Shown here: piece by piece, positions 1-64,000 of the stretch | How positions within the stretch are numbered: position 1 is the first letter of the stretch | Layout: every line of letters begins with the position of its first letter | Assembly (NCBI GenBank): GCA_946612455.1 | Contig: CAMOER010000008.1 | Coordinates: forward strand, 24,934 to 88,933 | Direction of reading: 5' to 3' | DNA length: 64,000 bases | From: an uncultured Lachnospiraceae bacterium | Lineage (GTDB): Bacteria > Bacillota > Clostridia > Lachnospirales > Lachnospiraceae | Translations under genes and position numbers: made by a program | Notes under the pieces: generated by a model | What the model was told of the DNA's origin: nothing | Databases searched by the model: none | Seen by the model: the letters and a program-made list of their open reading frames with translations, nothing else

Positions 1-5
1 TTGCT

Positions 6-515
6 ATGACAGTATTCATCGAAAAGGAAACCGATATTGAACTTCGATGCGATGCGGAAGCGGTGATCCGGCGTGTTGCCGCACAGGCTTTGGCAGAGGA
101 AGGTTTTCCGGAAAATCTGGAGATCAATGTGCTCCTGACGGACGATGCAGCCATTCACGAGATCAATCAGTCCGAGCGGGAGATCGATGCAGCGACGGAT
201 GTTCTGTCCTTCCCGATGATCGAGTATGAGGAGCCGGGAAATGCAGCCGCGCTGGAAGACGCAGATATCGATCCCGAGACGGACGAGATCATTCTCGGAG
301 ATATCGTGATCTCCCTGGAACATGTCATTGCGCAGGCTGCGGAATATAACCACAGCCAGCGCCGGGAACTGGGGTTCCTGACAGCCCACAGCATGCTGCA
401 TCTGATGGGCTATGATCATATGACGGAGGATATGCGGGCCGATATGGAGGAACGGCAGGATCGGATCCTCGCAGCCTGCGGTATCCCGCGGGATGATGAG
501 GAAGCGCTCGTATGA
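6..515 (+). CDS. ybeY: endoribonuclease YbeY (rRNA maturation factor)
   Basis: 169-aa ORF with the C-terminal HSMLHLMGYDH motif (H-x3-H-x5-H metal site) typical of YbeY. Its stop overlaps the next gene. Confidence 0.9.
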   Translation: MTVFIEKETDIELRCDAEAVIRRVAAQALAEEGFPENLEINVLLTDDAAIHEINQSEREIDAATDVLSFPMIEYEEPGNAAALEDADIDPETDEIILGDIVISLEHVIAQAAEYNHSQRRELGFLTAHSMLHLMGYDHMTEDMRADMEERQDRILAACGIPRDDEEALV

Positions 516-1720
516 GCGGACTGTATATCATCGGAGCCGGTGCAGCGGGCCTTGCAGCTTCGATCGCAGCGGCCGAAGCCGGCGCACATCCGGTCCTTGT
601 GACCGGCCGTACCGCACCGGGGAAAAAGATCCTCGCGACCGGGAACGGACGCTGTAATTTCACCAACCTCCGGATGAAAAAGGACTGCTATTATTCTTCC
701 TGGACGGACGGCCCGATGCAGGTCATCCGATCCTTCGGAAGCGAAGATACCATCCGGTTTTTCAGAAAACTCGGACTGCTTTCCTGCGACAGGGACGGCT
801 ATGTCTATCCTCGCAGTATGCAGGCGGCTTCCGTGAGAGATGCACTCCTTGCAGGGATCCGCCGGCAGGGTGTGCAATTGATCGAAGAGGATCCGTTGTC
901 TGCGCTTACCGCATCGGATGACGGCGGATTTGGTCTTCAGCTGGCATCCGGCAGGATCCTGCAGGCTGACTGCGTGATCATGGCTGCCGGCGGCTGTGCC
1001 GCACCTTCGACCGGATCGGACGGAAGCGGACTCCGGATCGCGGAGAGACTCGGCCTGAAGGTAATCCCGGCGGTTCCCGCGCTGACCGGACTGCTCTCGG
1101 ATGATCCCTGCTGCCCGGTCTGGCACGGCGTCAGAACGCATGCGCGGGTCACTGTCTGCGACAGGAACGGAAAGCCGCATTCCGATACCGGGGAAGTGCA
1201 GCTGATGAAAAACGGCATTTCCGGCATTCCGGTATTTCAGATCAGCAGGCATACTGCCTACGTTCTTATGAAATCCGCTGTCTCGGAGGCGGTCATCGAT
1301 TTCATGCCTGAGGAGGATTCGGATCTTCAGGAGACACTCCGGATCCCGGATCTGACGATTTCTGAAGTCTTAAAGGGCGCTTTTCCGGCGAAGCTCGCGG
1401 AGGTATTCCTGCAGAAACTCGGCGAAAGGCCGGAAACGAAAGCTGCCCGCGTTAATTCCCGAAAACTGTTTCATCTGATCCATTCCTTCCGGATCCCGAT
1501 CACCGGTGTGCGGGGCTTTGCCGATGCGCAGGTCACCGCCGGCGGAGTCGATCTGCGTTCCGTGGATACGGAAACGATGGAATCGAAGAAATTCCCGGGA
1601 CTGTATTTTGCCGGTGAAATACTGGATGCAGACGGGATCTGCGGCGGCTATAACCTGCAGTGGGCTTTTGCCACCGGCGTTCTTGCCGGTACGGCCGCCG
1701 CTTCCAAAGTACGATCATGA
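512..1720 (+). CDS. NAD(P)/FAD-dependent oxidoreductase, HI0933/YhiN (BaiN-like) family
   Basis: N-terminal dinucleotide-binding GAGAAGL motif, a C-terminal GGYNLQWAFATG-like segment, and about 400 aa, all typical of this family. Confidence 0.75.
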   Translation: MSGLYIIGAGAAGLAASIAAAEAGAHPVLVTGRTAPGKKILATGNGRCNFTNLRMKKDCYYSSWTDGPMQVIRSFGSEDTIRFFRKLGLLSCDRDGYVYPRSMQAASVRDALLAGIRRQGVQLIEEDPLSALTASDDGGFGLQLASGRILQADCVIMAAGGCAAPSTGSDGSGLRIAERLGLKVIPAVPALTGLLSDDPCCPVWHGVRTHARVTVCDRNGKPHSDTGEVQLMKNGISGIPVFQISRHTAYVLMKSAVSEAVIDFMPEEDSDLQETLRIPDLTISEVLKGAFPAKLAEVFLQKLGERPETKAARVNSRKLFHLIHSFRIPITGVRGFADAQVTAGGVDLRSVDTETMESKKFPGLYFAGEILDADGICGGYNLQWAFATGVLAGTAAASKVRS

Positions 1721-3300
1721 TCAGAATCAGCAATATCAAACTGCCGCCGGGGTATGGTGCGGCAGATATCGAAAAACAATTGAGACGGATCGGCGTAAAG
1801 GGAAACGAGTATCAGCTTTCGAGGCTTTCCCTGGATGCCCGGAAGAAGGAGGATATTCATTATCTGGCTTCCGTCGACTTAAAAGAGACGGGCGCCCTGC
1901 GGCCGCGCGGCGGCATCCAGCTGTCGGAAATTCATGAAAGACCGTATGCGCCCCCGGAACATGGTTCCGGTACGCTGACCGGACGGCCCGTGATCATCGG
2001 CGCCGGACCTGCCGGCATGTTCGCCGGCCTTCTGCTTGCACAGCAGGGATACGCCCCGGTGGTAATTGAACGCGGGGCTCCGGCAGATGAACGGACGGGA
2101 ATCGTCCGGGATTTCTGGAATGGAGGTCAGATCGATCCGGATCCGGATTCCAATGCCTGCTTCGGCGAAGGCGGCGCAGGGACCTTTTCCGACGGAAAGC
2201 TGACGACCGGCATCAAAGACAGGAACGGACGGATCCGGCAGATCCTGCAGTGGTTTTATGAGGCCGGAGCGGATGAAGACATCCTTTACTGGCACAAACC
2301 GCATCTGGGCTCCGACAAGCTGCCGGGGATCATGATGAATATCCGCAAAAGAACGATTGCTTCCGGCGGATCCTACCGGTTTCACACCAGAGCCGAAAGA
2401 CTGATCATAAAAGACGGCGCCGTGCGGGGCGTTCTTCTGAAGAACAGCGCCGGAGAAACGGAAGAAATGGAAACGGGCTGTGTAATCCTGGCCTGCGGTC
2501 ATTCGGCCAGGGACACGATCCGTATACTGTATTCCCAGGGCGTGCCTGCGGAAAGCAAGAATTTTGCTGTCGGCCTCCGGATCGAACATCCGGCGGAAAT
2601 GATCAACAGCGCACAGTACGGGAAGACACAGGATCAGCTTCCGACAGCGGATTATAAGTTGACCGGGCAGAGCGAGGACGGACACGGCGTCTATTCCTTC
2701 TGCATGTGCCCGGGCGGCTGTGTGGTCGATTCCTCCACCGAACCCGGCATGATCTGCGTGAACGGTATGAGCCTGAAGGCCCGGGACGGCAGAAATTCCA
2801 ATTCCGCAATCGTGGTCGGCGTCGGACCGGCGGATTTCGGAGAAGGCGTATTTGCCGGGATGGACATGCAGATCCGTCTGGAAAAAGCAGCCTTCAGAGC
2901 CGGCGGCGGGAAGATCCCGGTCCAGCTTCTGGGCGATTTCATAAACGGGAAGGAATCCAGAGCCTTCGGCGATGTACAGCCGGATATCCGGGGAGCCTTT
3001 GCTTTTGCAGATCTCCGGGAGGTCTTGACGGATTCTCTTTCTTCGTCGATAATATCCGTAATGCCGAATTTCGGCAGAAGGATAGACGGATTCGACCGGT
3101 ATGATGCGGTCCTGTCCGGTGTGGAGAGCAGAACGTCCTCCCCTGTCAGGATCAACAGAGATGAACATTTTGAGAGCAGTATAAAAGGACTTTTCCCCTG
3201 CGGAGAGGGCGCCGGCTATGCGGGCGGGATCACATCCGCCGCAGCCGACGGGATGAAGACAGCAGAGGAGATCATAGGAAGATATAAGCCATGGATATGA
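1717..3300 (+). CDS. FAD-dependent protein (COG2509-type NAD(P)/FAD oxidoreductase)
   Basis: The ATG at 1717 overlaps the upstream stop (ATGA). GAGPAG dinucleotide-binding motif and a C-terminal GEGAGYAGGI motif. The longer 1660 start in the ORF track lies inside the upstream gene. Confidence 0.7.
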   Translation: MIRISNIKLPPGYGAADIEKQLRRIGVKGNEYQLSRLSLDARKKEDIHYLASVDLKETGALRPRGGIQLSEIHERPYAPPEHGSGTLTGRPVIIGAGPAGMFAGLLLAQQGYAPVVIERGAPADERTGIVRDFWNGGQIDPDPDSNACFGEGGAGTFSDGKLTTGIKDRNGRIRQILQWFYEAGADEDILYWHKPHLGSDKLPGIMMNIRKRTIASGGSYRFHTRAERLIIKDGAVRGVLLKNSAGETEEMETGCVILACGHSARDTIRILYSQGVPAESKNFAVGLRIEHPAEMINSAQYGKTQDQLPTADYKLTGQSEDGHGVYSFCMCPGGCVVDSSTEPGMICVNGMSLKARDGRNSNSAIVVGVGPADFGEGVFAGMDMQIRLEKAAFRAGGGKIPVQLLGDFINGKESRAFGDVQPDIRGAFAFADLREVLTDSLSSSIISVMPNFGRRIDGFDRYDAVLSGVESRTSSPVRINRDEHFESSIKGLFPCGEGAGYAGGITSAAADGMKTAEEIIGRYKPWI

Positions 3301-3515
3301 AAGACATTGACCGTATCAATACACTGTACCACAAAGCGAAGGCCGTGGGACTGACACCGGAGGAAAAAGCCGAACAGGACCGGCTGCGGCAGGAATATAT
3401 TGCAGCGATCCGGGCCAATCTGCGGGGGACGCTGGACAGTACGAAGATCCAGTATCCGGACGGACGGATCGTCGATCTGGGGGAAAAATACGGCAACAAA
3501 GGCAAAAAACACTAA
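3291..3515 (+). CDS. DUF896 family protein (YnzC-like)
   Basis: 74-aa helical protein. The INxLxxKxKxxGLTxEExxEQxxLRxEY pattern matches the UPF0291/DUF896 family. Confidence 0.7.
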   Translation: MDMKDIDRINTLYHKAKAVGLTPEEKAEQDRLRQEYIAAIRANLRGTLDSTKIQYPDGRIVDLGEKYGNKGKKH

Positions 3516-3527
3516 GGAGCTGGGGAT

Positions 3528-4988
3528 ATGAAGACCTTTCGAGCAGCTGCCTGCGCGGCAGTGATGGGACTGATGATACTTGTTTTTTCCGTACCGGCAT
3601 TCGGCGCAGATCTTTATCCGCTGGCAGACGGAAAGAGCATGGTGTATACCTATCCGATAAAATCCGGCAGTATTACCGTCTATTCTGATGAGAATCTGTC
3701 TGTGCAGACGGAGAAAATCAAGGGAAGCAAGACATATGCCGCGATCATGAAACAGTCCGGATCCGCCATCTACGCAAAATACAAGTACAACGGGAAACTG
3801 AAGGAAGGCTGGTTCAAGGCCTCGGTTTTCCTTTGTCAGCCGTCATACGAGTCTGCAGATGCCTGTACAAGGTATGATGCAAAAGTCATCCGTACCGTCA
3901 AAAAGAAAAAATCCTTCGGCTCGATCCCCGCGTTTTCCAAACTGCAGATCGTCGGGGAATATAAGGGATACCGGCAGATTGTCTTCCAGTACGGAAAGAA
4001 ATACCGTATGGGCTGGGTCACCGAGAGTGTCTATAATAATAAGATCAAGCTGTATGACGGTTCCGAAAAGCAGATCATGGCCGATGGGACCTACACGCTC
4101 GCACCGAAGAGCGGAAAAGGGATGCTTGTGACTTCGGAGAACGGCAAAGTGGCGCTGGCAGAAGCGGATAAGAACGCAAAACAGAAGTTCGTGTTCGAAT
4201 ATTATACGAGCGATTATTTCCGTATCAGCAGCTCCGCTGACAGTTTGTACCTGACCTATAATGCATCCGGAGAAGGCGATCCTGTCATCATGGCTGCGAA
4301 ATCTGCAGATCCGGATGATAAAACACAGCTCTGGCATATGGAACGCTACGGCGCCTATTATTATCTGAAGAATGCTGCAGCCGGCCAATATCTGTATGCG
4401 GATGACACTTTCTGCCTGAAACCGGCCGGCGGCAATGATCACAAGAGATTCCGGGTCGTCATGGCAGACGGAAAGAACAAGAATCACTGGAGGGTCTTCT
4501 GCCAGTACGAACCGGACTGGGGCGGTAAGAAGTACGGAAGGACAAACAACATGGCAGCTTCCGCCTGCGGCATCCTGTCCCTGACCAATACGGTCTATGC
4601 GCTCAACGGACAGTATATAGATCCGATGAAGACGGCAGCCTTCGCAGTGAAGAAGAAATACAGAGTCGAGGGCAGCGGCACGAGCTACAAGGTCTTTGCA
4701 GCCGCAGCAAAGCAATTCGGCAAGACGTACGGCTTCGAGTATCTGGGTGCCACGACCAGTTTCAACGTACTGAAAAAGCATCTGAAGAAAGGGGAGACGG
4801 CGATCGCCTATGTGCCCGGTCATTATATGGCCTGCGTAGCCTATAAAGGCGGAAAATACCTGATGCTGGAATCCGCGTACGGCAAGAAGCGCGGAACGAC
4901 CCCTTACGGAGACTGGGTGACCGCCTCCCGGCTGAAGAGCGGCGCGATGAAATCGAAGAACTTTTTCGTCTTTAAAGCCACGGACTGA
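3528..4988 (+). CDS. secreted multidomain protein: SH3b-like repeats, ricin-type lectin-like segment, C-terminal C39/papain-like cysteine peptidase-like domain
   Basis: Signal peptide MKTFRAAACAAVMGLMILVFSVPAFGA. GWV/GWF SH3b-like motifs. QKFVFEY and QLWHMERYG (QxW-like) lectin motifs. C-terminal Cys (ASACGILS) and His (GHYMACVAY) spaced as in C39-like peptidases. Confidence 0.55.
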   Translation: MKTFRAAACAAVMGLMILVFSVPAFGADLYPLADGKSMVYTYPIKSGSITVYSDENLSVQTEKIKGSKTYAAIMKQSGSAIYAKYKYNGKLKEGWFKASVFLCQPSYESADACTRYDAKVIRTVKKKKSFGSIPAFSKLQIVGEYKGYRQIVFQYGKKYRMGWVTESVYNNKIKLYDGSEKQIMADGTYTLAPKSGKGMLVTSENGKVALAEADKNAKQKFVFEYYTSDYFRISSSADSLYLTYNASGEGDPVIMAAKSADPDDKTQLWHMERYGAYYYLKNAAAGQYLYADDTFCLKPAGGNDHKRFRVVMADGKNKNHWRVFCQYEPDWGGKKYGRTNNMAASACGILSLTNTVYALNGQYIDPMKTAAFAVKKKYRVEGSGTSYKVFAAAAKQFGKTYGFEYLGATTSFNVLKKHLKKGETAIAYVPGHYMACVAYKGGKYLMLESAYGKKRGTTPYGDWVTASRLKSGAMKSKNFFVFKATD

Positions 4989-4997
4989 TCTGATCAC

Positions 4998-5040
4998 AAG
5001 AAGCAAAGCAGTAAGTATTCTGCTTTGCTTCTTTTCAAAT
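4998..5040 (+). terminator. rho-independent terminator
   Basis: 14-bp perfect stem AAGAAGCAAAGCAG / CTGCTTTGCTTCTT with an 8-nt loop, followed by a T-rich tail. Confidence 0.75.
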
Positions 5041-5167
5041 TACGGCTTGCTATAATACGTCCGTTTTGCTAAAATGATTAATCAGCCTTGTCCTTTCCTG
5101 CAGTGTGCGGGACAGTGACATCTGACCTGGGACAGGAATTCGCTTTGCGATTAAAGGATTGAGAAGA

Positions 5168-6607
5168 ATGACAAAATTTGACCTGGATATGATCGACATC
5201 ACGATGCCGCCGCCTGAATATGAACCCATGCGGCAGTACTATTATATGCGTCTCTGCAGGGATATTATCTGCAGAATGCAGACGGAAAAAGGAAGACCGC
5301 TCACCTGCTGCGTCAACACCTTCGGCTGCCAGATGAACGCCCGGGATTCGGAAAAGCTGCTCGGCGTGCTGACAGCGGTGGGGTTTACGGAAAGCGAAGA
5401 TGAGAATGCCGATCTGGTCCTCTACAATACCTGTACGGTCAGAGAAAATGCCAATGTCCGTGTCTACGGACGCCTGGGGCATCTGCATCACTATAAAAAG
5501 AAGAATCCCGATATGCTGATCGGCCTGTGCGGCTGCATGATGCAGGAACCGAAGGTCGTGGAAAAGCTCAGATCCTCCTATCCTTTCGTGGACCTGATCT
5601 TCGGCACCCATAATGTCTATAAGCTGGCAGAGCTTCTGTACCGCGTTCTGGCAGAAAAAACAAGAGTCATTGATATCTGGGACAAAGCGGATGCGATCGT
5701 GGAGGATCTTCCGGTCAACCGGAAATATTCCTTCAAATCCGGCGTCAATATCTCTTTTGGCTGCAACAATTTCTGCACCTACTGCATCGTTCCTTACGTC
5801 AGAGGCCGGGAACGCAGCCGCGCACCGGAGGATATCCTGAAAGAGATCCGGCAGCTGGCCGATGACGGCGTGATCGAGATCATGCTGCTCGGGCAGAATG
5901 TCAATTCCTACGGCAAGGATCTGGAGACGCCCATGACATTTTCCGAACTGCTCCGGGAAGTGGAGAAGATCGAAGGGATCCGAAGGATCCGGTTCATGAC
6001 GTCCCATCCGAAGGATCTTTCGGATGAACTGATCGCTGTCATGAAGGACAGCAAAAAAATCTGCAGGCATCTGCATCTGCCGCTGCAGTCGGGAAGCACA
6101 AAGCTCCTTGCGGCCATGAACCGCAGATATACCAAAGAAGATTATCTGAACCTGGCACTGAAGATCCGGCGAGAGATCCCGGACATTTCCCTGACAACGG
6201 ATATCATTGTCGGCTTCCCCGGCGAGACGGAAGAGGATTTTCAGGATACGCTGGACGTCGTCCGCCAGGTCCGTTATGAGAGCGCATTCACCTTCATCTA
6301 TTCGCCCCGCACAGGCACGCCGGCCGCGAAGATGGAGCAGGTACCGGAAGCTGTTGTCCATGAACGCTTTGACAGACTTCTTGCCGAAGTGCAGGAGATC
6401 GCGAAGGAAGTTTGCTGCAGGGATACCGGAAAGATAATGGAAGTGCTGGTCGAAGAGGTCAATGAGAAGGATCCTTCACTGCTGACCGGCAGACTGTCGA
6501 ATCATATCATGGTCCATTTCCCGGGATGTCCGGCGCTTGTCGGCAGGCTGGTCAATGTGAAGCTGACGTCAGCGCACGGATTCTATTATCAGGGAGAAAT
6601 GGTCTGA
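5168..6607 (+). CDS. miaB: tRNA (N6-isopentenyl-A37) methylthiotransferase MiaB
   Basis: UPF0004 N-domain (NTFGCQMN), radical-SAM CNNFCTYC motif and C-terminal TRAM region. The ATG at 5168 follows an AAGGA RBS; the track start at 5159 is a TTG. Confidence 0.9.
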   Translation: MTKFDLDMIDITMPPPEYEPMRQYYYMRLCRDIICRMQTEKGRPLTCCVNTFGCQMNARDSEKLLGVLTAVGFTESEDENADLVLYNTCTVRENANVRVYGRLGHLHHYKKKNPDMLIGLCGCMMQEPKVVEKLRSSYPFVDLIFGTHNVYKLAELLYRVLAEKTRVIDIWDKADAIVEDLPVNRKYSFKSGVNISFGCNNFCTYCIVPYVRGRERSRAPEDILKEIRQLADDGVIEIMLLGQNVNSYGKDLETPMTFSELLREVEKIEGIRRIRFMTSHPKDLSDELIAVMKDSKKICRHLHLPLQSGSTKLLAAMNRRYTKEDYLNLALKIRREIPDISLTTDIIVGFPGETEEDFQDTLDVVRQVRYESAFTFIYSPRTGTPAAKMEQVPEAVVHERFDRLLAEVQEIAKEVCCRDTGKIMEVLVEEVNEKDPSLLTGRLSNHIMVHFPGCPALVGRLVNVKLTSAHGFYYQGEMV

Positions 6608-6655
6608 TCTGGGGCGTCCTGCAGGGACTGCCCGATTTGGAGAGGTTTGATACAC

Positions 6656-9304
6656 ATGATGACACCGATGATGCAGCATTATCTGGATACGAAAAAAGAG
6701 TATCCGGACTGCATTTTATTCTACAGGCTCGGCGATTTTTATGAAATGTTCTACGAGGACGCCATCACGGTCTCCCGGGAACTTGAACTGACGCTGACGG
6801 GCAAGGACTGCGGCATGCCGGAACGTGCGCCCATGTGCGGCGTGCCGCATCATGCAGCCGACGTCTATATCAGCAAGCTCGTGGAACGGGGATTTAAAGT
6901 CGCCATTGCAGAGCAGACGGAGGATCCGAAGCAGGCAAAGGGACTGGTACGCCGGGAAGTCGTCCGGATCGTGACGCCCGGGACGAACATGGCCCCGCAG
7001 GCGCTGGAAGAAGGCAGAAACAATTACATCATGTGCATTGCTGCGCAGGACCGGGAATTCGGACTTTCCGCAGCAGATGTTTCTACGGGCGAATTTTTTG
7101 CGACGGAAGTGACCTCTGTCGGAGAACTGTTCGATGAGATCTATAAATTCATGCCGTCCGAGATCATCGTAAATGAAGCCTTTATGATCCGCGGCGTGGA
7201 TACAGATGAACTGAAGAACCGCTATCATATGATGATCTCCGTGCTGCCGGCTTCGTATTTTAAGGAAACGGACTGCGTGAAACGGCTCTGTGATCATTTC
7301 GATGTCTATTCCTATGAAAGCCTGGGCTTTAAGGACCGCCACGCGGCAGGTCTTGCTTCCGGCGCTATGCTCATTTATCTGGATGAGACACAGAAGATCG
7401 CGCTCACGCATATTACCGGGGTCAGCCTGTATGACCGTGGGAAATATATGATCATCGATACGTCCACCAGAAGAAATCTGGAACTGACCGAGACGCTGCG
7501 GGAGAAGAAGAAGCACGGGACGCTTCTGTGGGTCCTGGACCGGACGAAGACCGCCATGGGCGCCAGACTCCTGCGTACCATTATCGAACAGCCGCTCCTC
7601 ACAAAGGAGGAGATCATCCGTCGGCAGGATGCGATTCAGGATCTTCTGGACGATCTGATCACCAGAGAGGAGCTGCGGGAATATCTGGCTCCTGTCTATG
7701 ACCTGGAGCGTCTGATGGGAAGGATCACCTTCCATACGGCCGGTCCCAGAGATCTGATCGCTTTTAAGACATCCCTGGAAATGCTGCCGCATATCAGAGG
7801 ACTGCTGCAGGGCTTTGAGAGTGCCCTGCTTACAGAGCTTCATGAGGATATGGATGATCTCACAGATATCTGCGCAATGATCGGCGCAGCGATCAATGAT
7901 GATCCGCCGCTGTCCTCGAAGGAAGGCGGCATTATCAAGGCCGGATATTCCGAAGAAGCCGACCGGCTCCGGGAGGCAAAAACAGAGGGTAACGGCTGGC
8001 TGAAAGAGCTCGAAGAAACAGAAAAAGAGCGCACAGGCATCAAGAACCTGCGTATCAAATACAACAGAGTATTCGGCTATTATCTGGAGGTCACCAACTC
8101 CTTTAAGGATCTGGTACCGGAGGATTATATCCGGAAGCAGACGCTGACGAATGCCGAACGGTACACGACGCCGCGGCTGAAAGAACTTGAGAACGTCATT
8201 CTGGGCGCCGATGAAAAACTGACCGCGTTGGAATATGACATTTTCTGTGAGATCCGGGAGCATATTTCGGGACAAGTCGCACGTGTTCAGAAGACAGCCC
8301 ATGCGGTTGCCATGCTGGATGTGCTGCTGTCGCTGGCGCATGCCGCAGAGCATGAGCATTTCGTGCGGCCGAAGATCAACGACAAAGGAAGCATCAATAT
8401 CATCGGCGGACGTCATCCGGTGGTTGCCAAAATGATGAAGGATGAGCCGTTCGTACCGAACGATACGAAGCTGGATCTGAAGGAGCACAGGATCGCCGTC
8501 ATCACCGGACCGAACATGGCCGGTAAGTCCACGTACATGCGGCAGACAGCGCTGATCGTGCTGATGGCGCAGACCGGATCCTTTGTCCCGGCCGATAAGG
8601 CGGACATCGGGATCAGCGACCGGATCTTCACTCGCGTCGGCGCATCGGACGATCTCGCTTCCGGGCAGAGCACCTTCATGGTGGAAATGACGGAAGTGGC
8701 CAACATCCTGCGGAATGCTACCAGGAATTCCCTTCTGATCCTGGACGAGATCGGCAGGGGCACGAGCACATTTGACGGCCTGGCGATCGCGTGGGCGGTC
8801 GTGGAGCATATCAGTCAGCCGAAGCTGATCGGCGCGAAAACGCTTTTTGCGACGCATTATCATGAACTGACGGAGCTGGAAGGTCATCTTCCCGGCGTGA
8901 ACAACTACTGCATTGCCGTCAAGGAGCAGGGAGATACGATCGTTTTCCTGCGTAAGATCGTTGCCGGCGGCGCGGACAAGAGCTACGGTATCCAGGTCGC
9001 AAAGCTGGCCGGCGTTCCCGGACAGGTGATCGAGAGAGCGAAGGAACTCGTCGCGGAACTGTCCGATGCGGATATCTCGGCACGTGCTAGAGAAGTCGCA
9101 GAGTCGGGGGTCACCGACAGGAAAAAACACGTTCCGAAACCGGATTACGTCGACAGGAACCAGCTTTCGCTGTTCGATACGAACAGTGACGACGAGATCC
9201 TGAAGGAGATCGACAGCCTGGAGCTTTCCACGATGACACCGATCGATGCACTGAATACACTGTATTCGCTGCAGGCTAAAAGAAAGAACCGCTGGCAGGG
9301 ATAA
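6656..9304 (+). CDS. mutS: DNA mismatch repair protein MutS
   Basis: N-terminal TPMMQHYL..FYRLGDFYE mismatch-binding motif. Walker A GPNMAGKST. DEIGRGTST motif. Confidence 0.95.
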   Translation: MMTPMMQHYLDTKKEYPDCILFYRLGDFYEMFYEDAITVSRELELTLTGKDCGMPERAPMCGVPHHAADVYISKLVERGFKVAIAEQTEDPKQAKGLVRREVVRIVTPGTNMAPQALEEGRNNYIMCIAAQDREFGLSAADVSTGEFFATEVTSVGELFDEIYKFMPSEIIVNEAFMIRGVDTDELKNRYHMMISVLPASYFKETDCVKRLCDHFDVYSYESLGFKDRHAAGLASGAMLIYLDETQKIALTHITGVSLYDRGKYMIIDTSTRRNLELTETLREKKKHGTLLWVLDRTKTAMGARLLRTIIEQPLLTKEEIIRRQDAIQDLLDDLITREELREYLAPVYDLERLMGRITFHTAGPRDLIAFKTSLEMLPHIRGLLQGFESALLTELHEDMDDLTDICAMIGAAINDDPPLSSKEGGIIKAGYSEEADRLREAKTEGNGWLKELEETEKERTGIKNLRIKYNRVFGYYLEVTNSFKDLVPEDYIRKQTLTNAERYTTPRLKELENVILGADEKLTALEYDIFCEIREHISGQVARVQKTAHAVAMLDVLLSLAHAAEHEHFVRPKINDKGSINIIGGRHPVVAKMMKDEPFVPNDTKLDLKEHRIAVITGPNMAGKSTYMRQTALIVLMAQTGSFVPADKADIGISDRIFTRVGASDDLASGQSTFMVEMTEVANILRNATRNSLLILDEIGRGTSTFDGLAIAWAVVEHISQPKLIGAKTLFATHYHELTELEGHLPGVNNYCIAVKEQGDTIVFLRKIVAGGADKSYGIQVAKLAGVPGQVIERAKELVAELSDADISARAREVAESGVTDRKKHVPKPDYVDRNQLSLFDTNSDDEILKEIDSLELSTMTPIDALNTLYSLQAKRKNRWQG

Positions 9305-9323
9305 AGGATAAAACGGAGGCATC

Positions 9324-11339
9324 ATGCAGAAGATACATGTCCTTGATCAGGATACGATTAATCAGATCGCGGCCGGTGAGGTGATCGAACGTCCGGCTTC
9401 CGTGGTCAAGGAACTGACGGAAAACGCGATCGATGCGGGCGCAACTGCGGTCACGGTCGAGATCAGAGACGGCGGAAAAGCCCTGATCCGGGTGACGGAT
9501 AACGGCTCCGGCTTTGACCCGGCCGATATCCGCACGGCCTTCATGCCGCATGCGACCAGCAAAATACAGACGGCGGAAGATCTTTTCTCTGTGGGTTCGC
9601 TTGGATTCCGCGGGGAGGCGCTGCCTTCCGTTGCGTCCGTTTCCAGGACGGAGCTGATCACCCGGACGTCCGAGAACATTACCGGCATCCGATACATCAA
9701 TGAAGGCGGCGTGGAAAAGGAATTCTCGGAGGTCGGCGCACCGGAAGGTACGACGATCATCATCCGGGATCTGTTCTTCAATACGCCGGCGAGAAAAAAG
9801 TTCTTAAAGAAGGGGATCACGGAAGCCTCGAATGTCAGTACAATGATGGAAAGACTGGCGCTGTCGCATCCGTCGGTGGCCATACGGCTGATTGCAGATG
9901 ATAAAGTGCGGCTTTCCACGCCGGGCAACGGCAGGCTGAAGGATCTGGTCTATTCCATTTACGGGAAGGACGCTGCGGCAGCCATGATCCCGGTTGAAGG
10001 CACCTTTTCCGGTGTGGAAATTTCCGGATTTACCGCAAAGCCCGAGTACAGCCGCGCCAACCGTACGTCCGAGATCTACTTTGTCAATAACCGCTTCGTC
10101 AGGAATCCGGTGATCGGCAAGGCGATCGAAAATGCGTATCTGGGATTTCTGATGCAGCACCGCTATCCGGTATGCATCCTGTTCCTTCGTTTCCGTCCGG
10201 GCGCTGTGGATGTGAATGTCCATCCCGCCAAGCTGGAAATCCGGTTTTCGGATGAGGATCTGGCCTATCAGGCGGTTTACGAAGCTGTCCGGGAGGCTCT
10301 CTCATCTGTCGAACTGATCAAACGGCAGCAGTTGGTGAAGGAACTGCAGGAAGAGACACGGAAGGATATGGGGACAGAGCCGTTCTTTGCGGAACGAAGA
10401 CCTGTCTATTCCTTCGGTACAGAAAAGATCAGAAGACCGGAAGCTGCGGCTGTGTCGTCCATGCCTGAAAGACAGGATTCTGTTTCGGATGGTTATGATG
10501 GGAATCCGGCGGAGACAAGACCGGAACCGATCCAGCCGAAAAGGCGGGAGCTCTCCACGGTGGAACTTCTGATGAAGAAATGGGACAGTAAAAACGGAGC
10601 GGAAAATGGTTCTGCAGAGATCTCAGCGCCTGTATCTGCGTCTGTTCCGGAGCCTGCTGCTCCAACCCTTGCTGCGGAACCTGTTCCTGCAACCGGTCCT
10701 TCGTCCAGAAAAAGCGATACGCTTCTCGCCGGCACGCAGGAGAGGCTTTTTACGGAGGAAACCAGAAAAGACTACAGAGTGATCGGTCAGCTGTTCGATA
10801 CCTACTGGCTGTTCGAATATAAGGATACATTTCTGATGATGGATCAGCATGCGGCGCATGAAAAGGTCCTGTATGAGAAGAATCTGGCGGCTTTCCGGAA
10901 TAAGGAATTCACCTCCCAGATGCTGATGCCGCCGTATGAACCGGAACTCGGCGTAAAGGAAATGCAGATGTTCTCTGAATACATCCGTGCATTCCGGCAG
11001 CTTGGTTTCGAATTCGGGAATAGCGACGGGAAGCTTACGATTACCGCTGTACCGGGAAATGTACTGGGACTGTCCTGGCAGGAGGTCTTTAAGGAACTGC
11101 TGGATTCCGTATCCGGGGAGACCGGCCGCGAACCGGTCCATATCCTGGAAGAAAAGCTGGCGCTGATGTCCTGCAAAGCGGCGATCAAAGGGAATTATAC
11201 GATCAGTCTTGCGGAGATCAACGAACTGCTGGACCAACTGCTGAAGCTGGAGAATCCGTATATGTGCCCGCACGGCAGACCGACCATGATATCAATGTCG
11301 AAGTATGAGATAGAAAAGAGATTTTCAAGGATCGTTTGA
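9324..11339 (+). CDS. mutL: DNA mismatch repair protein MutL
   Basis: GHKL ATPase motifs (VVKELTENAIDAG, DNGSG, GFRGEAL). C-terminal dimerisation domain with a CPHGRP motif. Confidence 0.95.
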   Translation: MQKIHVLDQDTINQIAAGEVIERPASVVKELTENAIDAGATAVTVEIRDGGKALIRVTDNGSGFDPADIRTAFMPHATSKIQTAEDLFSVGSLGFRGEALPSVASVSRTELITRTSENITGIRYINEGGVEKEFSEVGAPEGTTIIIRDLFFNTPARKKFLKKGITEASNVSTMMERLALSHPSVAIRLIADDKVRLSTPGNGRLKDLVYSIYGKDAAAAMIPVEGTFSGVEISGFTAKPEYSRANRTSEIYFVNNRFVRNPVIGKAIENAYLGFLMQHRYPVCILFLRFRPGAVDVNVHPAKLEIRFSDEDLAYQAVYEAVREALSSVELIKRQQLVKELQEETRKDMGTEPFFAERRPVYSFGTEKIRRPEAAAVSSMPERQDSVSDGYDGNPAETRPEPIQPKRRELSTVELLMKKWDSKNGAENGSAEISAPVSASVPEPAAPTLAAEPVPATGPSSRKSDTLLAGTQERLFTEETRKDYRVIGQLFDTYWLFEYKDTFLMMDQHAAHEKVLYEKNLAAFRNKEFTSQMLMPPYEPELGVKEMQMFSEYIRAFRQLGFEFGNSDGKLTITAVPGNVLGLSWQEVFKELLDSVSGETGREPVHILEEKLALMSCKAAIKGNYTISLAEINELLDQLLKLENPYMCPHGRPTMISMSKYEIEKRFSRIV

Positions 11340-12313
11340 TGAACAGGAAAGAGACATTTTCCGAAACAGAAAAGAGACCGCTGATCATTCTGGCCGGACC
11401 GACTGCCGTCGGCAAGACGGAATGCTCGCTTCTGCTGGCTGAAAAACTGGGCTGCGAGATCATCAGCGCAGATTCCATGCAGGTCTACAGAGGAATGGAT
11501 ATCGGCACGGCCAAGGCGCTTCCGGAGGAACGGCTCCGTGTGCCGCATCATCTGATCGATGTGTGTGATCCGACGGAAGAATTCAATGTTGTCCGATATA
11601 AAGAGGAAGCATCCGCCGCGATCACGGATATCTGTTCGCGCGGGAAGATCCCTCTCCTGACGGGCGGTACGGGCTTCTACATCCAGGCAGTCCTGAAGGA
11701 TACGGACTTTACGGAGAATGCGAGCGATCCGGATTACCGGGAACAGCTGGAGGCCATGGAAGCTGCGGATCCGGGCTGCCTGTACCGGATGCTTCTGGAG
11801 CATGATCCGAAAGCGGCAGAGGAGATCCATCAGAACAATATCAAGCGCGTTGTCCGTGCGCTGGAATTTTTCCATGCATCCGGCGAACGCATTTCAGATC
11901 ATAATGCACGGGAGAAAGAGCGGCAGTCACCGTATAAGTTCCTTTTCATCGTACTTGAGAGAGACCGCGGGGAACTGTACCGCCGCATTGACAGGCGGGT
12001 AGATCTCATGATGGAAGAGGGGCTGACGGAGGAAACGCGGAAGCTGAAAGAAGCCGGCTGCACAAGAAACATGGTCTCCATGCAGGGCCTCGGATACAAG
12101 GAAATGCTCGCATATCTCGATGGGGAATATCCCCTGGAGGAGACCGTGCGTCTTATTAAAAGAAATACCAGACATTATGCGAAACGTCAGCTGACGTGGT
12201 TCAGACGCACACAGGAAACCGTCTGGCTGAACTGTGCTGGTTTTGCTGATGTGGATCAGCTGAGCGGTCATATTATATCGCTCTGGGAAAAGAAAAAGAA
12301 AGAGCAGGAGTAA
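11336..12313 (+). CDS. miaA: tRNA dimethylallyltransferase MiaA
   Basis: P-loop GPTAVGKT and SADSMQVYRGMDIGTAK motif. Overlaps the mutL stop. Confidence 0.9.
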   Translation: MMNRKETFSETEKRPLIILAGPTAVGKTECSLLLAEKLGCEIISADSMQVYRGMDIGTAKALPEERLRVPHHLIDVCDPTEEFNVVRYKEEASAAITDICSRGKIPLLTGGTGFYIQAVLKDTDFTENASDPDYREQLEAMEAADPGCLYRMLLEHDPKAAEEIHQNNIKRVVRALEFFHASGERISDHNAREKERQSPYKFLFIVLERDRGELYRRIDRRVDLMMEEGLTEETRKLKEAGCTRNMVSMQGLGYKEMLAYLDGEYPLEETVRLIKRNTRHYAKRQLTWFRRTQETVWLNCAGFADVDQLSGHIISLWEKKKKEQE

Positions 12314-12317
12314 CCAA

Positions 12318-13631
12318 ATGGAGCGTTCAGAAGAAACAATAAACGCGATGCTGCGCACTTCCTATACAGAATCCGGTATTTCGGAACCCGTATTCCGGCT
12401 GGGAGAGGAAGTGCTCAGTACATTGAAAGAAAGATTTGACAGGATCGACAGGATCGCGGAGATCAATCAGCTGAAAGTACTGTCGGCCATGCGCAAGAAC
12501 CGTGTATCCGAAGGCCATTTTCAGGCAACGACCGGATACGGCTATAACGATCTTGGGAGAGATACGCTGGAATCCGTGTATGCGGATACTTTTCACACAG
12601 AAGATGCGCTCGTCAGAATGCAGATTACCTGCGGAACGCATGCGCTGAATCTCGCGCTTTCCGCGAATCTGCGCCCCGGCGATCATCTGCTTTCGCCGGT
12701 CGGCAGTCCGTATGATACGCTGGAGGAAGTGATCGGGATCCGTGAATCTGAAGGGTCCCTTGCAGAGTACGGCGTGACGTATTCCCAGGTGGAGCTGACA
12801 CCGGAAGGCGCTTTCGATTATGACGCGATCCGTGCGGCGATCCGGCCGGAAACGAAGATGGCGACGATCCAGCGATCCTGCGGGTATTCATCGAGAAAGA
12901 CGTTCTCGCCGGCAGAGATCGGTGAGCTGATCGCTTTTCTGAAGAGCGTAAAGCCGGATATCATCTGTATGGTCGATAACTGCTACGGCGAATTTACGGA
13001 TACGGTGGAACCGTCGGATTTCGGCGCGGATATGATTGTCGGCTCGCTGATCAAAAATCCCGGCGGCGGACTGGCACCGGCCGGCGGCTATATCTGTGGA
13101 ACGCATGCCTGCGTGGAAAGAGTCGCCAAAAGACTGACTTCTCCGGGACTCGGACGGGAAGTAGGCGCGAATCTGGGGATCAACCCCGCTTTTTACCAGG
13201 GATTTTTCCTTGCACCGACAGTCACGGCCTCTGCAGAGAAGGGCGCGATCTTTGCTGCGGCGATGTATGAGAAGCTCGGATTCCGGGTGCATCCGGCTGC
13301 TGCCGCTGACAGATTCGACATCATTCAGTCTGTTGAGCTCGGCAGTGCAGAGGCACTGAAGGCTTTCTGTCTGGGCATTCAAGCAGCGGCACCGGTGGAC
13401 TCCTATCTGACGCCGGAACCCTGGGATATGCCCGGATATGATGACCCGGTGATCATGGCAGCCGGCGCTTTCGTCTCCGGTTCTTCGATCGAATTATCCG
13501 CTGACGGACCGCTCAGACCGCCCTACGCTGTCTTTTTCCAGGGCGGCATCACCTGGCAGCATGCGAAATTCGGCATCCTGATGTCTGTGCAAAAATTAGT
13601 GGACGCGGGCGCTGCCGTTGTGGTAAGATAG
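12318..13631 (+). CDS. PLP-dependent methionine gamma-lyase-family protein (aluminium-resistance / YnbB-like)
   Basis: About 437 aa. SLIKNPGGG motif (PLP Lys region). Conserved position downstream of miaA as in many Firmicutes. Confidence 0.7.
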   Translation: MERSEETINAMLRTSYTESGISEPVFRLGEEVLSTLKERFDRIDRIAEINQLKVLSAMRKNRVSEGHFQATTGYGYNDLGRDTLESVYADTFHTEDALVRMQITCGTHALNLALSANLRPGDHLLSPVGSPYDTLEEVIGIRESEGSLAEYGVTYSQVELTPEGAFDYDAIRAAIRPETKMATIQRSCGYSSRKTFSPAEIGELIAFLKSVKPDIICMVDNCYGEFTDTVEPSDFGADMIVGSLIKNPGGGLAPAGGYICGTHACVERVAKRLTSPGLGREVGANLGINPAFYQGFFLAPTVTASAEKGAIFAAAMYEKLGFRVHPAAAADRFDIIQSVELGSAEALKAFCLGIQAAAPVDSYLTPEPWDMPGYDDPVIMAAGAFVSGSSIELSADGPLRPPYAVFFQGGITWQHAKFGILMSVQKLVDAGAAVVVR

Positions 13632-13675
13632 CATATTATAAATCATCCGACGGGGTCATTGGGAGAGCACGGAGG

Positions 13676-14398
13676 ATGTTTATGATCGAAAAAAGAATAA
13701 CGATGAAAGAACTTCCGGTCTCGGAGAGACCGTATGAGAAATGCATCTCGTTCGGACCGGAGGTCTTAAGTGATGCAGAACTTCTGGCAGTCATTCTGCG
13801 GAGCGGCACGCCCGGCGTCAGTTCCAGGCAGCTTGCCGAGACAGTCCTGAAGCGGCTCGCACCGCTCGGCGGACTGCCTGCCCTGAAAAACATCTCGATC
13901 GATGAGCTGACCGAGATGCCCGGGATCGGGCCGGTCAAAGCCGTGCAGCTTCAGTGTATCGGGGAACTCGGCATACGCATTTCCAGAACGGAAATGCATG
14001 CTTCCGTACGGCTGACTTCGCCCGATTCGATCGCCGCCTTCTTTATGGAGGAAATGCGGTCCCTGGATCATGAGGTCGTAAAAGCCGCTTATTTTGATAA
14101 TAAGGGCGGTTTTATTACGTCCAGAGATCTAAGCAGCGGGACGGTGGCGCGGTCAGTTCTTTCTCCGAGAGAGTTTTTTATAGAAGCGCTGAAGCACAGG
14201 GCTGTCTATACTGTTGTGCTGCACAATCATCCGAGCGGCGATCCGACGCCGAGTGCGGAGGACCTGCAGCTGACGCTTCAGCTTGTCCGGGCCGGAAGAC
14301 TTCTGCAGATCCCGGTCTATGACCATATTATTATCGGTGATCACTGTTATACCAGCTTTCAGGAGTGCGGTTATATGAAGGATGACTGCGCTTTTTGA
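13676..14398 (+). CDS. radC: RadC-like JAMM domain protein
   Basis: HhH-like N-terminus (ELLAVILRSGTPG) and C-terminal JAMM motif HNHPSGDPTPSAED. Lies upstream of mreC as is usual. Confidence 0.85.
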   Translation: MFMIEKRITMKELPVSERPYEKCISFGPEVLSDAELLAVILRSGTPGVSSRQLAETVLKRLAPLGGLPALKNISIDELTEMPGIGPVKAVQLQCIGELGIRISRTEMHASVRLTSPDSIAAFFMEEMRSLDHEVVKAAYFDNKGGFITSRDLSSGTVARSVLSPREFFIEALKHRAVYTVVLHNHPSGDPTPSAEDLQLTLQLVRAGRLLQIPVYDHIIIGDHCYTSFQECGYMKDDCAF

Positions 14399-14409
14399 GG
14401 ATAGATTGA

Positions 14410-15345
14410 ATGAAGAAGAAAAAAAGGCCGAGTATTCAGCCCAAACATATATTTACAATTCTGGCAGCGCTGTGCCTGGTGCTCATTGTAGCCACGTCCG
14501 TTTCAAGCGGCGGCAATATCCTGCGCGGCGGCTTCAACACGCTCCTGATGCCGATGCAGAAAGGATTTAATCTGGTCGGCGGGGGCATCTTTAACCGTGC
14601 CGACAATCTGATCCATCTGCATAATGTCGAGAAGGAAAACGAACAGCTGAAGGATGAACTGGCCGAACTGAAGGAGCAGAACACCCGTTATCAGCTGGAG
14701 CTCACCGAGCTTGCGGAGTACAGAGGACTCTTAAAGCTGGCGGAGCAGTATCCGGATTATGAGACGGTCGGCGCACATATCATCGGCAAGAACTCCGACA
14801 ACTGGTATAAGACGATCATGGTCGACAAGGGTTCCCGGGACGGAATTGCGGTCGATATGAACGTGATCGCGGACGGCGGTCTGGTCGGCATCGTTACATC
14901 CGTTACGCCGGCGACAGCCACGATCAGTACGATCATCAATGACAACCGGAATGTCGGCGCCATGGCGCTCAATTCCAAGGATGCCTGTATCGTCACAGGA
15001 GATCTTTCCCTGTATGAGAAAGGCCTTCTTTCCCTGTCCAGGATCGCAAAGGACGATGACATCAACAATGACGACAAGATCGTGACTTCCAACACCAGTA
15101 CGATGTACATGCCCGGGATCCTGATCGGCTATGCTTCGGAACTGACCGTGGATGCCAACAATCTGACGAAATCGGGATATCTGATCCCGGTCGTGGATTT
15201 CACGCATCTGGATTCCGTTCTGATCATTACCAGCGTCAAGGAGACCGGTACCGGCACTTCGGCGGAGGAAAATCCTGCGGACAGCGAAGCGGCGGAAGCC
15301 GAAGCATCGGCTGAGACGACGGCAGCAGAGGAGGACAGTCAATGA
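14410..15345 (+). CDS. mreC: rod shape-determining protein MreC
   Basis: N-terminal TM segment, a coiled-coil (ENEQLKDELAELKEQN), then a beta-rich domain. Placed between radC and mreD. Confidence 0.85.
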   Translation: MKKKKRPSIQPKHIFTILAALCLVLIVATSVSSGGNILRGGFNTLLMPMQKGFNLVGGGIFNRADNLIHLHNVEKENEQLKDELAELKEQNTRYQLELTELAEYRGLLKLAEQYPDYETVGAHIIGKNSDNWYKTIMVDKGSRDGIAVDMNVIADGGLVGIVTSVTPATATISTIINDNRNVGAMALNSKDACIVTGDLSLYEKGLLSLSRIAKDDDINNDDKIVTSNTSTMYMPGILIGYASELTVDANNLTKSGYLIPVVDFTHLDSVLIITSVKETGTGTSAEENPADSEAAEAEASAETTAAEEDSQ

Positions 15346-15860
15346 AAAGAGTTCTCTCGTATGCCGGAATCATCCTGCTCGCGTTTCTGCTCCAGAACAA
15401 TGTCTTTGCCGTCTGTCCGATCATTGACGCCACGCCGAACCTTCTGCTGATCCTGACATTTTCACTCGGTTTTATACGGGGAACGACGGAGGGCATGACA
15501 GCCGGCTTTTTCTGCGGTCTTCTGATGGATTTTGCTTTCGGAACGATCATCGGCTATTATGCGCTGATCTATCTGGTGGTCGGATACGTGACCGGACTGA
15601 TCGGCCAGATGTTTTACATCGAATTCCTGAACATGCCGCTGCTTCTGTGCGTGCTCAGTGATTTTATCTACAACATGTATATTTACACATTCGGATTTCT
15701 GATCCGCGGCAGGACTGCGCTGGGAGCCTATATGACGCAGGTGATCCTGCCGGAAGTGGTTTATACGGCCCTTCTGACGCTTCTTGTGTATCCTCTCATC
15801 CTGAAGCTGAATGAACGGCTTTCCGCTTCCGAAAAGAGGAGTGCGAAGAGATTTGTTTAG
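15342..15860 (+). CDS. mreD: rod shape-determining protein MreD
   Basis: 172-aa polytopic membrane protein directly after mreC (overlapping stop/start). Confidence 0.75.
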   Translation: MKRVLSYAGIILLAFLLQNNVFAVCPIIDATPNLLLILTFSLGFIRGTTEGMTAGFFCGLLMDFAFGTIIGYYALIYLVVGYVTGLIGQMFYIEFLNMPLLLCVLSDFIYNMYIYTFGFLIRGRTALGAYMTQVILPEVVYTALLTLLVYPLILKLNERLSASEKRSAKRFV

Positions 15861-18693
15861 AGATATCCTGGAAATCATCATTTATCACCTGAAACGGATT
15901 GCCGGATCGAGACTGCTCCCGATCAGCATTCTGTTTTTTGTCATGTTCAGCGTCCTGACTGTCCGGCTCTTCCAGCTCCAGATCCTGGAAGGCGAAGAAG
16001 CGCAGGAGCAGTATACGCAGACCACCAAGAAGACGATCAGCGTCGCCAGTACCAGAGGCAATATTTATGACCGGAACGGAGAGCTGCTGGCCTACAACAA
16101 GCTCGTCTATGCCGTTACGGTAACGGACAACGGCGATTACAGGAACGGTTACGAAAAGAACGTCATGCTCATCAGACTGCTGGATATCCTGCGGTCACAC
16201 AATGAGTCGATCCTTTCCTATGTGCCGATCATTCGTACGCCGGAAGGAAAATACAGCTTTACGACGGAGGGTAAATCCAGGCTCCGTTTTCTGAGGGATA
16301 TGTACGGCCTGCCTACCACGGATGATTTCTCCGACGAAAAGCCTTCGGATATCACCGCGGAAGAGGCTGTCGATTACATGAAGGAAAGATACGGCGTCGG
16401 TAAGTATTCCTCTGCAGAAGGGGATACCTATGAGATCTCCGACGAATACGCTTTCTATATCGTCAACATCCGCTATGCGATGTCGCTGAACAGCTACCAG
16501 AAATATGTACCGACCACGGTCGCGCAGGATATCACCACGGAGACCATGCAGGACATTCTGGAGCATTCCACCCAGATGCTCGGTGTGGCTGTGGAAGACT
16601 ATTCTGTGAGGGAATATCCAGACAGCGTTTGCTTCTCTCATATCATCGGCTATACGGGCAAGGCTTCCGCGGAAGAGATCGACGTGCTCAATGAAGAGGG
16701 CGGCGATTATGCGAACGGCGATGTTATCGGCAAGACCGGCATAGAGAATTTTGCGGAACACCAGCTGCAGGGCATCAAGGGTGAACGCGTCATGTATGTG
16801 GACAGCGTCGGCCATGTACAGTCCATTGAAAGCGAGACGCCTTCGCAGACCGGCTGCGACGTGTATCTGACGATCGACGCGAACCTGCAGAAGGGCCTGT
16901 ATCATCTGATCGAGCAGAACCTGGCCGGCATCATTCTCGATAAACTTGAACCCGGCGACGTGACGATCCTTCCGACCATGAAGAGCTCGGAAAGAAAGAT
17001 CAGTATCAAGGATATCTATTTCCAGATGATCAACAATAATGTGCTGGACTTCCGGTCATTCTCCGCAGAGGATGCCACTCCTGCGGAAGCCAGGATCTAT
17101 TCGGCATTTGCTTCCGAGCTGGAAACGGTCGTACAGGAGATGCGCAGCGAACTCACATCGTCTTCGCCGGTCCCCTATAACAAGCTCTCCGAGGATATGC
17201 AGGCGTATATGACGTACGCCCATACGGCGATGGAATACAGCGGACTGCTTCTGGAAGACAGGATCGACCCGGCGGATGAGGTCTATCTGGCATACCACAA
17301 GGATGAGACGATGAGCCTGGCGGAATTCCTGAAGTATGCCATCTCGAAGTCCTGGATCGATGTGACGAAGCTCGGCCTTTCAGACCGCTATGCAAGTGCG
17401 GACGATACCTATAATGCACTGGTGGAAAAAACGCTGGAGCTTCTGATGACAGACCGGGATTTCAGCAAGCGCATCTACCAGATCCTCGTGGATTCCGGAC
17501 GGATCGCTCCCTGCGATATCTGCCTTGCACTGTTTGATCAGGGCGTGCTTGCAGAGGATCCGGAAAGCTATGCACAGCTGCAGAGCGGCGACGGAAGCAC
17601 AGCCTACAAATTCATGCGCGAGAAGATCCGGAAGCTGGAGATCACCCCCGCCCAGATGGCGCTCGATCCCTGCACCGGTGCGGTCACGATCGTGGATACG
17701 GATTCCGGAGAAGTTCTGGCAATGGTCTCTTATCCGGGATATGACAACAACAGGATCTCGGATCCGGCCTACTATTTCGCGCTGTCAGAGGATCTTTCGC
17801 ATCCGCTGTACAGCTCGGCGACACAGACGAGAACCGCACCCGGTTCGTCCTTCAAGCTCGTTTCTACGATGGCCGGCATGGAAGAGGGCGTGATCACGGC
17901 AAATACTTCCATCGACTGTGAAGGTATTTTTGAAAAGCAGGGCCTGCACCTGAAGTGTACGGGAACGCACGGCAGCATCAGTACGATCGAAGCCATCCAG
18001 AAATCCTGCAACTCCTTCTTCTCCGAAGTCGGTTACCGGCTGAGCTGTGATGAATCCGATACGTATATCGAATCCAAGGGCGTCAATATGATCCAGAAGT
18101 ATGCCTCAATGGTCGGCCTGAACGAGAAGACCGGCGTTGAGGTAGCGGAATCGGAGCCCAAGGTATCGGATACGGCGCCTGTGCCGTCTGCGATCGGTCA
18201 GGGTACCCATAACTATTCGAACGTACAGCTGGCAAGATACGCGACGGTTATGGCGACAAGCGGTACGGTTTACAATTTCACGCTCCTTGACAGGATTACC
18301 GATATCAACGGAAAAACGACAGAGGAATTCGCACCGGAGGTCATCAACCAGATCAATATCGCCTCTGAAACCTGGAATACGATCCACACCGGTATGGCGA
18401 GAGTGGTCCGGTATGAACACGAAGAGGAATTCCTGCAGGAACTGAATATCGCCGGAAAGACCGGTACGGCTGAGGAAAACAAGATGCGTCCGAACCATGC
18501 AACATTCGTCGGCTATGCGCCTTTTGATGACCCGCAGTATGCGATCGCAGCTACGATCCCCAACGGTTTCTCGTCGACGTATTCCTGCAGACTTGCCAAT
18601 TCTTCCATGGAATACGTATTCGGCAAGAATACGTTGGAGAACATCCTCGAATCCGGTGCCGCGATCTTCCAGGGATCCATCTCGGATGAGTAA
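15811..18693 (+). CDS. mrdA: penicillin-binding protein 2 (elongasome transpeptidase)
   Basis: TM anchor, then transpeptidase motifs SSFK (SxxK), SCN (SxN) and KTGT. The start is uncertain: ATG at 15811 or in-frame GTG at 15841, both overlapping the mreD end. Confidence 0.85.
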   Translation: MNGFPLPKRGVRRDLFRDILEIIIYHLKRIAGSRLLPISILFFVMFSVLTVRLFQLQILEGEEAQEQYTQTTKKTISVASTRGNIYDRNGELLAYNKLVYAVTVTDNGDYRNGYEKNVMLIRLLDILRSHNESILSYVPIIRTPEGKYSFTTEGKSRLRFLRDMYGLPTTDDFSDEKPSDITAEEAVDYMKERYGVGKYSSAEGDTYEISDEYAFYIVNIRYAMSLNSYQKYVPTTVAQDITTETMQDILEHSTQMLGVAVEDYSVREYPDSVCFSHIIGYTGKASAEEIDVLNEEGGDYANGDVIGKTGIENFAEHQLQGIKGERVMYVDSVGHVQSIESETPSQTGCDVYLTIDANLQKGLYHLIEQNLAGIILDKLEPGDVTILPTMKSSERKISIKDIYFQMINNNVLDFRSFSAEDATPAEARIYSAFASELETVVQEMRSELTSSSPVPYNKLSEDMQAYMTYAHTAMEYSGLLLEDRIDPADEVYLAYHKDETMSLAEFLKYAISKSWIDVTKLGLSDRYASADDTYNALVEKTLELLMTDRDFSKRIYQILVDSGRIAPCDICLALFDQGVLAEDPESYAQLQSGDGSTAYKFMREKIRKLEITPAQMALDPCTGAVTIVDTDSGEVLAMVSYPGYDNNRISDPAYYFALSEDLSHPLYSSATQTRTAPGSSFKLVSTMAGMEEGVITANTSIDCEGIFEKQGLHLKCTGTHGSISTIEAIQKSCNSFFSEVGYRLSCDESDTYIESKGVNMIQKYASMVGLNEKTGVEVAESEPKVSDTAPVPSAIGQGTHNYSNVQLARYATVMATSGTVYNFTLLDRITDINGKTTEEFAPEVINQINIASETWNTIHTGMARVVRYEHEEEFLQELNIAGKTGTAEENKMRPNHATFVGYAPFDDPQYAIAATIPNGFSSTYSCRLANSSMEYVFGKNTLENILESGAAIFQGSISDE

Positions 18694-18728
18694 CACGGTT
18701 CCTCTGTAAGCAGAAGATAGGGAAAGAA

Positions 18729-19883
18729 ATGTTTGCTTTTGAAAAATACAAAAGAAGAAACATCAATTATCAGATCATCCTGTGTGTCCTTGCGCTGTCC
18801 GTGATCGGTGCGCTGATCCTGCACAGTGCCATGGCCAATGATATTGACCGCGACGCCGCCATGATGAAGCAGATCATGGGCCTCACGGCCGGCTTTGTGA
18901 TCATGGCGTTCCTCATGATCGTGGACTATCATTTCGTGCTGAAATTCGCACCGCTGATCATGCTGGTGAATGTCGTTCTGCTGGGACTCGTTCTGACCAG
19001 TCTCGGCGCTACGGTAAACGGCGCGACCAGATGGCTGGATTTCGGCATCCGTATCCAGCCGTCGGAGTTTGCCAAGATCTTCCTGATCCTGATGCTCGCC
19101 TGGTTCTACGGTAAAAATGAATTCCGGATCAACCGGGTATGGGTGGTCTTTCTTGGGATCCTGTTTTACGGCATTACCGCCGCCCTGATCCTTGCAGAGC
19201 CGGATCTTTCCACGACGCTTGTCGTGACATTCATCTTCATTGCCGTCGTCTATGCTTCCAGGATCAGCTATAAATGGATTCTGGCTGCCATTCTGATCCT
19301 GATCCCGCTCATGCTGATCGGTTATTATGTGATCATGCGCTATCAGGATTATCTGATCAACGAGCTGCATATCTATCAGGTGAAACGTGTGCTGGACTTC
19401 ATCTATCCGGACAGAGCCGGCGCGACAAGCGGAAACACACAGCAGGATAACTCGATCCTTGCGATCGCTTCCGGGCAGCTCTTCGGCAAAGGCCTGAACA
19501 ACACCAGTTTCGAATCTGTCAAGAACGGCAACTTCCTGGCGGAGGAAAACAGTGATTTCATCTTCGCCGTTGTGGGAGAGGAGCTCGGCTTTGTCGGATG
19601 CCTCATTATCATCGCGCTCATCGTCGTACTGGTTTTCATGTGCATCAGAACGGCTTCCAAGGCCCCGGATATGAGCGGCCGGCTGATCTGTGTGGGCGTT
19701 GCCTCACTGATCGCCTTCCAGTCGTTCGTAAACATCGGCGTTTCGATCAAGCTCCTGCCGAATACGGGACTTCCGCTGCCGTTCTTCTCAGCCGGCATCA
19801 GTTCCCTGTGGTGCTTCTTTATGGGCGTCGGCCTGGTGCTGAATGTGGCGCTGCAGAAGAAAGAAGACCTGAACGCATGGTAA
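18729..19883 (+). CDS. rodA: SEDS-family peptidoglycan polymerase RodA/FtsW
   Basis: 10-TM SEDS-like protein (QPSEFAKI, NTGLPLPFFSAG motifs) immediately after PBP2. Confidence 0.85.
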   Translation: MFAFEKYKRRNINYQIILCVLALSVIGALILHSAMANDIDRDAAMMKQIMGLTAGFVIMAFLMIVDYHFVLKFAPLIMLVNVVLLGLVLTSLGATVNGATRWLDFGIRIQPSEFAKIFLILMLAWFYGKNEFRINRVWVVFLGILFYGITAALILAEPDLSTTLVVTFIFIAVVYASRISYKWILAAILILIPLMLIGYYVIMRYQDYLINELHIYQVKRVLDFIYPDRAGATSGNTQQDNSILAIASGQLFGKGLNNTSFESVKNGNFLAEENSDFIFAVVGEELGFVGCLIIIALIVVLVFMCIRTASKAPDMSGRLICVGVASLIAFQSFVNIGVSIKLLPNTGLPLPFFSAGISSLWCFFMGVGLVLNVALQKKEDLNAW

Positions 19884-20037
19884 TATAGGCAAAATTATCA
19901 GTAATTTTGAAAATTGCTTGTACTTTTTTCCGATTTCGGATATACTGTATTCAGCAGTTCACCGAACGGAACGTCTCGGTGAGGATAAGGTTATTTATCG
20001 TCCGGGAAGACGAAATACATTCAAGGAGGATAACATT

Positions 20038-20457
20038 ATGGTTCAGATCATTTCGGGTAACCGGGGAAAGGGCAAGACACGCTATCTGCTGGAGAAAGTC
20101 AATTCAGCAATCAAAGAGGCGCACGGCTCTATCTGTTACCTTGATAAGAACACCAAGCACATGTTCGAACTTAACAACAAAATCCGTCTGATAGACGTTT
20201 CTTCATATCCGATTCATTCGTACGAGGGTTTCCTCGGATTTGTCTGCGGCATCATCTCACAGGATCATGATCTCGAGCAGATGTATCTCGACAGCTTTTT
20301 AAAGATCGCCCATGTAAGCGACGAGGATATCGAGAAGGTCATCAAGGATCTGATCTACATCGGCGAGAAGTTCGATGTCGTATTTGTCCTCAGTATCTCC
20401 AGAGATAATGAGCATCTTCCCGAGATCGCAAAGGAAAAGACGATCATTGCTCTGTAA
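20038..20457 (+). CDS. small stand-alone P-loop protein (hypothetical)
   Basis: ATG at 20038 preceded by AAGGAGG. Walker-A-like GNRGKGKT at residues 7-14. 139 aa. The longer track ORF (19918) has no RBS. Confidence 0.5.
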   Translation: MVQIISGNRGKGKTRYLLEKVNSAIKEAHGSICYLDKNTKHMFELNNKIRLIDVSSYPIHSYEGFLGFVCGIISQDHDLEQMYLDSFLKIAHVSDEDIEKVIKDLIYIGEKFDVVFVLSISRDNEHLPEIAKEKTIIAL

Positions 20458-20482
20458 GTCACTGCAAAGTACAGGATACCAG

Positions 20483-20520
20483 ATGCAGAAAAGCTCCGTG
20501 CGGGCTTTTCTGCATTTTTG
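20483..20520 (+). terminator. rho-independent terminator
   Basis: Stem ATGCAGAAAAGC / GCTTTTCTGCAT followed by TTTTT. Confidence 0.75.
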
Positions 20521-20543
20521 AAGAATAAAGAAAGGAGGGCGTC

Positions 20544-21962
20544 ATGAAGAAAAACAGAAGAAACATCATCAGCTACAGCGGACGGATCCATCTGAATATC
20601 GGCATGATCGTCTTCCTGGTGTTCTTTATTTATATCGTGATCAATCTCGTATTGTATGCGGTCCGGCCCAGGATCCAGGTCTATGAGGTGAACTCTGAAA
20701 GTTCCGTCATGCAGGATACGACCTATACCGCGCTGATCTTAAGAGACGAGCATGTGGTCAACGCGCCTGCGTCCGGGTATGTCAATGTCTATGTCCGAGA
20801 AGGGACGCGTGCTTCCATGGGCGAATATGTGTGTCTGCTGGATTCGAACGGCCAGTATACACAGATGCTCTCGAAGCAGACCAATACGGAAAGCACTTTG
20901 ACATCTGCCCAGCTGATTTCCCTGAAGAACAGGCTGGTCACCTTTTCCACAGCTTATGATCCTGCCAGATTCCAGGATGTCTACAGTGAGAAATTCGGCC
21001 TGCAGAACCAGCTCTTAAGCTTCATGAGCCAGGACAGTCTGAATGAGATCGCGGAGCTTGGTGTCGATACGCAGTATCTTACGCTGGTGCCTTCCGAGGC
21101 GAGCGGTGTGGTGGAATACTATACCGACGGCATGGAGACACTGACAGAAGAGAATATGACTGCCGATTCCTTCCGGACATCCAATGCGCAGCGAAATTCG
21201 CTGACTTCCGGAAATATGGTGTCTTCCGGTGATCCCGTCTTCAAGACGATCAGCAGTGAGAACTGGACCGTTTATCTGCCGCTCAACACGGAAGACCAGG
21301 CGGCGCTGACGGACCAGACCAGCATCCGTCTTTTCTTTACCGATATCAACATGGAACTTCCGGCAAGATTTTCGCTCGTCACGCTTTCCGACGGGACGGT
21401 CGTCGGAAAATGCGAGATAAAGGATTATATGATCCAGCTTGCGGATAAGCGGTTCACTACCGTGTCGATCCGGAGAGCCGGCAGCAACGGATCATCGGTC
21501 ACCGGACTGAAGATCCCCAGGTCGGCAATCGTAACGGAAGAATTCTATGTCGTGCCGGTATCCTATGCCGGCCTTGGCGGCAACGACGGATCCCAGGGAT
21601 TCTACCTGCAGGGAGAAGACGGCCAGGTAACATTCTCCAGTGCAGAGATCTGCGGCCGGAATGATGATTTCTACTATATCCGGTCGGAAGAGATTACCGA
21701 AGGAAGCGTACTGGTCAAGCCTGAAGGCGGTGAGAACGGCGAACCCGGCGAGAACGCACCGACTTATACCGTCAGTGCGGAAGCCACGCTGCAGGGCGTC
21801 ATGAACATCAATAAAGGCTATGCGCAGTTCCGCCAGATCACGATCCTGAATGAGAGCAGTGATTATGTGATCATCCGCAACGGACAGCCGTACGGCCTCA
21901 CGATCTATGACCATATCCTTCTGAACGGAAATATGGCGAAAGACGGCGAGATCATCTACTGA
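20544..21962 (+). CDS. membrane-anchored HlyD/barrel-sandwich-like protein (hypothetical)
   Basis: A single N-terminal TM (IGMIVFLVFFIYIVINLVLYAV) followed by a beta-rich extracytoplasmic region. Resembles proteins annotated as HlyD-family adaptors upstream of sepF in Clostridia. The family call is from memory only. Confidence 0.4.
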   Translation: MKKNRRNIISYSGRIHLNIGMIVFLVFFIYIVINLVLYAVRPRIQVYEVNSESSVMQDTTYTALILRDEHVVNAPASGYVNVYVREGTRASMGEYVCLLDSNGQYTQMLSKQTNTESTLTSAQLISLKNRLVTFSTAYDPARFQDVYSEKFGLQNQLLSFMSQDSLNEIAELGVDTQYLTLVPSEASGVVEYYTDGMETLTEENMTADSFRTSNAQRNSLTSGNMVSSGDPVFKTISSENWTVYLPLNTEDQAALTDQTSIRLFFTDINMELPARFSLVTLSDGTVVGKCEIKDYMIQLADKRFTTVSIRRAGSNGSSVTGLKIPRSAIVTEEFYVVPVSYAGLGGNDGSQGFYLQGEDGQVTFSSAEICGRNDDFYYIRSEEITEGSVLVKPEGGENGEPGENAPTYTVSAEATLQGVMNINKGYAQFRQITILNESSDYVIIRNGQPYGLTIYDHILLNGNMAKDGEIIY

Positions 21963-22086
21963 TTTGCGGCTTCCCATTGAGAAAATTGTCTGTTTTGGTT
22001 GACAATTGATGAAAAAACCATGATAATAGAAACGATGCAGGAATGCATCTTCTGACTTAATTATTTTGACTAGGAGAGTGCGGATT

Positions 22087-22611
22087 ATGGCGAATTTTAT
22101 CGACCGTTTCTTAAATTCCATGAAGCTTTATGATGATGACGATGAATATGATGATGAAGAGGAATTTGAAGAGAAGGAAGAACCCGCTCCCCGCAGGTCT
22201 TTCCGCAAGAGCGCACCGAAGGAAGAGAAGCCTGTAAGGCAGGCGGAGCCCGAGAAGCCGGCACGTACGGCTCCGAGACGCCCCACCAGAGACAATATCG
22301 TGCCGATGAAGAATACCGGCGGCATGGAAGTCTGCATGGTCAAGCCGGCTGCGCTGGATGACGCCAGAGAGATCTGTGACATTCTTCTTTCCGGCCGCGC
22401 TGTCGTGATCAATATGGAGGGCGTGCATGTCGATCTTGCACAGCGGATCGTGGACTTCACGTCCGGTTCCTGCTATTCGATCAACGGCAATCTGCAGAAG
22501 ATCTCCAAATATATCTTTATCGTAACACCGCAGTCCATCGGCCTCTCCGGTGATTTTGCCGATGTGATCGAAGGCAGTCAGGATCTTTCCACGCTGAGCC
22601 TGAATTCCTGA
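22087..22611 (+). CDS. sepF: cell division protein SepF
   Basis: MANFIDRFLNSMKL N-terminus, acidic/low-complexity linker, and conserved C-domain (VCMVKPAALDDAREICDILLSGRAVVINMEG). Confidence 0.85.
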   Translation: MANFIDRFLNSMKLYDDDDEYDDEEEFEEKEEPAPRRSFRKSAPKEEKPVRQAEPEKPARTAPRRPTRDNIVPMKNTGGMEVCMVKPAALDDAREICDILLSGRAVVINMEGVHVDLAQRIVDFTSGSCYSINGNLQKISKYIFIVTPQSIGLSGDFADVIEGSQDLSTLSLNS

Positions 22612-22634
22612 CTTACGAAATCAGATAAGACCCC

Positions 22635-22670
22635 ACGCCATCGTTCATATACTGCGATGGCGTTTTTTCT
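22635..22670 (+). terminator. rho-independent terminator after sepF
   Basis: Stem ACGCCATCG / CGATGGCGT followed by TTTTTT. Confidence 0.75.
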
Positions 22671-22697
22671 TTGAACAGGCAGAATGTGAGGTCACGG

Positions 22698-23195
22698 ATG
22701 AAAAAACATGCTTCCTATATACTGTTATCAGCGCTCTGCTCGGTCCTGCTGATCCTGGCTGACCGTGTTACGAAAGCAGCAGCCGTCCGGCATCTGAAGG
22801 ACCAGGAGCCGATCCGGCTGATCCGCGGCGTACTTGAATTAAAATATCTGGAGAATCACGGCGCCGCCTTCGGCATGCTGCAGAATAAGCAGACGCTGTT
22901 CTTTATTCTTACAGTTGCTGTTCTCGGACTGATCCTGTTCTTTTTCCTGTTCCGGATCCCGCAGGGACGCAAATACATGCCGCTGAATATTATGTGCATT
23001 CTTCTGTTCTCCGGTGCGATCGGCAATTTTATCGACCGGATCACCCAGTCGTATGTGGTTGATTTCATCTATTTTTCTCTGATCGATTTTCCGATCTTTA
23101 ATGTTGCCGACTGTTATGTATCCGTATCCGCAGTTCTGCTGTTCGTACTCATCCTCTTTTTTTATAAAGAAGAGGATCTGAAAGGCATCTTATGA
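22698..23195 (+). CDS. lspA: lipoprotein signal peptidase II
   Basis: 4-TM protein with NxGAAFG and FNVADCYVSV motifs. ATG at 22698 chosen because the TTG at 22671 abuts the sepF terminator. Confidence 0.85.
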   Translation: MKKHASYILLSALCSVLLILADRVTKAAAVRHLKDQEPIRLIRGVLELKYLENHGAAFGMLQNKQTLFFILTVAVLGLILFFFLFRIPQGRKYMPLNIMCILLFSGAIGNFIDRITQSYVVDFIYFSLIDFPIFNVADCYVSVSAVLLFVLILFFYKEEDLKGIL

Positions 23196-24100
23196 GTGAA
23201 GAGATCAGGATCATCGTGGATGATGAGCATACGGGAGAGAGACTGGATCTGTATCTCTCTCATTTTCTGGACGGTTATTCACGCTCCTTCCTGCAGAAAC
23301 GGATCACGGAAGGGAGCGTGCTTTTTAACGGGAAGACCGTGAAGGCAAAGCAGCCGGTCCGTCCGGGGGATGAGATCCTGCTGACGATCCCGGAACCTGC
23401 GCCGGCCACGGCCGTTCCCGAGAATATCCCGCTCGAGATCCTGTATGAAGACGAGGATCTTCTTTTTGTGAACAAACCGAAGGGCATGGTGGTCCATCCG
23501 GCCCCCGGACATGAAACGGGGACGCTTGTGAATGCGCTTGTTTACTATCTGGGTGAAAATCTGTCCTCGATCGGCGGTGTGCTGCGTCCGGGCATTGTCC
23601 ACCGGATCGACATGGATACGAGCGGTGTACTTGTCATTGCGAAGAATGATCAGGCGCACAGGCATGTTGCGGAGCAGCTGGCCGTGCACAGCATAAAGCG
23701 AAGATACCGGGCGATCGTGCACGGAAGGATCGAAGAGGAAGCAGGCACGATTAACAAGCCGATCGGACGGTCCCGGACCAACAGGCTGAAGATGGCCGTA
23801 CAGCCGGACGGGAAACGCGCTGTAACGCATTTTAAGGTGCTGCAGAGGTTCCAGGCGTATACTTATATAGAATGCAGCCTGGAGACCGGCAGAACGCATC
23901 AGATTCGCGTACACATGACATCCGAAGGCCATCCTCTTTTGGGGGATACGGTGTACGGCAACCGGCCGGATAAATTTAAACTGCAGGGACAGACGCTCCA
24001 TGCACTTTCTCTGGGGCTTGTTCATCCGCGGACCGGTGAGTGGATCGAGGTCACTTCAGAGATCCCAGCTTACATGCAGCATCTTTTGGATATCTTATGA
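23192..24100 (+). CDS. rluD: RluA-family 23S rRNA pseudouridine synthase (RluD-like)
   Basis: S4 domain at the N-terminus. Catalytic HRIDMDTSG motif. Classic lspA-rluD pairing. Confidence 0.9.
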   Translation: MSEEIRIIVDDEHTGERLDLYLSHFLDGYSRSFLQKRITEGSVLFNGKTVKAKQPVRPGDEILLTIPEPAPATAVPENIPLEILYEDEDLLFVNKPKGMVVHPAPGHETGTLVNALVYYLGENLSSIGGVLRPGIVHRIDMDTSGVLVIAKNDQAHRHVAEQLAVHSIKRRYRAIVHGRIEEEAGTINKPIGRSRTNRLKMAVQPDGKRAVTHFKVLQRFQAYTYIECSLETGRTHQIRVHMTSEGHPLLGDTVYGNRPDKFKLQGQTLHALSLGLVHPRTGEWIEVTSEIPAYMQHLLDIL

Positions 24101-24223
24101 ACGTAATACGCAAAAAATATACTCAATTGTGTAAATTATTCTTGCTTTTTCCATTGAAACGTCGTATATTATAGAAAAGTAACAATTTGAGCAATTTCAT
24201 GACATTCAAGGAAGGGAACTCTT

Positions 24224-24862
24224 ATGAATAAAATCGTAACGATCGGCAGACAGTTCGGCAGCGGCGGCTATACTATCGCAAAGATGCTTGCGGAACGTCT
24301 TAATGTCACCTGCTATGACAAGGAACTCCTGAGCCTGGCGGCAAAGGAGAGCGGACTGGCGGCGGAGGTCGTCGAGACCCATGACGAGAAGCCCATCAAC
24401 AGCTTCTTTTATTCATTGGTTGTGGACAATTCCGTGAGCCGCGGGATCAACAATTATGTCGACCTGCCGCTGAACCAGAGGGTATTCCTGGCGCAGTTTG
24501 AGACGATCCAGAATATCGCGAAGAGGGAATCCTGTGTCATCGTGGGACGCTGTGCCGACTATGCGCTGGCGGATTTCCCGGATGTCACGAACATTTTCAT
24601 CTGTGCGAATCTGGCGGACAGAGTGAAGCGGATCTCCAAAAGATTCGATGTGTCTGCGGACAAGGCCATGGAAATGATCACCAAGAACGACAAGAAGAGA
24701 TCCAGCTATTACAATTATTATTCGGACAAGAAATGGGGCGTTGCGAACACCTATGATCTGACGCTGAACAGTTCCTGCCTTTCGCCTGAAAGCGCTGTTG
24801 AACTGATCCTCGGTTTCCTGAAAGCGAGAGATGAAAAACGCGACAGCATTCTGCATGTCTGA
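24224..24862 (+). CDS. cytidylate kinase-like family protein
   Basis: N-terminal IGRQFGSGG P-loop variant and about 210 aa, typical of the cytidylate-kinase-like (AAA_33-type) family. Confidence 0.7.
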   Translation: MNKIVTIGRQFGSGGYTIAKMLAERLNVTCYDKELLSLAAKESGLAAEVVETHDEKPINSFFYSLVVDNSVSRGINNYVDLPLNQRVFLAQFETIQNIAKRESCVIVGRCADYALADFPDVTNIFICANLADRVKRISKRFDVSADKAMEMITKNDKKRSSYYNYYSDKKWGVANTYDLTLNSSCLSPESAVELILGFLKARDEKRDSILHV

Positions 24863-24875
24863 TGTAAAAACCTGT

Positions 24876-24919
24876 ATTAAAATACACGCCTGCCGGCTGC
24901 GGCAGGCGTGTATTTTAAT
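24876..24919 (+). terminator. long perfect hairpin / terminator
   Basis: 20-bp stem ATTAAAATACACGCCTGCCG / CGGCAGGCGTGTATTTTAAT with a GCTG loop. Confidence 0.7.
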
Positions 24920-24927
24920 ACGAAAAT

Positions 24928-24941
24928 CGAAAATATGTTCG
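24928..24941. promoter_or_regulatory. LexA (Cheo) box 1 upstream of the LysM gene
   Basis: CGAAAATATGTTCG has 1 mismatch to the Firmicute consensus CGAAC-N4-GTTCG. Confidence 0.7.
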
Positions 24942-24950
24942 AAAATGCGG

Positions 24951-24979
24951 TTGACAAACGTATGTTCGGGTGCTATATT
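24951..24979 (+). promoter_or_regulatory. sigma-A promoter of the LysM (YneA-like) gene
   Basis: TTGACA, 17 nt, TATATT, with a TGc extended -10. Confidence 0.65.
24955..24968. promoter_or_regulatory. LexA (Cheo) box 2, between -35 and -10
   Basis: CAAACGTATGTTCG has 1 mismatch to CGAAC-N4-GTTCG and overlaps the promoter spacer. Confidence 0.65.
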
Positions 24980-24994
24980 GTAATCACAGCACAC

Positions 24995-25008
24995 AGAACA
25001 AATGTTCG
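24995..25008. promoter_or_regulatory. LexA (Cheo) box 3, in the 5' leader
   Basis: AGAACAAATGTTCG has 1 mismatch and lies just upstream of the GGAGG RBS. Confidence 0.65.
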
Positions 25009-25017
25009 GAGGAGAAT

Positions 25018-25317
25018 ATGAACAGAAAAGCATTTCGAATGATTTCCGTTTTCATACTGCTGGCCGTGATCCTGATCGCCAGCTTCGGCGCACGTACAAT
25101 GGCTACTTCCAGAAAAGATACACTGCCGCGGGCCTATTCATCTGTGCAGATCCTGCCGGGAGACACGCTCTGGTCCATTTCCGAGACGTACTGCGGGAGC
25201 AGTGATCCGCAGGATATCCGGGAATATGTCCGTGATCTGAAGGAGATGAACCATATCCTGAATGATACATCGCTCCGTGCAGGCGCCTATCTTATGATCT
25301 ATACAGTCAAAAGATAA
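25018..25317 (+). CDS. LysM-domain membrane protein, YneA-like candidate SOS cell-division inhibitor
   Basis: 99 aa. N-terminal TM (ISVFILLAVILIASF) followed by a LysM-like segment (VQILPGDTLWSISETY...LRAGAYLMIY). Preceded by three Cheo boxes, the same architecture as B. subtilis YneA. Confidence 0.6.
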   Translation: MNRKAFRMISVFILLAVILIASFGARTMATSRKDTLPRAYSSVQILPGDTLWSISETYCGSSDPQDIREYVRDLKEMNHILNDTSLRAGAYLMIYTVKR

Positions 25318-25358
25318 GCCGGTGATAGAAGAGCAGTACACTAATATACGCTTACAGC

Positions 25359-25417
25359 AGAGGACTCCGGGTACTCCCACCTCTTATCCAATGCCCGGAG
25401 AACTCTGTTGTTTTTTA
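25359..25417 (+). terminator. probable terminator (imperfect hairpin plus T-tract)
   Basis: AGAGGACTCCGGG ... CCCGGAGAACTCT followed by GTTGTTTTTTA. The loop is long, so confidence is moderate. Confidence 0.4.
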
Positions 25418-25433
25418 TTGCCGACGTTTAACA

Positions 25434-26489
25434 TCAGTCCTTCTTTTCTCTGAGCTGGACTTTATTCCTGGCACTGCGGCGTCGTTCGTCATCAAGCGCT
25501 GCATAGTGCTTCCGCGTGGTATTGACATCCGAGTGCCCGAGCACATCCGCGACCAGATAGATGTCGCCGGTTTCACGGTACAGATTCGTACCGTAGGTGC
25601 TGCGAAGCTTATGCGGAGTAATATTCTTTAATGTCGTGACGGTCCTGGCATATTTTCTGACCAGATTCTCCACGCTGCGGACGCTCATCCTTTTGCGCTG
25701 CAGAGAAAGGAAAAATGCATCTTCATGTCCTTTTACGGGTATGATATGCTTCCGTTCATTCTCATAGACACGAAGCGCTTCCTCGACTTCATCGCCGAAA
25801 TAAACGATGACTTCCTTGCCGCCTTTCCGGTGAATATGGATGCCGCCGTTCTTGAAATCGACATCATCCAGATTGAGCCCGATACATTCCGAAACTCGGA
25901 TGCCGGTACCGAGCATGAGCGTCATCAGGGCCAGGTCCCGGATCTTTGTTTTTTCATGAAAAGCCTGCTGTTTTTCCGTCAGTTTTTCACCGGATTCGAC
26001 CTGGTCCAGAAGATCGGCGACTTCATCGATATCCAGACGGACGATTTCCTTTTCGTGCAGTTTCGGTAGCGAGATCAGGGCGGTCGGGTTGGTAAAGATC
26101 ATTTCCTTTTTAAAGAAATAATTATAGAAAGTCTTTAAGGAAGACAATTTCCGCATGATGCCGCGTTCCTGGTTGATCCTTTCCGTATCCTCATTGGAAT
26201 AATAACGAAGATGATCCATGTATTTTTCAAGATCAAGGGCTTTGATCTTATCCAGATCGGAAACGACGTACGAAGTGATTTCACGATCGGTAAAATCCGG
26301 ATGCGACTGATGCAGGTAATCAAAGAAGACATGCAGATCGTAGGCGTAGGCGATTTTCGTGCGGGAGGAAGTCGTCTGGTCGATGCCGCGCATGAAAGTC
26401 GCGACGAAGTCCGGCAGGCCGGCAATCAGCTCGCGGAGTTTGATGGTGTTGGCTTTATCAAGCTGTTCGTGGTATGAACGGGAAGGCAT
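25434..26489 (-). CDS. tyrosine site-specific recombinase, XerC/XerD-like
   Basis: 351 aa. SAM-like N-domain. Catalytic-domain motifs LGTGIRVSE (Arg), HKLRST (His-x-x-Arg), LGHSDVNTTRKHY (His ... Tyr). Confidence 0.85.
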   Translation of the reverse strand: MPSRSYHEQLDKANTIKLRELIAGLPDFVATFMRGIDQTTSSRTKIAYAYDLHVFFDYLHQSHPDFTDREITSYVVSDLDKIKALDLEKYMDHLRYYSNEDTERINQERGIMRKLSSLKTFYNYFFKKEMIFTNPTALISLPKLHEKEIVRLDIDEVADLLDQVESGEKLTEKQQAFHEKTKIRDLALMTLMLGTGIRVSECIGLNLDDVDFKNGGIHIHRKGGKEVIVYFGDEVEEALRVYENERKHIIPVKGHEDAFFLSLQRKRMSVRSVENLVRKYARTVTTLKNITPHKLRSTYGTNLYRETGDIYLVADVLGHSDVNTTRKHYAALDDERRRSARNKVQLREKKD

Positions 26490-26529
26490 GAATACAGTCC
26501 TTTCTAAGTAAATGTTAAAAAAATCACAA

Positions 26530-26560
26530 TTATGTAGGATAATTAAATAATCTTACATAA
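26530..26560. promoter_or_regulatory. AT-rich palindrome just upstream of the recombinase start codon (operator-like)
   Basis: TTATGTAGGAT-AATTAAATA-ATCTTACATAA. The 11-nt arms match at 10/11. It lies 41-71 nt upstream of the recombinase ATG. Confidence 0.35.
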
Positions 26561-26585
26561 TCTGATGGAATGAATCCGGCGACAA

Positions 26586-26757
26586 CCGCTGCAGACAGTC
26601 ACCGGCTGAAACTGTGTGTGAAGAGCGACAGGATCGGGCGAAACCGCCGACTGGAAGCCAACACGCTTTATTCGTTGGCTGGAAGGAGTGCGTATGTTTC
26701 GTCCCGGATCCGAAGCAATCTGAGGACCCTGTTTCAGGCGGTGACTGTCTGCAGCGG
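26586..26757. repeat. 27-bp near-perfect inverted repeat pair flanking a 118-bp core (inverton-like, or the closing stem of a structured RNA)
   Basis: IRL 26586-26612 is CCGCTGCAGACAGTCACCGGCTGAAAC. IRR 26731-26757 is GTTTCAGGCGGTGACTGTCTGCAGCGG. They are complementary at 26/27. Outer complementary 8-mers TGAATCCG (26571) and CGGATTCA (26778) extend the pairing. Confidence 0.85.
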
Positions 26758-26933
26758 CGTCACTCGAATGCATAATTCGGATTCAGTAAAACCTAAGACT
26801 TTCAGCGGTGGATTCTTCAGGCTGCAGGCAGCCTTCAGAATGACAATTGATATCAAACGCTGATCACAGTTAAAATGTAATGAATCCGTTGAGGCGAACA
26901 GGTAAAACATGTAAGCCTTGAATAAAAATAATT

Positions 26934-27040
26934 GCACCCAAACTTTACGAATCAGTTGCGGGCGGACTCGAAAAGCAAGTCAATCAACCGAAGTATTATC
27001 AGCACCCAAACTTTAACGAATCAGTTGCGGGCGGACTCGA
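26934..27040 (+). repeat. two direct repeats (38 and 39 nt) separated by a 30-nt unique spacer
   Basis: GCACCCAAACTTT(A)ACGAATCAGTTGCGGGCGGACTCGA occurs at 26934-26971 and 27002-27040, identical except for a 1-nt indel. The spacer is AAAGCAAGTCAATCAACCGAAGTATTATCA. Confidence 0.85.
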
Positions 27041-27071
27041 CAAGTAATACTTCATTAAATCATTGATTTTT

Positions 27072-27123
27072 CGCCCCCAACTATTCGTTAAAGTTTTCTT
27101 TTGCGAATAGTTGGGTTTATTTG
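27072..27123 (+). terminator. inverted partial copy of the repeat forming a 12-bp (extendable to about 18-bp) hairpin plus T-tract
   Basis: CGCCCCCAACTATTCGTTAAAGTTT resembles the reverse complement of the repeat core. CCCAACTATTCG (27076-27087) pairs with CGAATAGTTGGG (27104-27115) and is followed by TTTATTT. Confidence 0.55.
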
Positions 27124-27124
27124 G

Positions 27125-27153
27125 ATCGTACCACTCCATCGGATAAATGTCAA
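27125..27153 (-). promoter_or_regulatory. candidate sigma-A promoter firing toward the repeat locus and recombinase
   Basis: The minus strand reads TTGACA, 17 nt, TACGAT. It would give a leader of about 630 nt ahead of the recombinase ATG. Confidence 0.4.
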
Positions 27154-27183
27154 CCGTTAACTCCTCCGAAGCATCTTTCTCCC

Positions 27184-27216
27184 ACAAAAAACAGGGATAA
27201 ACCCGTTTATCCCTGT
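27184..27216 (-). terminator. rho-independent terminator of the AIM24-family gene
   Basis: The minus strand has ACAGGGATAAA-CGGG-TTTATCCCTGT followed by TTTTTTG. Confidence 0.75.
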
Positions 27217-27245
27217 CAAACCATTCTATACAGTTTTTCTCAGCC

Positions 27246-27914
27246 TCAGCTGCTTCCCTTCGGAATATACGGAATGATCGCACCAGCCACGCTGCTGATC
27301 GGCATTGTCTGCAGCAGCACCTTGCCGGGACCGGTCAGTACGGTATTAAACAGACCTTCGCCGCCGAACAATTTATTCTTCAGTCCCGGAACAGTTTGAA
27401 TATCCATGCTGACACTTTCTTCAAAGCCGGCCACATTTCCCGTGTCCACGATCAGGCTTTCCCCGGACCGCAGATCATATTCCACACATTCGCCGTCAAT
27501 CTCGACAAAAGCGATTCCGTGTCCGGAAAGCTTCTGCATGATAAAGCCTTCACCGCCGAACAGCCCGACCGTTCCTTTCTTGCGGAAATGGACGCTCAGT
27601 TTGACGGATGACTCGGATGCCAGAAATGCGGATTTCTGGAAGATCCAGCTGCCGGAGGACACATCGATCGGAAGGATCTTCCCGGGAAAGCTGGATCCGA
27701 ATGCGATCATGCCGGAACCGCCTTTCGCGGTATAGATATTCTGGAAAATACTCTCTCCGGAGAACATTCTGCCGAATCCTCCCGTACCGGATGTCTGCAT
27801 TTCCATATTCGGAGACATCCAGACCATCGAGCCTTTCTCAGTGATCATCGCTTCATTCGGCTGCAGGCTGCATTCCACGACAGGGAAAGATCCGCCTATG
27901 ATCTCATATTGCAT
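27246..27914 (-). CDS. TIGR00266 / AIM24 (DUF124) family protein
   Basis: 222 aa with the MQYEIIGGSFPVVECSL..GEAMITEKGSMVWM N-terminus and a beta-rich body typical of the AIM24 family. Confidence 0.8.
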   Translation of the reverse strand: MQYEIIGGSFPVVECSLQPNEAMITEKGSMVWMSPNMEMQTSGTGGFGRMFSGESIFQNIYTAKGGSGMIAFGSSFPGKILPIDVSSGSWIFQKSAFLASESSVKLSVHFRKKGTVGLFGGEGFIMQKLSGHGIAFVEIDGECVEYDLRSGESLIVDTGNVAGFEESVSMDIQTVPGLKNKLFGGEGLFNTVLTGPGKVLLQTMPISSVAGAIIPYIPKGSS

Positions 27915-27994
27915 TGCATACTCTCCTTTCAGTCAAAATACAATTTATATATTATAAATAGCACAATTCAATTCATAAATCAATGATTTTATTT

Positions 27995-28008
27995 CGAACA
28001 TTCGTTTG
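27995..28008. promoter_or_regulatory. LexA (Cheo) box overlapping the lexA -35 region
   Basis: CGAACATTCGTTTG has 1 mismatch to CGAAC-N4-GTTCG. A weaker second site, AGAACATACATTTG, lies at 28042-28055. Confidence 0.65.
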
Positions 28009-28034
28009 CATTTTGCCAGGATCCGTGCTACAAT
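28006..28034 (+). promoter_or_regulatory. lexA promoter
   Basis: TTGCAT, 17 nt, TACAAT. Confidence 0.55.
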
Positions 28035-28087
28035 CTCTAACAGAACATACATTTGGGTATGCGTACTATTTCCCGGAGGTCGATCGC

Positions 28088-28720
28088 ATGGCTGGCAATG
28101 ACAATCTTACCAAAAAGCAGGAACAGATCCTTGAATTCATCAGAGACCGTATTATGAAGAAAGGCTATCCGCCGGCTGTCAGAGAGATCTGTGAGGCCGT
28201 TGGCCTGAAATCCACCTCGAGTGTCCATGCCCATCTCGAAAGCCTGGAAAAGAAAGGCTTCATCCGTCGTGATCCAACGAAACCCCGTGCCATTGAGATC
28301 GTAGACGATGATTACGGCATTTATCACGGTGAGATGACCCGGATCCCGATCATCGGTCAGGTAGCCGCCGGTCAGCCCATCCTGGCGGAGGAAAATATCT
28401 CCGGTTACTATCCCTTCCCCGCGGATCAGCTGCCGAACAATGAACTGTTCATGCTCTCCGTAAAGGGCGACAGCATGGTCAATATCGGTATTCTCGACGG
28501 CGATTATGTTCTTGTCGAACAGCAGCAGACAGCGAGCAACGGCGAAGTCGTGGTTGCGCTGGTCGATGATTCCGCGACCGTCAAGCGCTTTTATAAGGAG
28601 AAGGATCATATCCGTCTGCAGCCGGAAAATGATCTCATGGATCCGATCATTGTTCCGGACTGTCAGGTGCTCGGCAGTGTGTTCGGCGTACTTCGTCTGA
28701 TGAAGAACAGAAAAATGTAA
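28088..28720 (+). CDS. lexA: SOS transcriptional repressor LexA
   Basis: ATG at 28088 after a GGAGG RBS. wHTH N-domain ([44 protein letters not shown]). S24 peptidase domain with GDSM (Ser) and VKR (Lys). Confidence 0.95.
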
Positions 28721-28724
28721 ACAG

Positions 28725-28752
28725 AAAAAGCAGACCTTCGGGCCTGCTTTTT
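28725..28752. terminator. bidirectional terminator (lexA / rsfS)
   Basis: AAAAAGCAGACC-TTCG-GGCCTGCTTTTT, with A- and T-tracts on either side. Confidence 0.75.
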
Positions 28753-28770
28753 GCATGCAATGAATGCGGT

Positions 28771-29145
28771 TTATTCACCGATCTCTTCTTTTTCGATGAT
28801 CTTTCCGTCTCTCCAGATCCTCTCAAGATCGAACCATCTGCGGTCTTCTCTGGAAAAGACATTGACGACAATATCGCCGTAGTCCATCAGTACCCAGTTC
28901 GCAGCCTTGTAGCCTTCCAGGGAACGGCAGGCATAACCGGCTTTATACATTTTTTCCTGTACATTTTCTACAAGCGCCTGTACATGGTTTGCATTCTCAC
29001 CATTTGTGATGACATAATAATCGGCTATCGTTGAAACATCGTGAATGTCGATCACGGTGATATCGTCAGCCTTCTTCTCGTCAAGTGCGTCATAAGAGAT
29101 CTGCAGCATTTTCTTGGCGTCTTCCATACTTCTTGCGTCGCTCAC
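28771..29145 (-). CDS. rsfS: ribosome silencing factor RsfS (iojap family)
   Basis: DYYVITNGENANHVQAL..WVLMDYGDIVVNVF motifs and about 120 aa. Lies downstream of nadD/yqeK as usual. Confidence 0.9.
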   Translation of the reverse strand: MSDARSMEDAKKMLQISYDALDEKKADDITVIDIHDVSTIADYYVITNGENANHVQALVENVQEKMYKAGYACRSLEGYKAANWVLMDYGDIVVNVFSREDRRWFDLERIWRDGKIIEKEEIGE

Positions 29146-29151
29146 AGGATA

Positions 29152-30291
29152 TCACTCCTTTCTGCCGTTTACCAAATTTTTGTAATAATTATATGTTTCA
29201 ATCGAAGCCGCGTCAATACAGGTTCCGGAGTTCCTTAAATAGGAAAGTGTATCTTCCAAAATACAATATATTGTTTTGTCGGGATCAGAAAATGCAAGTT
29301 TCCGGAGCATATCCAGATGCGGTGCTCTGTCCCGGCCGGGTTCTATATAGTCGGCGATGAAGATGATTTTTTCCAATACGCTCATCTCCGCCCGTCCGGT
29401 CGTATGCCAGCGGATCGCACCGAGGATCTCGGCGTCTCTGATGCCGTACTCTTCTCTTGCGATCACAGCACCTAACGGCGCATGTCCCAGCGCATCAGCC
29501 TCAGATTTTGCACAGTCGTGCAGAAGTGCCGCCAGTCTGGCTTTTTCCGGATGCGGATAATGCCAGGCAGAAGCCAGCGCTTCTGCTGTCTCGATCACAC
29601 CGAGCGTATGCTGAAACCGGGAAGGCTTGATCCGTTTCTTCAACGAAGCAATGATCTCCGCTTCACTCTTCTGTTTCCCATACAGGCCATGTTCCGCGAT
29701 ATACCGGTTGACGGCGGGCTCCAGCATCGGATGCGGAAGCTTGCCGTCGTAGATTTCCTGTCGGATTTGAGAGGAAGACACAGGCAGATCGGACAGCGGA
29801 AGGACATGGATCACTGCACTGTAGCGGTCTTTCATGTACTGCATATCCGCCTGCAGCTGCGCCTGATCACACTGGTCTTCTCTCGTGGCAAGGATCAGCT
29901 CAGCATGACGGCAGATCACTTCCGGTGCGAACCAGGTCTTCATGCCGGCCAGGGAATCCGCGCCCAGAATAAAATACCATTTCACATCCGGACAGGCTCG
30001 CGAGAGCTCCAGAAGCGTATCGGCGGTAAACGTGTACCCCTGCCGTCTGATCTCGATGTCGGAACAGGTGAACAGCGGATCGTTCTGGATGGAAAGACGG
30101 ACCATCTCCAGTCTGTGTTTTGCGCTGGTCACATTTCCGTGCAGCGTCTTAAAATAGGAATTGCCGGTCGGGATCACCATGACCTCATCCAGCCCGAGCA
30201 TTTCCTGCGCGGCATGGCCGATGCGCTCATGGGCGAGATGGATGGGATCAAATGTTCCGCCGAGAATGCCGGTCTTTTTCATAGGCTGCAC
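29152..30291 (-). CDS. nadD: fused nicotinate-nucleotide adenylyltransferase (NadD) and HD-domain YqeK
   Basis: N-terminal GGTFDPIHLAH (HxGH-type) and ISSSQIR-like (VSSSQIR) NadD motifs. The C-terminal half has RFQHTLGV ... LLHDCAK HD-hydrolase motifs (YqeK). It is one continuous 379-aa ORF. Confidence 0.85.
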   Translation of the reverse strand: MQPMKKTGILGGTFDPIHLAHERIGHAAQEMLGLDEVMVIPTGNSYFKTLHGNVTSAKHRLEMVRLSIQNDPLFTCSDIEIRRQGYTFTADTLLELSRACPDVKWYFILGADSLAGMKTWFAPEVICRHAELILATREDQCDQAQLQADMQYMKDRYSAVIHVLPLSDLPVSSSQIRQEIYDGKLPHPMLEPAVNRYIAEHGLYGKQKSEAEIIASLKKRIKPSRFQHTLGVIETAEALASAWHYPHPEKARLAALLHDCAKSEADALGHAPLGAVIAREEYGIRDAEILGAIRWHTTGRAEMSVLEKIIFIADYIEPGRDRAPHLDMLRKLAFSDPDKTIYCILEDTLSYLRNSGTCIDAASIETYNYYKNLVNGRKE

Positions 30292-30296
30292 TCCAA

Positions 30297-30587
30297 TCAG
30301 GGAAGAACGATGGGATCCTTTTTGTCGGGGTTGGGACGGTAGAGCACGATCTTCCTTCCAATCACGGTGACGACCGTCGAACGGGTCCTGTCGGCGATGG
30401 TCTCCGCGATCTCCCGGATATCATAGCCGCAGTTCTTCAGAACATTGAGCTTGATCAGCTCTCTTGCCTTGATGGCCTCTGCAGCGGAAGCGGTCACTTC
30501 CGGCGTTGCACCGTCCTTGCCGACATGAACGACAGGATCAAGCTTTGCGGCGAGGCTCATCAGATAACTTCTCTGTTTGCTTGTCAT
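30297..30587 (-). CDS. yhbY: ribosome assembly RNA-binding protein YhbY (CRM domain)
   Basis: 96 aa. LTSKQRSYL...VHVGKDG...IKARELIKL pattern. Confidence 0.85.
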   Translation of the reverse strand: MTSKQRSYLMSLAAKLDPVVHVGKDGATPEVTASAAEAIKARELIKLNVLKNCGYDIREIAETIADRTRSTVVTVIGRKIVLYRPNPDKKDPIVLP

Positions 30588-30613
30588 TGTATTCTCCGAT
30601 CAGGATCTAATCC

Positions 30614-31900
30614 TTATTTGTAATAGTCAAAAGCGAATCCGTACATGCGGACCGTATCGCCGTCCGTGATCCCAAGCGCTTCGAGATCGTCCAGGATCCC
30701 GCGGTCTTTCAGGAACTGCTGGAAGAACAGGAAGCCTTTCTCGGATTCCAGATTGGTATAGCCGAGCATCTTTTCGATCATCGGACCTTCGATCACATAC
30801 TCTCCGTCCTCATTGACGGAAACTTCGTAGGGCAGATCCGGCACATTGTTCTTCGGAATGTATTCCTTCTCATAGACGACAGGTTCCTTGCCGATCTGCT
30901 GCAGACGCTCGTAAATCGCGTTTATAAGCTCATTTACGCCCTTTCCAGTCACAGCCGATATCGGATATACCTTCATGCCTTCGGGCCCGAATTCGGCCGT
31001 AAGACGCGCGACAGGGTCCTCTTCGCCCTCTTCCGTCTGGATAATGTCTGTTTTGTTCGCAGCGATGATCTGCGGCACCTGCATCAGTTCGGGATTGAAG
31101 CGTTCAAGTTCGGCATTGATCGCACGGATATCTTCCACGGGATCACGGCCTTCGGAACCGGAGGCATCCACGATATGCACGAGCAGTCTGGTCCGCTCGA
31201 TATGGCGCAGGAAATCATGCCCCAGTCCGATGCCTTCGGAGGCGCCGTCGATGAGTCCCGGGATGTCCGCGATCACGAAGCCTTTCCCGTTTCCCATATC
31301 CACCACGCCCAGATTCGGCTGCAGTGTAGTAAAATGATAATTTGCGATCTTCGGCCGGGCATTCGTTACTCTGGAAAGGAAGGTGGATTTGCCGACATTC
31401 GGATAGCCGAGCAGGCCGACATCCGCGATCACCTTCAGTTCCAGTTCCACCATCAGCTCCTGTCCGGGCTGTCCGGGACGGGCATACTTCGGAGCCTGCA
31501 TCGTGGAGGTTGCATAATGCATGTTGCCGGTACCGCCTCTGCCGCCCCGCAGGACGACCTCCCGCTCATTGCCGCCGGACATATCCGCGATGACTTTTCC
31601 GCTCTCTGCTTCCCGGATGACGGTGCCTTCCGGCACCTTCAGGATCAGATCCTCCGCGGAAGCACCGGTGCATCTTCTCTTTCCGCCTTCCTTGCCGTTG
31701 GCAGCGACATATTTTCTTTTGTGACGGTAATCGGAAAGCGTGTTCATGCCTTTGTCGATCACAAAGACGATGTCGCCGCCCTTTCCGCCGTCGCCGCCGT
31801 CGGGTCCGCCGTCGGGCACATAAAGCTCGCGCCGGAAGCTGACGTGGCCGTCGCCGCCGTCGCCTGATTTTATATAGATCTTTGCGTGATCAGCAAACAT
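30614..31900 (-). CDS. obg: GTPase Obg/CgtA
   Basis: MFADHAKIYIKSGDGGDGHVSFRRE Obg fold, G-domain GYPNVGKST / DIPGLI / NKTD, and a C-terminal OCT domain. ATG at 31900 follows a GGAGG RBS. Confidence 0.95.
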   Translation of the reverse strand: MFADHAKIYIKSGDGGDGHVSFRRELYVPDGGPDGGDGGKGGDIVFVIDKGMNTLSDYRHKRKYVAANGKEGGKRRCTGASAEDLILKVPEGTVIREAESGKVIADMSGGNEREVVLRGGRGGTGNMHYATSTMQAPKYARPGQPGQELMVELELKVIADVGLLGYPNVGKSTFLSRVTNARPKIANYHFTTLQPNLGVVDMGNGKGFVIADIPGLIDGASEGIGLGHDFLRHIERTRLLVHIVDASGSEGRDPVEDIRAINAELERFNPELMQVPQIIAANKTDIIQTEEGEEDPVARLTAEFGPEGMKVYPISAVTGKGVNELINAIYERLQQIGKEPVVYEKEYIPKNNVPDLPYEVSVNEDGEYVIEGPMIEKMLGYTNLESEKGFLFFQQFLKDRGILDDLEALGITDGDTVRMYGFAFDYYK

Positions 31901-31956
31901 AGTGACCTCCGTAGTGAGTAAAAAAGCCGGTGCGAAAAGCACCGGCCAAAGTGTTG

Positions 31957-32226
31957 TTATTCCGTGACTTCGGTTCTGGGGTAAACGGAGACCTGCTTTT
32001 TGTCTCTGCCCTTACGCTCAAAACGTACAACGCCGTCTGCCGTAGCAAAGAGCGTGTCATCACTTCCACGTCCGACATTCACACCGGGATGGATGTGCGT
32101 GCCGCGCTGGCGGTAAAGGATATTACCGGCCAGAACAAACTGTCCGTCTGCTCTTTTTGCTCCCAAACGCTTTGACTCGGAATCTCTTCCGTTCTTGGTG
32201 GAGCCAACTCCCTTTTTATGTGCCAT
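31957..32226 (-). CDS. rpmA: 50S ribosomal protein L27
   Basis: [29 protein letters not shown]. Starts directly at the mature N-terminus, with no propeptide. Confidence 0.95.
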
Positions 32227-32248
32227 GAATGTTCACCTCCCCTTGCGA

Positions 32249-32557
32249 TTATTTCTCGATGGAATCGATCTTCAGCTTTGTGTACTGCTGTCTGTGACCG
32301 TTCTTCTTGTGATAACCGGTCTTTCTCTTGTACTTGTAAACGATGACCTTGCGTCCCTTTTCCTGTGCAAGAACGGTAGCCTTGACCTTCGCGCCCTCTA
32401 CAACGGGAGTGCCGATGGTGAAGGTATCATCACTTACAGCAAGGACCTGATCAAATTCATAAGTCTCACCTGCAGCTACATCAAGCTTCTCGACGAGGAT
32501 CACATCCCCTTCAGCGACCTTATACTGCTTGCCGCCAGTTGCAATGATTGCGTACAT
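32249..32557 (-). CDS. rplU: 50S ribosomal protein L21
   Basis: [18 protein letters not shown]... at the internal ATG 32557, preceded by a GGAGG RBS. 102 aa. Confidence 0.95.
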
Positions 32558-32679
32558 TGAAGTACACCTCCTGATTCGAATTCGCCGGCTTCGGTGTCCT
32601 CTCGGATCTTCGACCTTACCGTGCGTGCCGTGTGAATACACACTAGGACATATTACCATCATCTGCCGGGTAAAGTCAA
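32558..32679 (-). promoter_or_regulatory. rplU promoter plus structured 5' leader (possible L21-leader-type element)
   Basis: The minus strand has TTGACT, 18 nt, TAATAT (32679-32650), then a GC-rich leader of about 90 nt with hairpins (GTGTG-TATT-CACAC). Equating it with the known Firmicute L21 leader is not verified. Confidence 0.35.
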
Positions 32680-32680
32680 G

Positions 32681-32716
32681 CACAAAATAGCGGAGAAACC
32701 CGAAGATTTCTCCGTT
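32681..32716 (-). terminator. rho-independent terminator after glmM
   Basis: The minus strand has AACGGAGAAATC-TTCG-GGTTTCTCCGCT followed by ATTTTGTG. Confidence 0.75.
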
Positions 32717-32727
32717 ATGCAGAGGTT

Positions 32728-34074
32728 TTATTCCATATGTCCCTTTGCCTTGATCACCGCGATCACGTCATCGACATATTTCTCGCAGATCTCATCTGTA
32801 TCGGCTTCGACCATGACTCTGATCACGGGCTCGGTGCCGGACTCACGGACCAGAATACGGCCGTTGTCACCGAGTTCTTCCGCGACTTTCGCAACGGCAG
32901 CCTGCACATCCGGATCGTTCTGCGCGTCGGGCTTGCTCTTGACGCGGACGTTCTTCAGCACCTGCGGATAGAATACGACTGGGGCCGCCAGCTCGCTCAT
33001 GGGCTTCTTCTTCGCCAGCATGACCTCCATCATCTTCAGGGAAGTCAGGATGCCGTCGCCGGTCGTCTCGTACTTCGAGAAAATGATATGGCCGCTCTGT
33101 TCGCCGCCGATCCGGTGTCCGTTCGCGATCATGTTCTCATAGACATACTTGTCGCCGACTTTGGTCTTCTCATATTCGATGCCGGCTTTGTCGAGCGCCT
33201 TGTACAGTCCGAAGTTGCTCATGACGGTCGTGACGACTTTATTGTTGAGCAGCTTTCCGCGCTCCTTCATGTAGACGCCGTAGATATAGATGATGTGGTC
33301 GCCGGTGATGACATTTCCCTTTTCATCCACGCAGAGGCATCTGTCGGCATCGCCGTCAAAGGCAAATCCGACATCCAGGCCTTTCTCGACCACGAACTTC
33401 TGCAGATGCTCGATATGCGTGCTGCCGCAGTCCGTGTTGATGTTGTAGCCGTCGGGATCGTCATTCATGACATACGTCTTGGCGCCCAGCGCGTCGAAAA
33501 TGCCCTTGGCGATCTGCCAGGCCGCGCCGTTCGCAACATCCAGTCCGACCTTGACATCCTTGAAGCTGTATTTGGACATGGAGATCAGATGGCCGATATA
33601 GCGGTTGCGGCCCGCGACATAGTCGACGGTACGGCCGATATTCTCCCGTTCGGAGACCGGGATCTCCATCTTTCCGTCAATATAATCCTCGACCTTCAGG
33701 ATCGTCTCCTCATCCATCTTCTCGCCGCTTCCGTTCAGAAGCTTGATGCCGTTGTCATAGAAGGGATTGTGGGATGCGGAGATCATGATGCCGCAGTCAA
33801 AATCATCGACTCTGGTGATATAGGCGACGGACGGTGTGGTCGTAACATGCATGATATAGGCATCTGCGCCGCTGGCCATCAGGCCGGTGCAGAGGGCATA
33901 CTCGAACATGTAGGAGGATCTTCTGGTATCCTTGCCGATCACGATCTTGGCTTTCTTTCCCTGTCTGGCGCCGTAGTACCAGCCCAGGAATCTGCCGATC
34001 TTAATGGCATGGTCAAATGTCAGTGTCTTGTTGGCTTCCCCGCGGAAACCGTCTGTTCCGAAATATTTTCCCAT
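32728..34074 (-). CDS. glmM: phosphoglucosamine mutase GlmM
   Basis: [12 protein letters not shown] start, active-site [21 protein letters not shown] Mg site, GGEQSGH sugar-binding loop. Confidence 0.95.
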
Positions 34075-34745
34075 TATTTTTTCCTCACGATCTCACCGTT
34101 GTTTTTGTGAATGCTGTACTCCGGGATCACGCCGCGGACGCAGGATGTCGGATAGACATTGCAGTGACGTCCGATCACGGTGCCGGGGTTCAGTACGGAA
34201 TTGCAGCCGACCTCCACATAGTCGCCCAGCATGGCGCCGAATTTCTTCAGGCCGGTGGGAATGTCTTCGCCCTGGTTGTGGACGACGACAAGCTGCTTAT
34301 CGGATTTCACGTTGGAAGTGATCGATCCGGCGCCCATATGGCTGTAATAGCCGAGGATGGAATCGCCGACATAATTATAATGCGGCGTCTGTACATGGTC
34401 GAACAGGATGACGTTCTTCAGCTCGCAGCTGTTGCCGACGACACAGTTCGCACCGACAAGCGCCGCGCTGCGGATGAACGCGCAGTGGCGGACTTCGGTC
34501 TCCGGTCCGATGATGCAGGGAGCGCCGAGATAAGCGGAAGGAAAGACCTTCGCGGTCTTATGGACCCAGACATGCTCGGAGACTTCTTCATAATCCTCTC
34601 CCAGCTGCGGGCCGAGGGTAAGAATCAGCTCCTTGATGCCCTTCAGTGCTTCCCAGGGATAAGTGAAGCCGCGGAGGTAATCCGCAGCGATCGTATGCTC
34701 AAGATCATACAGGTCATTGATCGTATACATAAATACTGTCCTCAT
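34074..34745 (-). CDS. left-handed beta-helix (hexapeptide-repeat) protein, GlmU-C-terminal-like acyltransferase candidate
   Basis: 223 aa with repeated [LIV]-G-x4 hexapeptide periodicity (IGPETEV, VGANCVV, VGDSIL, VGCNSVL, IGRHCNV). Start and stop overlap yvcK and glmM. Confidence 0.55.
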   Translation of the reverse strand: MRTVFMYTINDLYDLEHTIAADYLRGFTYPWEALKGIKELILTLGPQLGEDYEEVSEHVWVHKTAKVFPSAYLGAPCIIGPETEVRHCAFIRSAALVGANCVVGNSCELKNVILFDHVQTPHYNYVGDSILGYYSHMGAGSITSNVKSDKQLVVVHNQGEDIPTGLKKFGAMLGDYVEVGCNSVLNPGTVIGRHCNVYPTSCVRGVIPEYSIHKNNGEIVRKK

Positions 34746-35707
34746 TCGTATTCGTTTTCCATCAGATAGGAGAAAACCAGAAAGGCGGTGTGCAGCACTT
34801 TGTGTCTGATCTTCTCTTCTTCATCAATGCAGAAAATATCGTCTTCGATGATCCTGGTACCGAGCTCTGCAATATTCTCCCTGTCGAGCTCGACAAGCGT
34901 TTTCTTCTCGGTGACCAGATATTTCTCCGTGATCTTCGGGTCGATCCCGGCATTGTTCGCGACCACGATATCCACATTCCGGCTGCCCAGATAGCTGTTG
35001 AGGACCTTCAGATGGTCGCTCACATTGTAGCCGTCGGTCTCGCCGGGCTGGGTGACCAGGTTGGAAATATACATGATCGGCGCATCCGAATGCTCGATCG
35101 CTTTAACAATATCTTCGGCGATCAGGTGCGGCAGAATGGACGTATAAAGACTGCCGGGGCTGAAAATGATCAGATCAGCCTCTGCGATGGCTTTCTTTAC
35201 CTTCTTCGTCACATGAATATTATGGTCATAGGACAGCCTGGAGATCCTGCGGATATTCTGGCTGACGCTGACCTGCCCGAAGAACTCCTCGCCGTTCTCG
35301 TCGCTGATGCCGACAAGCTCGGCCCGCTCCTCGGTGAGCGGAAGCACTTCGCCCTTGATGTTCAGGAGATTTCCCATGTACCTGGCAGCCTCGGTGAGAC
35401 TCCCCTTCTGATCGATCAGTGCGGTCAGAAGAATATTGCGGACTGGATGATTAAAAAGCGTGGAACCTTCCTTGTGGAAACGGTAGCGAAGCAGTTTGAT
35501 CAGATCCTCATCCGCATTGGCCATGGAAAGCAGGACTTTGCCGACGTCGCCTACGGCAGGAATATCGAATTCCTTTTTCAGAACGCCGGTGCTGCTGCCA
35601 TCGTCACTCACCGTGATCACGGTCGTGACTTCGACCGGAAACAGCTTCAGTCCCGACAGGAGGCACGAGAGTCCCGTGCCTCCTCCGAAGACGATCACTT
35701 TTTTCAT
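34742..35707 (-). CDS. yvcK: YvcK-family (CofD-like) gluconeogenesis/morphogenesis factor
   Basis: MKKVIVFGGGTGLSCLLSGLK N-terminus, SNLVTQPGETDGY motif, about 320 aa. Confidence 0.85.
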   Translation of the reverse strand: MKKVIVFGGGTGLSCLLSGLKLFPVEVTTVITVSDDGSSTGVLKKEFDIPAVGDVGKVLLSMANADEDLIKLLRYRFHKEGSTLFNHPVRNILLTALIDQKGSLTEAARYMGNLLNIKGEVLPLTEERAELVGISDENGEEFFGQVSVSQNIRRISRLSYDHNIHVTKKVKKAIAEADLIIFSPGSLYTSILPHLIAEDIVKAIEHSDAPIMYISNLVTQPGETDGYNVSDHLKVLNSYLGSRNVDIVVANNAGIDPKITEKYLVTEKKTLVELDRENIAELGTRIIEDDIFCIDEEEKIRHKVLHTAFLVFSYLMENEYE

Positions 35708-35709
35708 TA

Positions 35710-36501
35710 TTACAGTCTTTCCTTCTTCTCGATGTCAAGAAAATACTTGTAGGTGTCAACGGTCAGTTCGCCGCAGGCTTCCTCGTCGCAGGCGATGATC
35801 GCGCCGTTGTGCATCTGGAGTGCGGAGCAGGTCCATTTCTGGCTGACGCCGCCTTCTACGGTAGCGGCAAGTGCTCTGGCTTTGTTGTGTCCGGAAATCA
35901 GGACAAGGACTTCCTTCGAATCGGTAACGGTTCCGATACCGACGGAAAGCGCCTGTGCAGGGACCTTTTCCGGATCATTTCCAAAGAAACGGCTGTTCAC
36001 GATCCTGGTGTCGGTCGTCAGATCCCTGACGCCGGTACGGGAAGTAAGGGAAGTGTAGGGCTCGTTGAAAGCAAGATGGCCGTCTACACCGATGCCGCCC
36101 ATGAACAGATCGATGCCGCCGTAGGAAGCGATCTTGGCTTCGTAAGCAGCGCACTCCGCTTCGGGATCCTCGGTCATGCCGTTCAGAATATTGATATTCT
36201 CGGGCTTCATGTCAACAAGATGATCGAAAAGATTGTCATGCATGAAATACCAGTAGCTCTGGTCATGCTCGTGCGGCAGTCCGAGATATTCGTCCATGTT
36301 GAAAGTGACGACATTCGCAAAGGAAAGCTCGCCGGCCTGGTTCATGCGGACAAGCTCTTTATAAACGCCGATCGGGCTGGAGCCGGTCGGAAGACCGAGG
36401 ACAAAGGGACGGTCCTCTTTATGAGCCTTGATCTTTGCAGCGATATAATCGGCTGCCCATTTGCACATCTTATCGTAATTATCCTGAATAACAACTCTCA
36501 T
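35710..36501 (-). CDS. nagB: glucosamine-6-phosphate deaminase NagB (E. coli-type, about 263 aa)
   Basis: Collinear with E. coli NagB as I recall it: RPFVLGLPTGSSP, VVTFNMDEYLGLP, LFMGGIGVDGHLAFNEP, DTRIVNSRFF. Confidence 0.92.
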   Translation of the reverse strand: MRVVIQDNYDKMCKWAADYIAAKIKAHKEDRPFVLGLPTGSSPIGVYKELVRMNQAGELSFANVVTFNMDEYLGLPHEHDQSYWYFMHDNLFDHLVDMKPENINILNGMTEDPEAECAAYEAKIASYGGIDLFMGGIGVDGHLAFNEPYTSLTSRTGVRDLTTDTRIVNSRFFGNDPEKVPAQALSVGIGTVTDSKEVLVLISGHNKARALAATVEGGVSQKWTCSALQMHNGAIIACDEEACGELTVDTYKYFLDIEKKERL

Positions 36502-36527
36502 TGTATGATCTCCTTTGTTTTAAGATA

Positions 36528-36683
36528 AGACGTCGGAAGAGCCTCTGTTACAGTGTTGATTCTGCTTTTTGCTCTCTTCCTGTCGGCCCGTCCGCTGCAG
36601 AATTTTGCAGTTCTGACCGTGGCAGCATCCGCCGAATCTTTCGATGACTGCCATACCTCGTCAACCTTGCGGTCCCGGCGCTA
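36528..36683 (-). ncRNA. glmS ribozyme: glmS ribozyme (GlcN6P-activated self-cleaving riboswitch)
   Basis: The minus strand reads A/GCGCCGGGACCGCAAGGUUGACGAGGUAUGGCAGUCAUCGAAAGAUUCGGCGGAUGCUGCCACGG...GGCUCUUCC. It matches the conserved blocks of the B. subtilis ribozyme as I recall them (AGCGCC, GUUGACGAGG, AUCGAA, UUCGGCGGAUGC, 3' UCUUCC). The predicted cleavage site is 5' of the G at 36681. Confidence 0.88.
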
Positions 36684-36764
36684 ACCTGTTTCCTGTTTAC
36701 CTCCGTGAAGAAACGGGTTTTACATATATAGAGTCCGTATGTAATAACACAGACCTAGCTAATA

Positions 36765-36793
36765 ATTTTATACTGCAGAATGATGATTGTCAA
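36765..36793 (-). promoter_or_regulatory. candidate sigma-A promoter for the ribozyme-nagB operon
   Basis: The minus strand has TTGACA, 17 nt, TAAAAT, located in the last codons of rng. Confidence 0.5.
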
Positions 36794-37943
36794 GAATTGT
36801 TAACTGTGCATCAAGCGGATTCCTTTTCTTCTGCCTGGTGATCTCCGCAAGACCGAGCTTTGTGATATCGATGAGTACAGCTTTGGCCGGATCATCCCGG
36901 AGAGCTTCCTGAAAGGCCGATTCCACGTCCTTCCAGTGAACGCGGTCCTTCATGTTGATCAGATCGGCGAGAATGATGCCTGATAAATTCCGGAGACGGA
37001 TCTGATAGCCGATCTCCGCGGCAGCCTCCAGATTCGTGCGCAGGAAGGTCTCCTCTTTGTCTTTCCCGCTGATGGCGCTGCCGGTATTGACATCGATCAC
37101 TGTCATCGCTTCCGTCCGGTCGATGATCAGATATCCGCCGGATTTCAGCCAGACCTTCCGGCTGCGGGCCAGATCAAGATAATGAGAAAGTCGGAAAAGC
37201 TTTGCCAACGGCCAGGCATCGTCATACGATCTTGTCGAGAACCGGATTCCCGCAAGGACCGGATCCTTCTGCAGTGCGTCGAGAATGGCCGCATCGTCGG
37301 AAATGACTTCGGTCTCTTCTTCCTCCTGCAGACCGAGAAGACGTTCTCTCAGGAAATCGGGAGCCGGGGAAAGAAGGTTCCCGGGGGTACGGAAGGCGGC
37401 ATCTGCAAGGATTCTGTCCGCTCTTCCAATCAGGACTTTCGCTTCCCGGAGGATCACTTCCGGATCTGCAGCAAATGCATTTGTCCGGATGATGAAGCCG
37501 TACGACGGATTCTCGCATACCTGCGCCAGCATCTCCCGGATGCGGGCGGCAAGTTTTCTGTCCTGTACCTTCTTTGAAACGCAGAAGCGTTCGCCCTTCG
37601 GCGCATAAAGAAAAACAAGATATCTTCCGGCCAGGGAGAATCTGGCGGTCAGCATCTCCTCTTTCGAGCCGGCGGCTTCCCGCTTGACCTGGACAGGGAT
37701 CAGCATCCTGCCTTTCGGCGGGACCGGGCATTCCGAAAGCGGAAGAAAGCCGGTCTTCCCGTTTCCGAGGTCACAGAAAGCGGCGCGGATATTTTCGGAA
37801 ATGTCTTTCACGCTGCAGACAACGATATCGCCGGTCTTCAGGGAAGCACCGGCAGGAGCCGCATCCAGCGCAATGATCCTGTCCTGCTCTGATTCTGCTG
37901 TGAGGATCATGTTTTGATATTTGGTGACAATGAATTTTTTCAT
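36768..37943 (-). CDS. rng: ribonuclease E/G family protein (Rng-like)
   Basis: S1-like N-terminus, then RNase E/G catalytic-core motifs (GGYLIIDRTEAMTVIDVNTG, SGIILADLINM). ATG at 37943 overlaps the upstream stop (ATGA). Confidence 0.8.
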   Translation of the reverse strand: MKKFIVTKYQNMILTAESEQDRIIALDAAPAGASLKTGDIVVCSVKDISENIRAAFCDLGNGKTGFLPLSECPVPPKGRMLIPVQVKREAAGSKEEMLTARFSLAGRYLVFLYAPKGERFCVSKKVQDRKLAARIREMLAQVCENPSYGFIIRTNAFAADPEVILREAKVLIGRADRILADAAFRTPGNLLSPAPDFLRERLLGLQEEEETEVISDDAAILDALQKDPVLAGIRFSTRSYDDAWPLAKLFRLSHYLDLARSRKVWLKSGGYLIIDRTEAMTVIDVNTGSAISGKDKEETFLRTNLEAAAEIGYQIRLRNLSGIILADLINMKDRVHWKDVESAFQEALRDDPAKAVLIDITKLGLAEITRQKKRNPLDAQLTILDNHHSAV

Positions 37944-38674
37944 GGAAGTGCCCTTCCCGTTTCGGAAAGCGATACGCCTTCTGCTGTCAGCATGTCGAGG
38001 CGCGTAATCGAAAACCGCAGATCCCGCAGGATCTCTTCGTTTACCAGCGGTTCCGTCCCCGGGATCGCGGCGAAACGGAACAGATCCTCCATCACGACCT
38101 CCGGCTTCAGATTGACCTGGGAGCCCGCGTTCAGGCACAGGATGAATGCGCCGTCATCGTATGCAAAGTGATAGATATAGGGAAGGATATCCGTTCTGGA
38201 TTCGCTCCGCTTGGTCTTCTTGACAAGGATCCTCTCCGGCTGTGATCGGTAGTCGGCGATGATTGCGGCCGGATCCGTTCCCTCGGGCAGCGCATCGTAA
38301 GGCGGCCGGAGCCGGACTTCATAAACTGCCCGCCCGAAGATTGCCATGGCATTGTTGTTCTTTTTCTTCTCCTCATCGGGCAGCTGACGGATGGACAGAC
38401 ACCGGATCTCCGCCGGCAGCGTCTTGTTCAGCCGTGTGAGGACCTCCTGCCCGGTCATCGGATCTGTCAGTTCCGTATCCATATATTCTCCGAGCGATGT
38501 TTCGCCGACGCTTAAGGGCGAGGCGAAGGACATCATCGGATGCGGATGGAAGCCTTCGGAGAAACGGACCGGCAGATCCGCTCTGGCGATCGCTTTCTGA
38601 AATGTCCGCATCAGATCCAGATGGCCGATATATCTTAAATTTCCGGTTTTGGAAAAACGTATCCTGATCTTCAT
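37940..38674 (-). CDS. radical SAM-associated DUF2344 (TIGR03936-like) protein
   Basis: MKIRIRFSKTGNLRYIGHLDLMRTFQKAIARA is typical of DUF2344. Translationally coupled (ATGA) to the radical SAM gene upstream and rng downstream. Confidence 0.75.
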   Translation of the reverse strand: MKIRIRFSKTGNLRYIGHLDLMRTFQKAIARADLPVRFSEGFHPHPMMSFASPLSVGETSLGEYMDTELTDPMTGQEVLTRLNKTLPAEIRCLSIRQLPDEEKKKNNNAMAIFGRAVYEVRLRPPYDALPEGTDPAAIIADYRSQPERILVKKTKRSESRTDILPYIYHFAYDDGAFILCLNAGSQVNLKPEVVMEDLFRFAAIPGTEPLVNEEILRDLRFSITRLDMLTAEGVSLSETGRALP

Positions 38675-40551
38675 TTTCTTTCCTTTACGCAGATCCCGCA
38701 GCCGAATACCGCTGCACCGCAGCCGGAACATGCATCCCTGCAGTTCGGCGTCAGTTCCCCATTCTGAGAGCGCTTCCATTCTCTTAAGAGAAATGCCTTT
38801 GTCACGCCGATGTCGATGAAATCCCAGGGGAAAAGCTCGTCATCAGCGCGGCTCCTTACGGTATAGAAATCCGGGTCGATGCCGCAGGAGGCAAATGCCT
38901 GCAGCCACTTGTCGAACTCGAAAAAATCTCCCCATGCATCAAACAGACAGCCGGAGCGGTAGGCTGTCTCAATGACATCCGCCAGCTTCCGGTCGCCACG
39001 TGCGAGAACGCCTTCCAGCACGGTAACATCCGCTTCGTGATATTCGTAATGCATCGAACGGTTGTTGAGCTGGGCGCGGAACGTATCCTTGACAAGATGC
39101 GCCCGTCTTAAATATTCATCCTTCTGCTCCATGACGGCCCACTGGAACGGTGTAAAGGGCTTTGGAACGAAGAAGGAGGAACTGGCTGTCAGCTGGATCT
39201 TTCCTTTTCGGTTCTCCTTCGGTACCGTATCAAAGAAGCATTCGCAGATGCGCTCGGAAAGCTCTGCGATCCCCTTCATATCCTCTTCCGTTTCGGTCGG
39301 CAGGCCGAGCATGAAATACAGCTTGACTTTCGTCCAGCCGCCCTTGAACGCCTCGGCCGCACCGGTCAGGATATCCTCTTCCGTCAGACCTTTGTTGATC
39401 ACATTCCGCATTCTCTGCGTGCCGGCCTCCGGCGCAAAGGTGATGCTGCTCTTCCGGACATCCTGCACACGGCTCATGACGTCAAGCGAAAAGGAATCGA
39501 TCCGGAGCGAAGGCAGCGAAATATTGACATGCTTTTCATTGCAGGAGTCGATCAGGGATTCGATCAGCGGCCGGATCTGTGAATGATCGCTGGAACTCAG
39601 CGAACTGAGCGACAGTTCGTCCTGGCCTGTTGCAGCGAGCATTTTCCCAGCAAGTGCTGTCAGACGGTCAAGGCTTCGTTCACGAACCGGGCGGTAGATC
39701 ATGCCGGCCTGACAGAAACGGCAGCCGCGGATGCACCCGCGCTGGATCTCCATGACGACGCGGTCCTGCGTGACGCGGATGTACGGGACAATCGGTTCTT
39801 CCGGATAATACGCCGTATCCATCTCCCGGACGATCTCCTTGCGGACTTTCGACGGAACATCGGGACAGACCGGATCGAAGGAAGCAAGCGTCCCGTCTGC
39901 ATTGTATGCCGGTTCATAGAGGGAGGGCACGTAGATCCCCGGAATCTGGGCCGCTGCCTTCAGGAAATCCGCTCTGGATCCGCCGCGCTTCCTGTTTTCT
40001 TTATAGGCATCGATCAGCGGGAACATCTGCGTCTCGCCTTCGCCGATATAGAACAGATCAAAGAAATCCGCCAGCGGTTCCGGATTGTAGGTGCAGGGAC
40101 CGCCGCCGATCACGATCGGATCCTCTTCCGCTCTGGCTGAAGCTCTTAGCGGGATGCCGGACAGATCCAGGATCTGCAGGATGTTCGTATAGCACATTTC
40201 GTACTGGATCGTGATGCCGAGGAAATCGAAATCTTTTACCGGATCCTGGGATTCCAGCGCAAAAAGAGGGATCCTGCGGCTTCGCATCAGCGGGTCCAGG
40301 TCGGTCCACGGGGAATATACTCTCTCGCACCAGATGTCTTCCCGCATATTGAGCATATGGTAGAGGATCTGGATGCCGAGATGGCTCATGCCGATCTCAT
40401 AGACATCCGGAAAGCACATGGCGAACCGGACGTCGATTTTCCCGTTTTTCTGTTCATCTGTTTTGTCGATGCTGTTGATCTCGCCGCCGATATATCTCGC
40501 CGGCTTGTCGATCGTAAGCAGTATTTCATCAGGTAATGCTGGTCTTCTCAT
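38671..40551 (-). CDS. B12-binding-domain radical SAM protein (TIGR03960-like)
   Basis: Radical-SAM CxxxCxxC variant (RGCIRGCRFCQAG) and about 626 aa. The family that pairs with DUF2344 and RNase G in Clostridia. Confidence 0.8.
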   Translation of the reverse strand: MRRPALPDEILLTIDKPARYIGGEINSIDKTDEQKNGKIDVRFAMCFPDVYEIGMSHLGIQILYHMLNMREDIWCERVYSPWTDLDPLMRSRRIPLFALESQDPVKDFDFLGITIQYEMCYTNILQILDLSGIPLRASARAEEDPIVIGGGPCTYNPEPLADFFDLFYIGEGETQMFPLIDAYKENRKRGGSRADFLKAAAQIPGIYVPSLYEPAYNADGTLASFDPVCPDVPSKVRKEIVREMDTAYYPEEPIVPYIRVTQDRVVMEIQRGCIRGCRFCQAGMIYRPVRERSLDRLTALAGKMLAATGQDELSLSSLSSSDHSQIRPLIESLIDSCNEKHVNISLPSLRIDSFSLDVMSRVQDVRKSSITFAPEAGTQRMRNVINKGLTEEDILTGAAEAFKGGWTKVKLYFMLGLPTETEEDMKGIAELSERICECFFDTVPKENRKGKIQLTASSSFFVPKPFTPFQWAVMEQKDEYLRRAHLVKDTFRAQLNNRSMHYEYHEADVTVLEGVLARGDRKLADVIETAYRSGCLFDAWGDFFEFDKWLQAFASCGIDPDFYTVRSRADDELFPWDFIDIGVTKAFLLREWKRSQNGELTPNCRDACSGCGAAVFGCGICVKERK

Positions 40552-40700
40552 TTTACGCTCCGTGAATTCTGCTGAGAGTCTGAAAAAGTATAGCATTTCT
40601 GTGGTAGACAGTCAAACCCGTGAACCTGTACAGAAGAAGCCGTTTTTTTGATTGTATTTTTGTTCGGCGGTGAGTATGATAGGCAGGTGAGGTATTTGTC

Positions 40701-41546
40701 ATGGAAAATGTCGAAGCAACGGAAGTGAAAAACAACACGGAACCGGCGGCGGAAAAGAATGTGATCCCGGACCATGTCGGTGTGATGCAGGTCGCTTCCC
40801 TCATGGGGGAAATCCTGCTGAGCAACGGCGCCGAGATCTACCGTGTCATGGATACACTGCATCGCGTGATCAAAGCATGCGGATTCGAAAACCACAGCGT
40901 GTATGTTCTCTCCAACGGCGTCTTTATCACGATCAATGAAGGAGAACCGGATGCCTGCACCTCGATCAAGCATGTGCCGATCGGGAGTGTCAATCTCGAG
41001 AAGCTGGCCAGGGTGAACCAGATCTCCCGGAATCTGTGCAACGGATATATTACGAGGGAAATGGCTTATGCCGGATTGAAGGAGATTCAGAGGAAGGTCA
41101 ATTATACGGATATGGGCCAGGCACTGGCCTACGCATTCGGCAGCGCCGGTTTTGAAGTGATCCTGGGCGGCACGCTGTTTGACAGCATTCCGGCCTTCTT
41201 TATCGGTCTCGGGCTGTATTTTGTGCTGAAGTTCCTGTCCAATTACGGACATGTATCCAGATTCCCGGCCAATATCGGCGGCGCGCTGTATGTGACCATC
41301 TTTGCGGCGGCTTTTGCGGCGAGCGAACTGAATCTGTCGTTCAACAACATCGTGATCGGCGGAATTATGCCGCTCGTGCCGGGATACGCGATTACGACTT
41401 CCATCCGGGATCTGTTCAACGGCGATTATCTTTCCGGCATTATCCATATGCTGGATGCGTTCCTGACTGCCGTCTGCATAGCGATCGGTGTCGGTGTCGG
41501 CATTATGCTCATCAACTATATCGGAGGAGGTGCGGTGCTGGTATGA
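40701..41546 (+). CDS. threonine/serine exporter family protein (ThrE, DUF1212 part)
   Basis: The N-terminal soluble part (LLSNGAEIYRVMDTL) followed by 5 TM segments is typical of ThrE. Confidence 0.75.
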   Translation: MENVEATEVKNNTEPAAEKNVIPDHVGVMQVASLMGEILLSNGAEIYRVMDTLHRVIKACGFENHSVYVLSNGVFITINEGEPDACTSIKHVPIGSVNLEKLARVNQISRNLCNGYITREMAYAGLKEIQRKVNYTDMGQALAYAFGSAGFEVILGGTLFDSIPAFFIGLGLYFVLKFLSNYGHVSRFPANIGGALYVTIFAAAFAASELNLSFNNIVIGGIMPLVPGYAITTSIRDLFNGDYLSGIIHMLDAFLTAVCIAIGVGVGIMLINYIGGGAVLV

Positions 41547-42016
41547 TCACGCAGATCGTCGTAGAATATACAATTCATGTCATATCTGCCATGATGGGCG
41601 TGATCGCATTCTCCGCCATCTTTCACGCACCGAGATCCGAATATCTCGCCTGCGGCATCACGGGGACGATCGGCTGGCTGGCGTACTGCATCGCTGTGGA
41701 TCTGGGCGTCAGTCTGATCCCGGCCAATTTCATCGCCACGGTGATCCTGACGCTGTTCGCACGTATCATCGTGATCATCCGCAGGAATCCGATCACGGTC
41801 TATCTCGTACCGGGAATCTTCCCGCTGGTGCCGGGAGCAGGCATCTATTATACAGCGTATTATCTGTTCCAGGGTTATCCGCAGATGGCTTTTACAAAGG
41901 GGATCGAGACGATCGAAGTGGCGGGAGCCATCACGATGGGGATCATCCTCGGCTCCTTTATCGCTTATGAATACTTCCGGCAGAAGAGAGAATTCCGGAG
42001 ACTGATGAAAGATTAA
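41543..42016 (+). CDS. threonine/serine exporter family protein (ThrE_2, DUF3815 part)
   Basis: 157-aa polytopic membrane protein with a LVPGAGIY motif. Its start overlaps the previous gene. Confidence 0.75.
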   Translation: MITQIVVEYTIHVISAMMGVIAFSAIFHAPRSEYLACGITGTIGWLAYCIAVDLGVSLIPANFIATVILTLFARIIVIIRRNPITVYLVPGIFPLVPGAGIYYTAYYLFQGYPQMAFTKGIETIEVAGAITMGIILGSFIAYEYFRQKREFRRLMKD

Positions 42017-42025
42017 GAAACCACA

Positions 42026-42083
42026 GGGACAGGAAAAGCGGGTTACGAAACAACGAATTGTTCGTAACCCGCTTTATCTGTCC
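42026..42083. terminator. bidirectional terminator hairpin
   Basis: AAAGCGGGTTACGAA / TTCGTAACCCGCTTT 15-bp stem, extended by GGACAG / CTGTCC. Confidence 0.75.
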
Positions 42084-42094
42084 TCACGGTTTTT

Positions 42095-43786
42095 TTATCC
42101 GGCAAACATCATGCCGTCAAAGAGTTCATCGATTTCTATGCCGTTTACCGTATGCGGCCATCCTTCGCCTTCCTGTGTGATCCGGACGACCGTACCGTCA
42201 TCCGTCTTCATATCGACTGTATTTTCCGAATCCGTTCGGATGAACGTCAGATGCGTACCTGCGGCAAGACTTACGGGAGCGCCGGCTTCGAGTGTTTTCT
42301 CATCAACAGCCGGTAATTCCGTATCCTGTTTCAGCGTGATATTGTAAGCGTCCGGATTGAAGAGGATGATGTCATCCCAGTCGGACAGCGGTTCAGCGGT
42401 TCCATCGGCCTTGAAACTGAAATATCTTCCTGCGGTATACGTGCTCAGGATATCGACGCCGTGGGAAAGGTATACACGCTTCGGATCGGTCGGCTGGCCT
42501 TTCCCGAAATAACGGGCGATTACAGGGAGCTCCGTGGGTGCGCCGGGATCTGTCAGATCGTACAGATGCAGTTCACTGTAATCATCCATCATGGCGGCTT
42601 CCATTACAAATATTGTTTTTCCGTCGACCTGCATGATATAGGCAGAAGGCTCGAATGTCTGGATCGTGAACGGCACATCCGTTTCGGAGGAGGCGGCCAG
42701 CATATCCTTGTCCCCTTCCGCCAGATTCAGATGCCATTCGCTTGAGGTGACCAGATGCAGATCGCGGTCCACATAATCCTCTCCTTCGCCAAGATACCAG
42801 GAAAAATAAGCATCGCCGGATGGCAGAAGGACCTGCTCGGTCTCATTGACCGGAATAAAATAGTTTTCAGGGGTCTCCATAAATTCCGCTCTGACGAGAT
42901 CCGGATATTCCGAAAACGGCAGCTTGATCACGACAGGACCTGCAGCATAGGCTGCGAGTTCATAGGGGGAGAACCAGAAGGTGATGCCGTCATATCCCAG
43001 CGTGTACTTCAGATCATAGTCTTCCTGCGCCGGATCCATCTCATCCTTTACGACATCTTCCACACTGTCCACGATCAGCTGTTCTTTATCGATCACCTTT
43101 TCCACTTCCGCCGCCAGCAGAGCAGGCAGGGCATCGGGATCATTGACGACCGACTGGATTTCCACCTTTTCTCCGGTTTCCGGGGAGAAGCTTGCGGTCT
43201 CATACCACATATTCGGATGGGCGCCGCCCATATAGCTTCCTCTCTGGCAGAGCATGCTGACAAGCGCACTGTCCGCACGCTGGATCGTCAGCTTTGCTTC
43301 TGAAAACAGCGCCTCTTCGGTTTCATACTCCTTGAGTCCGGAGACGATATCCTCCCCATCCTGCTTCATGGTATCCGTCAGCGATTTCGCGTAGGTCTCC
43401 AGCGCACTGTTCAGTGCAGGATAGGTACCGGCGGCCTCCGCATCCAGGAAAGGCACTTCATAGTTGATCCAGTCCCAGCGCTCGTCACCGGTCTCCAGCG
43501 TTTCGTAGGATCCGGTGGTCTCAATATTGAGCGGACGGATCGACTCTGCGGCAACGACTTCATCCGCAGCTGTTTCTGTCTCGGCCGCTTCCGTATCCGG
43601 AACGGCAGTCTCTTCCGTTTCCGCAGCGGCTTCCGTATCCGGCACAGCCGTTTCCTCTGCTTCCGTTTCCAGGGCAACGACTTCCTCTTCCTCCGGCGAG
43701 CTGGTCTTGACCGAAGCTGCGGATCCGCAGGCCGCGAGGGATAACATCAGTGACAGTGCAAGGATCAGGGACAGTGTTTTTTTCAT
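42095..43786 (-). CDS. lipoprotein with DUF4163/DUF3298 (RsiV-like) domains
   Basis: Lipobox LSLAAC after MKKTLSLILALSLM. Acidic Glu/Thr/Ala-rich linker with a duplicated EETAVPDTEAA unit. YMGGAHP motif typical of DUF3298. Confidence 0.65.
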   Translation of the reverse strand: MKKTLSLILALSLMLSLAACGSAASVKTSSPEEEEVVALETEAEETAVPDTEAAAETEETAVPDTEAAETETAADEVVAAESIRPLNIETTGSYETLETGDERWDWINYEVPFLDAEAAGTYPALNSALETYAKSLTDTMKQDGEDIVSGLKEYETEEALFSEAKLTIQRADSALVSMLCQRGSYMGGAHPNMWYETASFSPETGEKVEIQSVVNDPDALPALLAAEVEKVIDKEQLIVDSVEDVVKDEMDPAQEDYDLKYTLGYDGITFWFSPYELAAYAAGPVVIKLPFSEYPDLVRAEFMETPENYFIPVNETEQVLLPSGDAYFSWYLGEGEDYVDRDLHLVTSSEWHLNLAEGDKDMLAASSETDVPFTIQTFEPSAYIMQVDGKTIFVMEAAMMDDYSELHLYDLTDPGAPTELPVIARYFGKGQPTDPKRVYLSHGVDILSTYTAGRYFSFKADGTAEPLSDWDDIILFNPDAYNITLKQDTELPAVDEKTLEAGAPVSLAAGTHLTFIRTDSENTVDMKTDDGTVVRITQEGEGWPHTVNGIEIDELFDGMMFAG

Positions 43787-43789
43787 AAA

Positions 43790-44236
43790 CTATACCTCCT
43801 GTTCATCATTGGCATCCGTTCTCCTTACGGAAACGATCCGTTCGAACGGTATTTGCAAATCGGTATCATCTTCATCGAGCAGGACCAGGACCCTCCGGAA
43901 ACGGTCTGTCTTCCTAAGCCGTCCGACCGTCGTTCTGTAGGAGCCGCCGTCCTTTCGGTCATCCTCCCGGAACCAGACCAGCTCGATCTGCGCTTCGGGA
44001 TCCTCCTGCAGAATGCCCGCGAATGCGGCATCCAGCTTCTCCAGGACATTTTCATCCGGCTGTTTCCACTCTTCGGTGTACCGGCCTGTCTCTGTAATGA
44101 CGGCGCCGAAACCGGTCAGTGCGGCAAACGGCGCGAACTGCGCGGCACGGTCGTACAGGGGCATCGGCGGGTGTCCGGGAATCGCTCCGGGATACCGGTC
44201 GATGATGTCTTCATAGGGAAAAATCTCATTCTTCAT
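43790..44236 (-). CDS. YolD-like family protein
   Basis: 148 aa. PMPLYDRAAQFAPFAALTGF motif. Directly downstream of, and overlapping, a Y-family polymerase, as in B. subtilis uvrX-yolD. Confidence 0.75.
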   Translation of the reverse strand: MKNEIFPYEDIIDRYPGAIPGHPPMPLYDRAAQFAPFAALTGFGAVITETGRYTEEWKQPDENVLEKLDAAFAGILQEDPEAQIELVWFREDDRKDGGSYRTTVGRLRKTDRFRRVLVLLDEDDTDLQIPFERIVSVRRTDANDEQEV

Positions 44237-45750
44237 GCTTTATGACCGCCGATCATGGCGTTTCTCTCTTTTGCCGTAGCGCCCTCCTGCAGGTTCATGC
44301 CCTTCAGAACGGCATTTTTTCCGAATTTTTCCTGCAGATCCAGGATCGCCTTCTGCATCTTCTTTTCTTTTGCCAGCGCGGCTTCTTCCTTACGAACGGC
44401 AGCGTCTCTGGCTTCGTAATCCGTAAAAAGATCCAGCTGTTCATATTTCGGCTGTTCGATCTTTTCAACCCCTTCGGTGATATGATTTGCGACCACATAC
44501 ATCCGCCGTACCAGCAGACGTTCGTCGACGATCCTGTCAAACAGCGTCATGACGGCGTCAACGATCAGCTTTGTGGAAGAAGTCTTCCGCTTCAGATTAA
44601 TGCTGCCATGCGCATTTTTCGGGACTGTGCGTCCGTATCTGTCCTTTTCGATCTCAAATCCGGTCTTTCTTCCCGTTATATTTTCAATATCGTAGCCGAC
44701 GGTCAGCACCATCTGATCGGTCAGCAGACCTTTCTTTACCAGATCCAGGACGAGGCTCTCCGTCATCTCACGGACGACCAGCTTTGCTTTTTTAAACGGA
44801 TACGGCTCCTGCAGCACCTGGCCGCTGCTGATGCTGTTGTTCTCGGGCACAAAGCTCTTAATATCCCGGATCGTGCAGGGCTCCACGCCCCAGGCATGAT
44901 CGATCAGCAGTTCCGCATTGATGCCGAAAAGATCAAAGAGCAGCTCCGGGTTGTGATATTCCCCCGGTTTCCCAAGCGAACATCTGGCAATATCGCCCAT
45001 CGTATACAGGCCGGCAGATTCCAGCCGCTTGCGATAGCCTCTTCCGACGCGCCAGAAATCCGTGATCGGCGTGTGTTCCCAGAGCTCCCTGCGGTAACGC
45101 ATTTCATCCAGTTCTGCGATCCGGACGCCGTCTTTGTCCGCAGGCATCTTTTTCGCCACGATATCCATAGCGATCTTCGCCAGATAGAGATTGGTGCCGA
45201 TCCCTGCTGTTGCAGTGATGCCGGTATTCACAAGCACATCCCGGATCATTTTCATGGCCAGTTCATGTGCGGATAATCCGTAGGTGTCCAGATAATCCGT
45301 TACGTCCATGAAGACTTCATCGACAGAGTAGACATGGATGTCTTCCGGCGCGATGTATTTCAGATAGATCTGATAAATGCGGGAGGAATAGTCCATATAA
45401 AGCGCCATCCTGGGCTTTGCGACTTCATAACTGATCTCCAGGGAAGGATCCGCCGCCAATGCATTTTTATCCGAGGAGGAACCGGTAAATCTTCGCCCCG
45501 GCGCGTGCAGGATGCGTTTCCGGTTCAGCGCTCTGACGTCACGGACCACTTCAAACAGCCGCGCTCTCCCGGAGATCCCATAGGCCTTCAGAGACGGTGT
45601 GACTGCCAGACAGATCGTTTTTTCCGTACGGGAAAGATCGGCTACCACGAGATTGGTGGAAAGCGGATCCAGCTTTCGCTCCACGCACTCCACGGAAGCA
45701 TAGAAGGATTTCAGATCGATGGCGATGTAGGTCTTCGTTTTGTTTTTCAT
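44233..45750 (-). CDS. Y-family (translesion) DNA polymerase, UmuC/DinB-like
   Basis: N-terminal IAIDLKSFYASVE catalytic motif, VYSVDEVFMDVT, and little-finger region. 505 aa. Confidence 0.88.
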   Translation of the reverse strand: MKNKTKTYIAIDLKSFYASVECVERKLDPLSTNLVVADLSRTEKTICLAVTPSLKAYGISGRARLFEVVRDVRALNRKRILHAPGRRFTGSSSDKNALAADPSLEISYEVAKPRMALYMDYSSRIYQIYLKYIAPEDIHVYSVDEVFMDVTDYLDTYGLSAHELAMKMIRDVLVNTGITATAGIGTNLYLAKIAMDIVAKKMPADKDGVRIAELDEMRYRRELWEHTPITDFWRVGRGYRKRLESAGLYTMGDIARCSLGKPGEYHNPELLFDLFGINAELLIDHAWGVEPCTIRDIKSFVPENNSISSGQVLQEPYPFKKAKLVVREMTESLVLDLVKKGLLTDQMVLTVGYDIENITGRKTGFEIEKDRYGRTVPKNAHGSINLKRKTSSTKLIVDAVMTLFDRIVDERLLVRRMYVVANHITEGVEKIEQPKYEQLDLFTDYEARDAAVRKEEAALAKEKKMQKAILDLQEKFGKNAVLKGMNLQEGATAKERNAMIGGHKA

Positions 45751-45841
45751 GAATTCGCAAAAATGAAGATTGATGATTCACCCGGATTGTTTCGCAAACA
45801 GTGCTTGTTGCCTGTGAATCATTATAGCATTAATTTATATA

Positions 45842-45875
45842 GAAAAACAGGCGGCCGGATAAAATCCGACCGCCC
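45842..45875 (-). terminator. rho-independent terminator after ackA
   Basis: The minus strand has GGCGGTCGGAT-TTT-ATCCGGCCGCC followed by TGTTTTTC. Confidence 0.75.
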
Positions 45876-45908
45876 GGAATCTTAAGATTTTATGGATACT
45901 GCTGAGGA

Positions 45909-47105
45909 TCAGCCGACAAGTCTCACGGTCTCTCTTGCGATCGCGAGTTCTTCGTTCGTAGGATACAGAACGACCTGGACCTTGGAATCATCCGCGGAGA
46001 TGATGCGCGCTTCGCCTCTGACGTTGTTGCGCTCGTCATCGATCTTCACGCCGAGATAGGAAAGGTTCTCGCAGATTGCCTTTCTGGTCTTGATATCGTT
46101 CTCGCCGACACCTGCGGTGAAAGCGATCGCGTCCACGCCGTTCATGGCAGCGGTGTAAGCGCCGATGTACTTAACGACACGATAGATGAAAGCGTCCAGC
46201 GCGACAGCGGCCAGTCTGTTGCCTTCCTGCTTCGCTGCTTCGATATCACGGAAGTCGGAGGAAACGCCGCCGGACATGCCGAGAACACCGGATTTCTTGT
46301 TCAGCATGTTCAGAACATCATTGACATCCCTGCCTTCCTTGTTGCAGATGTACTGTACGACAGCGGGATCGACGTCACCGGATCTGGTGCCCATGATCAG
46401 GCCTTCCAGCGGAGTCAGACCCATGGAGGTATCTACGCACTTGCCGCCGATGGAAGCGGAAATGGAACCGCCGTTGCCGAGGTGGCAGACAATGACTTTG
46501 CCTTTCTCGGGATCCAGATGGCAGAACTTCAGGACTTCGCCGGATACGAACATATGGCTGGTGCCGTGGAAGCCGTAACGGCGGATGCTGTATTTGTCAT
46601 AGTACTCATGCGGGATCGCGTACATATAGGCCTTCTCCGGCATGGACATACCGAAAGTGGTATCGAATACGGCAACGTTCGGTGTGCCGGGCATTGCCTC
46701 TTCGCAGGCCTCGATACCCATCAGGTTTGCAGGATTGTGGAGAGGTCCGAGATCGAAGCAGTCGCGGATGGCCTGTTTGACCTTCTCATCAACAACAGTG
46801 GACTCGGTGAATTTGCTTCCGCCGTGCAGTACGCGATGACCGATCGCGGAGATTTCGGAAGTATCCGCAATAACGCCGTGCTCTTTATCCATCAGCGCAT
46901 CCATGACCAGCTTGATCGCCTCGGTATGGGTGGGCATGGGGGCTTCCAGTTTGAATGTATCCTTGCCGGTGGGCTTATGGGTAAGCTTGGAACCTTCGAT
47001 GCCGATACGCTCGCAAAGGCCCTTTGCGATGACGCTCTCGTTATCCATGTCGATCAGCTGATACTTCAGGGATGAGCTTCCGCAGTTTAATACTAAAACC
47101 TTCAT
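45909..47105 (-). CDS. ackA: acetate kinase
   Basis: MKVLVLNCGSSSLKYQL start, GHRVLHGG and FHGTSH motifs, 398 aa. Confidence 0.95.
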   Translation of the reverse strand: MKVLVLNCGSSSLKYQLIDMDNESVIAKGLCERIGIEGSKLTHKPTGKDTFKLEAPMPTHTEAIKLVMDALMDKEHGVIADTSEISAIGHRVLHGGSKFTESTVVDEKVKQAIRDCFDLGPLHNPANLMGIEACEEAMPGTPNVAVFDTTFGMSMPEKAYMYAIPHEYYDKYSIRRYGFHGTSHMFVSGEVLKFCHLDPEKGKVIVCHLGNGGSISASIGGKCVDTSMGLTPLEGLIMGTRSGDVDPAVVQYICNKEGRDVNDVLNMLNKKSGVLGMSGGVSSDFRDIEAAKQEGNRLAAVALDAFIYRVVKYIGAYTAAMNGVDAIAFTAGVGENDIKTRKAICENLSYLGVKIDDERNNVRGEARIISADDSKVQVVLYPTNEELAIARETVRLVG

Positions 47106-47255
47106 TATGTTTCCTCCTGAATCATTCCGCGTCTGGCGGATATCTTTCCATATTTTAAACGATTTTTTCGAAACTGTAAACCGTTTATGCAGATTCGGAA
47201 TTATATAAATAATATCCTTTCTTATACAGGCAGAGTCTGAAACGGATGCCTGCCG

Positions 47256-47894
47256 TCAGGACTTCGCATCTTCCGGGTGCCGTTCCCGGTAAGAGAAAAT
47301 GCAGCCGCAGTAGTCCTGCCGGTACATCCCGAACTCGGCGGACAGCTCGCAGGAACGTTTATAGCCGTTCCGCTTTTTGAAATCCGACGGCAGGAACCGG
47401 AGCCCCGGATAATCCGCTGCGATCTCCTCTCCGACCGCATTCAGAACTTCTGCATTTTTTAACGGGCTGACTGTAAGCGTCGTAGTAAAAAAATCCATCT
47501 GCAGCTCGGCGGCTTTCCGGGCCGCCTCCGTGAGACGAAGCCGGAAACATTCGCGGCACCGCGCACCGCCTTCCGGCGCGTCCTCCAGGCCTTTCGCGGC
47601 CTGATAGAAATCCGCGGGGAGATAGTCCCCTGCCAGAAAATGAATCGGGTTGACCGCCGGAAATGACCGGATCAGACGCTCCTGCTCCTGCACCCGTTTA
47701 TAATACTCTTCTTCCGGCCAGATGTTGGGATTGTAATAAAAGACCGTCAGTTCAAAATCCGGTGTCAGACGTTCCAGCACTGCGCTGCTGCACGGCCCGC
47801 AGCAGGAATGCAGAAGAAGAGCCGGTACATGTCCCGGCTCCTTCTCCTTCTGTATGATCTCCTGCATCACTTTGTCATAGTTGATACGGTTCAC
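47256..47894 (-). CDS. queH: epoxyqueuosine reductase QueH (DUF208)
   Basis: LLHSCCGPCS motif and C-terminal YCGC motif. The likely start is the GTG at 47894 after an AGAGGTG RBS; the track ORF extends to 47933. Confidence 0.8.
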   Translation of the reverse strand: MNRINYDKVMQEIIQKEKEPGHVPALLLHSCCGPCSSAVLERLTPDFELTVFYYNPNIWPEEEYYKRVQEQERLIRSFPAVNPIHFLAGDYLPADFYQAAKGLEDAPEGGARCRECFRLRLTEAARKAAELQMDFFTTTLTVSPLKNAEVLNAVGEEIAADYPGLRFLPSDFKKRNGYKRSCELSAEFGMYRQDYCGCIFSYRERHPEDAKS

Positions 47895-47920
47895 GAAATT
47901 CACCTCTGTAAATGATCCCG

Positions 47921-49531
47921 TTAATCTTCCCACTTTTCGATCACGCTGTCAATATCCCTGGTGAGCCTGCGCACATCGCGGTTCGTACGGCCGCGGAATG
48001 TCTCGATCAGCACCATCAGGCGCTTGCCTGCCTCCACAAGCGTTCTGTACAGGCCTTCGACCTTCGCAGCAGACTTCGGCGCTTCGACAGGAACGCCTTC
48101 CGTCAGGACGACGGCGCTGCCGGAGATCAGATCGTAGACCGTGCCGGAATACGGCGCGACCGCCCGTTTGATGCCCTGCTCATCCATCAGATAAGACGCG
48201 AAGGAAGCGGCCACGGCATCCTCTCCGTGGTTGACGAAGACCAGATCCGGCTGCTTCGTAAAGGACTTGATCCAGGCTGTCAGACCGTCCTTGTCCGCAT
48301 GGCCGCTGATATTGGCTAGATAAGAGATTTCCGCGTTCACCTGGATCTCTTCGCCGAACAGCATGACTTTCTCGGCGCCTTCGAATATCGCGCGGCCGAG
48401 CGTGCCGTTCGCCTGATAGCCGGCGAACAGGATCAGGGATTCCTTCCGCCACAGATTGTGCTTTAAGTGATGCCGGATCCGGCCGGCTTCGCACATGCCG
48501 CTGGCGGACAGGATCACCTTCGGCTCCTGATCGAAATTGATGGCTTTGGATTCCTCCGCGGAAACAGCGACCTCCAGACCCGGGAAAAAGATCGGATTGA
48601 CGCCTTCCGCAAGGACTTTCTGCAGGTCTTCGTCAAAGTAATCCGGATCTGTCTGTACGAAGATGCCGGTGGCTTCATTCGCAAGCGGAGAATCGATATA
48701 CACCTTAAAGTTCGGATTGCAGCTGACCAGTCCGCGCTGCTTGATCTCCCGGATATAATACAGAAGCTCCTGGGTGCGTCCGACCGCGAACGACGGGATC
48801 ACGACATTCCCGCCTCTTGCGAGCGTCTTCTCGATCGCTGCGGCAAGCTGCTCCACGATATCCGCGTGCTCCTGCGGCTTTTCATGATAGCGGTCGCCGT
48901 AAGTGGATTCGATAACAACATAATCGGCATCCTCAAAGGCTGCGGGATCCTTCAGGATCGGTTTGTCTTTGTTCCCGATATCGCCGGAGAAAACAATGGT
49001 GCGCTCTTCTCCGTTCTCCGTCAGGAACAGCTTGATGCAGGCCGACCCGAGCAGGTGCCCGACATCCCGGAAAATGACTTCGACGCCCTCGGCGGCCTGA
49101 AAACGTTTTTCATAAGGGTACGGAACAAACCGCTTCATGATGCCTTCCGCATCGTCCACCGTATACATCGGTTCGACGGGTTTCTTTCCGGAACGCTGTC
49201 CCTTGCGGTTCTTCCATTCCGCTTCCATTTCCTGGATGTGCGCGGAATCCCGGAGCATGATCTCACAAAGACTGGCAGTGGCTTCGGTCGCGTAGACCTG
49301 ACCGCGGAAACCCTGTTTGTACAGCAGCGGCAGTTTACCGGAATGATCGATATGCGCATGTGTCAGGATCACACAGTCGACTTCGGAAGGCCGGACAGGC
49401 AGTTCCTGATTCACAAAGACATCCCTTCCCTGCTCCATGCCGCAGTCGATCATGACATGCCTGTCACCGACGGTCAGGAGTGTGCAGGAACCGGTCACTT
49501 CATGTGTTGCGCCTAAAAATGTAATTTCCAT
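47921..49531 (-). CDS. MBL-fold beta-CASP ribonuclease-like hydrolase
   Basis: HAHIDHSG metallo-beta-lactamase motif, a beta-CASP region and a C-terminal RNA-specificity-like domain. 536 aa. Confidence 0.8.
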   Translation of the reverse strand: MEITFLGATHEVTGSCTLLTVGDRHVMIDCGMEQGRDVFVNQELPVRPSEVDCVILTHAHIDHSGKLPLLYKQGFRGQVYATEATASLCEIMLRDSAHIQEMEAEWKNRKGQRSGKKPVEPMYTVDDAEGIMKRFVPYPYEKRFQAAEGVEVIFRDVGHLLGSACIKLFLTENGEERTIVFSGDIGNKDKPILKDPAAFEDADYVVIESTYGDRYHEKPQEHADIVEQLAAAIEKTLARGGNVVIPSFAVGRTQELLYYIREIKQRGLVSCNPNFKVYIDSPLANEATGIFVQTDPDYFDEDLQKVLAEGVNPIFFPGLEVAVSAEESKAINFDQEPKVILSASGMCEAGRIRHHLKHNLWRKESLILFAGYQANGTLGRAIFEGAEKVMLFGEEIQVNAEISYLANISGHADKDGLTAWIKSFTKQPDLVFVNHGEDAVAASFASYLMDEQGIKRAVAPYSGTVYDLISGSAVVLTEGVPVEAPKSAAKVEGLYRTLVEAGKRLMVLIETFRGRTNRDVRRLTRDIDSVIEKWED

Positions 49532-49624
49532 AAATACGAATCCTCACTGATCTGAGTGCAGAACATTAAGAATACAGGTTACAATAAGATGATAACATAC
49601 TACGGAAATAAATGAAATACGCAA

Positions 49625-50167
49625 ATGGAAAAATATTCTGACTTCAAACGAAAATTTATGGATTTACACGGCAGGAATTCATGCTATACTAACCCTATGA
49701 TTGCATTAAACATCGAAGATCAGAAATTGTTCACCAGGCTTTTGTTCGTCACGGATACCTTTGACAATTTTGAACTTGTCGAAGGCGAGTTCGTGACCCG
49801 TTTTTCCGCCAATCTGGACGGGACGCTGACGGAAGAAGACAGCGATGCCCGTTATGTCCGCTGGGGCGATGCCCGCAATATCGCCTTTCAGATCATAAAA
49901 GGGAAACAGCTTCCGCGCGCCTTCCGTCTGACGATGCGCCTGACGGAGCCGAATATGGAGAAGACGCTTGCGTCGATCGGAAAGACAGCCGAATCGACCA
50001 ATATCACCAGTCTTCTCTTCAACATCCGCTATGAGCATGAAGCACTGATGCTCATTACGGGCTGTGCCTACAGCACGTTTACGCCGGACCGCACGGCGGA
50101 AAGGGAATGGGATGAGCTGATGCTGAAGTTCCTGATGAAGCATGAGATCCCGTATCTGAGATCATAG
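49625..50167 (+). CDS. hypothetical protein (start uncertain)
   Basis: 180-aa ORF without a convincing RBS. The internal ATG at 49697 (MIALNIEDQ...) is an alternative start. No motif I can name with confidence. Confidence 0.4.
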   Translation: MEKYSDFKRKFMDLHGRNSCYTNPMIALNIEDQKLFTRLLFVTDTFDNFELVEGEFVTRFSANLDGTLTEEDSDARYVRWGDARNIAFQIIKGKQLPRAFRLTMRLTEPNMEKTLASIGKTAESTNITSLLFNIRYEHEALMLITGCAYSTFTPDRTAEREWDELMLKFLMKHEIPYLRS

Positions 50168-50168
50168 A

Positions 50169-50201
50169 AAGAAGGATGGCCGTGAAGCCATCCTTCTTTT
50201 T
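50169..50201. terminator. bidirectional terminator
   Basis: AAGAAGGATGGC-CGTGAA-GCCATCCTTCTT followed by TTT. Confidence 0.75.
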
Positions 50202-51747
50202 ACTCTAATGTTCCGTATTCGGAATCATATCCGTCATGACCGGCTTCCCGGCTCCTCTCCACTTCAAACCAGAATTCCACGCCGTCCTCCGTGTTCCGCA
50301 CGCCGCACCGGCTGTTGTGCGTCTTCATGATCGCCTTGACAATCGACAGGCCGATGCCGCTGCCGCCGTATGCTCTGGTACGCGCCTTATCCACTTTATA
50401 GAATTTATCCCAGATATGCTGGATATGCTCTTCCGGGATGCTGCTGCCGGTATTCCGGATATAGATGCGGACTCTTCCGTAAACATCCCGGTAATACGCT
50501 GTCACTGTACCGGGATCGCTGACATAATGCCAGGCGTTGCTGAAGAAATTCTGCAGGACGCCCTCGATCATGAATTCATCGGCATGGACCGGCAGCTCCT
50601 CCGGAAGATCAAATACCAGACGGACATCCTTTCCGTCCGCAAGCTTTTTGCTGCTTTCTCCGATCCCGCGGATGATCTCGCACAGATCGAAATCCGACCA
50701 GGTGATCTGCATCTTTCCGGATTCGATGGCATCCAGACTGAGCAGCCGTTTGACGATCTCGTTCATCTTCTTCGCTTCATCGGCGATGATTTCACAGTAA
50801 TATTTCGTACTTTCCGGATCGTCCGCAATGCCCTCCGTCAGTCCCTCTGCATAGCCCTGAATGAGCGCGATCGGCGTCTTCAGCTCATGGGAAACATTCG
50901 ACAGGAAGAGCCTGCGCATCTCATCAAGCTGTTCCTTTTCCTTCAGATCTGCGGCGAGCTTGTCATTCGCTGCCTGCAGACTCGTGATCGTATCCTGCAG
51001 TCTGTCGGACAGGTGATTCATGTTCCTGCCGAGGATACCGATCTCGTTCTCATCCTGTCCCTCATATCTGGCATCGAAGGACAGATCGGCCATCCTGTCA
51101 GAGATCTCCGCCAGACGCAGGACCGGTTCCGTCAGTCTCGAAGAGGCCAGATACATCAGGATGCCGCCGATGATGACGGCGACCATGCCGATGATCAGGA
51201 GAAAACGGCTTGACAGCTCTACGCTGTCGCGGATGCTCTCCATATGGGTGATCATGATATAGCGGATCTCGTCTCCCGCTTCGCCGATACAGTCGAGCTG
51301 GTAGCCGGCTTCTTCGCTCGCAAAGAGGCTCAGGATCACATGATCCGCTTCCTCTTCATAGATCTCGATCTGCTCGTGATCTTCGAAATCTCCTTCCTCA
51401 TAGAGCTGCAGGAGCTTGAAAATAAAGCCGCCCTGGTTCAGATTTGTTGCATAGATGACGACCGGGGTATCATATACATTGTCCAGGATGATCAGATCGA
51501 TATTGGTACGCTGCAGTTTATGATCCAGTGCGGCCAGAGAATCCTCGTCAAAATCAGCATCTACCGTATTCTGTATCAGTTCGATGGTCTCCCGGAAACG
51601 GATCTGCTTGCTGCGCACGGCGTACCGTTCCAGCTGCGTGGAATTCAGAATGAAGACCAGCATGATCACGGCGGCCAGTACGCCCGCTGTGATCAGCGGA
51701 AAGCTTGTTCTTAAAGATATGAATCTGCGGTCGGTATTCCTGTTCAT
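50200..51747 (-). CDS. sensor histidine kinase (TM-sensor-TM, HAMP, HisKA, HATPase_c)
   Basis: H-box SNVSHELKTPIA. N/G boxes (NAWHY, GGSGIGLSIVK). Two TM segments flank a domain of about 150 aa. Confidence 0.85.
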   Translation of the reverse strand: MNRNTDRRFISLRTSFPLITAGVLAAVIMLVFILNSTQLERYAVRSKQIRFRETIELIQNTVDADFDEDSLAALDHKLQRTNIDLIILDNVYDTPVVIYATNLNQGGFIFKLLQLYEEGDFEDHEQIEIYEEEADHVILSLFASEEAGYQLDCIGEAGDEIRYIMITHMESIRDSVELSSRFLLIIGMVAVIIGGILMYLASSRLTEPVLRLAEISDRMADLSFDARYEGQDENEIGILGRNMNHLSDRLQDTITSLQAANDKLAADLKEKEQLDEMRRLFLSNVSHELKTPIALIQGYAEGLTEGIADDPESTKYYCEIIADEAKKMNEIVKRLLSLDAIESGKMQITWSDFDLCEIIRGIGESSKKLADGKDVRLVFDLPEELPVHADEFMIEGVLQNFFSNAWHYVSDPGTVTAYYRDVYGRVRIYIRNTGSSIPEEHIQHIWDKFYKVDKARTRAYGGSGIGLSIVKAIMKTHNSRCGVRNTEDGVEFWFEVERSREAGHDGYDSEYGTLE

Positions 51748-51885
51748 CGATAATGCGCCTGCCTCTTGTTGTTCACGAAAAAGGATTGTGTTATCCTGAA
51801 TAATCTATCACAATTCGGGCGGATTCACAATAATACTTGTAATATCGTGCGGGAAAGGATAAAATAATGCATGATCGGAGGTAAC

Positions 51886-52971
51886 ATGGCTAAAGTAATC
51901 GTTGGCATGTCCGGAGGCGTGGATTCCTCCGTGGCAGCATTCTTATTAAAACAGGCCGGTCATGATGTCACTGGCGTGACCATGCAGATCTGGCAGGAGG
52001 ATTCGCCGGCGGACGAGGAAGGCTCGTGCTGCGGTCTTTCCGCCGCGTATGATGCCGGCAGAGTTGCCAGAGCGATCGGCATCCCGCATTATGTGTTCAA
52101 TTTCCGGGATGTTTTCCGTGAAAAAGTCATGGATTACTTTGCCGATTCCTATCTCGACGGCGAAACGCCCAATCCCTGCATTGCCTGCAACCGTTATGTC
52201 AAATGGGAGGCGCTCCTGAACCGCTCGCTTGCACTGGGCGCGGATTATATCGCGACCGGCCATTATGCAAGGATCCGGAAAACACCGGAGGGCAGATATG
52301 CTGTCGCCTCTTCCGTAACGGCCAGAAAAGACCAGACCTACGCTTTGTATAATCTGACGCAGGAGCAGCTGGCGCACACGCTGATGCCCGTCGGGGAATA
52401 TGAAAAAGATGAGATCCGGAGGATCGCCGAAGAAGCCGGCCTTCCGGTGGCGCATAAGCCGGACAGCCAGGAGATCTGCTTTATTCCCGATCATGACTAT
52501 GCTTCTTTTATCTGTTCGTACAGAAATCATACGGATGTGCCCGGCAATTTCGTAAATTCTGCCGGTGAAGTAATCGGCCGTCACAGAGGCATTATTCATT
52601 ATACTGTCGGACAGCGGAAAGGCCTCGGCAATACCTTCGGGAAGCCGATGTTCGTCCTGGAAATCCGGCCGGAAACGAATGAAGTCGTTCTCGGAGAATC
52701 GCCCGAGACGATGAGCGATCATTTGGTCTGTGAAGATATCAATTTCATGGCGGTCTCCGGCCTTTCCGGAGAAACAGAAGTGACCGCCAAGATCCGGTAT
52801 AATCATGCCGGGGCACCGGCGGTGATCCGCATGACGGAGGATGGGCGGATCCATTGCAGATTCAAAGAGCCGGTCCGTGCTGTCACGCCGGGCCAGGCCG
52901 CGGTATTTTATAAAGACGACATGATCCTGTGCGGGGGAAAGATCATCAGGACAAAGAACGCGTCGCGATAA
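51886..52971 (+). CDS. mnmA: tRNA 2-thiouridine(34) synthase MnmA
   Basis: PP-loop VGMSGGVDSS, catalytic Cys motifs (NPCIACN, EICFI). ATG at 51886 follows a GGAGG RBS. Confidence 0.95.
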   Translation: MAKVIVGMSGGVDSSVAAFLLKQAGHDVTGVTMQIWQEDSPADEEGSCCGLSAAYDAGRVARAIGIPHYVFNFRDVFREKVMDYFADSYLDGETPNPCIACNRYVKWEALLNRSLALGADYIATGHYARIRKTPEGRYAVASSVTARKDQTYALYNLTQEQLAHTLMPVGEYEKDEIRRIAEEAGLPVAHKPDSQEICFIPDHDYASFICSYRNHTDVPGNFVNSAGEVIGRHRGIIHYTVGQRKGLGNTFGKPMFVLEIRPETNEVVLGESPETMSDHLVCEDINFMAVSGLSGETEVTAKIRYNHAGAPAVIRMTEDGRIHCRFKEPVRAVTPGQAAVFYKDDMILCGGKIIRTKNASR

Positions 52972-52982
52972 AGGAGTTTGAC

Positions 52983-53417
52983 ATGAAAAAACAGCTTGCG
53001 CTTTGGATCATTTTTGCTTTCACATTCAGCTTTCTGTGCGCCTGCAGTGCCGTGACGCCGGGACCGAGCACGACCCGCTCCCAGGCAGCGCCGATGACCG
53101 TGCCGACAACGGCTGTCGCCGAGACGCAGACGGAATCGCAGACTACGGAAAAACAGACGGAACAGTATTCCACCTGGGCAGGCGTCACGCATGAAGAGAC
53201 AGAGGCGCTTCCGGATGCGGACGAAGTCACGGGAGAGATCCTGTATGTGAAGTCCGGCGTCAATGTCCGTCAGGGACCGGATAAGAACTCCACGGTGCTG
53301 GGAACGCTCTCCAGCGGGGATACCGTGGAAAAAGTCGGTCAGGAAGGCCGCTGGGTACAGATCAAGTACAATGACGGCACGGCCTATGTATTCGAAACGT
53401 ATCTGGAAAGCAGATAA
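52983..53417 (+). CDS. small lipoprotein with a C-terminal SH3b-like domain
   Basis: ATG at 52983 after an AAGGAG RBS. Lipobox FLCAC. The C-terminal VNVRQGPDKNSTVLGTLSSGDTVEKV...RWVQIKYNDGTAYV is SH3_3-like. Confidence 0.6.
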   Translation: MKKQLALWIIFAFTFSFLCACSAVTPGPSTTRSQAAPMTVPTTAVAETQTESQTTEKQTEQYSTWAGVTHEETEALPDADEVTGEILYVKSGVNVRQGPDKNSTVLGTLSSGDTVEKVGQEGRWVQIKYNDGTAYVFETYLESR

Positions 53418-53454
53418 ATGCGAACAGCCCACGGGACTGTCCCCATGGGCTGTC

Positions 53455-53487
53455 AAAAAAAGAAGCGGACTGCCCCGCTTCTTTTTA
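53455..53487. terminator. bidirectional terminator
   Basis: AAAAAAAGAAGCGG-ACTGCC-CCGCTTCTTTTT. Confidence 0.75.
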
Positions 53488-54150
53488 TACGCTGAATTTA
53501 TAGCCCATTCCCCAGATCGTCTGGATATAGCTTCCCTTCTCTCCGATCTTCGCACGCAGCTTCTTGACATGCGTGTCGATCGTGCGTGCATCGCCGTAAT
53601 AATTGTAATTCCAGACATTGTTCAGGATCACCTCACGCGACAGCGCGATCCCCTGGTTCTCCAGAAAATACTGGAGAAGCTCGAATTCCTTGACCGACAG
53701 ATCGATATTCTTCCCGTCCACGGTCACGATATGCGCGGTCTTGTTCAGTTCGATCCCGCCGGCGGAAATGATGTCCGGCGAATCACCGGAAATGCGCCGC
53801 AGAAGAGCATTGACGCGTGCAACGAGGACCTTCGGGCTGAACGGCTTGGTGATGTATTCGTCCACCCCGAGATTGAAACCCTTCAACTCATCGCGCTCTT
53901 CCGATCTCGCAGTCAGCATGATCACCGGCAGCTTCGAATAGCCGCGGATCGTCGACAGCACTTCCCAGCCGTCCATCTTCGGCATCATGACATCCAGAAT
54001 CAGCAGATCGATCTGGCTGTTCCCGAAGATCTGATCGACGGCTTCCTCTCCGTCTCCGGCCTCCAGCACCTGATGTCCTTCCTTGACCAGAAAATCCTTG
54101 ACCAGCTTCCGCATCCTGGGTTCATCATCCGCAACAAGAATCACAGCCAT
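53485..54150 (-). CDS. OmpR-family response regulator
   Basis: Receiver domain (ILVADDEP, LLILDVMMP, ...). wHTH output domain ending in TIWGMGYKF. ATG at 54150 follows a GGAAGGAG RBS. Confidence 0.9.
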   Translation of the reverse strand: MAVILVADDEPRMRKLVKDFLVKEGHQVLEAGDGEEAVDQIFGNSQIDLLILDVMMPKMDGWEVLSTIRGYSKLPVIMLTARSEERDELKGFNLGVDEYITKPFSPKVLVARVNALLRRISGDSPDIISAGGIELNKTAHIVTVDGKNIDLSVKEFELLQYFLENQGIALSREVILNNVWNYNYYGDARTIDTHVKKLRAKIGEKGSYIQTIWGMGYKFSV

Positions 54151-54220
54151 GATACAGTCTCCTTCCACGAAAGAATCAGAGTTGCTTACAGAAAAAGCAC
54201 GCAAATGCGTGCTTCGTAAG

Positions 54221-54294
54221 TGGGACCGATGGGGCTCGAACCCATGACCTCTCGCGTGTGAGGCGAACGCTCATCCCAGCTGAGCTACGATCCC
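54221..54294 (-). tRNA. tRNA-Val (anticodon CAC)
   Basis: Hand-folded cloverleaf: acceptor GGGATCG/CGGTCCC, D arm GCTC..GAGC, anticodon stem TTCGC/GCGAG with loop CTCACAC, T arm ATGGG-TTCGAGC-CCCAT. CCA is not encoded. Confidence 0.9.
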
Positions 54295-54394
54295 GAAAGA
54301 ATTACCTACGCTAGTATAGCACGATTCCGCAAAAAATCAAGTGCGGATCGGACGATATTTGCGAAGGAATATAGAAACGGAAAGAATCCGGAAA

Positions 54395-54482
54395 CGGAGA
54401 GTGTGGGATTCGAACCCACGTGCCGGGAAACCGACAACCGCATTTCGAGTGCGGCTCGTTATGACCACTTCGATAACTCTCC
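54395..54482 (-). tRNA. tRNA-Ser (anticodon CGA), class II with a long variable arm
   Basis: Acceptor GGAGAGT/ACTCTCC, anticodon stem CCGCA/TGCGG with loop CTCGAAA, long variable arm, T arm GTGGG-TTCGAAT-CCCAC, discriminator G. Confidence 0.9.
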
Positions 54483-54510
54483 ATACTGTCACAAAGTGAC
54501 GCCGGCACAC

Positions 54511-54539
54511 ATTATAACATGCGCCGGCGGATTATGCAA
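54511..54539 (-). promoter_or_regulatory. candidate promoter for the tRNA-Ser/tRNA-Val pair
   Basis: The minus strand has TTGCAT, 17 nt, TATAAT, about 29 nt upstream of the tRNA-Ser 5' end. Confidence 0.5.
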
Positions 54540-54570
54540 CGACTTCTCTTTTTTCGTCCGTGACAATCGA

Positions 54571-54939
54571 TTACAGGGAAACCTTGCCCGTGATCTTGTC
54601 ATTGATGACATAGTAAGCTGCGCCGTCCTCGGGCTTGATGTAGAGCTCGATGGATTTTACGCTGGAGAAACGATGTCCCTGTGCGGTAAAGGCAGCCTCG
54701 ACTTTCGCCATGATATCGCTTTCCTTATATTCGGCACCTGCAAACTGGATATAGGTCTCGCGGACCATGAGCTTTGTAACTTCTTTCTTGGCAGCCTTGG
54801 TCGCTTTCTCCGTTACCTTCTTAGCTTCCTTTGTCGCTTTCTTCGCACTGGCTTTCGCTTTCTTTACTGTCTCTTTTGCAGTATCCATTGCGAGATCTTT
54901 GGTGGATTCGATGGTTTCCTTGACTTCTTCCTTGTTCAT
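54571..54939 (-). CDS. hypothetical Lys/Ala/Thr-rich protein
   Basis: 122 aa. The N-terminal half is low-complexity (KETVKKAKASAKKATKEAKKVTEKATKAAKKE). The C-terminal half is a compact alpha/beta region. No family assigned. Confidence 0.5.
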   Translation of the reverse strand: MNKEEVKETIESTKDLAMDTAKETVKKAKASAKKATKEAKKVTEKATKAAKKEVTKLMVRETYIQFAGAEYKESDIMAKVEAAFTAQGHRFSSVKSIELYIKPEDGAAYYVINDKITGKVSL

Positions 54940-55113
54940 GAAAATACGCTCCTTTCATAAGGATCAGAAATATTGGAATACGTCAGTCCCTATTGTCTGA
55001 CGTATGCAGGTCGTGGTTTTGTAAGTGATCCTCGCTCTTACGGTTCTCTACTCTAGCACAGAACATAATTTAATGCAAGTGAAAAGTGATAATTCATGAA
55101 TCTTTAAGGATTC

Positions 55114-57084
55114 TTAAGGAATGACTTTCCATTCTTTACCGGTCATGGAAAATGCTGTCACATCGTTACCGACTATGTAAAAAGTTTCCTCTGCGTACAG
55201 GCCGCGGACAGCATCGTCATCTTCCGTTTCGGCATGCAGAAGTTTTTCAAAACCTTTTCCGGCCTGCCAGGTAAAGACATTGTAGTACGGCATCCAGGCG
55301 ACATCCTCCTCTCCTTCCAGGGCCGAAAATCCGATCAGGTTTTTTCCCGGATCGGCGAGGATCGCTTTGTAATTATAATCGATCGCCGAGGAGGCACGCC
55401 CTTCCCTGATCACCATCGTATCTTCTGCTTTGATATCGGTCGGATCGGACACGTTGAACATCGTGAGCTTGATACCCAGAAACGTTCCGGTCACGGGATC
55501 CGTTTCATAACCGAGGCCGAGCATGTGATCTTCATCCCACGGGTGCATATAATCCGAAAAGCCGCTGATCTTCAGTTCGCCGAGCAGCTTCGGATGCGCC
55601 GGATCGGCAATATCCGCCGCGAAGATCGGATCGGTATTTCTGTAGGTCACGAAATACGCTGTATCCCCGATATATCTGGCGGCGTAAATGTACTCGCCTT
55701 TCGCAATGCCGGTGAGGAAGCCGGTCAGCTCCAGGGAATCCTTATCGAGCAGATACAGCCGGTTGTCCGTCTGTCCGGATCCGTTATCGACTGTCGCAAG
55801 TACCCGGAGCGTATCCGGTCCTTCAGAGATCGCAAATCTGTCTGTGATCGAACCCTTCACACTGCATGTGTTTCCTGCAAAAATCCTGCCGTCTCCGTAG
55901 GGCATGCTGATGATCTTTGTAGATCCGGAACCGTACAGATAATCATTATAGTAAAGCCATACGGCGGAAGGACCGACATACACCTGGGCATAATGCAGGA
56001 AGATGAATTTGGCATCATCGAAGACTTCCGGCGTGCTTTCCGTAAAGGTAGACGCCAGGATCCCGGAATCGGAATCTTCCGCCATGTAAATGCTGTCCGC
56101 CGGGATCATTTTGTCCGCAGCCTGCGGCACCCACTGCTCCGGAGCGTTCATCTTTCCATCTTTCTCAAAAGCTTCCGCATACAGATAAACATTCGTGAAC
56201 AGGGTAATGCGGCTGCCCTGCTTTCTAGCGGTGTTGTAATAGCCGTCCTGGGTAAAAAGGCCCGTAAACTGCGGCGCTTCCCCGGAAATATCATATACGG
56301 CTGCGAATGTCCGGACCTGATCCGGAATCCCCTCCGGCCGCGCATAGTCCTGCCCGAACTGCTGCAGTTCAGCTGTCTTCGTCATTTCACCGATGACAGT
56401 CAGATACTTTTCATCCAGGAAGAGCTCCAGAATATTGTCGGAAGCCTGCGGATCCGGCAGTTCGATGGTGCTCTCCGCACCCGGCCTGCCGTCCCGAATA
56501 TCGGTACGGATGACGGAGGTTCCGGATACTCTGTAAATATATTTGCCGTCTGTCTTTACGAGATCGCTTTCATCAATGCCTTCCACCATGACATTGGTTC
56601 CGGAATGATTCGAAGCACCGGTCGCCGCTGCTTCTTTTGCTGCCGTACCGGAATCCGCAAGCGGCGCTTCTTCTGTAACGATATCCTCAGCCGCAGCTTC
56701 CGTCATATAAGCAATATCCCCGTCCAGGATCTGTGCATCGTTATACAGCTTCAGCATGGTATAAACTTCATCGTAGTTCCCCGCCGCAGGAACTGCTGCT
56801 TCTCCGGATGCCGAGTGATTGATTTCAGAAGCTTCCGTTTCTTCCTGAAGGAGCCCGGAAGCCGCTTCCTGCTGTGTTTCTTGTGTAACGGAGGTCTGTT
56901 CATAATGGTTTACTGCGATGCCTGTCCGCATGACGGAATAGCCGACAAGCAGTGTCATACACGCAGCCGCTGCAACAGGGATCACCCAGATCCGTTTTCT
57001 GCGCACCGGTTCCTTCTGCAGTGCTTCTTCGATCAGTTCATCGTCTATATGATTCATGCCGTTTAACAGATCTTCCGGTCTCAT
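55114..57084 (-). CDS. membrane-anchored beta-propeller-domain protein, probable anti-sigma factor partner
   Basis: Short cytoplasmic N-terminus, one TM (IWVIPVAAAACMTLLVGYSV), and a large extracytoplasmic domain resembling the secreted beta-propeller family. Its start overlaps the ECF sigma stop (ATGA). Confidence 0.65.
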   Translation of the reverse strand: MRPEDLLNGMNHIDDELIEEALQKEPVRRKRIWVIPVAAAACMTLLVGYSVMRTGIAVNHYEQTSVTQETQQEAASGLLQEETEASEINHSASGEAAVPAAGNYDEVYTMLKLYNDAQILDGDIAYMTEAAAEDIVTEEAPLADSGTAAKEAAATGASNHSGTNVMVEGIDESDLVKTDGKYIYRVSGTSVIRTDIRDGRPGAESTIELPDPQASDNILELFLDEKYLTVIGEMTKTAELQQFGQDYARPEGIPDQVRTFAAVYDISGEAPQFTGLFTQDGYYNTARKQGSRITLFTNVYLYAEAFEKDGKMNAPEQWVPQAADKMIPADSIYMAEDSDSGILASTFTESTPEVFDDAKFIFLHYAQVYVGPSAVWLYYNDYLYGSGSTKIISMPYGDGRIFAGNTCSVKGSITDRFAISEGPDTLRVLATVDNGSGQTDNRLYLLDKDSLELTGFLTGIAKGEYIYAARYIGDTAYFVTYRNTDPIFAADIADPAHPKLLGELKISGFSDYMHPWDEDHMLGLGYETDPVTGTFLGIKLTMFNVSDPTDIKAEDTMVIREGRASSAIDYNYKAILADPGKNLIGFSALEGEEDVAWMPYYNVFTWQAGKGFEKLLHAETEDDDAVRGLYAEETFYIVGNDVTAFSMTGKEWKVIP

Positions 57085-57632
57085 AATGTATACCCCTCTC
57101 TGTTCAGATGCTCCCGGAGACGATTTCTCGTCCGGTGCAGATTTACCTTCACGCGGCTCTCCGTGCTGCCGGTGACGTCCGCGATCTCCCTGACGGATTC
57201 GCCAAACCAGTAACGCAGGATGAACATGCGCCTGGAATCCGGATTCTGGCTGTACAGGAATGCGGAGAGCGTACGGCCCAGCTCGTGCATGTCAATCCCC
57301 TCTTCCACGCTGCCGCCGGGAATACACGCAAGGAGCTCATCGGAAAGCTCCCCGACGACGGCTTTCCGTTTTGCCGCGTTCAGCCGGGAAAGACGATGAC
57401 CGATATGATTCCGGAGGACCTTCAGAAGCCAGGCGCAGAAATGCACAGGCCGGACGGGCGGGATCGAATTCCAGGCCGACAGATATGTGTCGTTTACGCA
57501 TTCCTCTCCGTCTTCCTTTGCCAGCAGATTGTCTGCCAGATGGTGCAGCCGGCTTCCGTATTTGCTGTCGGTCTCGGAGATCGCCCGCTCATCCCTTTCA
57601 AAATACAGGCTGATGATCTCAATATCTTCCAT
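57081..57632 (-). CDS. ECF-type RNA polymerase sigma-70 factor
   Basis: 183 aa. Region 2 (DTYLSAWNSIP) and region 4 (FILRYWFGESVREIADVTGSTESRVKVNLHRTR) signatures. Confidence 0.85.
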   Translation of the reverse strand: MEDIEIISLYFERDERAISETDSKYGSRLHHLADNLLAKEDGEECVNDTYLSAWNSIPPVRPVHFCAWLLKVLRNHIGHRLSRLNAAKRKAVVGELSDELLACIPGGSVEEGIDMHELGRTLSAFLYSQNPDSRRMFILRYWFGESVREIADVTGSTESRVKVNLHRTRNRLREHLNREGYTL

Positions 57633-57708
57633 TGCGGGTCCCTTTCTGTGAATATAAGTCTGCGTTCATCCTTACAGTACCGTTTGATTCCGGAAGGTTA
57701 CATCTGAA

Positions 57709-57751
57709 CAAAAAAAGCGGTATAAAGTCTTTCTGCAAGACGATTATACCG
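57709..57751 (-). terminator. rho-independent terminator after citXG
   Basis: The minus strand has GCGGTATAA ... TTATACCGC followed by TTTTTTTG. Confidence 0.75.
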
Positions 57752-57780
57752 CATAAATTCTGTCTGAAACAGCAAAGCTT

Positions 57781-59178
57781 TTATAAGAGCCAGGAAAGGA
57801 GATACAGCCAGTAGGTCAGCGCGAGCAGATCGGCACATCCGCCTGCACTGAGATTCTTTTCGATAAAGGACCGGTCGAGCGCCCGGATCACGCTTTCCGT
57901 CGGTTCCGGATCCTTAGCAAGAAGGCTCCGGATCTCCTCTTTGACCTGCAGCTGCACCTCTCTGGAAGAACGTTTGATCATATTGGAATCATCTACGTTG
58001 GCAAGCAGATGGAGCAGCGCAAGGGAACCGGCGCGCTGATAGTCCATGCCGGCATCCAGATACTCCGCCAGATACGGCCAGCAGAACCGCTGTACCGACA
58101 GAAAACCGCCGGCTGCTTCCGCTCGGATCCCGCCCAGGCGGAATTTCTCATACTGCTCTTCACCCGCTGTGCGGATGTGTCCGTCTTCCAGCGGCAGAAG
58201 ACGGAAATCCTCTTTCAGGGCCGGTGCAGCGATCTTGGACGCCGTAGCCAGGATCTGGGGAAGCAGTGTTTCCCGTTCGGTATAGGAAGCTGTGACATAG
58301 CCCGCAGCAGCTGCCAGAATGCCGAGTGAGAAGATCATGCCTTTATGCGTGTTGACTCCGCCTGTAGCCTGCAGCATGGCGTTTTCCGCCTCTATGCCGA
58401 TCGGGCGGATATATTTCAGGACGCTCTCCGCCGATTCATTCTGCAGTTCGAATCCGGCCGCAGCAAACCGGGTGAAATAGGTTTCCAGCGCATAGGTGCT
58501 CTTTTCAAACAATGCGACATCCATGTCGGTATGGGAACCGGAATTCTCAAGGTCGACCAGGCCCGGCTTCGGTGTGGTATACACCTCCATCAGCATGGCC
58601 TGCCGGCACAGTCTGCCGATCATATCGGAGGAAAGCCTGTATCTGCCGCACTGGGCGAGCAGCAGCCGCACGGTGGCATCCTGGATCTCTTCCACGGTAT
58701 GGGCACGGCTTCTGGCGCAGATGCCGTCTGTTTTTCCGCAGACCAGACATGGTCTCGCAGCGAGGCCCAGTTCTGTCCGGGATACCTTCTCTCCGTCCGG
58801 CTTCAGCACATCGATGTCAAAGAGCCTGCCGGCAGGTTCTTCCTCCTCCAGGGGAAGCAGTACTTTCTTCACTTCATACGCGTCTGCATGCACAGAGAGA
58901 TATCCTTCTGGTCCGTATACGTTATCCGCGATAAATGAATCGGCAGGAGGCATGCGGCTGACCAGAAGTGTATTCCTGATGAGGTCAAAGGTATTATAGA
59001 AAACTTCCTCGGCCAGTGGGAAACGTTTGACCGGTCCGGCAATATTCAATGTAAAACAGACCAGCGTACACGGGTTTTTGATCTGTGCGCGCATCTGTCT
59101 GCGGACGCGGTCTTCCCGGCCTTTCAGCATAACAGGCAGGGTAACTTCGGGGCCAATGATCCAGTTGGTGCTTTTCAT
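57781..59178 (-). CDS. citXG: bifunctional CitX (apo-ACP phosphoribosyl-dephospho-CoA transferase) / CitG (triphosphoribosyl-dephospho-CoA synthase)
   Basis: The N-terminal roughly 180 aa are CitX-like (LKGREDRVRRQ...CFTLNIAGPVK). The C-terminal roughly 280 aa are CitG-like (TPKPGLVDLENSGSHTDMD, GGVNTHKG). Confidence 0.7.
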   Translation of the reverse strand: MKSTNWIIGPEVTLPVMLKGREDRVRRQMRAQIKNPCTLVCFTLNIAGPVKRFPLAEEVFYNTFDLIRNTLLVSRMPPADSFIADNVYGPEGYLSVHADAYEVKKVLLPLEEEEPAGRLFDIDVLKPDGEKVSRTELGLAARPCLVCGKTDGICARSRAHTVEEIQDATVRLLLAQCGRYRLSSDMIGRLCRQAMLMEVYTTPKPGLVDLENSGSHTDMDVALFEKSTYALETYFTRFAAAGFELQNESAESVLKYIRPIGIEAENAMLQATGGVNTHKGMIFSLGILAAAAGYVTASYTERETLLPQILATASKIAAPALKEDFRLLPLEDGHIRTAGEEQYEKFRLGGIRAEAAGGFLSVQRFCWPYLAEYLDAGMDYQRAGSLALLHLLANVDDSNMIKRSSREVQLQVKEEIRSLLAKDPEPTESVIRALDRSFIEKNLSAGGCADLLALTYWLYLLSWLL

Positions 59179-59232
59179 GATTCTGGTTCCTTTTCCGGCA
59201 TCGGACTCGGCCGGGCTTTCTATTTTGATCGG

Positions 59233-60420
59233 TCAGAACGGTCTGCCGCTTTTCGTGATCTTTTCTCCGGTATAGGTCCTTCCGGCGCCTTCGGCATCGA
59301 AGAAGTCAGAGGCTTTCTCAAGGAGCGCCCTGATCGGCAGATGCTGCGGGCAGTAAGTCTCACAGTTTCCGCAGTGCAGACAGTCCTCCATCTTTCCGTA
59401 GCCGTCGGAGATCAGGTTGGCATACATTTCCTTCTCAGAGGACCAGCTGGGGTTCGTATCCAGCTTTTCCTGATTGTACAGCGCAAAATAGCTGGGGATA
59501 TTGAGATTCATCGGACAGCGGTCCGCTTCCACGCAGTAGCGGCAGCCCGTGCACGGAATCGAAATGCTGGAATTCAGGATGATCCGGACTTTGTCAAGCG
59601 CTGCGAGTTCCTCTTCGGTCAGAGGCACTGCTTCCTGCATGGTCTTCATATTGTCGGCAAGCTGGGCCTCATCGCTCATTCCGGAGAGGACCATAAAGAC
59701 ACCGGGCAGACCTGCGGCGAAACGGATCGCCCAGGACGCCGGGCTCCAGTCGGGGTGTACTTTCCGCAGGACTGCTTCTGCTTCCTTCGGGATATTGGCA
59801 AGCGTACCGCCCTTTACGGGTTCCATGACGATCACGGGTTTGCCGTGGCGAACGGCTGCTTCGTAACATTTGCGGCTCTGAATCCCTTCATTTTCCCAGT
59901 CCAGATAGTTGATCTGCAGCTGGACAAATTCGAGCTGCGGAAATTCGGAAAATGTACGGTCGACAAAATCCCCCGTATCATGGCAGGAAAATCCAAGCTT
60001 TCTGATCTTCCCTTCGTCTTTCATCCGCTGCAGGAAACCGACCGTGTCGAGCTTCCTGGCAGTGTCGATGCAGGAAGAATTCAGATTATGGATCAGGTAA
60101 AAATCAAAGTAATCTACGCCGCATTTCTGTAGCTGTTCATAAAAGATCTTTTCCTGCTGCTCTTTTGTCTCGAACATGCCCATCGGCATCTTGGTCGCGA
60201 CAGTAAAGCTGTCTCTCGGATAACGCGCGACGACCGTTTTCCCGGTGACCGGTTCACTCTGAAATTCATGATACATATAGGCAGAGTCAAAATAACTGAA
60301 TCTACCGGCCATGAACATATCCACCATACCTGCAGTACGTTCGACATCAATACTGCCTTTATCATTCTTATCTGTGATGGGAAGCCGCATCATACCGAAG
60401 CCGAGCTTTTTCTGTTCCAT
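59233..60420 (-). CDS. aldo/keto reductase with a C-terminal 4Fe-4S ferredoxin-type domain
   Basis: ATG at 60420 after a GGAGGG RBS. AKR N-domain (LGFGMMRLP, DSAYMY). C-terminal CTGCRYCVEADRCP and CLHCGNCETYCP clusters. Confidence 0.8.
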   Translation of the reverse strand: MEQKKLGFGMMRLPITDKNDKGSIDVERTAGMVDMFMAGRFSYFDSAYMYHEFQSEPVTGKTVVARYPRDSFTVATKMPMGMFETKEQQEKIFYEQLQKCGVDYFDFYLIHNLNSSCIDTARKLDTVGFLQRMKDEGKIRKLGFSCHDTGDFVDRTFSEFPQLEFVQLQINYLDWENEGIQSRKCYEAAVRHGKPVIVMEPVKGGTLANIPKEAEAVLRKVHPDWSPASWAIRFAAGLPGVFMVLSGMSDEAQLADNMKTMQEAVPLTEEELAALDKVRIILNSSISIPCTGCRYCVEADRCPMNLNIPSYFALYNQEKLDTNPSWSSEKEMYANLISDGYGKMEDCLHCGNCETYCPQHLPIRALLEKASDFFDAEGAGRTYTGEKITKSGRPF

Positions 60421-60559
60421 AAGATCATCCCTCCGTTTGTTTGTCCCATCAGTATACCACAGATTCTGCGGTTGCAAACAGAAATCTTCCGTGCATCGGA
60501 ACGGACAAAAGAAAAGCACCCCGGGCAAAGCCGGGGTGCGGATCTTCGTAATATGAAAA

Positions 60560-61780
60560 TTACAGAAGCTTCTCGAGTCTCTTGCGGATCTCAAGGATGA
60601 ACTCTCTGGAGTTGACCTGATGTACTTCTTCCTTCGGAATCGTGGTGATCAGGGCAAGGTCCTTGGTCATATAGCCTTCCTCGATGGTATCGATGGTAGC
60701 TTTCTCAAGAGCCTTAGCGAATTTCTGCAGCTCAGCATTGCCGTCCAGCTCGCCTCTCTTGTTCAGAGCGCCGGTCCATGCAAAGATGGTAGCCACAGAG
60801 TTCGTGGAGGTCTCTTCACCCTTCAGATGCTTGTAGTAATGTCTGGTGACAGTACCATGAGCAGCTTCATACTCGTACTTGCCGTTCGGGTTTACAAGAA
60901 CGGAAGTCATCATAGCCAGGGAACCGAAAGCTGTTGCAAGCATATCGGACATGACATCGCCGTCATAGTTCTTGCAGGCCCAGATGTATCCACCCTCGGA
61001 ACGGATGACACGTGCTACGACGTCGTCGATCAGAGTGTAGAAATAGGTGATGCCGGCAGCTTCGAATTTCTCTTTGTACTCGGTCTCGTATACTTCTGCG
61101 AAGATATCCTTGAAGGTATGGTCATACTGTTTGGAGATGGTATCCTTGGTAGCGAACCACAGATCCTGCTTGGTATCGAGAGCATAGTTCATGCAGCTTC
61201 TTGCGAAAGATCTGATGGAGTTGCAGCGGTTGTGCATACCCTGGATCACGCCGCCCTCGTCCTCAGTGAATGTGAAGATCTCGGACTCTTTGGTCTCGCC
61301 CTTTTCGTTGGTGAATACGAGCTTCGCAGTACCTTTCTCAAAGCACTTCATCTCGGTGTTCTTGTAAACATCACCATAAGCATGACGAGCGATCGTGATG
61401 GGTTTCTTCCAGGTTCTTACGTAAGGCTCGATACCTCTTACAAGGATGGGAGCACGGAAAACGGTTCCGTCCATGATCGCACGGATGGTGCCGTTCGGGC
61501 TCTTCCACATCTGTGAAAGGTTGTACTCTTCAACACGCTGTGCATTGGGAGTGATGGTCGCGCACTTTACAGCTACGCCATACTTTAATGCAGCATTCGC
61601 GGAATCAATAGTGATCTGATCCTTGGTCTCTTCTCTCTTTACGAGGCTGAGATCATAATATTCTGTCTTGAGATCGATGAAGGGCAGCAGCAGCTCGTCT
61701 TTAATGATCTGCCACAGAACTCTTGTCATCTCATCGCCATCCATCTCGACCAGCGGAGTGGTCATCTGAATCTTTCCCAT
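60560..61780 (-). CDS. icd: NADP-dependent isocitrate dehydrogenase (eukaryotic-like IDH1/2 type)
   Basis: VEMDGDEMTRVLW, CATITPN and SIRSFA-type motifs, about 406 aa. ATG at 61780 follows a GGAGG RBS. Confidence 0.92.
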   Translation of the reverse strand: MGKIQMTTPLVEMDGDEMTRVLWQIIKDELLLPFIDLKTEYYDLSLVKREETKDQITIDSANAALKYGVAVKCATITPNAQRVEEYNLSQMWKSPNGTIRAIMDGTVFRAPILVRGIEPYVRTWKKPITIARHAYGDVYKNTEMKCFEKGTAKLVFTNEKGETKESEIFTFTEDEGGVIQGMHNRCNSIRSFARSCMNYALDTKQDLWFATKDTISKQYDHTFKDIFAEVYETEYKEKFEAAGITYFYTLIDDVVARVIRSEGGYIWACKNYDGDVMSDMLATAFGSLAMMTSVLVNPNGKYEYEAAHGTVTRHYYKHLKGEETSTNSVATIFAWTGALNKRGELDGNAELQKFAKALEKATIDTIEEGYMTKDLALITTIPKEEVHQVNSREFILEIRKRLEKLL

Positions 61781-62221
61781 TGGAATCATCCTCCTTTTGT
61801 GACTAAGCGCTTTTGCGCATAGACCTTTAAGATACAAAGATTATAGGACAGCAGGAAGTTAAAGTCAATTAGTAAAGAACTGAAAAAGCGGTCATTTTCT
61901 TTTCTTTTATATGGGATAGTTATATCTTTTCTTTATTTTTACAGCTTTAGGCCGTTTGGATTCGCAAAATTGATTCCGCAGCCGCTATAATTTGTAAAAT
62001 TGTCAGAATTCAAAATCGAATTGCTGTTTATTTATCCTGTGTATCATAAAATACAGGAATGGTATGTTTATAAAACAAGTAAAATAATAAAAACGGGTGC
62101 AGACAAACCGGGCGGCAGATTTACATAAACCTTTTGACACTGTCACGCGCTTATGCTATTGTTACATCATGAAAAGCCGTCCGAAACGGCTTGCAGAAGG
62201 AGGAATTTACGATGGTCTATG

Positions 62222-62377
62222 TATGTGACGTATGCGGTTGGGAATATGATGAAGAAGCCGGTTTCCCGGATGCCGGAATCGAGCCCGGAACGAAATGGGA
62301 AGATATCCCGGATGATTTCGAATGTCCGCTCTGCGGCGTAGACAAGAGCCAGTTTTCAGAACAGTAATCGGTAAGAA
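62222..62377 (+). CDS. rd: rubredoxin
   Basis: A 51-aa ORF missing from the track because it is under 60 aa: [51 protein letters not shown]. It has two CxxCG knuckles and an AGGAGG RBS. Confidence 0.9.
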
Positions 62378-62394
62378 AAAGCTCAAGGGGACAG

Positions 62395-62472
62395 GCACCG
62401 CGGTTAACCCGCGGTGCCTGTCCCCTTGGGTTAACCGCGGTTCCTGTCCTTGGGTTCTTTTATTATCAGTAT
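62395..62472. terminator. bidirectional terminator with a duplicated 3' arm
   Basis: 19-bp perfect stem AAGGGGACAGGCACCGCGG / CCGCGGTGCCTGTCCCCTT. A second near-copy of the 3' arm (GGGTTAACCGCGGTTCCTGTCCTTGGG) follows, then TTCTTTTATT. Confidence 0.75.
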
Positions 62473-62981
62473 TCTCCGAGCCATCTGGCCGAAGTCTCAG
62501 CCACGGCCTCTCCGGCCTGCAGGCTTGCCGGCACATTCAGCACCCGCTGGTTCCTGCTGCCGCGGAAATTCAGCTCCAGGCTCTTCTCTTCCATCAGGAA
62601 CGGTCCGTCGACAAGCACATCGATCAGCGACAGCAGTTTTTTCTGCGCTTCCGTCCCGTTCTGATACAGTTCTTCAAAGGTGAATCCCGTATAGGAAGCC
62701 ACTTCATAGCCTGCTTCTTTTAAAAGAACAGCCAGCTTTGCCAGTCCCTCCGCCTGCGTGAAAGGCTCTCCGCCGGAAAACGTGACGCCCCGGCAGAGCG
62801 GATTGCTCTTTACGATCTGAAGCAGCGTCTCCTCTTCCATCTCCTTACCGCCTGCGTAATCCCAGGTCTCTGGATTGTGACAGCCGGGGCAGTGATGCGG
62901 ACATCCCTGCACATAAAAGGCCGTGCGAATGCCCGGCCCGTCAACGATGGAATCTTCAGCTATTCCCGCCAGCTTAAGCAT
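62466..62981 (-). CDS. nrdG: anaerobic ribonucleoside-triphosphate reductase activating protein NrdG
   Basis: DGPGIRTAFYVQGCPHHCPGCHNPETW radical-SAM cluster motif, 171 aa. Confidence 0.9.
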   Translation of the reverse strand: MLKLAGIAEDSIVDGPGIRTAFYVQGCPHHCPGCHNPETWDYAGGKEMEEETLLQIVKSNPLCRGVTFSGGEPFTQAEGLAKLAVLLKEAGYEVASYTGFTFEELYQNGTEAQKKLLSLIDVLVDGPFLMEEKSLELNFRGSRNQRVLNVPASLQAGEAVAETSARWLGEY

Positions 62982-63135
62982 GGGCGGTAAGACCGTGCTT
63001 TACGCGGTCATGCTCTTCGGCGCGCTTTGCGTCGTTCCACTTATCCATGGTTCCTACAAGATATCCGGTGATGCGGCGGATCCGCTCAAATCCTACGCCC
63101 TGTCCGAGTTTCTCGTTATAGCTCTGTTCGCTCAT
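62974..63135 (-). CDS. stand-alone NrdD C-terminal glycyl-radical peptide (53 aa)
   Basis: Hand translation of the minus strand gives MSEQSYNEKLGQGVGFERIRRITGYLVGTMDKWNDAKRAEEHDRVKHGLTAHA. It contains the class III RNR glycyl-radical motif RRITGYL. It has its own AAGGGAG RBS 8 nt upstream, overlaps the nrdG start by 8 nt, and is in a different frame from the nrdD body. Confidence 0.7.
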   Translation of the reverse strand: MSEQSYNEKLGQGVGFERIRRITGYLVGTMDKWNDAKRAEEHDRVKHGLTAHA

Positions 63136-63175
63136 GATATTGATCTCCCTTCGTATGTGTATTGTTTTCTTCTCT

Positions 63176-64000
63176 TTACTGAATTCCCTGGAATGCAGGC
63201 ATTTCAGGATACATCTTTCTTAATTTCTCGACCAGCTCCTGCGGGATCTGCTCGCCTTCGCGTCTTCCGCAGCGGGGGCAGACATCGCCGATCACGCCGA
63301 CGTAACCGCAGACCGGATCTCTGTCTACAGGATGATTGATGCTGCCGTAACCGACGCCGCAGTCATGCATCCAGCGAACGACCTGCTCGAAAGCCTCGAT
63401 ATTCTTGGAGGTATCGCCGTCCATCTCGACATAGCTGATATGACCGGCGTTGCAAAGCGCATGATACGGTCCTTCCAGACGGATCTTGTCATAGGCAGAG
63501 ATCGGGAACCAGACCGGAATATGGAAGCTGTTGGTATAGTACTCTCTGTCGGTGATCCCGGGGATCTTGCCGAAGCGCTGCTGGTCCTGACGGATGAACT
63601 TTCCGGACAGGCCCTCGGCCGGTGTGGCAAGCAGGGTGAAGTTCATCTTCATCTCCTGCGATTTTTTGTTGCAGAAATCTCTCATATGGCCGATGATCTC
63701 CAGGCCCTTCTGCTGGATCTCCTCGCTCTCGCCGTGGTGCTTGCCGTACAGTGCTGTCAGCGTCTCCGCCAGGCCGATGAAGCCGATGGAAAGCGTTCCG
63801 TGCTTCAGCACATCGCGGATCTCGTCGCTGTTGGCCAGCGTGTCGGAATCCAGCCATACGCCCTGTCCCATCAGGAACGGGAAGTTATAGACATGCTTCG
63901 CAGCCTGGATCTCGAATCTGTCGAGCAGCTGCTGGGCCGTCATATTGAGCATCCAGTCAAGCTTCTCATAGAAGACCTTCTCGTCATGATCGGCTTCGAG
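63176..64000 (-). CDS. nrdD: anaerobic ribonucleoside-triphosphate reductase NrdD, large fragment (5' end outside the window; lacks the glycyl-radical tail)
   Basis: Class III RNR motifs (FTLLATPAEGLSGKF, NSFHIPVW, GHISYVEMDG) and a Zn-ribbon-like VCGY...CPRCG. The ORF stops at 63176, before any RxxGY motif. The frame stays open to the window edge. Confidence 0.88.
   Translation of the reverse strand, partial: LEADHDEKVFYEKLDWMLNMTAQQLLDRFEIQAAKHVYNFPFLMGQGVWLDSDTLANSDEIRDVLKHGTLSIGFIGLAETLTALYGKHHGESEEIQQKGLEIIGHMRDFCNKKSQEMKMNFTLLATPAEGLSGKFIRQDQQRFGKIPGITDREYYTNSFHIPVWFPISAYDKIRLEGPYHALCNAGHISYVEMDGDTSKNIEAFEQVVRWMHDCGVGYGSINHPVDRDPVCGYVGVIGDVCPRCGRREGEQIPQELVEKLRKMYPEMPAFQGIQ

Follow-up and report, generated by a model that had tools for sequence, protein, structure and literature searches.

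What does a stretch of about 750 bp, crowded with repeats and bare of credible genes, do beside the gene of a tyrosine recombinase? The locus lies in a 64-kb window (the whole stretch of DNA that was analysed, 64,000 nucleotides) from a member of the Lachnospiraceae, which are among the most abundant gut bacterial families. A preliminary description had read the gap at 26490-27245 as one recombinase-coupled RNA or DNA device, such as a phase-variation switch, an RNA partner of the recombinase or a relic integration site. The gap is indeed without credible coding sequence, holding just overlapping ORFs of 44-97 aa, and the repeat features that had been listed for it were all located, at or close to the places given. 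Read towards the recombinase, the features of the locus are as follows.

27190-27217, minus strand: intrinsic terminator of the AIM24 gene, outside the device
27125-27153, minus strand: predicted sigma-70-type promoter TTGACA-17-TACGAT, from a consensus scan
27079-27112, no strand assigned: 34-bp recombination core site, candidate dif; matrix score 59.5 bits, sole copy in the 64-kb window
27002-27048, minus strand: half-site repeat unit B; TT-type arm at 27012-27026 with a 1-nt insertion, minus-strand reading AACTGATTCGTTAAA
26934-26978, minus strand: half-site repeat unit A; arm at 26944-26957
26862-26903, minus strand: degenerate third half-site unit, aligning with the intact third unit of the relative L141 and including the second copy of AATGAATCCG
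26812-26841, no strand assigned: hairpin with 14-bp arms, kept in the close relatives L081, L082 and L141
26565-26790, no strand assigned: palindrome of ~230 nt over its whole length; inner arms 26586-26617 / 26726-26757
26529-26561, no strand assigned: AT-rich palindrome, 40-70 nt ahead of the recombinase start codon
25434-26489, minus strand: predicted Xer-family tyrosine recombinase, 351 aa, from Pfam, NCBIfam, catalytic residues and synteny

What had been described as an inverted partial repeat copy forming a terminator-like hairpin, which we recover at 27076-27093 / 27098-27115, is the 34-bp site, the sole repeat on that list with wide conservation. Two inverted arms of 14 bp enclose a centre of 6 bp, with the consensus AACTATTCGCRAAA-N6-TTTAACGAATAGTT. 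On the plus strand of the window, the TT-type arm AACTATTCGTTAAA (27079-27092) is followed by the centre GTTTTC (27093-27098) and the CA-type arm TTTTGCGAATAGTT (27099-27112). The matrix used for scoring was built from 29 orthologous sites. In 46 of 80 Lachnospiraceae loci a single site lies upstream of the recombinase orthologue, never downstream and never twice; it is 12-2802 nt from the gene and may face either way relative to it (30 loci one way, 16 the other). The sites of the window, L081 and L141 are identical. No copy was found in the DNA fetched round each of the remaining 34 loci, and a de novo search of these for a shared palindrome found none. Twelve of the 34 have another conserved element, non-palindromic, at the same position, and a putative clade carries another site type, ATTACAATAATGTTAA-N4-TGTTAAAANTGTGTCA.

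An alignment of the site from 44 genomes speaks to its nature. The arms are invariant and the 6-bp centre is variable; the asymmetry of the arms, CGCRAAA as against CGTTAAA, is conserved, and the mismatches that a would-be stem contains at two positions are retained in 43 and 40 of the 44 sequences. Seven of the 14 pairs of that stem are invariant, and pairing does not rise above the level of column shuffles, 92 of 500 of which reach the observed percentage. The flanks, any T-run included, are not conserved. Invariant arms, a variable centre and a conserved arm mismatch together point to the core site of a tyrosine recombinase, not to an RNA stem. The preliminary description was right to suspect a recombinase-coupled DNA device and not the usual furniture of promoters and terminators. 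Its leaning towards RNA and its treatment of the whole 750 bp as one unit are not supported; only 34 bp are widely conserved.

It is highly improbable, in our judgement, that a structured RNA controls or guides the recombinase, be it as a long 5' leader, an sRNA or a relative of the xerDC motif. The promoter would transcribe the whole region and the predicted folds are very stable, but past the nearest relatives conservation in the gap is limited to the 34 bp of the site, which occurs in both orientations and pairs no better than shuffled columns; the long palindrome, for its part, is lost at 89% protein identity and folds equally on both strands. The xerDC RNA motif, which lies upstream of Xer-like genes in Clostridia, had been named in the preliminary description as a possible relative. 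The term "xerDC motif" was not found in the searched literature, and no xerDC, ROOL, raiA or HEARO model matches the region: Rfam 15 gave nothing at gathering thresholds and, at E <= 10, just spurious miRNA-hairpin matches on the palindromes. Unlike an RNA motif of that kind, the conserved element shows the traits of a DNA site.

The position of the site invites another reading, in which the palindrome is an operator, or a terminator or attenuator, of a ttcA-recombinase operon and is bound by a regulator or, for autoregulation, by the recombinase. The site is always 5' of the operon, and in the window it follows directly on a good promoter and forms a plus-strand hairpin trailed by TTTATTT. 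Yet the same 34 bp occur without the operon in phages, at the junctions of inoviruses and at the terminus of a megaplasmid, and the two orientations, the 12-2802 nt to the operon and the unconserved flanks and T-run are hard to reconcile with such a role. We hold this reading to be quite improbable as the main function, while autoregulation through the site is possible as a secondary one.

What, then, is the neighbouring enzyme? Its product matches Pfam Phage_integrase (PF00589) at 124.5 bits, and the catalytic hexad R198, K222, H293, R296, H319 and Y329 is complete and invariant in 25 orthologues. By these similarities the protein belongs to the Xer family. The best NCBIfam model is XerS (NF003462), at 189.4 bits against an equivalog cut-off of 267, with XerC, XerA and XerD next, and the protein stays under the cut-off of every Xer equivalog model. 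The gene belongs to the syntenic core of the Lachnospiraceae, with 60-93% identity, and among 50,697 phage records just two close homologues (~60% identity) were seen, both unannotated and metagenome-derived. A ttcA-like gene usually stands between site and recombinase in relatives and is missing in the window, so that the recombinase would need a promoter of its own here. The minus-strand promoter that had been proposed, TTGACA-17-TACGAT at 27153-27125, was recovered by a consensus scan with 10 of 12 matches and a TG extension; the candidate is conserved in L141, and in L081 its -35 element is kept. Transcription from it would begin a few bases ahead of the site and run towards the recombinase, and the promoter would drive that gene.

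The location of the module gives a further clue to its role. The window straddles a replication terminus: its cumulative GC skew reaches a maximum at 24-26 kb, with the site at 27.1 kb, and genes lie on the plus strand up to ~25.3 kb and nearly all on the minus strand after that. In 47 of 55 relatives' loci the skew changes from plus to minus where the module lies (p = 4e-8). In three complete chromosome records the locus sits at 50.0%, 50.1% and 54.8% of the length; in one other complete genome record it sits at 8%, as counted without a located origin. A 243-kb Roseburia megaplasmid (NZ_CP135163.1) carries a single copy of the site, at 128460-128493, exactly at the switch from plus to minus skew and between converging genes, with rep and par genes at the opposite switch. 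An unrelated tyrosine recombinase is encoded 560 nt from that copy, and could be its enzyme. Searches of the 64-kb terminus window for canonical dif of B. subtilis and E. coli gave best matches at shuffle level, and the best match to difSL, at 20 of 31 positions, was also reached by shuffles. A search for KOPS-like polar motifs in the window and the megaplasmid returned general purine skew only; GAAGAAG, with strand ratios of 24:9 and 71:18, is not specific.

The reading that we favor, and consider probable, is that of a single-recombinase Xer/dif-type module at the replication terminus, built like xerS-difSL and xerH-difH, in which the 34-bp site would be the target of the adjacent Xer-family recombinase and would serve to resolve chromosome dimers. 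Observed are the conservation of the site, its linkage to the recombinase gene, its place at the terminus, its occurrence on phages and a megaplasmid, and a hybrid-site junction; the neighbouring recombinase as the enzyme, dimer resolution as the outcome and any dependence on FtsK are what we infer. The site most likely unlinks chromosome dimers. Recombinase protomers would bind both arms of each sister copy, two sites would synapse, strands would be exchanged inside the 6-bp centre, and a dimer would be converted to monomers at division. The difference between the arms, CGCRAAA and CGTTAAA, may set the order of strand exchange.

Mobile elements are found at the site. Zot-encoding inovirus prophages adjoin it in five cases (L095, L109, L110, L114 and L103), and the viral contigs L095 and L109 begin 1 nt ahead of it. 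No integrase domain was found in inovirus ORFs of at least 150 aa, and a PHROGs search of the inovirus ORFs gave no matches. In L098 a hybrid half-site, 6.2 kb from the full site, matches the latter over one arm plus the centre; identity breaks off just past the centre. A recombinase-less element at the site, with one full and one hybrid copy, is the mark of an attachment site used by IMEX elements (integrative mobile elements exploiting Xer). Flanking direct repeats have been reported, with no recombinase named, for inoviruses secreted by Enterocloster (PMC10061712). The primers used in that study to quantify the circularised Enterocloster inovirus match L095 at 7601-7620 and 65-89, positions from which the junction amplicon spans the site. 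Beyond the inoviruses, the exact site is present in 51 viral contigs, 19 of them related tailed-phage contigs, and for most of these viral contigs the DNA that was fetched encodes no related recombinase. Integrase-less inoviruses may integrate and excise through the same site and enzyme, as IMEX elements do, and the copies in tailed phages and on the megaplasmid may act in trans.

These elements could also be taken to mean that the site is an attachment site for mobile elements and nothing else, the recombinase being a domesticated or resident integrase, and that canonical XerCD/dif elsewhere in the chromosome handles dimers. Inoviruses and tailed phages that carry or adjoin the site fit this account, as does a recombinase under every Xer equivalog cut-off, and these genomes may also carry canonical XerC/XerD and dif in a housekeeping role. 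Still, the recombinase is a family-wide syntenic core gene and not a member of a variable island, most genomes have the module at their skew switch and the same site marks the switch of the megaplasmid, and canonical dif was not found in the 64-kb terminus window. Moreover, dif is itself the target of known integrase-less filamentous phages (PMC5666396; PMC9765430). We regard attachment alone as unlikely.

A dimer-resolving module would resemble several known Xer systems and match none of them fully. One parallel is XerS/difSL of Streptococcus and Lactococcus, in which a single recombinase of ~350 aa is likewise encoded beside the terminus site (PMC1914069, PMC2965235, PMC5357621). XerS is the best NCBIfam model for the window protein, although the score stays below the equivalog cut-off, and the inner arm sequences are similar, with TTCGCGAAA / TTTAACGAA here and TTTCCGAAAA / TTTTCTTGAAA in difSL; in both systems the two arms are asymmetric. 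The site differs from difSL in having 34 bp with 14-bp arms and a variable 6-bp centre, as against 31 bp with an 11-bp centre, and the system differs in its host clade (Clostridia, Lachnospiraceae) and in the ttcA-like gene that usually separates site and recombinase. XerH/difH of Helicobacter and Campylobacter also has a single recombinase gene, for ~360 aa, near its site (PMC3325230, PMC5241119), but the match of the window protein to PDB 5jjv (E = 1.7e-9) is weaker than those to XerD and XerA, and the site sequence differs.

With XerCD/dif and its IMEX elements (CTXphi, VGJphi, TLCphi, XacF1; PMC5666396, PMC6744903), the module shares integrase-less filamentous phages at a terminus site, a prophage flanked by hybrid sites in which one arm is good and the other degenerate (L098 here), and a secondary replicon with a terminus copy of its own (the Roseburia megaplasmid). 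It differs in having apparently one recombinase instead of two, in a site unrelated to the 28-bp dif consensus and in tailed-phage contigs that also bear the site. The 14-bp arms exceed the 11 bp of classical dif arms. The line of argument follows that for XerL/dif of Legionellales, an unconventional dimer-resolution system with a single recombinase, which was found through the attachment site of LME-1 and recognised from a conserved, near-palindromic, terminus-proximal, non-coding site of ~30 bp used by an element; there, too, the inverted arms are long and almost uninterrupted (PMC9765430). In Legionella over 400 kb separate the xerL gene from dif, unlike the adjacent gene and site here, and XerL/dif was tested genetically, while the present module is known from sequence (PMC9765430). 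The searched literature gave no description of such a module, or of Lachnospiraceae with XerS and dif together, and no entry for Lachnospiraceae appears, under the names searched, in the supplement of Kono et al. 2011.

If confirmed, the module would add a further unconventional Xer/dif lineage, beside XerS, XerH, XerA and XerL, in a family that is dominant among gut commensals, and would explain how the integrase-less inoviruses secreted by Enterocloster (PMC10061712) integrate and excise. It would also offer a precise marker of the replication terminus for Lachnospiraceae genomes and MAGs, and, for organisms that are hard to engineer, a landing site for genetic tools that is natural, conserved and single-copy and comes with its cognate enzyme.

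Among relatives, the 34-bp site is conserved and the other repeats of the gap are variable or absent. "Relic integration site" was near the mark for part of the locus; the rest of the 750 bp is lineage-specific. The long inverted repeat is present with 32-nt arms, 91% complementary, and 108 nt between them, not the 27 bp and 118 bp first given, and forms the core of the ~230-nt palindrome, which folds as a single long hairpin on both strands (z = -7.5 to -8.2 against shuffles). This palindrome and the AT-rich one at the recombinase 5' end, confirmed at 26529-26544 / 26546-26561, are present in L141 and absent from L081 and L082, and a relative without either has a recombinase 89% identical. 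By this comparison the ~230-nt palindrome is a lineage-specific insertion, and the AT-rich palindrome is likewise lineage-specific. We found no evidence of a function for either insert. Dispersal of the longer one as a MITE was rejected: the window has no second copy, and the sole metagenome match is the orthologous locus. Decay of a ttcA-like copy was rejected as the origin of the gap as well, as blastx against the gene that occupies this position in relatives gave no match.

Nearer the site, the direct repeat was recovered as ATGxAATGAATCCG, with copies at 26565 and 26875, and the repeat-spacer-repeat unit as 42-nt copies at 26937 and 27006 with a period of 69 nt. Units A and B are half-copies of the arm of the 34-bp site, and a CRISPR-like mini-array with an anti-repeat was dropped once this was seen. 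A resemblance of one repeat to a tRNA 3' end (TCGAGTCC...) was also set aside, there being no tRNA at the locus. The 69-bp units, each with a degenerate half-site, form an array, and the number of units is not the same in the window, L141 and L081; the third unit, at ~26862-26903, was recognised only through comparison with L141.

Phase variation, in which the inverted repeats would be an invertible switch run by the recombinase, is the least probable reading that we weighed. Inverted half-sites do lie ~70-170 bp from the main site, and its orientation to the gene differs by lineage (30 versus 16), but full inverted sites flank no promoter or gene, the additional copies amount to degenerate half-sites that contain an indel, and the three closest relatives share one orientation, with no alternative assemblies seen. 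We found no evidence for such a switch.

Under the dimer-resolution reading, the half-site units may have been left as scars by recombination at the site, or may serve as accessory binding sites. A wider proposal, which we put forward tentatively, is that Lachnospiraceae resolve the dimers of chromosome and megaplasmid alike with an undescribed single-recombinase Xer system whose 34-bp dif lies beside the recombinase gene and which has replaced canonical XerCD/dif, that the site is a common entry point for gut inoviruses and a family of tailed phages, and that the half-site arrays work as accessory sites, for autoregulation or as a topological filter, and are not scars. As for the surroundings, a box scan placed no LexA box inside the gap at 26490-27245, and together with Pfam it bears out the SOS neighbourhood that had been noted, with three LexA boxes before the LysM gene and one at lexA.

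The best-supported reading of the locus is a single-recombinase Xer/dif-type module that has the same organisation as xerS-difSL and is exploited by inoviruses of the IMEX type (integrative mobile elements exploiting Xer). The linkage of gene and site, the architecture of the site, its position at the terminus of two kinds of replicon and its junctions with mobile elements are direct observations. The recombinase would be the enzyme acting on the site beside it, presumably in dimer resolution and with any FtsK coupling that this may involve. The literature searched contains no account of a Lachnospiraceae Xer/dif system, and reviews of unconventional Xer systems cover XerS, XerH, XerA and XerL only (PMC5357621; PMC9765430).

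ORF scanning and Pfam agree with the preliminary description that the gap between the recombinase and AIM24 genes holds no credible ORF, and every repeat listed there is present.

Features of the gap and of the surrounding window
25434-26489, - strand: recombinase gene, bordering the gap
26529-26561: AT-rich palindrome
26565-26790: whole-length palindrome of ~230 nt
26586-26617 and 26726-26757: inverted repeat with 32-nt arms, core of the ~230-nt palindrome
26937 and 27006: two 42-nt direct repeats, 69 nt apart
27076-27115: hairpin with 18-nt arms
27153-27125, - strand: promoter, TTGACA-17-TACGAT
27246-27914, - strand: AIM24 gene, the other border of the gap
27983-28720: lexA
36525-36693, - strand: glmS ribozyme, an ordinary feature
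54221-54294 and 54395-54482, - strand: two tRNA genes, ordinary features

Comparison of the gap with 80 orthologous loci, one genome per species, shows that the hairpin (27078-27116) is the only part that recurs. Aligned, it defines a 34-bp site composed of AACTATTCGCRAAA, six variable bases and TTTAACGAATAGTT, with a conserved difference between the arms (CGCRAAA versus CGTTAAA). Scanned with a position matrix, 46 of the 80 loci have exactly one copy each, 12 to 2802 nt upstream of the recombinase and never downstream, oriented one way in 30 loci and the other way in 16. The 64-kb window likewise contains one copy.

The suggestion that this might be an instance of an RNA motif named xerDC was not upheld: Rfam 15 assigns no RNA family to the region at gathering thresholds, only miRNA-precursor models match (on the palindromes) at E <= 10, and the term "xerDC motif" is absent from the literature searched. 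When the site is tested as a hairpin in 44 sequences, 7 of the 14 pairs are invariant, mismatches occur at two positions (in 43/44 and 40/44 sequences), and pairing as a whole is no better than in column shuffles. Because the arms are invariant, their difference is conserved, the 6-bp centre is free and orientation is indifferent, the site looks like a tyrosine-recombinase core and unlike an RNA stem or terminator.

The recombinase is a Lachnospiraceae core gene, 60-93% identical across genera, that encodes the full catalytic set. Among NCBIfam models it scores highest against XerS (189 bits, not reaching the cut-off of 267), then against XerC, XerA and XerD, and the closest solved structures are XerD and XerA. 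It is therefore a Xer-family protein that fits no named orthologue group. It is not a common phage integrase, since close homologues (about 60% identity) occur in just two of 50,697 phage records, both metagenome-derived.

GC skew in the window is positive to about 24-26 kb and negative beyond, and the long non-overlapping ORFs that tile it switch from the + strand (as far as 25.3 kb) to the - strand (nearly all of those from 25.4 kb onwards). The window therefore straddles the replication terminus, with the site <2 kb from the switch. In 47 of 55 related loci, skew is lower downstream of the module than upstream (Wilcoxon p = 4e-8). In record coordinates, the module is found 50.1%, 54.8% and 50.0% of the way along three complete chromosome records (L066, L063, L142) and 8% of the way along a fourth (L143). 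Nothing in the window resembles B. subtilis dif, E. coli dif or difSL above shuffled sequence.

A plasmid BLAST with the site returned a single record, a 243-kb Roseburia sp. 831b plasmid (NZ_CP135163.1), which was read over its whole length. Its rep and par genes occupy 103-108 kb, at the turn of the skew from -0.2 to +0.2; its single site copy (128460-128493) lies where skew returns to negative and + strand genes meet - strand genes. Skew and gene orientation delimit replication arms of ~25 kb and ~217 kb, and the switch falls exactly at the site. No homologue of the window recombinase is found near this copy; a divergent, unrelated integrase lies 560 nt away, and two partial-arm repeats precede the site (L135:4920-5000, a piece of this megaplasmid). 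A MarR-like gene and the unrelated integrase follow it. Several large plasmids of Clostridium, Bacillus and Butyrivibrio also carry recombinase homologues of 32-37% identity close to their midpoint (records H15-H26; e.g. NC_001988.2:84229-85218, and at about 70 kb in the 140 kb of C. botulinum plasmids), which hints at Xer-like modules borne at the termini of plasmids.

The exact site is present in 51 IMG/VR contigs, most of them with no related recombinase in the DNA fetched. Five viral contigs (L095, L109, L110, L114, L103) are inoviruses of ~7-8 kb with a Zot (pI) gene and no integrase domain in their sizeable ORFs; integration at the terminus site by filamentous phages that lack an integrase is the hallmark of IMEX exploiting Xer/dif (PMC5666396; PMC9765430). 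The first base of L095 and of L109 is one base before the site, and in L097, L098, L123 and L026 the recombinase-adjacent site is bordered by inovirus-like genes. L098 carries the full site and a second copy 6.2 kb apart (2347-2380 and 8580-8621). The second copy is identical to the full site across one arm with its 8-nt flank and across the 6-bp centre, and it diverges directly after the centre, as would be expected of a junction formed by strand exchange in the centre. The 8-nt flank ACACCTCC, outside the CG-type arm, is common to L097, L098 and L110, in which the adjacent gene begins exactly at the site; the pattern is suggestive of elements integrated there in tandem or in succession. Secretion of Enterocloster inoviruses, both in vitro and in vivo, was demonstrated by Burckhardt et al. 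(PMC10061712), who measured circularised genomes by qPCR and mentioned flanking direct repeats; dif, Xer and recombinase are not mentioned in their text. Both of their primers have perfect matches in L095 (7601-7620 and 65-89), and the junction amplicon therefore contains the 34-bp site.

Nineteen of the 51 contigs (within L085-L131) are related tailed-phage contigs of ~35-64 kb that encode terminase and MazG. Their site copies are exact and intergenic (e.g. L131:7114-7147), with no related recombinase within about 5 kb. These phages may rely on the host enzyme either to integrate or to resolve dimers.

In 34 of the 80 orthologous loci, the DNA fetched contains no such palindromic site. Twelve of these (L020, L022, L024, L027, L028, L033, L037, L045, L046, L052, L058, L061) carry another conserved element, ATTACAATAATGTTAA-N4-TGTTAAAANTGTGTCA, at the equivalent position and in fixed orientation, 125-1300 nt upstream of the recombinase (e.g. 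L020:2002-2037). On its right side it is similar to the XerD arm of canonical dif, and it may represent another type of site or a promoter/operator.

The usual gene order in the family is lspA, rluD, cytidylate-kinase-like gene, site, ttcA-like PP-loop gene, recombinase, LysM gene (opposite strand), lexA, nadD. Compared with L001-L080, the window (at 22671-28720) has the block from site to LysM inverted, lacks the ttcA-like gene (with no remnant in the gap by blastx) and has AIM24 between site and lexA. Several other genomes are rearranged differently around the same point. The window arrangement is common to two close relatives, L081 and L141. L081, with a recombinase 89% identical to that of the window and a gap of only 469 nt, retains the -35 element, an identical site, the small hairpin (window 26812-26841) and 3.5 copies of a half-site unit, and is without the 230-nt and AT-rich palindromes. 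In L141 (92% DNA identity) both palindromes are present, together with three half-site units, and comparison with it reveals a degenerate third unit at window 26862-26903.

Each half-site unit holds a TT-type arm with a one-base insertion, and additional TT-type half-sites adjoin the main site in unrelated lineages too (L026, L030, L044, L059, L072, L083); the megaplasmid copy is likewise flanked by partial-arm repeats. The variation in the number of such repeats suggests that they arise as by-products of recombination, or of mobile elements passing through the site; they may have an accessory or autoregulatory role. Both palindromes in the gap are recent insertions. The ~230-nt palindrome folds far better than shuffled sequence on either strand (z about -8), and it is not a dispersed repeat, since a metagenome scan matched only the orthologous locus.

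The SOS setting proposed for the locus is borne out by lexA and nearby LexA boxes, three before the LysM (YneA-like) gene and one at lexA, with none inside the gap. The three boxes (24928, 24955 and 24995; region 24928-25020) overlap a TTGACA...TATATT promoter before the LysM/YneA-like gene, whose true start is probably the ATG at 25018 and not the GTG at 24970.

Follow-up and report, generated by a model that had tools for sequence, protein, structure and literature searches.

Phase-variable invertons, such as E. coli fimS with FimB/E and the C. difficile cwpV and flagellar switches with RecV, have inverted repeats around 100-300 bp of DNA and a tyrosine recombinase gene adjacent, and the locus described here resembles them in both respects. 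Dispersed stem-loop repeats as such are also well known, and the bacterial stem-loop repeat families and MITEs, among them ERIC, Correia/NEMIS, RUP and bcr1, have been surveyed (PMC2267715). Hairpins of this kind can be shaped at the DNA level: in three reports, template switching is described as homogenizing the arms of inverted repeats, expanding them, inverting spacers, and creating and maintaining hairpins (PMC8794818, PMC8604942, PMC13100816), and fold-back priming at breaks leads to inverted duplications (PMC10622511).

The window, that is, the whole 64-kb stretch of Lachnospiraceae DNA analyzed here, contains a pair of 27-bp inverted repeats beside a tyrosine recombinase gene, and the first-pass annotation had set an inverton against a long-stem RNA as explanations of them. 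On balance, we favor a different reading, in which positions 26571-26785 hold one copy of an undescribed, non-coding, MITE/REP-like dispersed hairpin repeat of rumen and gut Lachnospiraceae, with arms made by template switching and with a merely coincidental adjacency to the xer gene. We found no description of this repeat family in Rfam or in the literature. What is new here is that the center is conserved and the arms are private to each copy.

The hairpin and the neighboring Xer locus

A repeat search over the 64-kb window returned two arms of 32 nt each (26586-26617 and 26726-26757), complementary at 29 of 32 positions (91%) and separated by 108 nt. The 27-bp repeats first reported as complementary at 26 of 27 positions are confirmed within these longer arms, and the sole non-pair inside the 27-nt repeats is G26605 against G26738, which lies 4 bp outside the core. 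In the 64 kb, the 19-mer CCGCTGCAGACAGTCACCG is found twice, once per strand, against a chance expectation of 0.01 matches; two occurrences were reached in 0 of 100 dinucleotide shuffles. Pairing continues inward through the center and outward from the arms to 26571/26785, and the weaker outer pairing noted earlier is present, with TGAATCCG (26571-26578) pairing with CGGATTCA (26778-26785). When folded as RNA, 26565-26792 forms one long rod (-112.8 kcal/mol, z -7.5), and the DNA fold is likewise one rod (-62.6 kcal/mol, z -9.0); 76 of the 78 pairs in the window copy are Watson-Crick. The two halves of the 126-nt core read AAACTGTGTG... and ...CCCTGTTT, and nothing promoter- or terminator-like was found in 26609-26734, in agreement with the first-pass annotation. 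Promoter-like hexamers on the + strand overlap the AT-rich palindrome to the left of the element, and it is uncertain whether this palindrome is part of the insertion. In addition, 69-nt tandem units adjoin the window copy, and the conserved motif of ∼65 nt that touches its right arm is repeated on either side of the copy in contigs L101 and L114. The features are collected in Table 1.

Table 1. Features of the hairpin locus and its surroundings, in window coordinates.
Feature	Position	Strand	Remarks
Xer-family tyrosine recombinase, 351 aa	25434..26489	-	Phage_integrase catalytic domain (Pfam, 5e-36); best NCBIfam match XerS
AT-rich palindrome, TTATGTAGGAT-AATTAAAT-AATCTTACATAA	26530..26560	.	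directly left of the element; likewise missing in L001 and L002
Outer left arm, imperfect, TGAATCCGGCGACAA	26571..26585	.	pairs with 26758-26785 across a small extra hairpin
Left arm, near-perfect, CCGCTGCAGACAGTCACCGGCTG	26586..26608	.	private to the xer locus; missing from other family copies
Conserved 126-nt core, imperfect rod hairpin, apical loop ACACGCTTTATTC	26609..26734	+	unit common to all copies
Right arm, near-perfect, CAGGCGGTGACTGTCTGCAGCGG	26735..26757	.	single G·G mismatch (26605/26738)
Outer right arm	26758..26785	.	14-nt extra hairpin CGAAT-GCATA-ATTCG, plus CGGATTCA
Conserved motif of ∼65 nt touching the right arm	26786..26853	.	context; found in relatives without the palindrome
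dif-like site, CCCAACTATTCGTTAAA-GTTTTC-TTTTGCGAATAGTTGGG	27076..27115	.	∼590 bp upstream of the xer gene

The adjacent tyrosine recombinase of the earlier description is confirmed (Table 1), and judging from its sequence and setting it is probably a chromosome-dimer resolvase and not an invertase. XerS is followed in the NCBIfam ranking by XerC, XerA and XerD, with the tyrosine invertase models far weaker; the XerS score (NF003462) is 189 bits, below the cutoff of 267, and the XerC score is 177 bits against a cutoff of 335. The nearest solved structures by sequence are XerD, XerA and XerH. Across Lachnospiraceae (80 related loci), the recombinase is a single syntenic copy with ∼57-93% identity, and 78 of these 80 xer loci are without the palindrome element. 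The dif-like pattern ACTATTCGTTAAA-N6-TTTYGCGAATAGTT is present in 35 of the 80 related loci, and its nearly fixed arms around a variable 6-bp center are the pattern of a dif site. Cumulative GC skew reaches its maximum at 26-27 kb and the gene strand switches at the same place, as expected for a replication terminus.

A single Xer gene linked to a dif-like site is the arrangement described for XerS/difSL (PMC2965235, PMC2731167). The present locus shares with it an Xer protein of similar size (351 aa), XerS as the best family match, and a site that is both gene-linked and at the terminus; it differs in the sub-cutoff XerS score (189 versus 267 bits), in a dif-like site unlike L. lactis difSL ATCTTTCCGAAAAACTGTAATTTTCTTGACA, and in extra inverted half-sites between the xer gene and the dif-like site. 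The recombinase would then resolve chromosome dimers at the dif-like site, and its closeness to the repeat copy would be coincidental. The arms of the inverted repeat do not resemble the dif-like site. Incidentally, the locus also yields a candidate dif site for Lachnospiraceae and an arrangement with a single Xer gene.

A dispersed family with a shared center and private arms

The hairpin belongs to a family with multiple copies, locus-specific arms and presence/absence polymorphism. Other copies were recovered through spurious ORFs: the core was translated in its four open frames, and the products were searched against protein collections. The 126-nt center recurs at at least five unrelated intergenic sites, 76-98% identical to the window, giving six distinct loci overall. 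Between nadK and recN, identity to the window core is 98.4% in L097 (124 of 126 positions) and 90.6% in L107 and L110; between purB and a NUDIX gene it is ∼87% (L100, L112), and between the radical-SAM and methyltransferase genes 79% (L101, L102, L114, L115). Contig L103 holds nested and adjacent copies, of which copy B, a long form, is 94-96% identical over the aligned parts and the diverged copy A is 76% identical over 102 nt. Together with L102, another contig of the same MAG (GCA_002373155.1), it accounts for three copies. The element is non-coding, with a core of 126 or ∼210 nt and a total of 170-220 nt with arms. In the ∼210-nt form, a branched hairpin of 85-86 nt is inserted at a fixed point, after GTGCGTATGT; this form is seen in L103 and, at the xer locus, in L098 and L099. 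The orientation of the element relative to its flanking genes is mixed across loci.

Homology between the window and L097 has sharp limits, at 26609 and 26734. Of the termini, the copies share the core ends AAACnG...CnGTTT alone; the outer arms are not conserved, and because homology is confined to the core there is no promoter or terminator common to the copies. Every copy is nevertheless closed by its own near-perfect inverted repeat of 20-45 bp, complementary in each (for example GCTCACCCAATGTCCACAG in L100, CTGTACCGGCACGCTGGTGCCGG in L101 and CCGTGTTCGGGAAG in L097), in which the single position that is not Watson-Crick lies 1-4 bp from the core. Arms of different loci show no relationship, no pair reaching the reporting threshold of 22, versus scores of 80-90 within the same locus. 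This means that the 27-bp repeats are not recombinase recognition sites; they are the private closing stem of the window copy.

The arms could not be traced to another source. BLAST of six arms against phage and plasmid collections returned nothing, which gives no support to the idea that they are captured foreign "spacers", and IMG/VR scans with arms and core gave no matches or chance-level ones. When arms were compared with their own cores, the window arm scored 20, a value equaled in 1% of shuffles, and the arms of the other copies scored within the shuffles; derivation of the arms from their own core was rejected, since those other arms do no better than shuffles. The element itself had no match in the plasmid and phage collections or IMG/VR, where no parent insertion sequence or transposase was found either. 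No recombinase gene was called on the DNA flanking the other copies. Rfam 15 gave no match at E up to 10 on the window locus, nor at E up to 0.1 on five other copies; these searches took in 6S RNA, ribozymes, STAXI and every other family of the library, at gathering as well as permissive thresholds.

The xer locus itself is polymorphic. The closest other species (L001, L002; ∼80% nucleotide identity, syntenic, Xer protein 90-93% identical) align on both sides yet lack the entire palindrome as well as the AT-rich stretch on its left side, and neither arm can be traced in these element-less loci. Same-species contigs L081-L083 are identical to the window here. In L086 (96-98% identical) the element is present with four substitutions, one of which hits a pair and breaks it and another of which weakens the supposed ribosome-binding site. 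L098 and L099 carry the long core form but with the arms of the window, so that short and long forms are exchanged at one locus. No other copy was found by blastn or nhmmer with the element in the 80 related xer loci and the window, and a covariance model built from seven copies recovers all seven and nothing else in the same DNA. We note that the 64-kb window holds one copy and that copy numbers per genome rest on fragments. An exact-arm scan of metagenome contigs returned the same locus (L086) and three chance matches in unrelated high-GC DNA.

Comparison of the copies shows that the rod structure is real and upheld by compensatory changes. The statistics cover seven copies and 58 pairs, 31 of them in the core. 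Standard pairs fill 89% of cells, versus 28-40% with the partners slid, and changes on both sides occur in 35 of the 58 pairs, a number reached in 0 of 500 shuffles; within the core, 12 of 31 pairs covary. The GGGCGAAAC/GTTTCGTCCC pairing changes from G-C to A-T in L097 and from C-G to T-A in L100, compensatory changes that back this long-range pairing and refute the local GGCG-AAAC-CGCC hairpin proposed at first. Elsewhere, GGATC/GATCC is replaced by GCTC/GAGC in copy A of L103. The same covariation signal is expected from homogenization of the arms at the DNA level. The core helices contain 3 G·U pairs versus 5 A·C mismatches, so that G·U is not the commoner of the two and the wobble pairs show no strand bias. 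In all ten copies, the core strand reading 5'-AAACTG (+ in the window) folds more stably as RNA than the complementary strand, by 2-22 kcal/mol; these ten comparisons are not independent, the cores being homologous. The apical loop and the asymmetric internal loops are conserved. The fold part of the long-stem RNA interpretation therefore stands, carried by covariation in 35 of 58 pairs. The evidence as a whole does not suggest a dedicated RNA gene, given the lack of strand bias, the mixed orientation, the absence of a shared promoter or terminator and the absence of an Rfam match.

Two smaller candidates were dropped. The ribosome-binding site and 9-codon ORF that had been pointed out in the core are not conserved, the former carrying G->A in L086 and the ATG reading ATA in L100 and L101; a coding mini-ORF was rejected, as neither element is kept among the copies. 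A hammerhead was likewise rejected, since the pattern CUGAGGA...GAAAC varies among copies, with CGGAGCGA in L101 and L103, and its GAAAC part is base-paired.

Instability of the copies and explanations of the arms

The DNA around the copies is unstable. Contigs with an identical NadK protein have either a 28-nt spacer between nadK and recN or a spacer with 279 extra nt bounded by GGAA. In another species (L097) the same spacer holds the same sub-family, with outer arms 95% identical; here the whole unit, arms included, is reversed relative to the other lineage, the flanks differ too, and the inner 9 nt of both arms have been replaced yet are still complementary. The short allele is probably a microhomology deletion and not a pre-insertion site, because L097 has the same sub-family in the same spacer. 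At the purB-NUDIX locus, 103 nt of core have been deleted between TTCG repeats in an alternative allele (L113) that retains its arms, and the copy in L100 and L112 adjoins tandem repeats of ∼37 nt that vary in number. The element is present in all contigs of the radical-SAM locus, where the L114/L115/L101 copy is flanked by direct repeats of ∼95 nt. In L098 and L109 the assembled contig breaks off at the boundary of the core. No clear target-site duplication was seen in the window copy, and the GGAA at the 279-nt nadK-recN indel could reflect a microhomology deletion; no true empty site was found at the nadK-recN, purB-NUDIX or radical-SAM loci.

On the reading that we favor, the core would be the unit that spreads or is converted between loci, and the arms would have grown outward from the palindrome as products of the hairpin itself. 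To judge from the literature on such processes, the arms are probably built, and kept perfect at the DNA level, during replication or repair, either by intrastrand template switching or by fold-back priming. The same events would also yield compensatory changes without a G·U bias, replacement of blocks in both inner arms, tandem duplications nearby, and microhomology deletions. We consider it unlikely that the 126-nt hairpin is instead mobile as the core alone, with insertion duplicating 20-45 bp of the flank in inverted orientation; a plausible route would have the paired 3' end prime fold-back synthesis on the flank joined to the 5' end. Should this be true, the inverted flank duplication would be an outcome undescribed for bacterial elements, whose target duplications are direct repeats.

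Among the other explanations, a family of structured non-coding RNAs, small or cis-acting, strikes us as possible though unlikely. The core would bind a protein or nucleic acid, the copies would be paralogous genes, and the sequence of the long closing helix would be free to vary, the helix serving, for instance, as a substrate of RNase III or a stabilizing clamp. Strong covariation, which includes 12 core pairs, fits this proposal, as do the conserved apical and asymmetric internal loops, the better fold of the 5'-AAACTG strand in all ten copies, the promoter-like hexamers just upstream on the + strand of the window, and the optional 85-nt hairpin at a fixed position at two loci, such modules being typical of structured RNAs. 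The fold energies, however, come from homologous cores and count for less than ten observations, homology ends at the core so that the copies have no promoter or terminator in common, orientation is mixed, and the 5'-AAACTG strand is antisense to read-through transcription at most loci. G·U pairs do not outnumber A·C mismatches, nearly all pairs of the window copy (76 of 78) are Watson-Crick, the element is dispensable in close relatives, and an Rfam match is absent. Copies 98% identical in the core have wholly different stems of 20-45 bp, which drift with compensation cannot give. It is also distinctly unlikely, in our judgment, that a mobile core inserts into the middle of long hairpins that were already there, for example terminators or remnants of older copies, so that the arms are the target. 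Insertion of this kind has known precedents in palindrome-targeting insertion sequences and group IIC introns, and the exact stop of window/L097 homology at the core ends, the persistence of the L113 arms as a hairpin after most of the core was lost, and the nested and adjacent copies in L103 would all suit it. Against it, the element-less L001 and L002 hold no trace of either arm, the arms are without the U-tract that marks a terminator, and unique, perfect, nearly loopless stems of at least 23 bp are abnormal for intergenic DNA and would be unstable.

Two explanations that draw on the neighboring recombinase seem to us highly improbable. The inverton interpretation, in which 26613-26730 would be flipped by the neighboring tyrosine recombinase acting at the 27-bp repeats, has the right geometry (∼27-bp repeats, a 118-bp center and the recombinase alongside), and both orientations of the element do occur at nadK-recN, in two lineages. 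That difference, however, swaps the outer arms too and comes with different flanks, and is not an exchange between arms. The recombinase is a conserved Xer with a dif-like site of its own and occurs at 90-93% identity in genomes that lack the element, each family member has a different repeat sequence, and the DNA around the other copies has no called recombinase gene. Comparison of orthologous xer loci for both orientations gave a single one in seven of seven contigs (the window, L081-L083, L086, L098 and L099), a small sample of assembled contigs rather than raw reads. Inversion would also change little, the center being quasi-palindromic and without a promoter-like site; none of these comparisons supports the interpretation. 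We give as little credence to a Xer-related single-stranded DNA hairpin, comparable to the folded CTX phage attP or to a dif-integrating element, that was left beside dif. In its favor, the element sits in the spacer that separates the xer gene from the dif-like site, where copies of the dif half-site abound, and the apical loop and the left dif arm both contain TATTCGTT; an 8-nt match would, by our own estimate, arise by chance in about one of seven trials, the arms are unlike the dif-like site, and the other copies lie in other neighborhoods (nadK-recN, purB-NUDIX and others) with no Xer gene called.

The dispersed hairpin repeat that we favor carries a caution for genome scanning, in that an inverted-repeat pair with a tyrosine recombinase mimicked a phase switch and is actually a repeat parked beside a Xer/dif locus. 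If the arms arise on insertion or by repeated template switching, the copies would be natural, replicated records of palindrome extension, self-correction and deletion. These records concern the chromosome of an anaerobe and are relevant to work on mobile DNA and genome stability.

Comparison with known systems

Unlike invertons, the present locus has a general Xer as its recombinase, a palindromic segment without a promoter, and repeats that are not conserved among family members, and a second orientation was not seen there. Integron attC sites are also imperfect palindromes whose structure rather than sequence is conserved, and they act as folded single strands with a tyrosine recombinase. 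They keep their outer R''/R' boxes and vary in the center, which is the opposite of the element described here. The attC boxes RYYYAAC/GTTRRRY are absent, the sequence reading CTGAAAC / GTTTCAG, and there is no IntI gene or cassette array; integron integrase models score the neighboring recombinase at 73 bits against a cutoff of 265. A retron msr-msd was considered as well and rejected, as no reverse transcriptase gene stands beside any copy.

The closest likeness in size and distribution is with ERIC, Correia/NEMIS, RUP and bcr1, which are also non-coding, intergenic elements of ∼130-220 nt, present in several copies per genome in either orientation, with long imperfect hairpins and presence/absence polymorphism between strains. 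In ERIC/Correia-type MITEs, however, the terminal inverted repeats are conserved and come from a parent insertion sequence, whereas here the center is conserved and the terminal 20-45 bp differ, with no parent insertion sequence and no clear target-site duplication found. The REP/REPIN elements mobilized by RAYT are likewise dispersed, palindromic and intergenic and form hairpins in single-stranded DNA; REPINs conserve their arms and vary in the spacer, the reverse of what we see.

Hairpins attributed to template switching (PMC8794818, PMC8604942, PMC13100816) share with the copies described here their perfect Watson-Crick stems, compensatory-looking changes without wobble bias, multi-nucleotide blocks replaced on both arms, and outward extension of the arms. 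Those reports deal with isolated loci, whereas in the present family switching would recur again and again on a dispersed element and provide every copy with arms of 20-45 bp.

Variation among repeat copies

The long form of the core carries a branched hairpin module of 85-86 nt, which has one fixed point of insertion. At the xer locus we found both the short and the long form with identical arms, and this implies that the repeat copies undergo exchange or gene conversion among themselves. In the core-deleted copy at the purB-NUDIX locus (L113), 103 nt of the core are missing between TTCG repeats; both arms are retained, and the remnant is a hairpin with a 28-nt loop. The MAG with this deletion is also the one whose xer locus (L001) is without the element. 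Tandem repeats of ~37 nt adjoin the repeat copy upstream of the NUDIX gene, and their number varies among the three contigs of this locus.

The motif abutting the right arm

A conserved motif of ~65 nt, for which there is no Rfam match, contains a tandem-G·A hairpin (TTCTGAAGG...CCTGAAGAA) in which a single pair covaries, from T-A to C-G. The palindrome-less relatives L001 and L002 have this motif upstream of xer. At the radical-SAM locus, the repeat copy is surrounded by two to three direct copies of the motif, each ~95 nt, with a terminator-like CCGCAGAGnCTGCGGTTTTAC at the end.

A candidate dif site and its surroundings

In the loci inspected, the single Xer gene has a dif-like site ~0.6-1 kb upstream. 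The arms of this site are near-invariant and its 6-bp center varies in 35 of the 80 related loci, and its position in the window is that of the cumulative GC-skew maximum. We consider the sequence a candidate dif site for Lachnospiraceae. Within the conserved apical loop of the core, TATTCGTT exactly matches an 8-nt stretch of the dif left arm, a match with a chance expectation of ~0.15 by our own estimate.

In the stretch that separates the dif-like site from the Xer gene, the left half-site of dif (AAACTTTAACGAATnAGTTG) recurs in inverted copies within tandem units of ~69 nt, of which the sister strains have three to four. These inverted half-sites may serve as accessory or regulatory sites for Xer binding, or they may be scars left by elements integrated at dif. 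An AT-rich palindrome, perfect in the L086 strain, adjoins the leader of the Xer gene directly upstream and is overlapped by promoter-like hexamers on the + strand; L001 and L002 lack it. In L086, a group II intron fragment with a maturase-like C-terminal ORF and domain V/VI-like sequence directly adjoins the dif-like site, and across the xer-dif module from it the flanking gene differs from that of the window too. The Xer homologue P0002 (566 aa) has an N-terminal extension of ~215 aa and a different gene neighborhood. The glmS ribozyme and two tRNA genes of the window are ordinary.

Coordinates of the features (L-numbers are comparison contigs)
Feature	Location	Strand	Detail
dif-like site	window 27076-27115		ACTATTCGTTAAA-N6-TTTYGCGAATAGTT
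Apical loop match	window 26669-26676
Inverted half-sites	window 26937-26978, 27006-27047
Degenerate third half-site	window 26875-26897
Half-site units, sister strains	L086 2364-2540; L099
AT-rich palindrome	window 26530-26560		TTATGTAGGAT-AATTAAAT-AATCTTACATAA
Conserved motif	window 26786-26853; L001, L002		~65 nt
Conserved motif, radical-SAM locus	L101 3925-3975, 4210-4272; L114; L115
Hairpin module	L098 241-326		GTGCGATAAGCCTGTCAAGCGG...
Hairpin module	L099 560-645	-
Hairpin module	L103 3955-4039	-
Core-deleted copy	L113 ~945-1030		GCA_017431345.1
Tandem repeats	L100 4190-4330; L112; L113		ATGGACGGAAGAnGCACAGnGCGnTTTnTTAATG
Intron fragment	L086 ~2620-3128
Xer homologue P0002	L089 3001-4701
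glmS ribozyme	window 36525-36693	-	55.5 bits
tRNA genes	window 54221-54294, 54395-54482	-

Follow-up and report, generated by a model that had tools for sequence, protein, structure and literature searches.

The closest described relatives of the locus reported here are single-recombinase Xer systems and the resolution site of a transposon. In the XerS/difSL system of streptococci and lactococci (PMC1914069, PMC2965235, PMC5357621), a single recombinase of ~350 a.a. (XerS, 356 a.a.) is encoded next to a terminus site that lies immediately upstream of its gene, spans 31 bp with an 11-bp centre, and has a documented extra nucleotide in one arm (PMC5357621). The XerH/difH system of epsilon-proteobacteria and the XerL/dif system of Legionellales (PMC9765430), the latter recognised via a mobile element carrying a mimic of the site, are likewise single-recombinase systems that were missed by homology searches, with partly palindromic, AT-rich sites of ~30 bp at a GC-skew inflection and with varying flanking genes. 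Accessory tandem half-sites beside a tyrosine-recombinase core are known from the internal resolution site of the Tn4430 TnpI recombinase (PMC2847244), where two 14-bp inverted core motifs are accompanied on one side by exactly two tandem motif copies (DR1 and DR2) at fixed spacing, which are dispensable accessory elements in transposon cointegrate resolution. The large published survey of dif sites (PMC3025954) was limited to genomes with XerCD orthologues, and searching its supplementary files for Eubacterium, Roseburia, Butyrivibrio, and phytofermentans gave no result. Our literature searches returned XerS, XerH, XerA, and XerL, nothing on Lachnospiraceae, no published dif prediction for this family, and no description of the system presented below.

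The window (the whole 64-kb stretch of DNA that was analysed, from a Lachnospiraceae metagenome-assembled genome) carries the features of interest in a 756-bp gap flanked by two minus-strand genes. One is the recombinase gene described below, the other an AIM24-family gene (nt. 27246–27914, minus strand) with its own terminator, and the surrounding genes are housekeeping, including a yneA-like LysM gene and lexA. The original prediction placed a terminator-like hairpin in this gap, and the hairpin is indeed present (nt. 27076–27093 pairing with nt. 27098–27115 at 16 of 18 positions, followed by the T-rich tail GGGTTTATTT). Within its limits (nt. 27076–27115), however, we noted a 34-bp quasi-palindrome, AACTATTCGTTAAA-GTTTTC-TTTTGCGAATAGTT (nt. 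27079–27112), comprising a left arm (nt. 27079–27092), a central region (nt. 27093–27098), and a right arm (nt. 27099–27112). This layout of two inverted 14-bp arms with 6 bp between them is that of a tyrosine-recombinase core site, and it falls within the dimensions of dif modules (~28–34 bp with two inverted arms and a 6–11-bp centre); we refer to it hereafter as the putative dif-like core. A canonical dif was absent from the 64-kb window, with the best matches to the 28-bp Bacillus or E. coli consensus showing 9–11 mismatches. The core resembles difSL in having arms with TTCG/GAA and A/T runs and in the existence of one half-site variant with an extra nucleotide inside the arm, but differs from it in the 14-6-14 layout and in showing only loose sequence similarity to ATCTTTCCGAAAAACTGTAATTTTCTTGACA.

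The same site recurs widely. Scanning the exact half-site pattern over 185,579 species genomes (one genome per species), we obtained 73 matching stretches, mostly from Lachnospiraceae/Acetatifactor, in unrelated gene contexts and at one locus per genome, the sole exception being a metagenome-assembled genome (MAG) with an inserted element. The window also has a single locus of the site, the half-site AACTTTAACGAAT with two or fewer mismatches occurring only at nt. 27009 (plus strand) and nt. 27083 (minus strand) within the 64 kb. The 14-6-14 layout is common to ~55 Firmicute loci and is also found upstream of orthologous recombinase genes, and the consensus across loci, CCAACTATTCGTTAAA-GTTGTC-TTTTGCG(A/C)ATAGTTGG, is the hairpin itself. 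Sequence variants in the core arms are uncompensated: GCGCATAG is common, and the left arm of locus L008 reads AACTTTTCG against an unaltered right arm, which argues for asymmetric protein-binding arms as opposed to a selected stem.

The location of the site is that of a replication terminus. GC skew in the window is positive to ~24 kb and negative from ~26 kb, with a cumulative peak at 22–26 kb, and long ORFs lie nearly all on the plus strand up to 25.3 kb and nearly all on the minus strand thereafter. Across the motif loci, the nearest genes are typically on the plus strand to the left and on the minus strand to the right, converging on the site. In the 4-kb flanks of 32 Firmicute cores, the left side had the higher skew in 30 cases, and skew changed sign at 24 of the 32 (means +0.10 and −0.10), a test which, over 8 kb, is not independent of convergent transcription and speaks to a terminus-like location only. 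As a positive-to-negative switch is unchanged by reverse complementation, this test is silent on the orientation of the site, and a reading of motif polarity relative to replication from GC skew was rejected for that reason. A larger-scale switch is seen both in the 64-kb window and in the 17-kb L092 locus (within ~3 kb of the site). In L009, the complete Hominifimenecus chromosome, the site is found at ~1.603 of 3.206 Mb (~50%), assuming that the record starts near oriC. The core is therefore found, as dif modules are, at the GC-skew shift point.

The core lies ~590 bp upstream of the gene for a Xer-like tyrosine recombinase of 351 a.a. (nt. 25434–26489, minus strand; Pfam Phage_integrase, 5e-36), which we consider the candidate enzyme. 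The protein is of XerS/XerH size and displays a full catalytic set (R198-K223-H292-R295-H318-Y328) aligned to the catalytic residues of XerD, such that a Xer-family recombinase with the R-K-H-R-H-Y signature is linked to the site. Its best NCBIfam matches were XerS (189 bits), XerC (177), XerA (169), and XerD (162), every one below cutoff; given that the XerS model (NF003462) returned 189.4 bits against a curated cutoff of 267, the recombinase is not a XerS orthologue. The nearest solved structures were XerD, XerA, a XerC-like protein, IntI4, and XerH (1.7e-9), as well as a chain deposited under the RaiA name. The gene is highly conserved, its orthologues at ≥68% identity forming well over a hundred clusters. 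Linkage of gene and site was apparent from both directions: orthologues (42–93% identity) lie inside the 8-kb locus in ~20 loci fetched by the DNA motif alone, and four loci fetched via the recombinase only (L007, L008, L009, and L092; 72–79% identity) all have the site 0.15–1 kb upstream. In Acetatifactor and related genomes, the site is 1–6 kb from the recombinase gene or the gene falls outside the 8-kb locus. The arrangement thus parallels XerS/difSL in the size of its single recombinase, in XerS being the best NCBIfam match, and in a terminus site immediately upstream of the gene, but departs from it in that gene and site are kilobases apart in many genomes. The likeness to XerH/difH and XerL/dif lies in the single-recombinase organisation and in the type and placement of the site, whereas the proteins are only distantly related, the phylum is a different one, and the present case is known from computation.

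A sigma-70-type promoter (TTGACA-17-TG-TACGAT) is predicted at nt. 27125–27153 on the minus strand, reading through the core and the repeats described below towards the recombinase gene. An equivalent promoter abuts the core in L005, L047, L007, L008, L009, L092, and L053. That a strong promoter adjoins the site wherever site and gene are linked, directed at the recombinase operon, suggests autoregulation. Between the repeats and the recombinase gene lies a conserved hairpin (nt. 26812–26841) with a compensatory change in its inner stem among relatives (GGCTGC/GCAGCC versus GCCGC/GCGGC), and, given the minus-strand T-run that follows it in relatives, this hairpin may serve as an attenuator or terminator between site and gene. 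Most of the distant recombinase genes had no operator half-sites upstream, because they sit behind a PP-loop ATPase gene in what looks like an operon. In most relatives (L008, L009, L092, and most Acetatifactor loci, e.g., L013 and L018), the recombinase gene comes directly after this PP-loop ATPase gene (Pfam ATP_bind_3), which often overlaps it in an operon-like manner; the window lineage is without this partner. The gene order recombinase-yneA-lexA recurs in L007, L008, and L092, and in the window three LexA-box-like motifs (CGAAAATATGTTCG, CAAACGTATGTTCG, and AGAACAAATGTTCG; nt. 24927–25010) precede the yneA-like gene, which encodes a 99-a.a. LysM protein (nt. 25019–25318).

Several other features of the window were noted. 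A long imperfect palindrome of ~235 nt (nt. 26560–26795) forms a single hairpin on folding, with z values of −7.5 (minus strand) and −8.9 (plus strand). It is confined to the window lineage, the close relatives L005, L047, and L070 lacking it at the corresponding position. In appearance it is an inserted foldback or MITE-like element, and it had no Rfam match and no exact match in viral contigs. At the edge of this insertion, ~40 bp upstream of the recombinase start codon, is an inverted repeat, TTATGTAGGAT-N9-ATCTTACATAA (nt. 26530–26560), that is missing from L005. A glmS ribozyme and the genes for tRNA-Val(CAC) and tRNA-Ser(CGA) (nt. 36525–36693 and 54220–54483, both on the minus strand) are ordinary features.

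To the left of the core lie the direct repeats on which the original prediction was centred, and its description of them holds: two copies of 38 and ~39 nt (nt. 26934–26971 and nt. 27002–27040, plus strand), differing by one extra A in the second copy, are separated by a unique interval of 30 nt (nt. 26972–27001). The inverted partial copy downstream (nt. 27072–27096) was confirmed as well: over 25 nt it shows 76% complementarity to repeat 1, and with repeat 2 (nt. 27008–27021) all 14 of 14 positions are complementary. The 64-kb window contains exactly two occurrences of a 24-nt repeat core, where shuffles predict none. Each repeat contains AACTTTAACGAAT(Y)AGTTG, which is the reverse complement of the left arm continued by 3–6 bases of the central region, with one extra pyrimidine. 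This half-site occupies nt. 26941–26958 in repeat 1; in repeat 2, it reads AACTTTAACGAATCAGTTG (nt. 27009–27027), corresponding to the inverted left arm, 3–4 central-region bases, and an extra C, and is followed by CGGGCGGACTCGA. An imperfect hairpin proposed within each repeat (GCACCCAAAC/GTTGCGGGC) did not hold up, as the bases that it needs at the 5′ end, GCACCC, are not kept by the closest relatives. The repeats were also considered as a tRNA 3′-end or att remnant, their minus strand reading TTCGAGTCCGCC... in a T-arm-like manner, and this was ruled out by the lack of a matching tRNA in the window, the lack of a T-stem partner, and the lineage-specific nature of the GC-rich part. The idea of a dispersed repeat or MITE was likewise set aside, given one locus per genome and the occurrence of the window-type 24-mer in metagenomes only at this locus.

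Searching relatives for the repeat, as the original prediction had suggested, revealed half-site copies at the same place in close relatives and in other lineages, and the window-type repeat was found in the metagenome collection only at this same locus. Between one and four half-site copies are present in 18 of the 55 loci (about one third of lineages). These copies share one sense and all lie beside the left arm, and among the 55 loci there are almost none beside the right arm or in the opposite orientation. Further arrays are seen in L042, L050, and L061. An extra C or T is present in 22 of 32 half-site copies. In four close relatives, 1.5–3.5 copies are present, the half-site is nearly invariant, and the intervals, including the 30-nt interval of the window, are not kept, being unalignable or irregular (gaps of 8, 33, and 9 nt between copies in the closest relatives). 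Nearly invariant half-sites combined with irregular intervals rule out a CRISPR-like register and suggest selection on the half-site. Spacing is variable throughout, from 28 to ~70 nt between repeat and core and from 39 to 72 nt between copies, and repeats are missing from ~2/3 of lineages; for these two reasons, the repeats are at most dispensable and are not strictly phased. The comparative evidence as a whole supports the DNA-level alternative offered in the original prediction, in which the CGAAT(C)AGTTG units are putative recombinase-binding half-sites.

Tandem copies of a core motif on one side of the core, of which the window has two, are a trait of the TnpI type of resolution site. The Tn4430 TnpI site shares with the present locus both the pair of 14-bp inverted core motifs and the one-sided tandem copies, and the dispensable, accessory nature of its copies offers a candidate likeness for the repeats here, tandem half-site arrays not being described for difSL. 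In contrast to that transposon site, with its fixed spacing and exactly two repeats, we are dealing with a chromosomal terminus site that has zero to four copies at variable spacing and whose proximal copy additionally makes up an extended palindrome together with the core arm. This palindrome of proximal repeat and left arm runs 3–15 bp into lineage-specific sequence. In the window, the outer flank of the left arm (CGCCCCC, nt. 27072–27078) complements the repeat extension GCGGGCG, bringing the palindrome of repeat 2 and left arm to ~25 bp; the corresponding extensions are GCGGGCG/CGCCCGC in L005 and GAGGCG/CGCCTC in L047, and such lineage-specific complementary extensions are seen in relatives and in other genera alike. 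Since an extended palindrome is not required for simple protein binding, it points to a hairpin-related process, and could reflect either selection for a hairpin or template-switch correction of a quasi-palindrome.

Mobile elements also use the site. Gokushovirus prophages sit at dif, and CTX, TLC, and LME-1 are small integrase-less replicons that carry a dif mimic with one good arm and the same centre. The window hairpin matched non-coding DNA of a 5.2-kb microvirus. With the consensus site, 26 phage records were matched, 11 of which were 4.7–6.2-kb Microviridae or Inoviridae from faeces, compared to none of the 10 records matched by a reversed-sequence control. We fetched seven of these genomes (six Microviridae and one Inoviridae; L089 and L093–L098, accessions PQ006333, PQ006515, OQ686930, PQ007022, MG945310, OQ686957, and PQ006112) and found the match in non-coding DNA in all seven, with no annotated integrase in any. 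In most of them, the G(T/C)TGTC centre and the right arm TTTTGCGAATAGTT are largely kept and the left arm is degenerate, a pattern that, by analogy with the replicons above, looks like the attachment sites of Xer-exploiting elements. The faecal Microviridae and the inovirus with the mimic are accordingly candidates for Xer-exploiting phages of Lachnospiraceae, although, compared to the established elements, they are metagenomic genomes for which both host and integration are putative. Insertion exactly at the site, another trait of Xer-exploiting elements, is seen in an Acetatifactor MAG (contig JBJENO010000028.1), in which at least 3.1 kb of DNA encoding a rolling-circle Rep (Rep_OBD) lies between a repeat array with a hybrid, degenerate core (L061) and an intact core (L024). 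The element (L061, nt. 1–2770, plus L024, nt. 7680–8000) has left the hybrid site on the side of the repeat array, and in the related genome L060, array and core are adjacent. A 6.9-kb IMG/VR contig (L086) carries the site together with a CRESS-type Rep (Viral_Rep plus helicase domain). The window repeats, unlike the sites of such elements, are not simple junction sites, since their arm type and orientation are not those expected of scars from either of the two observed attP types.

Taken together, these observations make an undescribed dif-like site for chromosome-dimer resolution in Lachnospiraceae, mimicked by small gut phages, the most likely identity of the site. We consider it probable that the core is a dif-like site at the replication terminus served by the adjacent Xer-like recombinase, and that the repeats are accessory half-sites, in a module of the XerS/XerH style. 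The recombinase would bind the 34-bp core as a pair of monomers, and strand exchange across the 6-bp central region would resolve chromosome dimers, in a single-recombinase, gene-linked arrangement as in XerS/difSL and XerH/difH. The repeats, extra left half-sites that flank the core on a single side, run opposite to the adjacent left arm, and bear an extra pyrimidine, would bind further recombinase subunits as dispensable accessory sites, like DR1 and DR2 of the Tn4430 TnpI site. In the window lineage, they may also act as a roadblock between promoter and recombinase gene; with the promoter firing through core and repeats, we infer that bound recombinase would repress its own transcription. 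The complete version of this account, in which a single undescribed Xer-like recombinase acts on a 34-bp dif, a one-sided array of bulged half-sites recruits further subunits in many lineages, and a family of gut Microviridae and Inoviridae hijack the site, is proposed tentatively, the conjunction of all its parts being rather doubtful.

The main rival concerns the repeats and accepts the core as truly dif-like. Under this reading, which is possible but which we hold to be the lesser prospect, the repeats have no function. They would be either by-products of palindrome instability, in which template switching yields an inverted copy of left arm and flank that is then duplicated in tandem, or footprints left by hairpin-type (CTX-phage-like) integration of single-stranded elements. 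Copy number and spacing do shift between close relatives, repeats are missing from most lineages, and the whole unit, 'spacer' and truncated left arm included, has been duplicated in tandem in L034, L022, and L050. In addition, the proximal repeat and the left-arm flank stay complementary well into lineage-specific sequence on the loop side (14–15 perfect bp in L060/L061), exactly what correction of a quasi-palindrome would produce, and single-stranded DNA phages do use the site. However, a half-site of 19–20 nt with an extra pyrimidine at the same position is kept across genera in which the surroundings have diverged, suggesting purifying selection, and simple junction scars of both element types would differ in arm and orientation. 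Nor does any repeat array have a phage body next to it. A second reading does away with strand exchange altogether and regards the palindrome as only an operator, through which the recombinase or another dimeric regulator represses the promoter of the recombinase operon. In keeping with this, all recombinase-linked lineages that were examined have a strong sigma-70-type promoter next to the site or overlapping it, but in many genomes the site has no promoter and stands by itself where two genes converge, at a distance of kilobases from the recombinase; the site also lies at skew switches, is mimicked by integrase-less phages, and is split into hybrid sites by an integrated element, all of which make an operator-only role improbable.

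Nearly as improbable is an RNA element, i.e., a leader or small RNA with mutually exclusive hairpins (repeat with left arm versus left arm with right arm) working as an attenuator or switch, as the original prediction had entertained. The region would be transcribed from the minus-strand promoter, its fold is more stable than shuffles on both strands (z −3.0 and −4.0), and the extended stem of repeat and left arm varies in a compensatory way between lineages. Against this, the variants in the core arms are uncompensated, the T-tract after the hairpin is not conserved, a terminator scan made no call, and in most genomes the site lies between gene ends without a promoter. The GC-rich stem, conserved U-tract, and compensatory changes of an intrinsic terminator or attenuator are thus not found in combination, and conservation fits the half-site pattern and not a structure. 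Rfam returned nothing at the gathering threshold and only chance-level microRNA-precursor and sRNA models at the E-value threshold. The leading suggestion of the original prediction, a degenerate CRISPR mini-array with a tracr-like anti-repeat, drew on the near-identical repeat pair, the unique 30-nt interval, and the inverted partial copy downstream, and we now regard it as extremely improbable. Regular repeats with uniform, unique spacers are not seen, there being two copies in the window and irregular gaps and duplicated 'spacers' in relatives. The spacers match neither phages nor plasmids: phage matches to the repeat/spacer region came only through the core hairpin, and plasmid matches were at chance level (E about 0.7) with none in the spacers. 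Furthermore, the repeat is limited to one locus and derives from the arm of a recombination site, and none of the ten neighbouring ORFs scanned is cas-like.

The preferred reading, a dif-like core with accessory half-sites, would have several consequences for this family. If the array does act in this way, it would be a topological filter and autoregulatory device at a chromosomal dif, much like a transposon resolution site. To our knowledge, the half-site arrays would have no precedent as accessory recombinase-binding repeats at a chromosomal dif, and control of directionality would become testable in a Xer system. If the core is the dif of these bacteria, it would also allow the replication terminus to be recognised by sequence in fragmented metagenome-assembled genomes, and its mimics would tie uncultured gut microviruses and inoviruses to a host and offer them a way to integrate. 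Above all, a dimer-resolution site and its enzyme would be defined for a dominant family of gut bacteria.

Follow-up and report, generated by a model that had tools for sequence, protein, structure and literature searches.

A glmS ribozyme upstream of nagB in an uncultured Lachnospiraceae bacterium and its relatives suggests GlcN6P feedback on a probably anabolic NagB

Introduction

The glmS ribozyme is the textbook example of a metabolite-dependent ribozyme and has been proposed as an antibiotic target. A census by McCown et al. from 2011 reportedly assigned every copy except two to glmS mRNAs. Published accounts treat the ribozyme as regulating glmS (PMC5473149, PMC2258182), and no earlier description of a copy upstream of nagB was found in the searchable literature. 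The initial annotation of the 64-kb stretch of DNA analysed here (the window), which originates from an uncultured Lachnospiraceae bacterium, placed such a ribozyme in front of nagB and proposed that NagB forms GlcN6P and feeds GlmM. The locus thus raises the question of whether the ribozyme is genuine and coupled to nagB, and in which direction a NagB under this kind of control would operate.

Results

Integrity of the ribozyme

Rfam cmscan matched the region upstream of nagB to RF00234 with 55.5 bits (gathering score 37; E = 4.2e-10) over model positions 1-167 of 167, confirming that the RNA is a genuine member of the family. The conserved blocks which the initial annotation had named between 36683 and 36528 of the minus strand were all located in the sequence: the core AGCGCC at 36682-36677, GUUGACGAGG, AUCGAAAGAUUCGGCGGAUGC and the 3' strand of P4, CUCUUCC. 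The cleavage site was assigned between A36682 and G36681. The minimised P1 was also observed as described, with 4 bp and a GCAA cap, and the P3 loop is enlarged. Core and cleavage site (A/GCGCC, GACGAGG and UCGGCGGAUG) are invariant across 60 related copies. Covariation was determined in 60 nagB-associated copies for the 31 pairs of helices P1, P2, P2.1, P3, P4 and P4.1. Compensatory changes occurred in 18 of these pairs, which was reached by none of 500 shuffles, and 98% of the cells were paired compared to 31-47% with the partners slid.

A lower score than that of canonical copies (about 105 bits in the second lineage described below), the minimal P1 and three P4.1 pairs of the window copy that are marked non-canonical would be expected of a decaying ribozyme that was left behind by gene rearrangement and regulates nothing. 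However, the match is full-length and above the gathering score, the core blocks do not vary, and the position at the 5' end has survived several permutations of gene order. The covariation effectively refutes a non-functional relic, which we regard as scarcely credible. Also not seen is the scenario that had been set against the proposal, with a canonical ribozyme-glmS unit and a decayed copy next to it.

Coupling of the ribozyme to a biosynthetic operon

The first gene downstream of the ribozyme does not encode GFAT but NagB, and its start codon lies 23 nt past the ribozyme end. Family profiles showed that the genes had all been called correctly, with an E. coli-type NagB being followed by a YvcK-like protein, a hexapeptide-repeat protein and GlmM (Table 1). 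NagB scored 374.8 bits against TIGR00502 (cut-off 236.9) and 80 bits against PF01182 (cut-off 27), its best solved relatives being 7lqm, 3hn6 and 1cd5. The YvcK-like protein scored 270 bits against TIGR01826. Among solved structures, residues 231-390 of Sulfolobus ST0452, a GlcN-1-P N-acetyltransferase domain, are closest to the hexapeptide protein, and C-terminal domains of GlmU come next. The operon hence combines GlmM with a GlcN1P-acetyltransferase-like left-handed beta-helix (LbH) protein, the substrate being predicted, and contains no uridylyltransferase domain. Overlaps of stop and start had been claimed for every gene junction; the tight spacing was borne out, but at -4 to +2 nt not all junctions overlap. 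Gene callers place the start of the acetyltransferase 15 nt further downstream, yielding 218 aa. Several other open reading frames of the window without family matches turned out to be wrong-strand shadows.

Table 1. Features of the ribozyme-nagB operon in the window.
Feature	Position	Strand	Basis and remarks
Distal sigma-70-like promoter, TTGACA-17-TAAAAT	36765..36793	-	11/12 matches
Proximal -10-like box, TAAAAC	36717..36722	-	sequence inspection; putative function
Pre-cleavage leader, possible hairpin	36685..36717	-	CCCGUUUC (36717-36710) with GAAACAGG (36692-36685)
glmS ribozyme, RF00234	36525..36693	-	cmscan, sequence, covariation
Ribosome-binding site AAGGAGA for nagB	36509..36515	-	sequence
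nagB, glucosamine-6-phosphate deaminase/isomerase, 263 aa, hexameric E. coli type	35710..36501	-	TIGR00502
yvcK/glmR-like CofD-family protein, 321 aa	34742..35707	-	TIGR01826, UDP-GlcNAc-binding YvcK family
Hexapeptide acetyltransferase, stand-alone left-handed beta-helix	34074..34745	-	family and structure matches
glmM, phosphoglucosamine mutase, 448 aa	32728..34074	-	TIGR01455 at 540 bits
Intrinsic terminator-like hairpin, 10 bp + T-tract	32691..32714	-	closes operon before rplU

It had been pointed out that a terminator together with an independent promoter between ribozyme and nagB would uncouple the two. No terminator-like site was found on the minus strand between them; a promoter-like site lies upstream of the ribozyme, overlapping the end of rng, and a terminator follows only after glmM. 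The TAAAAT/TAAAAC box is conserved in the relatives of the 80-locus set at the equivalent place, 35-40 nt before the cleavage site. Taken together, the data support an intact ribozyme whose structure is under selection and which is coupled to nagB directly; GlcN6P-dependent self-cleavage of the nagB leader RNA is predicted from its sequence. The possible hairpin in the leader, whose loop exposes an SD-like GGAGG (36704-36700), does not represent the minimum-free-energy fold in the window, and the motif is kept in 57 of 62 relatives. It is a candidate for a 5' stabiliser that would be lost on cleavage. Specificity for nagB cassettes was rejected, given that the motif also occurs in 19 of 40 canonical glmS leaders.

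Recurrence of the arrangement in relatives

The initial annotation had called for a survey of ribozyme-nagB adjacency, and the arrangement proved to be recurrent. Among 80 species-level loci of a clade from the ruminant gut, the ribozyme heads a nagB-containing cassette in 62 and is missing from 18. The arrangement is present in YRB3002 and G41, two rumen isolates that are in culture. Gene orders are permuted (ribozyme-nagB-hexapeptide gene-glmM, ribozyme-hexapeptide gene-nagB-glmM, ribozyme-glmM-nagB, ribozyme-nagB alone), the ribozyme occupying the 5' end in every permutation, and in about 16 loci nagB is the sole gene under its control. The partners comprise glmM, the GlcN1P-acetyltransferase-like protein, GT2 glycosyltransferases, glmS and yvcK, the latter in only about 8 of the 80 cassettes. 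In a separate search, 26 metagenome matches to a loose ribozyme-core pattern were discarded as chance hits, as Rfam showed no ribozymes there.

A tblastn search of the window and of the 80 loci (~1.2 Mb) gave no homologues of NagA, PTS-EIICB, EIIA or GntR. Likewise, the neighbour census, which disregards antisense shadow ORFs of high-GC3 genes (clusters 3, 4 and 6), showed that none of the 80 loci has genes for uptake, a kinase, NagA or a regulator in its vicinity, supporting a biosynthetic rather than catabolic context of nagB. The encoded protein shares family, length class, catalytic residues and C-terminal helix with the hexameric, GlcNAc6P-activated NagB of E. coli. In contrast to the latter, the clade gene has no nagA, nagE or nagC nearby and is co-operonic with anabolic genes, and its predicted control is by a GlcN6P-repressed ribozyme instead of a GlcNAc6P-induced regulon.

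The pairing of ribozyme and nagB is also present, independently, in a second lineage from biogas or digester reactors, a habitat rich in ammonia like the ruminant gut. Its gene order is cdaA-cdaR-glmM-ribozyme-nagB, with ribozymes of 105-107 bits and nagB in the slot that glmS occupies in Bacillus subtilis, and no glmS was found in the locus. For this lineage, in which one nagB lies on a 2.13-Mb contig, the best GlmM relative reached 49%, and no GlmS close enough to serve as a proxy exists. A nagB inside a PTS/NagA cluster has no ribozyme. Compared to the canonical system (B. subtilis cdaA-cdaR-glmM-glmS), RNA family, core, cleavage site and placement in the 5'-UTR or intercistronic region before the first regulated gene are the same, presumably along with the logic of GlcN6P feedback repression, and the cdaA-cdaR-glmM flanks of the second lineage match too. 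What differs is the regulated gene, which is nagB (PF01182 isomerase fold) and not glmS (GFAT). In addition, the ribozyme of the rumen clade leads a cassette of several genes (nagB, acetyltransferase and glmM, in some cases with yvcK or glmS) and has a minimal P1 and a variable P3.

Residues of NagB and selective constraint

Alignment to solved NagBs showed that the catalytic residues D72, D141, H143 and E148 (E. coli numbering) are kept. The GlcNAc6P activator site has been listed as Tyr121, Asp141, Glu148, Ser151, Arg158, Lys160 and Tyr254 (PMC4281351). Of these, Arg158 has Gly in its place in the window, at all 83 motif-search loci and among 118 of 120 database homologues; Ser151 is changed conservatively to Thr and Lys160 to Arg, and the others are kept. 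Position Thr161 is Asp, Asn or Ala throughout the clade. The predicted effect of the Arg158 substitution would fit an enzyme that does not depend on GlcNAc6P, the catabolic signal.

Across the clade, NagB identity amounts to 93.5%, which exceeds GlmM (88%) and the neighbouring L21 and is far above GlmS from the same pairs of genomes (55-74%). A recent horizontal transfer was rejected as the source of this extreme identity, since fourfold-degenerate sites are near saturation (40% identity). Between the window and its syntenic relative L005, synonymous divergence is similar in cassette and flanks. An older lateral spread of the cassette may have occurred, as the divergence of GlmS is much greater than that of the cassette proteins.

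Coexistence with glmS and the role of NagB

At least 10 of the 80 relatives carry a genuine glmS no more than 10 kb away from the cassette. At three loci (L020, L023 and L054), whose GlmM is closest to that of the window after L005, it resides inside the same ribozyme-led gene string. Among the upstream regions directly visible, no cassette-adjacent glmS has a ribozyme of its own. NagB is thus not needed as the sole source of GlcN6P in these relatives.

These findings bear on the idea that glmS was lost and the ribozyme-controlled NagB became the only de novo source of GlcN6P. Neither a GlmS signature nor a tblastn match was obtained within the 64-kb window, which amounts, however, to a few percent of a genome. 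The nagB of the second lineage sits exactly in the glmS slot behind the ribozyme, resembling in-situ displacement, NagB is under housekeeping-level constraint, and Giardia and Entamoeba provide precedents. As intact glmS occurs beside the cassette in the close relatives named above, and GlmS is, to our knowledge, near-universal among peptidoglycan-making bacteria, we consider full replacement unlikely. NagB had been proposed as a replacement or backup for GlmS; the first part does not hold for relatives with GlmS beside the cassette, whereas a backup in the form of a parallel route fits better. Co-expression of both enzymes could lead to a futile cycle.

The coexistence would also be compatible with a homeostatic role, in which a near-equilibrium NagB drains an overshoot of GlmS to Fru6P rather than supplying GlcN6P: the reaction is freely reversible, known enzymes favour deamination, and at three loci both genes belong to one ribozyme-led string. 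It would be illogical, however, to shut off such a relief valve exactly at high GlcN6P. Control of nagB alone in about 16 loci and its presence in the glmS position of a locus without glmS also disagree with this role, and purifying selection stronger than on GlmM and GlmS would be hard to explain. We therefore judge it to be quite improbable.

Finally, the ribozyme might act with inverted logic on a catabolic NagB, cleavage activating or stabilising the mRNA, so that GlcN6P induces its own consumers, NagB toward glycolysis and GlmM plus acetyltransferase toward the wall. Such a substrate induction would be coherent, as each of the three enzymes acts on GlcN6P or on the product formed directly from it, and Collins et al. 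are said to have found in 2007 that 5'-OH cleavage products are stable in hosts without RNase J1-type decay. This explanation conflicts with the lack of uptake, kinase, NagA and regulator genes near all 80 loci and would imply positive feedback by the product where glmS belongs to the ribozyme-led string. Moreover, the layout of the second lineage is positionally homologous to the OFF switch of B. subtilis, and the leader lacks a sequestered-RBS design, its motif being purine-rich like the RBS. Inverted logic is very improbable on these grounds.

Discussion

The most coherent reading of the locus is an anabolic, ammonium-dependent NagB under GlcN6P feedback. We infer that the enzyme probably provides a glutamine- and ATP-sparing route alongside GlmS, and not necessarily a replacement. 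When GlcN6P is scarce, the mRNA would remain uncut and all four operon proteins would be produced. NagB would aminate Fru6P with NH4+ to GlcN6P, GlmM would convert it to GlcN1P, and the acetyl-CoA-dependent acetyltransferase may draw the two reversible steps toward UDP-GlcNAc. Accumulated GlcN6P would then serve as cofactor for self-cleavage at A36682/G36681, stripping the 5' leader from the mRNA. By analogy to Bacillus glmS, the resulting 5'-OH mRNA would be degraded, presumably by RNase J-type decay as assumed from that organism. Cleavage at high GlcN6P would thus limit NagB synthesis to the low-GlcN6P state. The initial proposal that a GlcN6P-forming NagB feeds GlmM therefore gains from the intact ribozyme, the biosynthetic context and the conserved pairing, the direction of the reaction being its conjectural part.

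Beyond the rumen clade, NagBs of several anaerobic Firmicutes lineages from ammonia-rich rumen and digesters may have been recruited as ammonium-dependent GlcN6P synthases that supplement and sometimes displace GlmS, making a glutamine- and ATP-independent entry into amino sugars widespread in bacteria. We give this broader reading an even chance. According to it, the ribozyme would have tracked the function and not the gene, and the regulon would thus be defined by GlcN6P production. A large conserved set of nagB-controlling copies changes the view of what the glmS ribozyme regulates, and makes a strong genomic case for bacterial NagB acting anabolically, a view that is usually dismissed on kinetics. 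This bears on the nitrogen and energy economy of rumen and digester microbiomes, on gap-filling in metabolic models, where the default annotation of NagB is catabolic, and on the assumption of GlmS as the sole targetable route.

YvcK, encoded by the second operon gene, belongs to the same family as B. subtilis GlmR, a UDP-GlcNAc-binding activator of GlmS (PMC6171935), and both are tied to the first committed step toward UDP-GlcNAc. Here the gene adjoins nagB instead of lying in a yvcJ-yvcK-whiA cluster, and an interaction of its product with NagB would be speculative.

Anabolic NagBs are established in Giardia and Entamoeba, where an aminating, GlcNAc6P-insensitive enzyme with an incomplete allosteric site feeds amino-sugar polymers (PMC4281351). 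Amination by the clade enzyme would be the corresponding activity. Those organisms are eukaryotes without GlmS that induce the gene transcriptionally at encystment, whereas the present case concerns bacteria, a ribozyme and, in some relatives, GlmS. A caution against assuming an anabolic NagB comes from the gut anaerobe Akkermansia muciniphila, where no candidate other than NagB exists for Fru6P/GlcN6P interconversion and for which reverse flux at gut ammonium has been raised. Its enzyme (Km of 41 mM for NH4+ and 5.5 mM for Fru6P) was judged incapable of physiological amination although the organism lacks GlmS (PMC5902328); it requires GlcNAc and has neither the ribozyme nor the biosynthetic operon. 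Characterised bacterial NagBs generally favour deamination and have high Km values, 31 mM for NH4+ in E. coli (PMC11593775), which counts against an anabolic role. At low GlcN6P in an ammonia-rich gut, mass action would favour amination: with a Keq of 0.2 M (PMC11593775), 10-20 mM NH4+ and ~1 mM Fru6P correspond to an estimated 50-100 uM GlcN6P.

A glmS ribozyme heads a nagB operon

An RNA on the minus strand of the window, which the initial annotation had taken for a glmS ribozyme, matched the Rfam covariance model RF00234 with 55.5 bits (E = 4.2e-10; gathering score, 37) and covered the model end to end (1-167). Every conserved block listed for it was found in the sequence, and the only other Rfam matches in the whole window were two tRNAs. 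Differences from the model include a larger P3 loop (26 nt vs. 8 nt) and three pairs of the P4.1 region flagged as non-canonical in the Rfam alignment. Apart from the genomic association with glmS that defines the family, all features testable here place the RNA in RF00234.

From the end of the ribozyme it is 23 nt to the start codon (ATG) of nagB, an ORF of 263 aa. A terminator and independent promoter separating the two had been named as evidence against ribozyme control of nagB; no terminator-like site lies between them in the window. Family scores also agreed with the gene order proposed initially, i.e., nagB, yvcK, a gene for a hexapeptide-repeat acetyltransferase (hexa) and glmM, with junctions of -4 to +2 nt. 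The operon is inserted between rng and rplU-rpmA-obg. Among solved structures, the acetyltransferase matched best to Sulfolobus ST0452, in its C-terminal GlcN-1-P N-acetyltransferase domain (residues 231-390, E = 3e-22); C-terminal domains of GlmU came next. These data show that an operon for NagB, GlmM and a GlcN1P-acetyltransferase-like protein has a structurally conserved glmS ribozyme as its 5' element. GlmS left neither a signature nor a tblastn match in the 64-kb window.

Features of the window
Feature	Position	Strand	Basis or remark
Promoter-like TTGACA-17-TAAAAT	36793-36765	-	sequence match
Leader region with SD-like motif	36685-36722	-	compared with the leaders just 5' of the ribozymes in the related loci (L005-L084)
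RF00234 match	36525-36693	-	Rfam covariance model
Predicted cleavage dinucleotide	A36682/G36681	-	sequence, within AGCGCC
P1 of ribozyme		-	4-bp stem, GCAA closing loop
Ribosome-binding site of nagB, AAGGAGA	36515-36509	-	sequence
nagB, 263 aa	36501-35710	-	TIGR00502, 374.8 bits (cut-off 236.9)
YvcK/GlmR-family CofD protein	35707-34742	-	TIGR01826, 270 bits
Stand-alone left-handed beta-helix acetyltransferase	34745-34074	-	best solved relative Sulfolobus ST0452
glmM	34074-32728	-	TIGR01455, 540 bits
Terminator hairpin 3' of glmM, 10 bp	32714-32691	-	sequence
Antisense shadow ORFs	32737-34110, 34790-35752, 35809-36528	+	opposite operon genes
beta-CASP protein, 536 aa	47921-49531	-	metallo-beta-lactamase fold, ribonuclease-like
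tRNA gene	54221-54294	-
tRNA gene	54395-54482	-	long variable arm

The pairing of ribozyme and nagB is conserved

The exact NagB of the window was present on several ruminant-gut metagenome contigs with identical gene order, and when one genome per species was scanned, close NagB relatives turned up in at least 559 species. The best 80 of these (NagB 92-99% identical), comprising rumen/gut Clostridia MAGs and two cultured Hungate isolates, YRB3002 and G41, were compared. The survey of ribozyme/nagB adjacency that had been suggested initially, carried out by nhmmer and Rfam, revealed a glmS ribozyme in 62 of these best 80 loci. Despite varying gene order, its position was constant, at the 5' end of the nagB-containing string in 62 of 62. 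With RZ denoting the ribozyme, the orders were RZ-nagB-hexa-glmM (19 loci), the same with yvcK as in the window (4) or followed by a glycosyltransferase family 2 (GT2) gene and glmS (3), RZ-nagB alone (about 16), RZ-hexa-nagB-glmM (11), this last order with glmS directly 5' of it (4), and RZ-glmM-nagB and RZ-hexa-glmM-nagB (1 each).

Across an alignment of 60 nagB-associated ribozymes the core blocks were invariant, and 18 of 31 predicted pairs displayed compensatory double substitutions. Paired cells amounted to 98%, compared to 31-47% after the partners had been shifted by 1-3 columns; in 500 column shuffles the observed values were never attained. Because of this pairing and covariation, the RNA is under selection for the ribozyme fold in the nagB context.

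A gene of the YvcK/GlmR family between nagB and the acetyltransferase gene occurred in only about 8 of the 80 best relatives' cassettes. The B. subtilis GlmR protein interacts with GlmS, for which it is a proposed activator (PMC6171935).

glmS occurs next to some cassettes

An intact GlmS (MCGIVG...AKSVTVE) was encoded within 10 kb of nagB in 10 of the best 80 loci. In three (L020, L023, L054; GlmS of the latter, 791 bits on TIGR01135) the string reads RZ-nagB-hexa-glmM-GT2-glmS, with glmS beginning right at the stop of the GT2 gene, and no terminator-like site was found on the coding strand from the ribozyme through the end of glmS. Four others (L008, L009, L011, L021) carry glmS directly 5' of a ribozyme-led hexa-nagB-glmM string (e.g., L008 7138-9283), with promoter-like sites between the glmS stop and the ribozyme. 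Two loci lack the ribozyme, L034 (glmS-nagB) and L075 (glmS-glmM-hexa-nagB), and in L047 glmS is convergent. No RF00234 match occurred directly 5' of glmS in the loci with a visible glmS upstream region (L011, in which glmS is cut by the contig end, was left out), and the single ribozyme of each locus is that of the nagB cassette. The refuting scenario named initially, a canonical ribozyme-glmS unit accompanied by a decayed copy at nagB, does not fit these loci. The initial proposal that NagB replaces or backs up GlmS is false in its strong form for the ten glmS-bearing relatives, and full replacement of GlmS in the window's own genome appears unlikely.

Biosynthetic context of nagB and constraint on the protein

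In an all-against-all neighbor census, the only widely recurrent neighbors of nagB were glmM, the acetyltransferase gene and glmS; yvcK and genes for GT2 glycosyltransferases, mannose-6-P isomerase and pseudaminic-acid synthase were minor ones. The tblastn probes NagA, PTS-EIICB, EIIA and GntR, taken from a bona fide catabolic cluster in Geosporobacter, gave zero matches in the window and across the 80 loci, which together span about 1.2 Mb. The genomic context of the nagB cassette is biosynthetic. In L072 (8150-12801), and also in L071, a ribozyme-less nagB-hexa-glmM lies directly 3' of a PseI-PseH fusion (pseudaminic-acid synthase), which is another tie of the cassette to surface-glycan synthesis.

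The clade protein is NagB by family score and by its catalytic residues, as Asp72, Asp141, His143 and Glu148 are kept (E. coli numbering, obtained by adding 2 to the query position ahead of a one-residue indel around residue 95 and 1 beyond it), and it has neither an intact allosteric site nor membership in a catabolic nag regulon. Seven residues of E. coli NagB are listed as binding the activator GlcNAc6P (PMC4281351). Of these, Arg158 is replaced by Gly (residue 157 of NagB in the window) not only in the window but in every one of the 83 loci that a motif search matched, and among 120 database homologues in 118; two further activator-site changes, Ser151 to Thr and Lys160 to Arg, conserve residue character, and Thr161 is Asp, Asn or Ala in the rumen clade. 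Freedom from the catabolic signal, as predicted from the loss of Arg158, would be in keeping with an anabolic role. In function, the nearest precedents are anabolic deaminases known from Giardia and Entamoeba (PMC4281351).

NagB is exceptionally constrained. Its median identity to the window was 93.5%, compared to 40%, near saturation, at fourfold-degenerate sites. Between the same genomes (L008, L009, L021, L047, L075, L034, L054, L023 and L020, pairwise), NagB was about 94% identical, GlmM 88%, the acetyltransferase 89% and GlmS only 55-74%. Recent transfer as the cause of the high NagB identity was excluded because synonymous divergence between the window and the syntenic L005 was similar in the cassette (0.55-0.60) and its flanks (0.44-0.68) while NagB was 98.9% identical (ribosomal protein L21, 84%; Rng, 58%), and because fourfold sites were near saturation. 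The identity gap between cassette and GlmS would reflect either far stronger constraint on the cassette or an older history of lateral transfer separate from that of GlmS; the cassette as a whole may have spread laterally in the more distant past.

A second lineage pairs the ribozyme with nagB

A ribozyme-core pattern scan of metagenomes, in which the downstream gene was disregarded, yielded 80 loci. The next gene was glmS in 40 and nagB in 5; 26 were chance matches unrecognized by Rfam, and 9 were too short for assignment. Four of the five nagB cases belong to the rumen clade. In the fifth, L158, a highly canonical ribozyme (106.8 bits) precedes a 241-aa monomeric-type NagB only 42% identical to that of the window. 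Its relatives (L209-L214) are Firmicutes known from assemblies of biogas and digester origin, with one of the loci on a contig of 2.13 Mb (GCA_900198705.1), and have the order cdaA-cdaR-glmM-ribozyme-nagB (RF00234, 105-107 bits; e.g., L209 2561-6726). The B. subtilis operon is cdaA-cdaR-glmM-glmS with the ribozyme before glmS (PMC6171935); lineage 2 has kept the flanking genes and the ribozyme but carries nagB instead of glmS. By position, nagB has replaced glmS behind a retained ribozyme, and the lineage is an independent second case of the pairing. A natural control is Geosporobacter subterraneus, whose related NagB is encoded in a GntR-PTS-NagA-EIIA cluster; no ribozyme was found at this catabolic cluster.

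In L129 (6016-10195), another locus of the pattern scan, a gene for a 698-aa GS-III-like glutamine synthetase and then glmS come after a true glmS ribozyme (60.7 bits). Nitrogen-donor supply is therefore co-regulated with GlmS, and this order is another link between the ribozyme and the nitrogen needed to make GlcN6P.

Proposed function of the ribozyme-nagB unit

All but two ribozyme copies of a 2011 census were reportedly located in glmS mRNAs. Surveys describe the ribozyme as a glmS regulator (PMC5473149, PMC2258182). No description of a ribozyme-nagB unit was found in the open-access full texts searched, and within that literature the unit is apparently undescribed.

By homology with the Bacillus system (PMC5473149), GlcN6P would trigger cleavage, and degradation of the 5'-OH downstream RNA would repress the operon. 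Under such control, a catabolic NagB would be shut down just when its substrate is plentiful; a GlcN6P-making NagB would be subject to ordinary end-product feedback, like glmS. The ribozyme would permit NagB synthesis only while GlcN6P is below its equilibrium value, which is when NagB would run in the aminating direction, and GlmM and the irreversible acetyl-CoA-dependent step would draw the two reversible reactions forward. Per amino sugar, the route would spare one glutamine, hence one ATP. The equilibrium constant, [Fru6P][NH4+]/[GlcN6P], is about 0.2 M (PMC11593775). Computed from this value, equilibrium GlcN6P is about 50-100 uM at 10-20 mM NH4+ and about 1 mM Fru6P. The ribozyme responds around 50-100 uM GlcN6P, and rumen ammonia is commonly 5-30 mM. 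Vogler et al. are said to have found in 1989 that multicopy nagB suppresses E. coli glmS mutants. As caveats, the Km(NH4+) of E. coli NagB is 31 mM (PMC11593775), and Akkermansia NagB was judged incapable of physiological amination (PMC5902328).

The best explanation, which we favor with some reservation, is that GlcN6P feedback controls a route parallel to GlmS in which NagB, depending on ammonium, takes the first step toward UDP-GlcNAc precursors. From the initial annotation, a biosynthetic NagB under ribozyme feedback is thus retained, in line with the conserved ribozyme, the three loci sharing it with glmS and the glmS slot in lineage 2, but not a general replacement of GlmS.

Further observations

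The antisense ORFs opposite the high-GC3 operon genes were rejected as genes and regarded as composition artefacts; similar ones occur elsewhere without family matches. The best models of the 536-aa beta-CASP protein were Cas14-like (412.8 bits, under the cut-off of 800) and aCPSF1-like, and RNase J was absent among its matches at E <= 1e-15.

Of 62 nagB-type ribozymes, 57 have an SD-like GGAGG/AGGAG motif 18-24 nt 5' of their cleavage site. The motif also occurred in 19 of 40 canonical glmS-type leaders, against a background of 10% in random 32-nt windows. A conserved TAAAAT/TAAAAC box precedes it in the rumen clade, and in 50 of 59 unique leaders it occupies the loop of a short hairpin whose stems covary. 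The element may be a 5' mRNA stabilizer that is lost upon cleavage.
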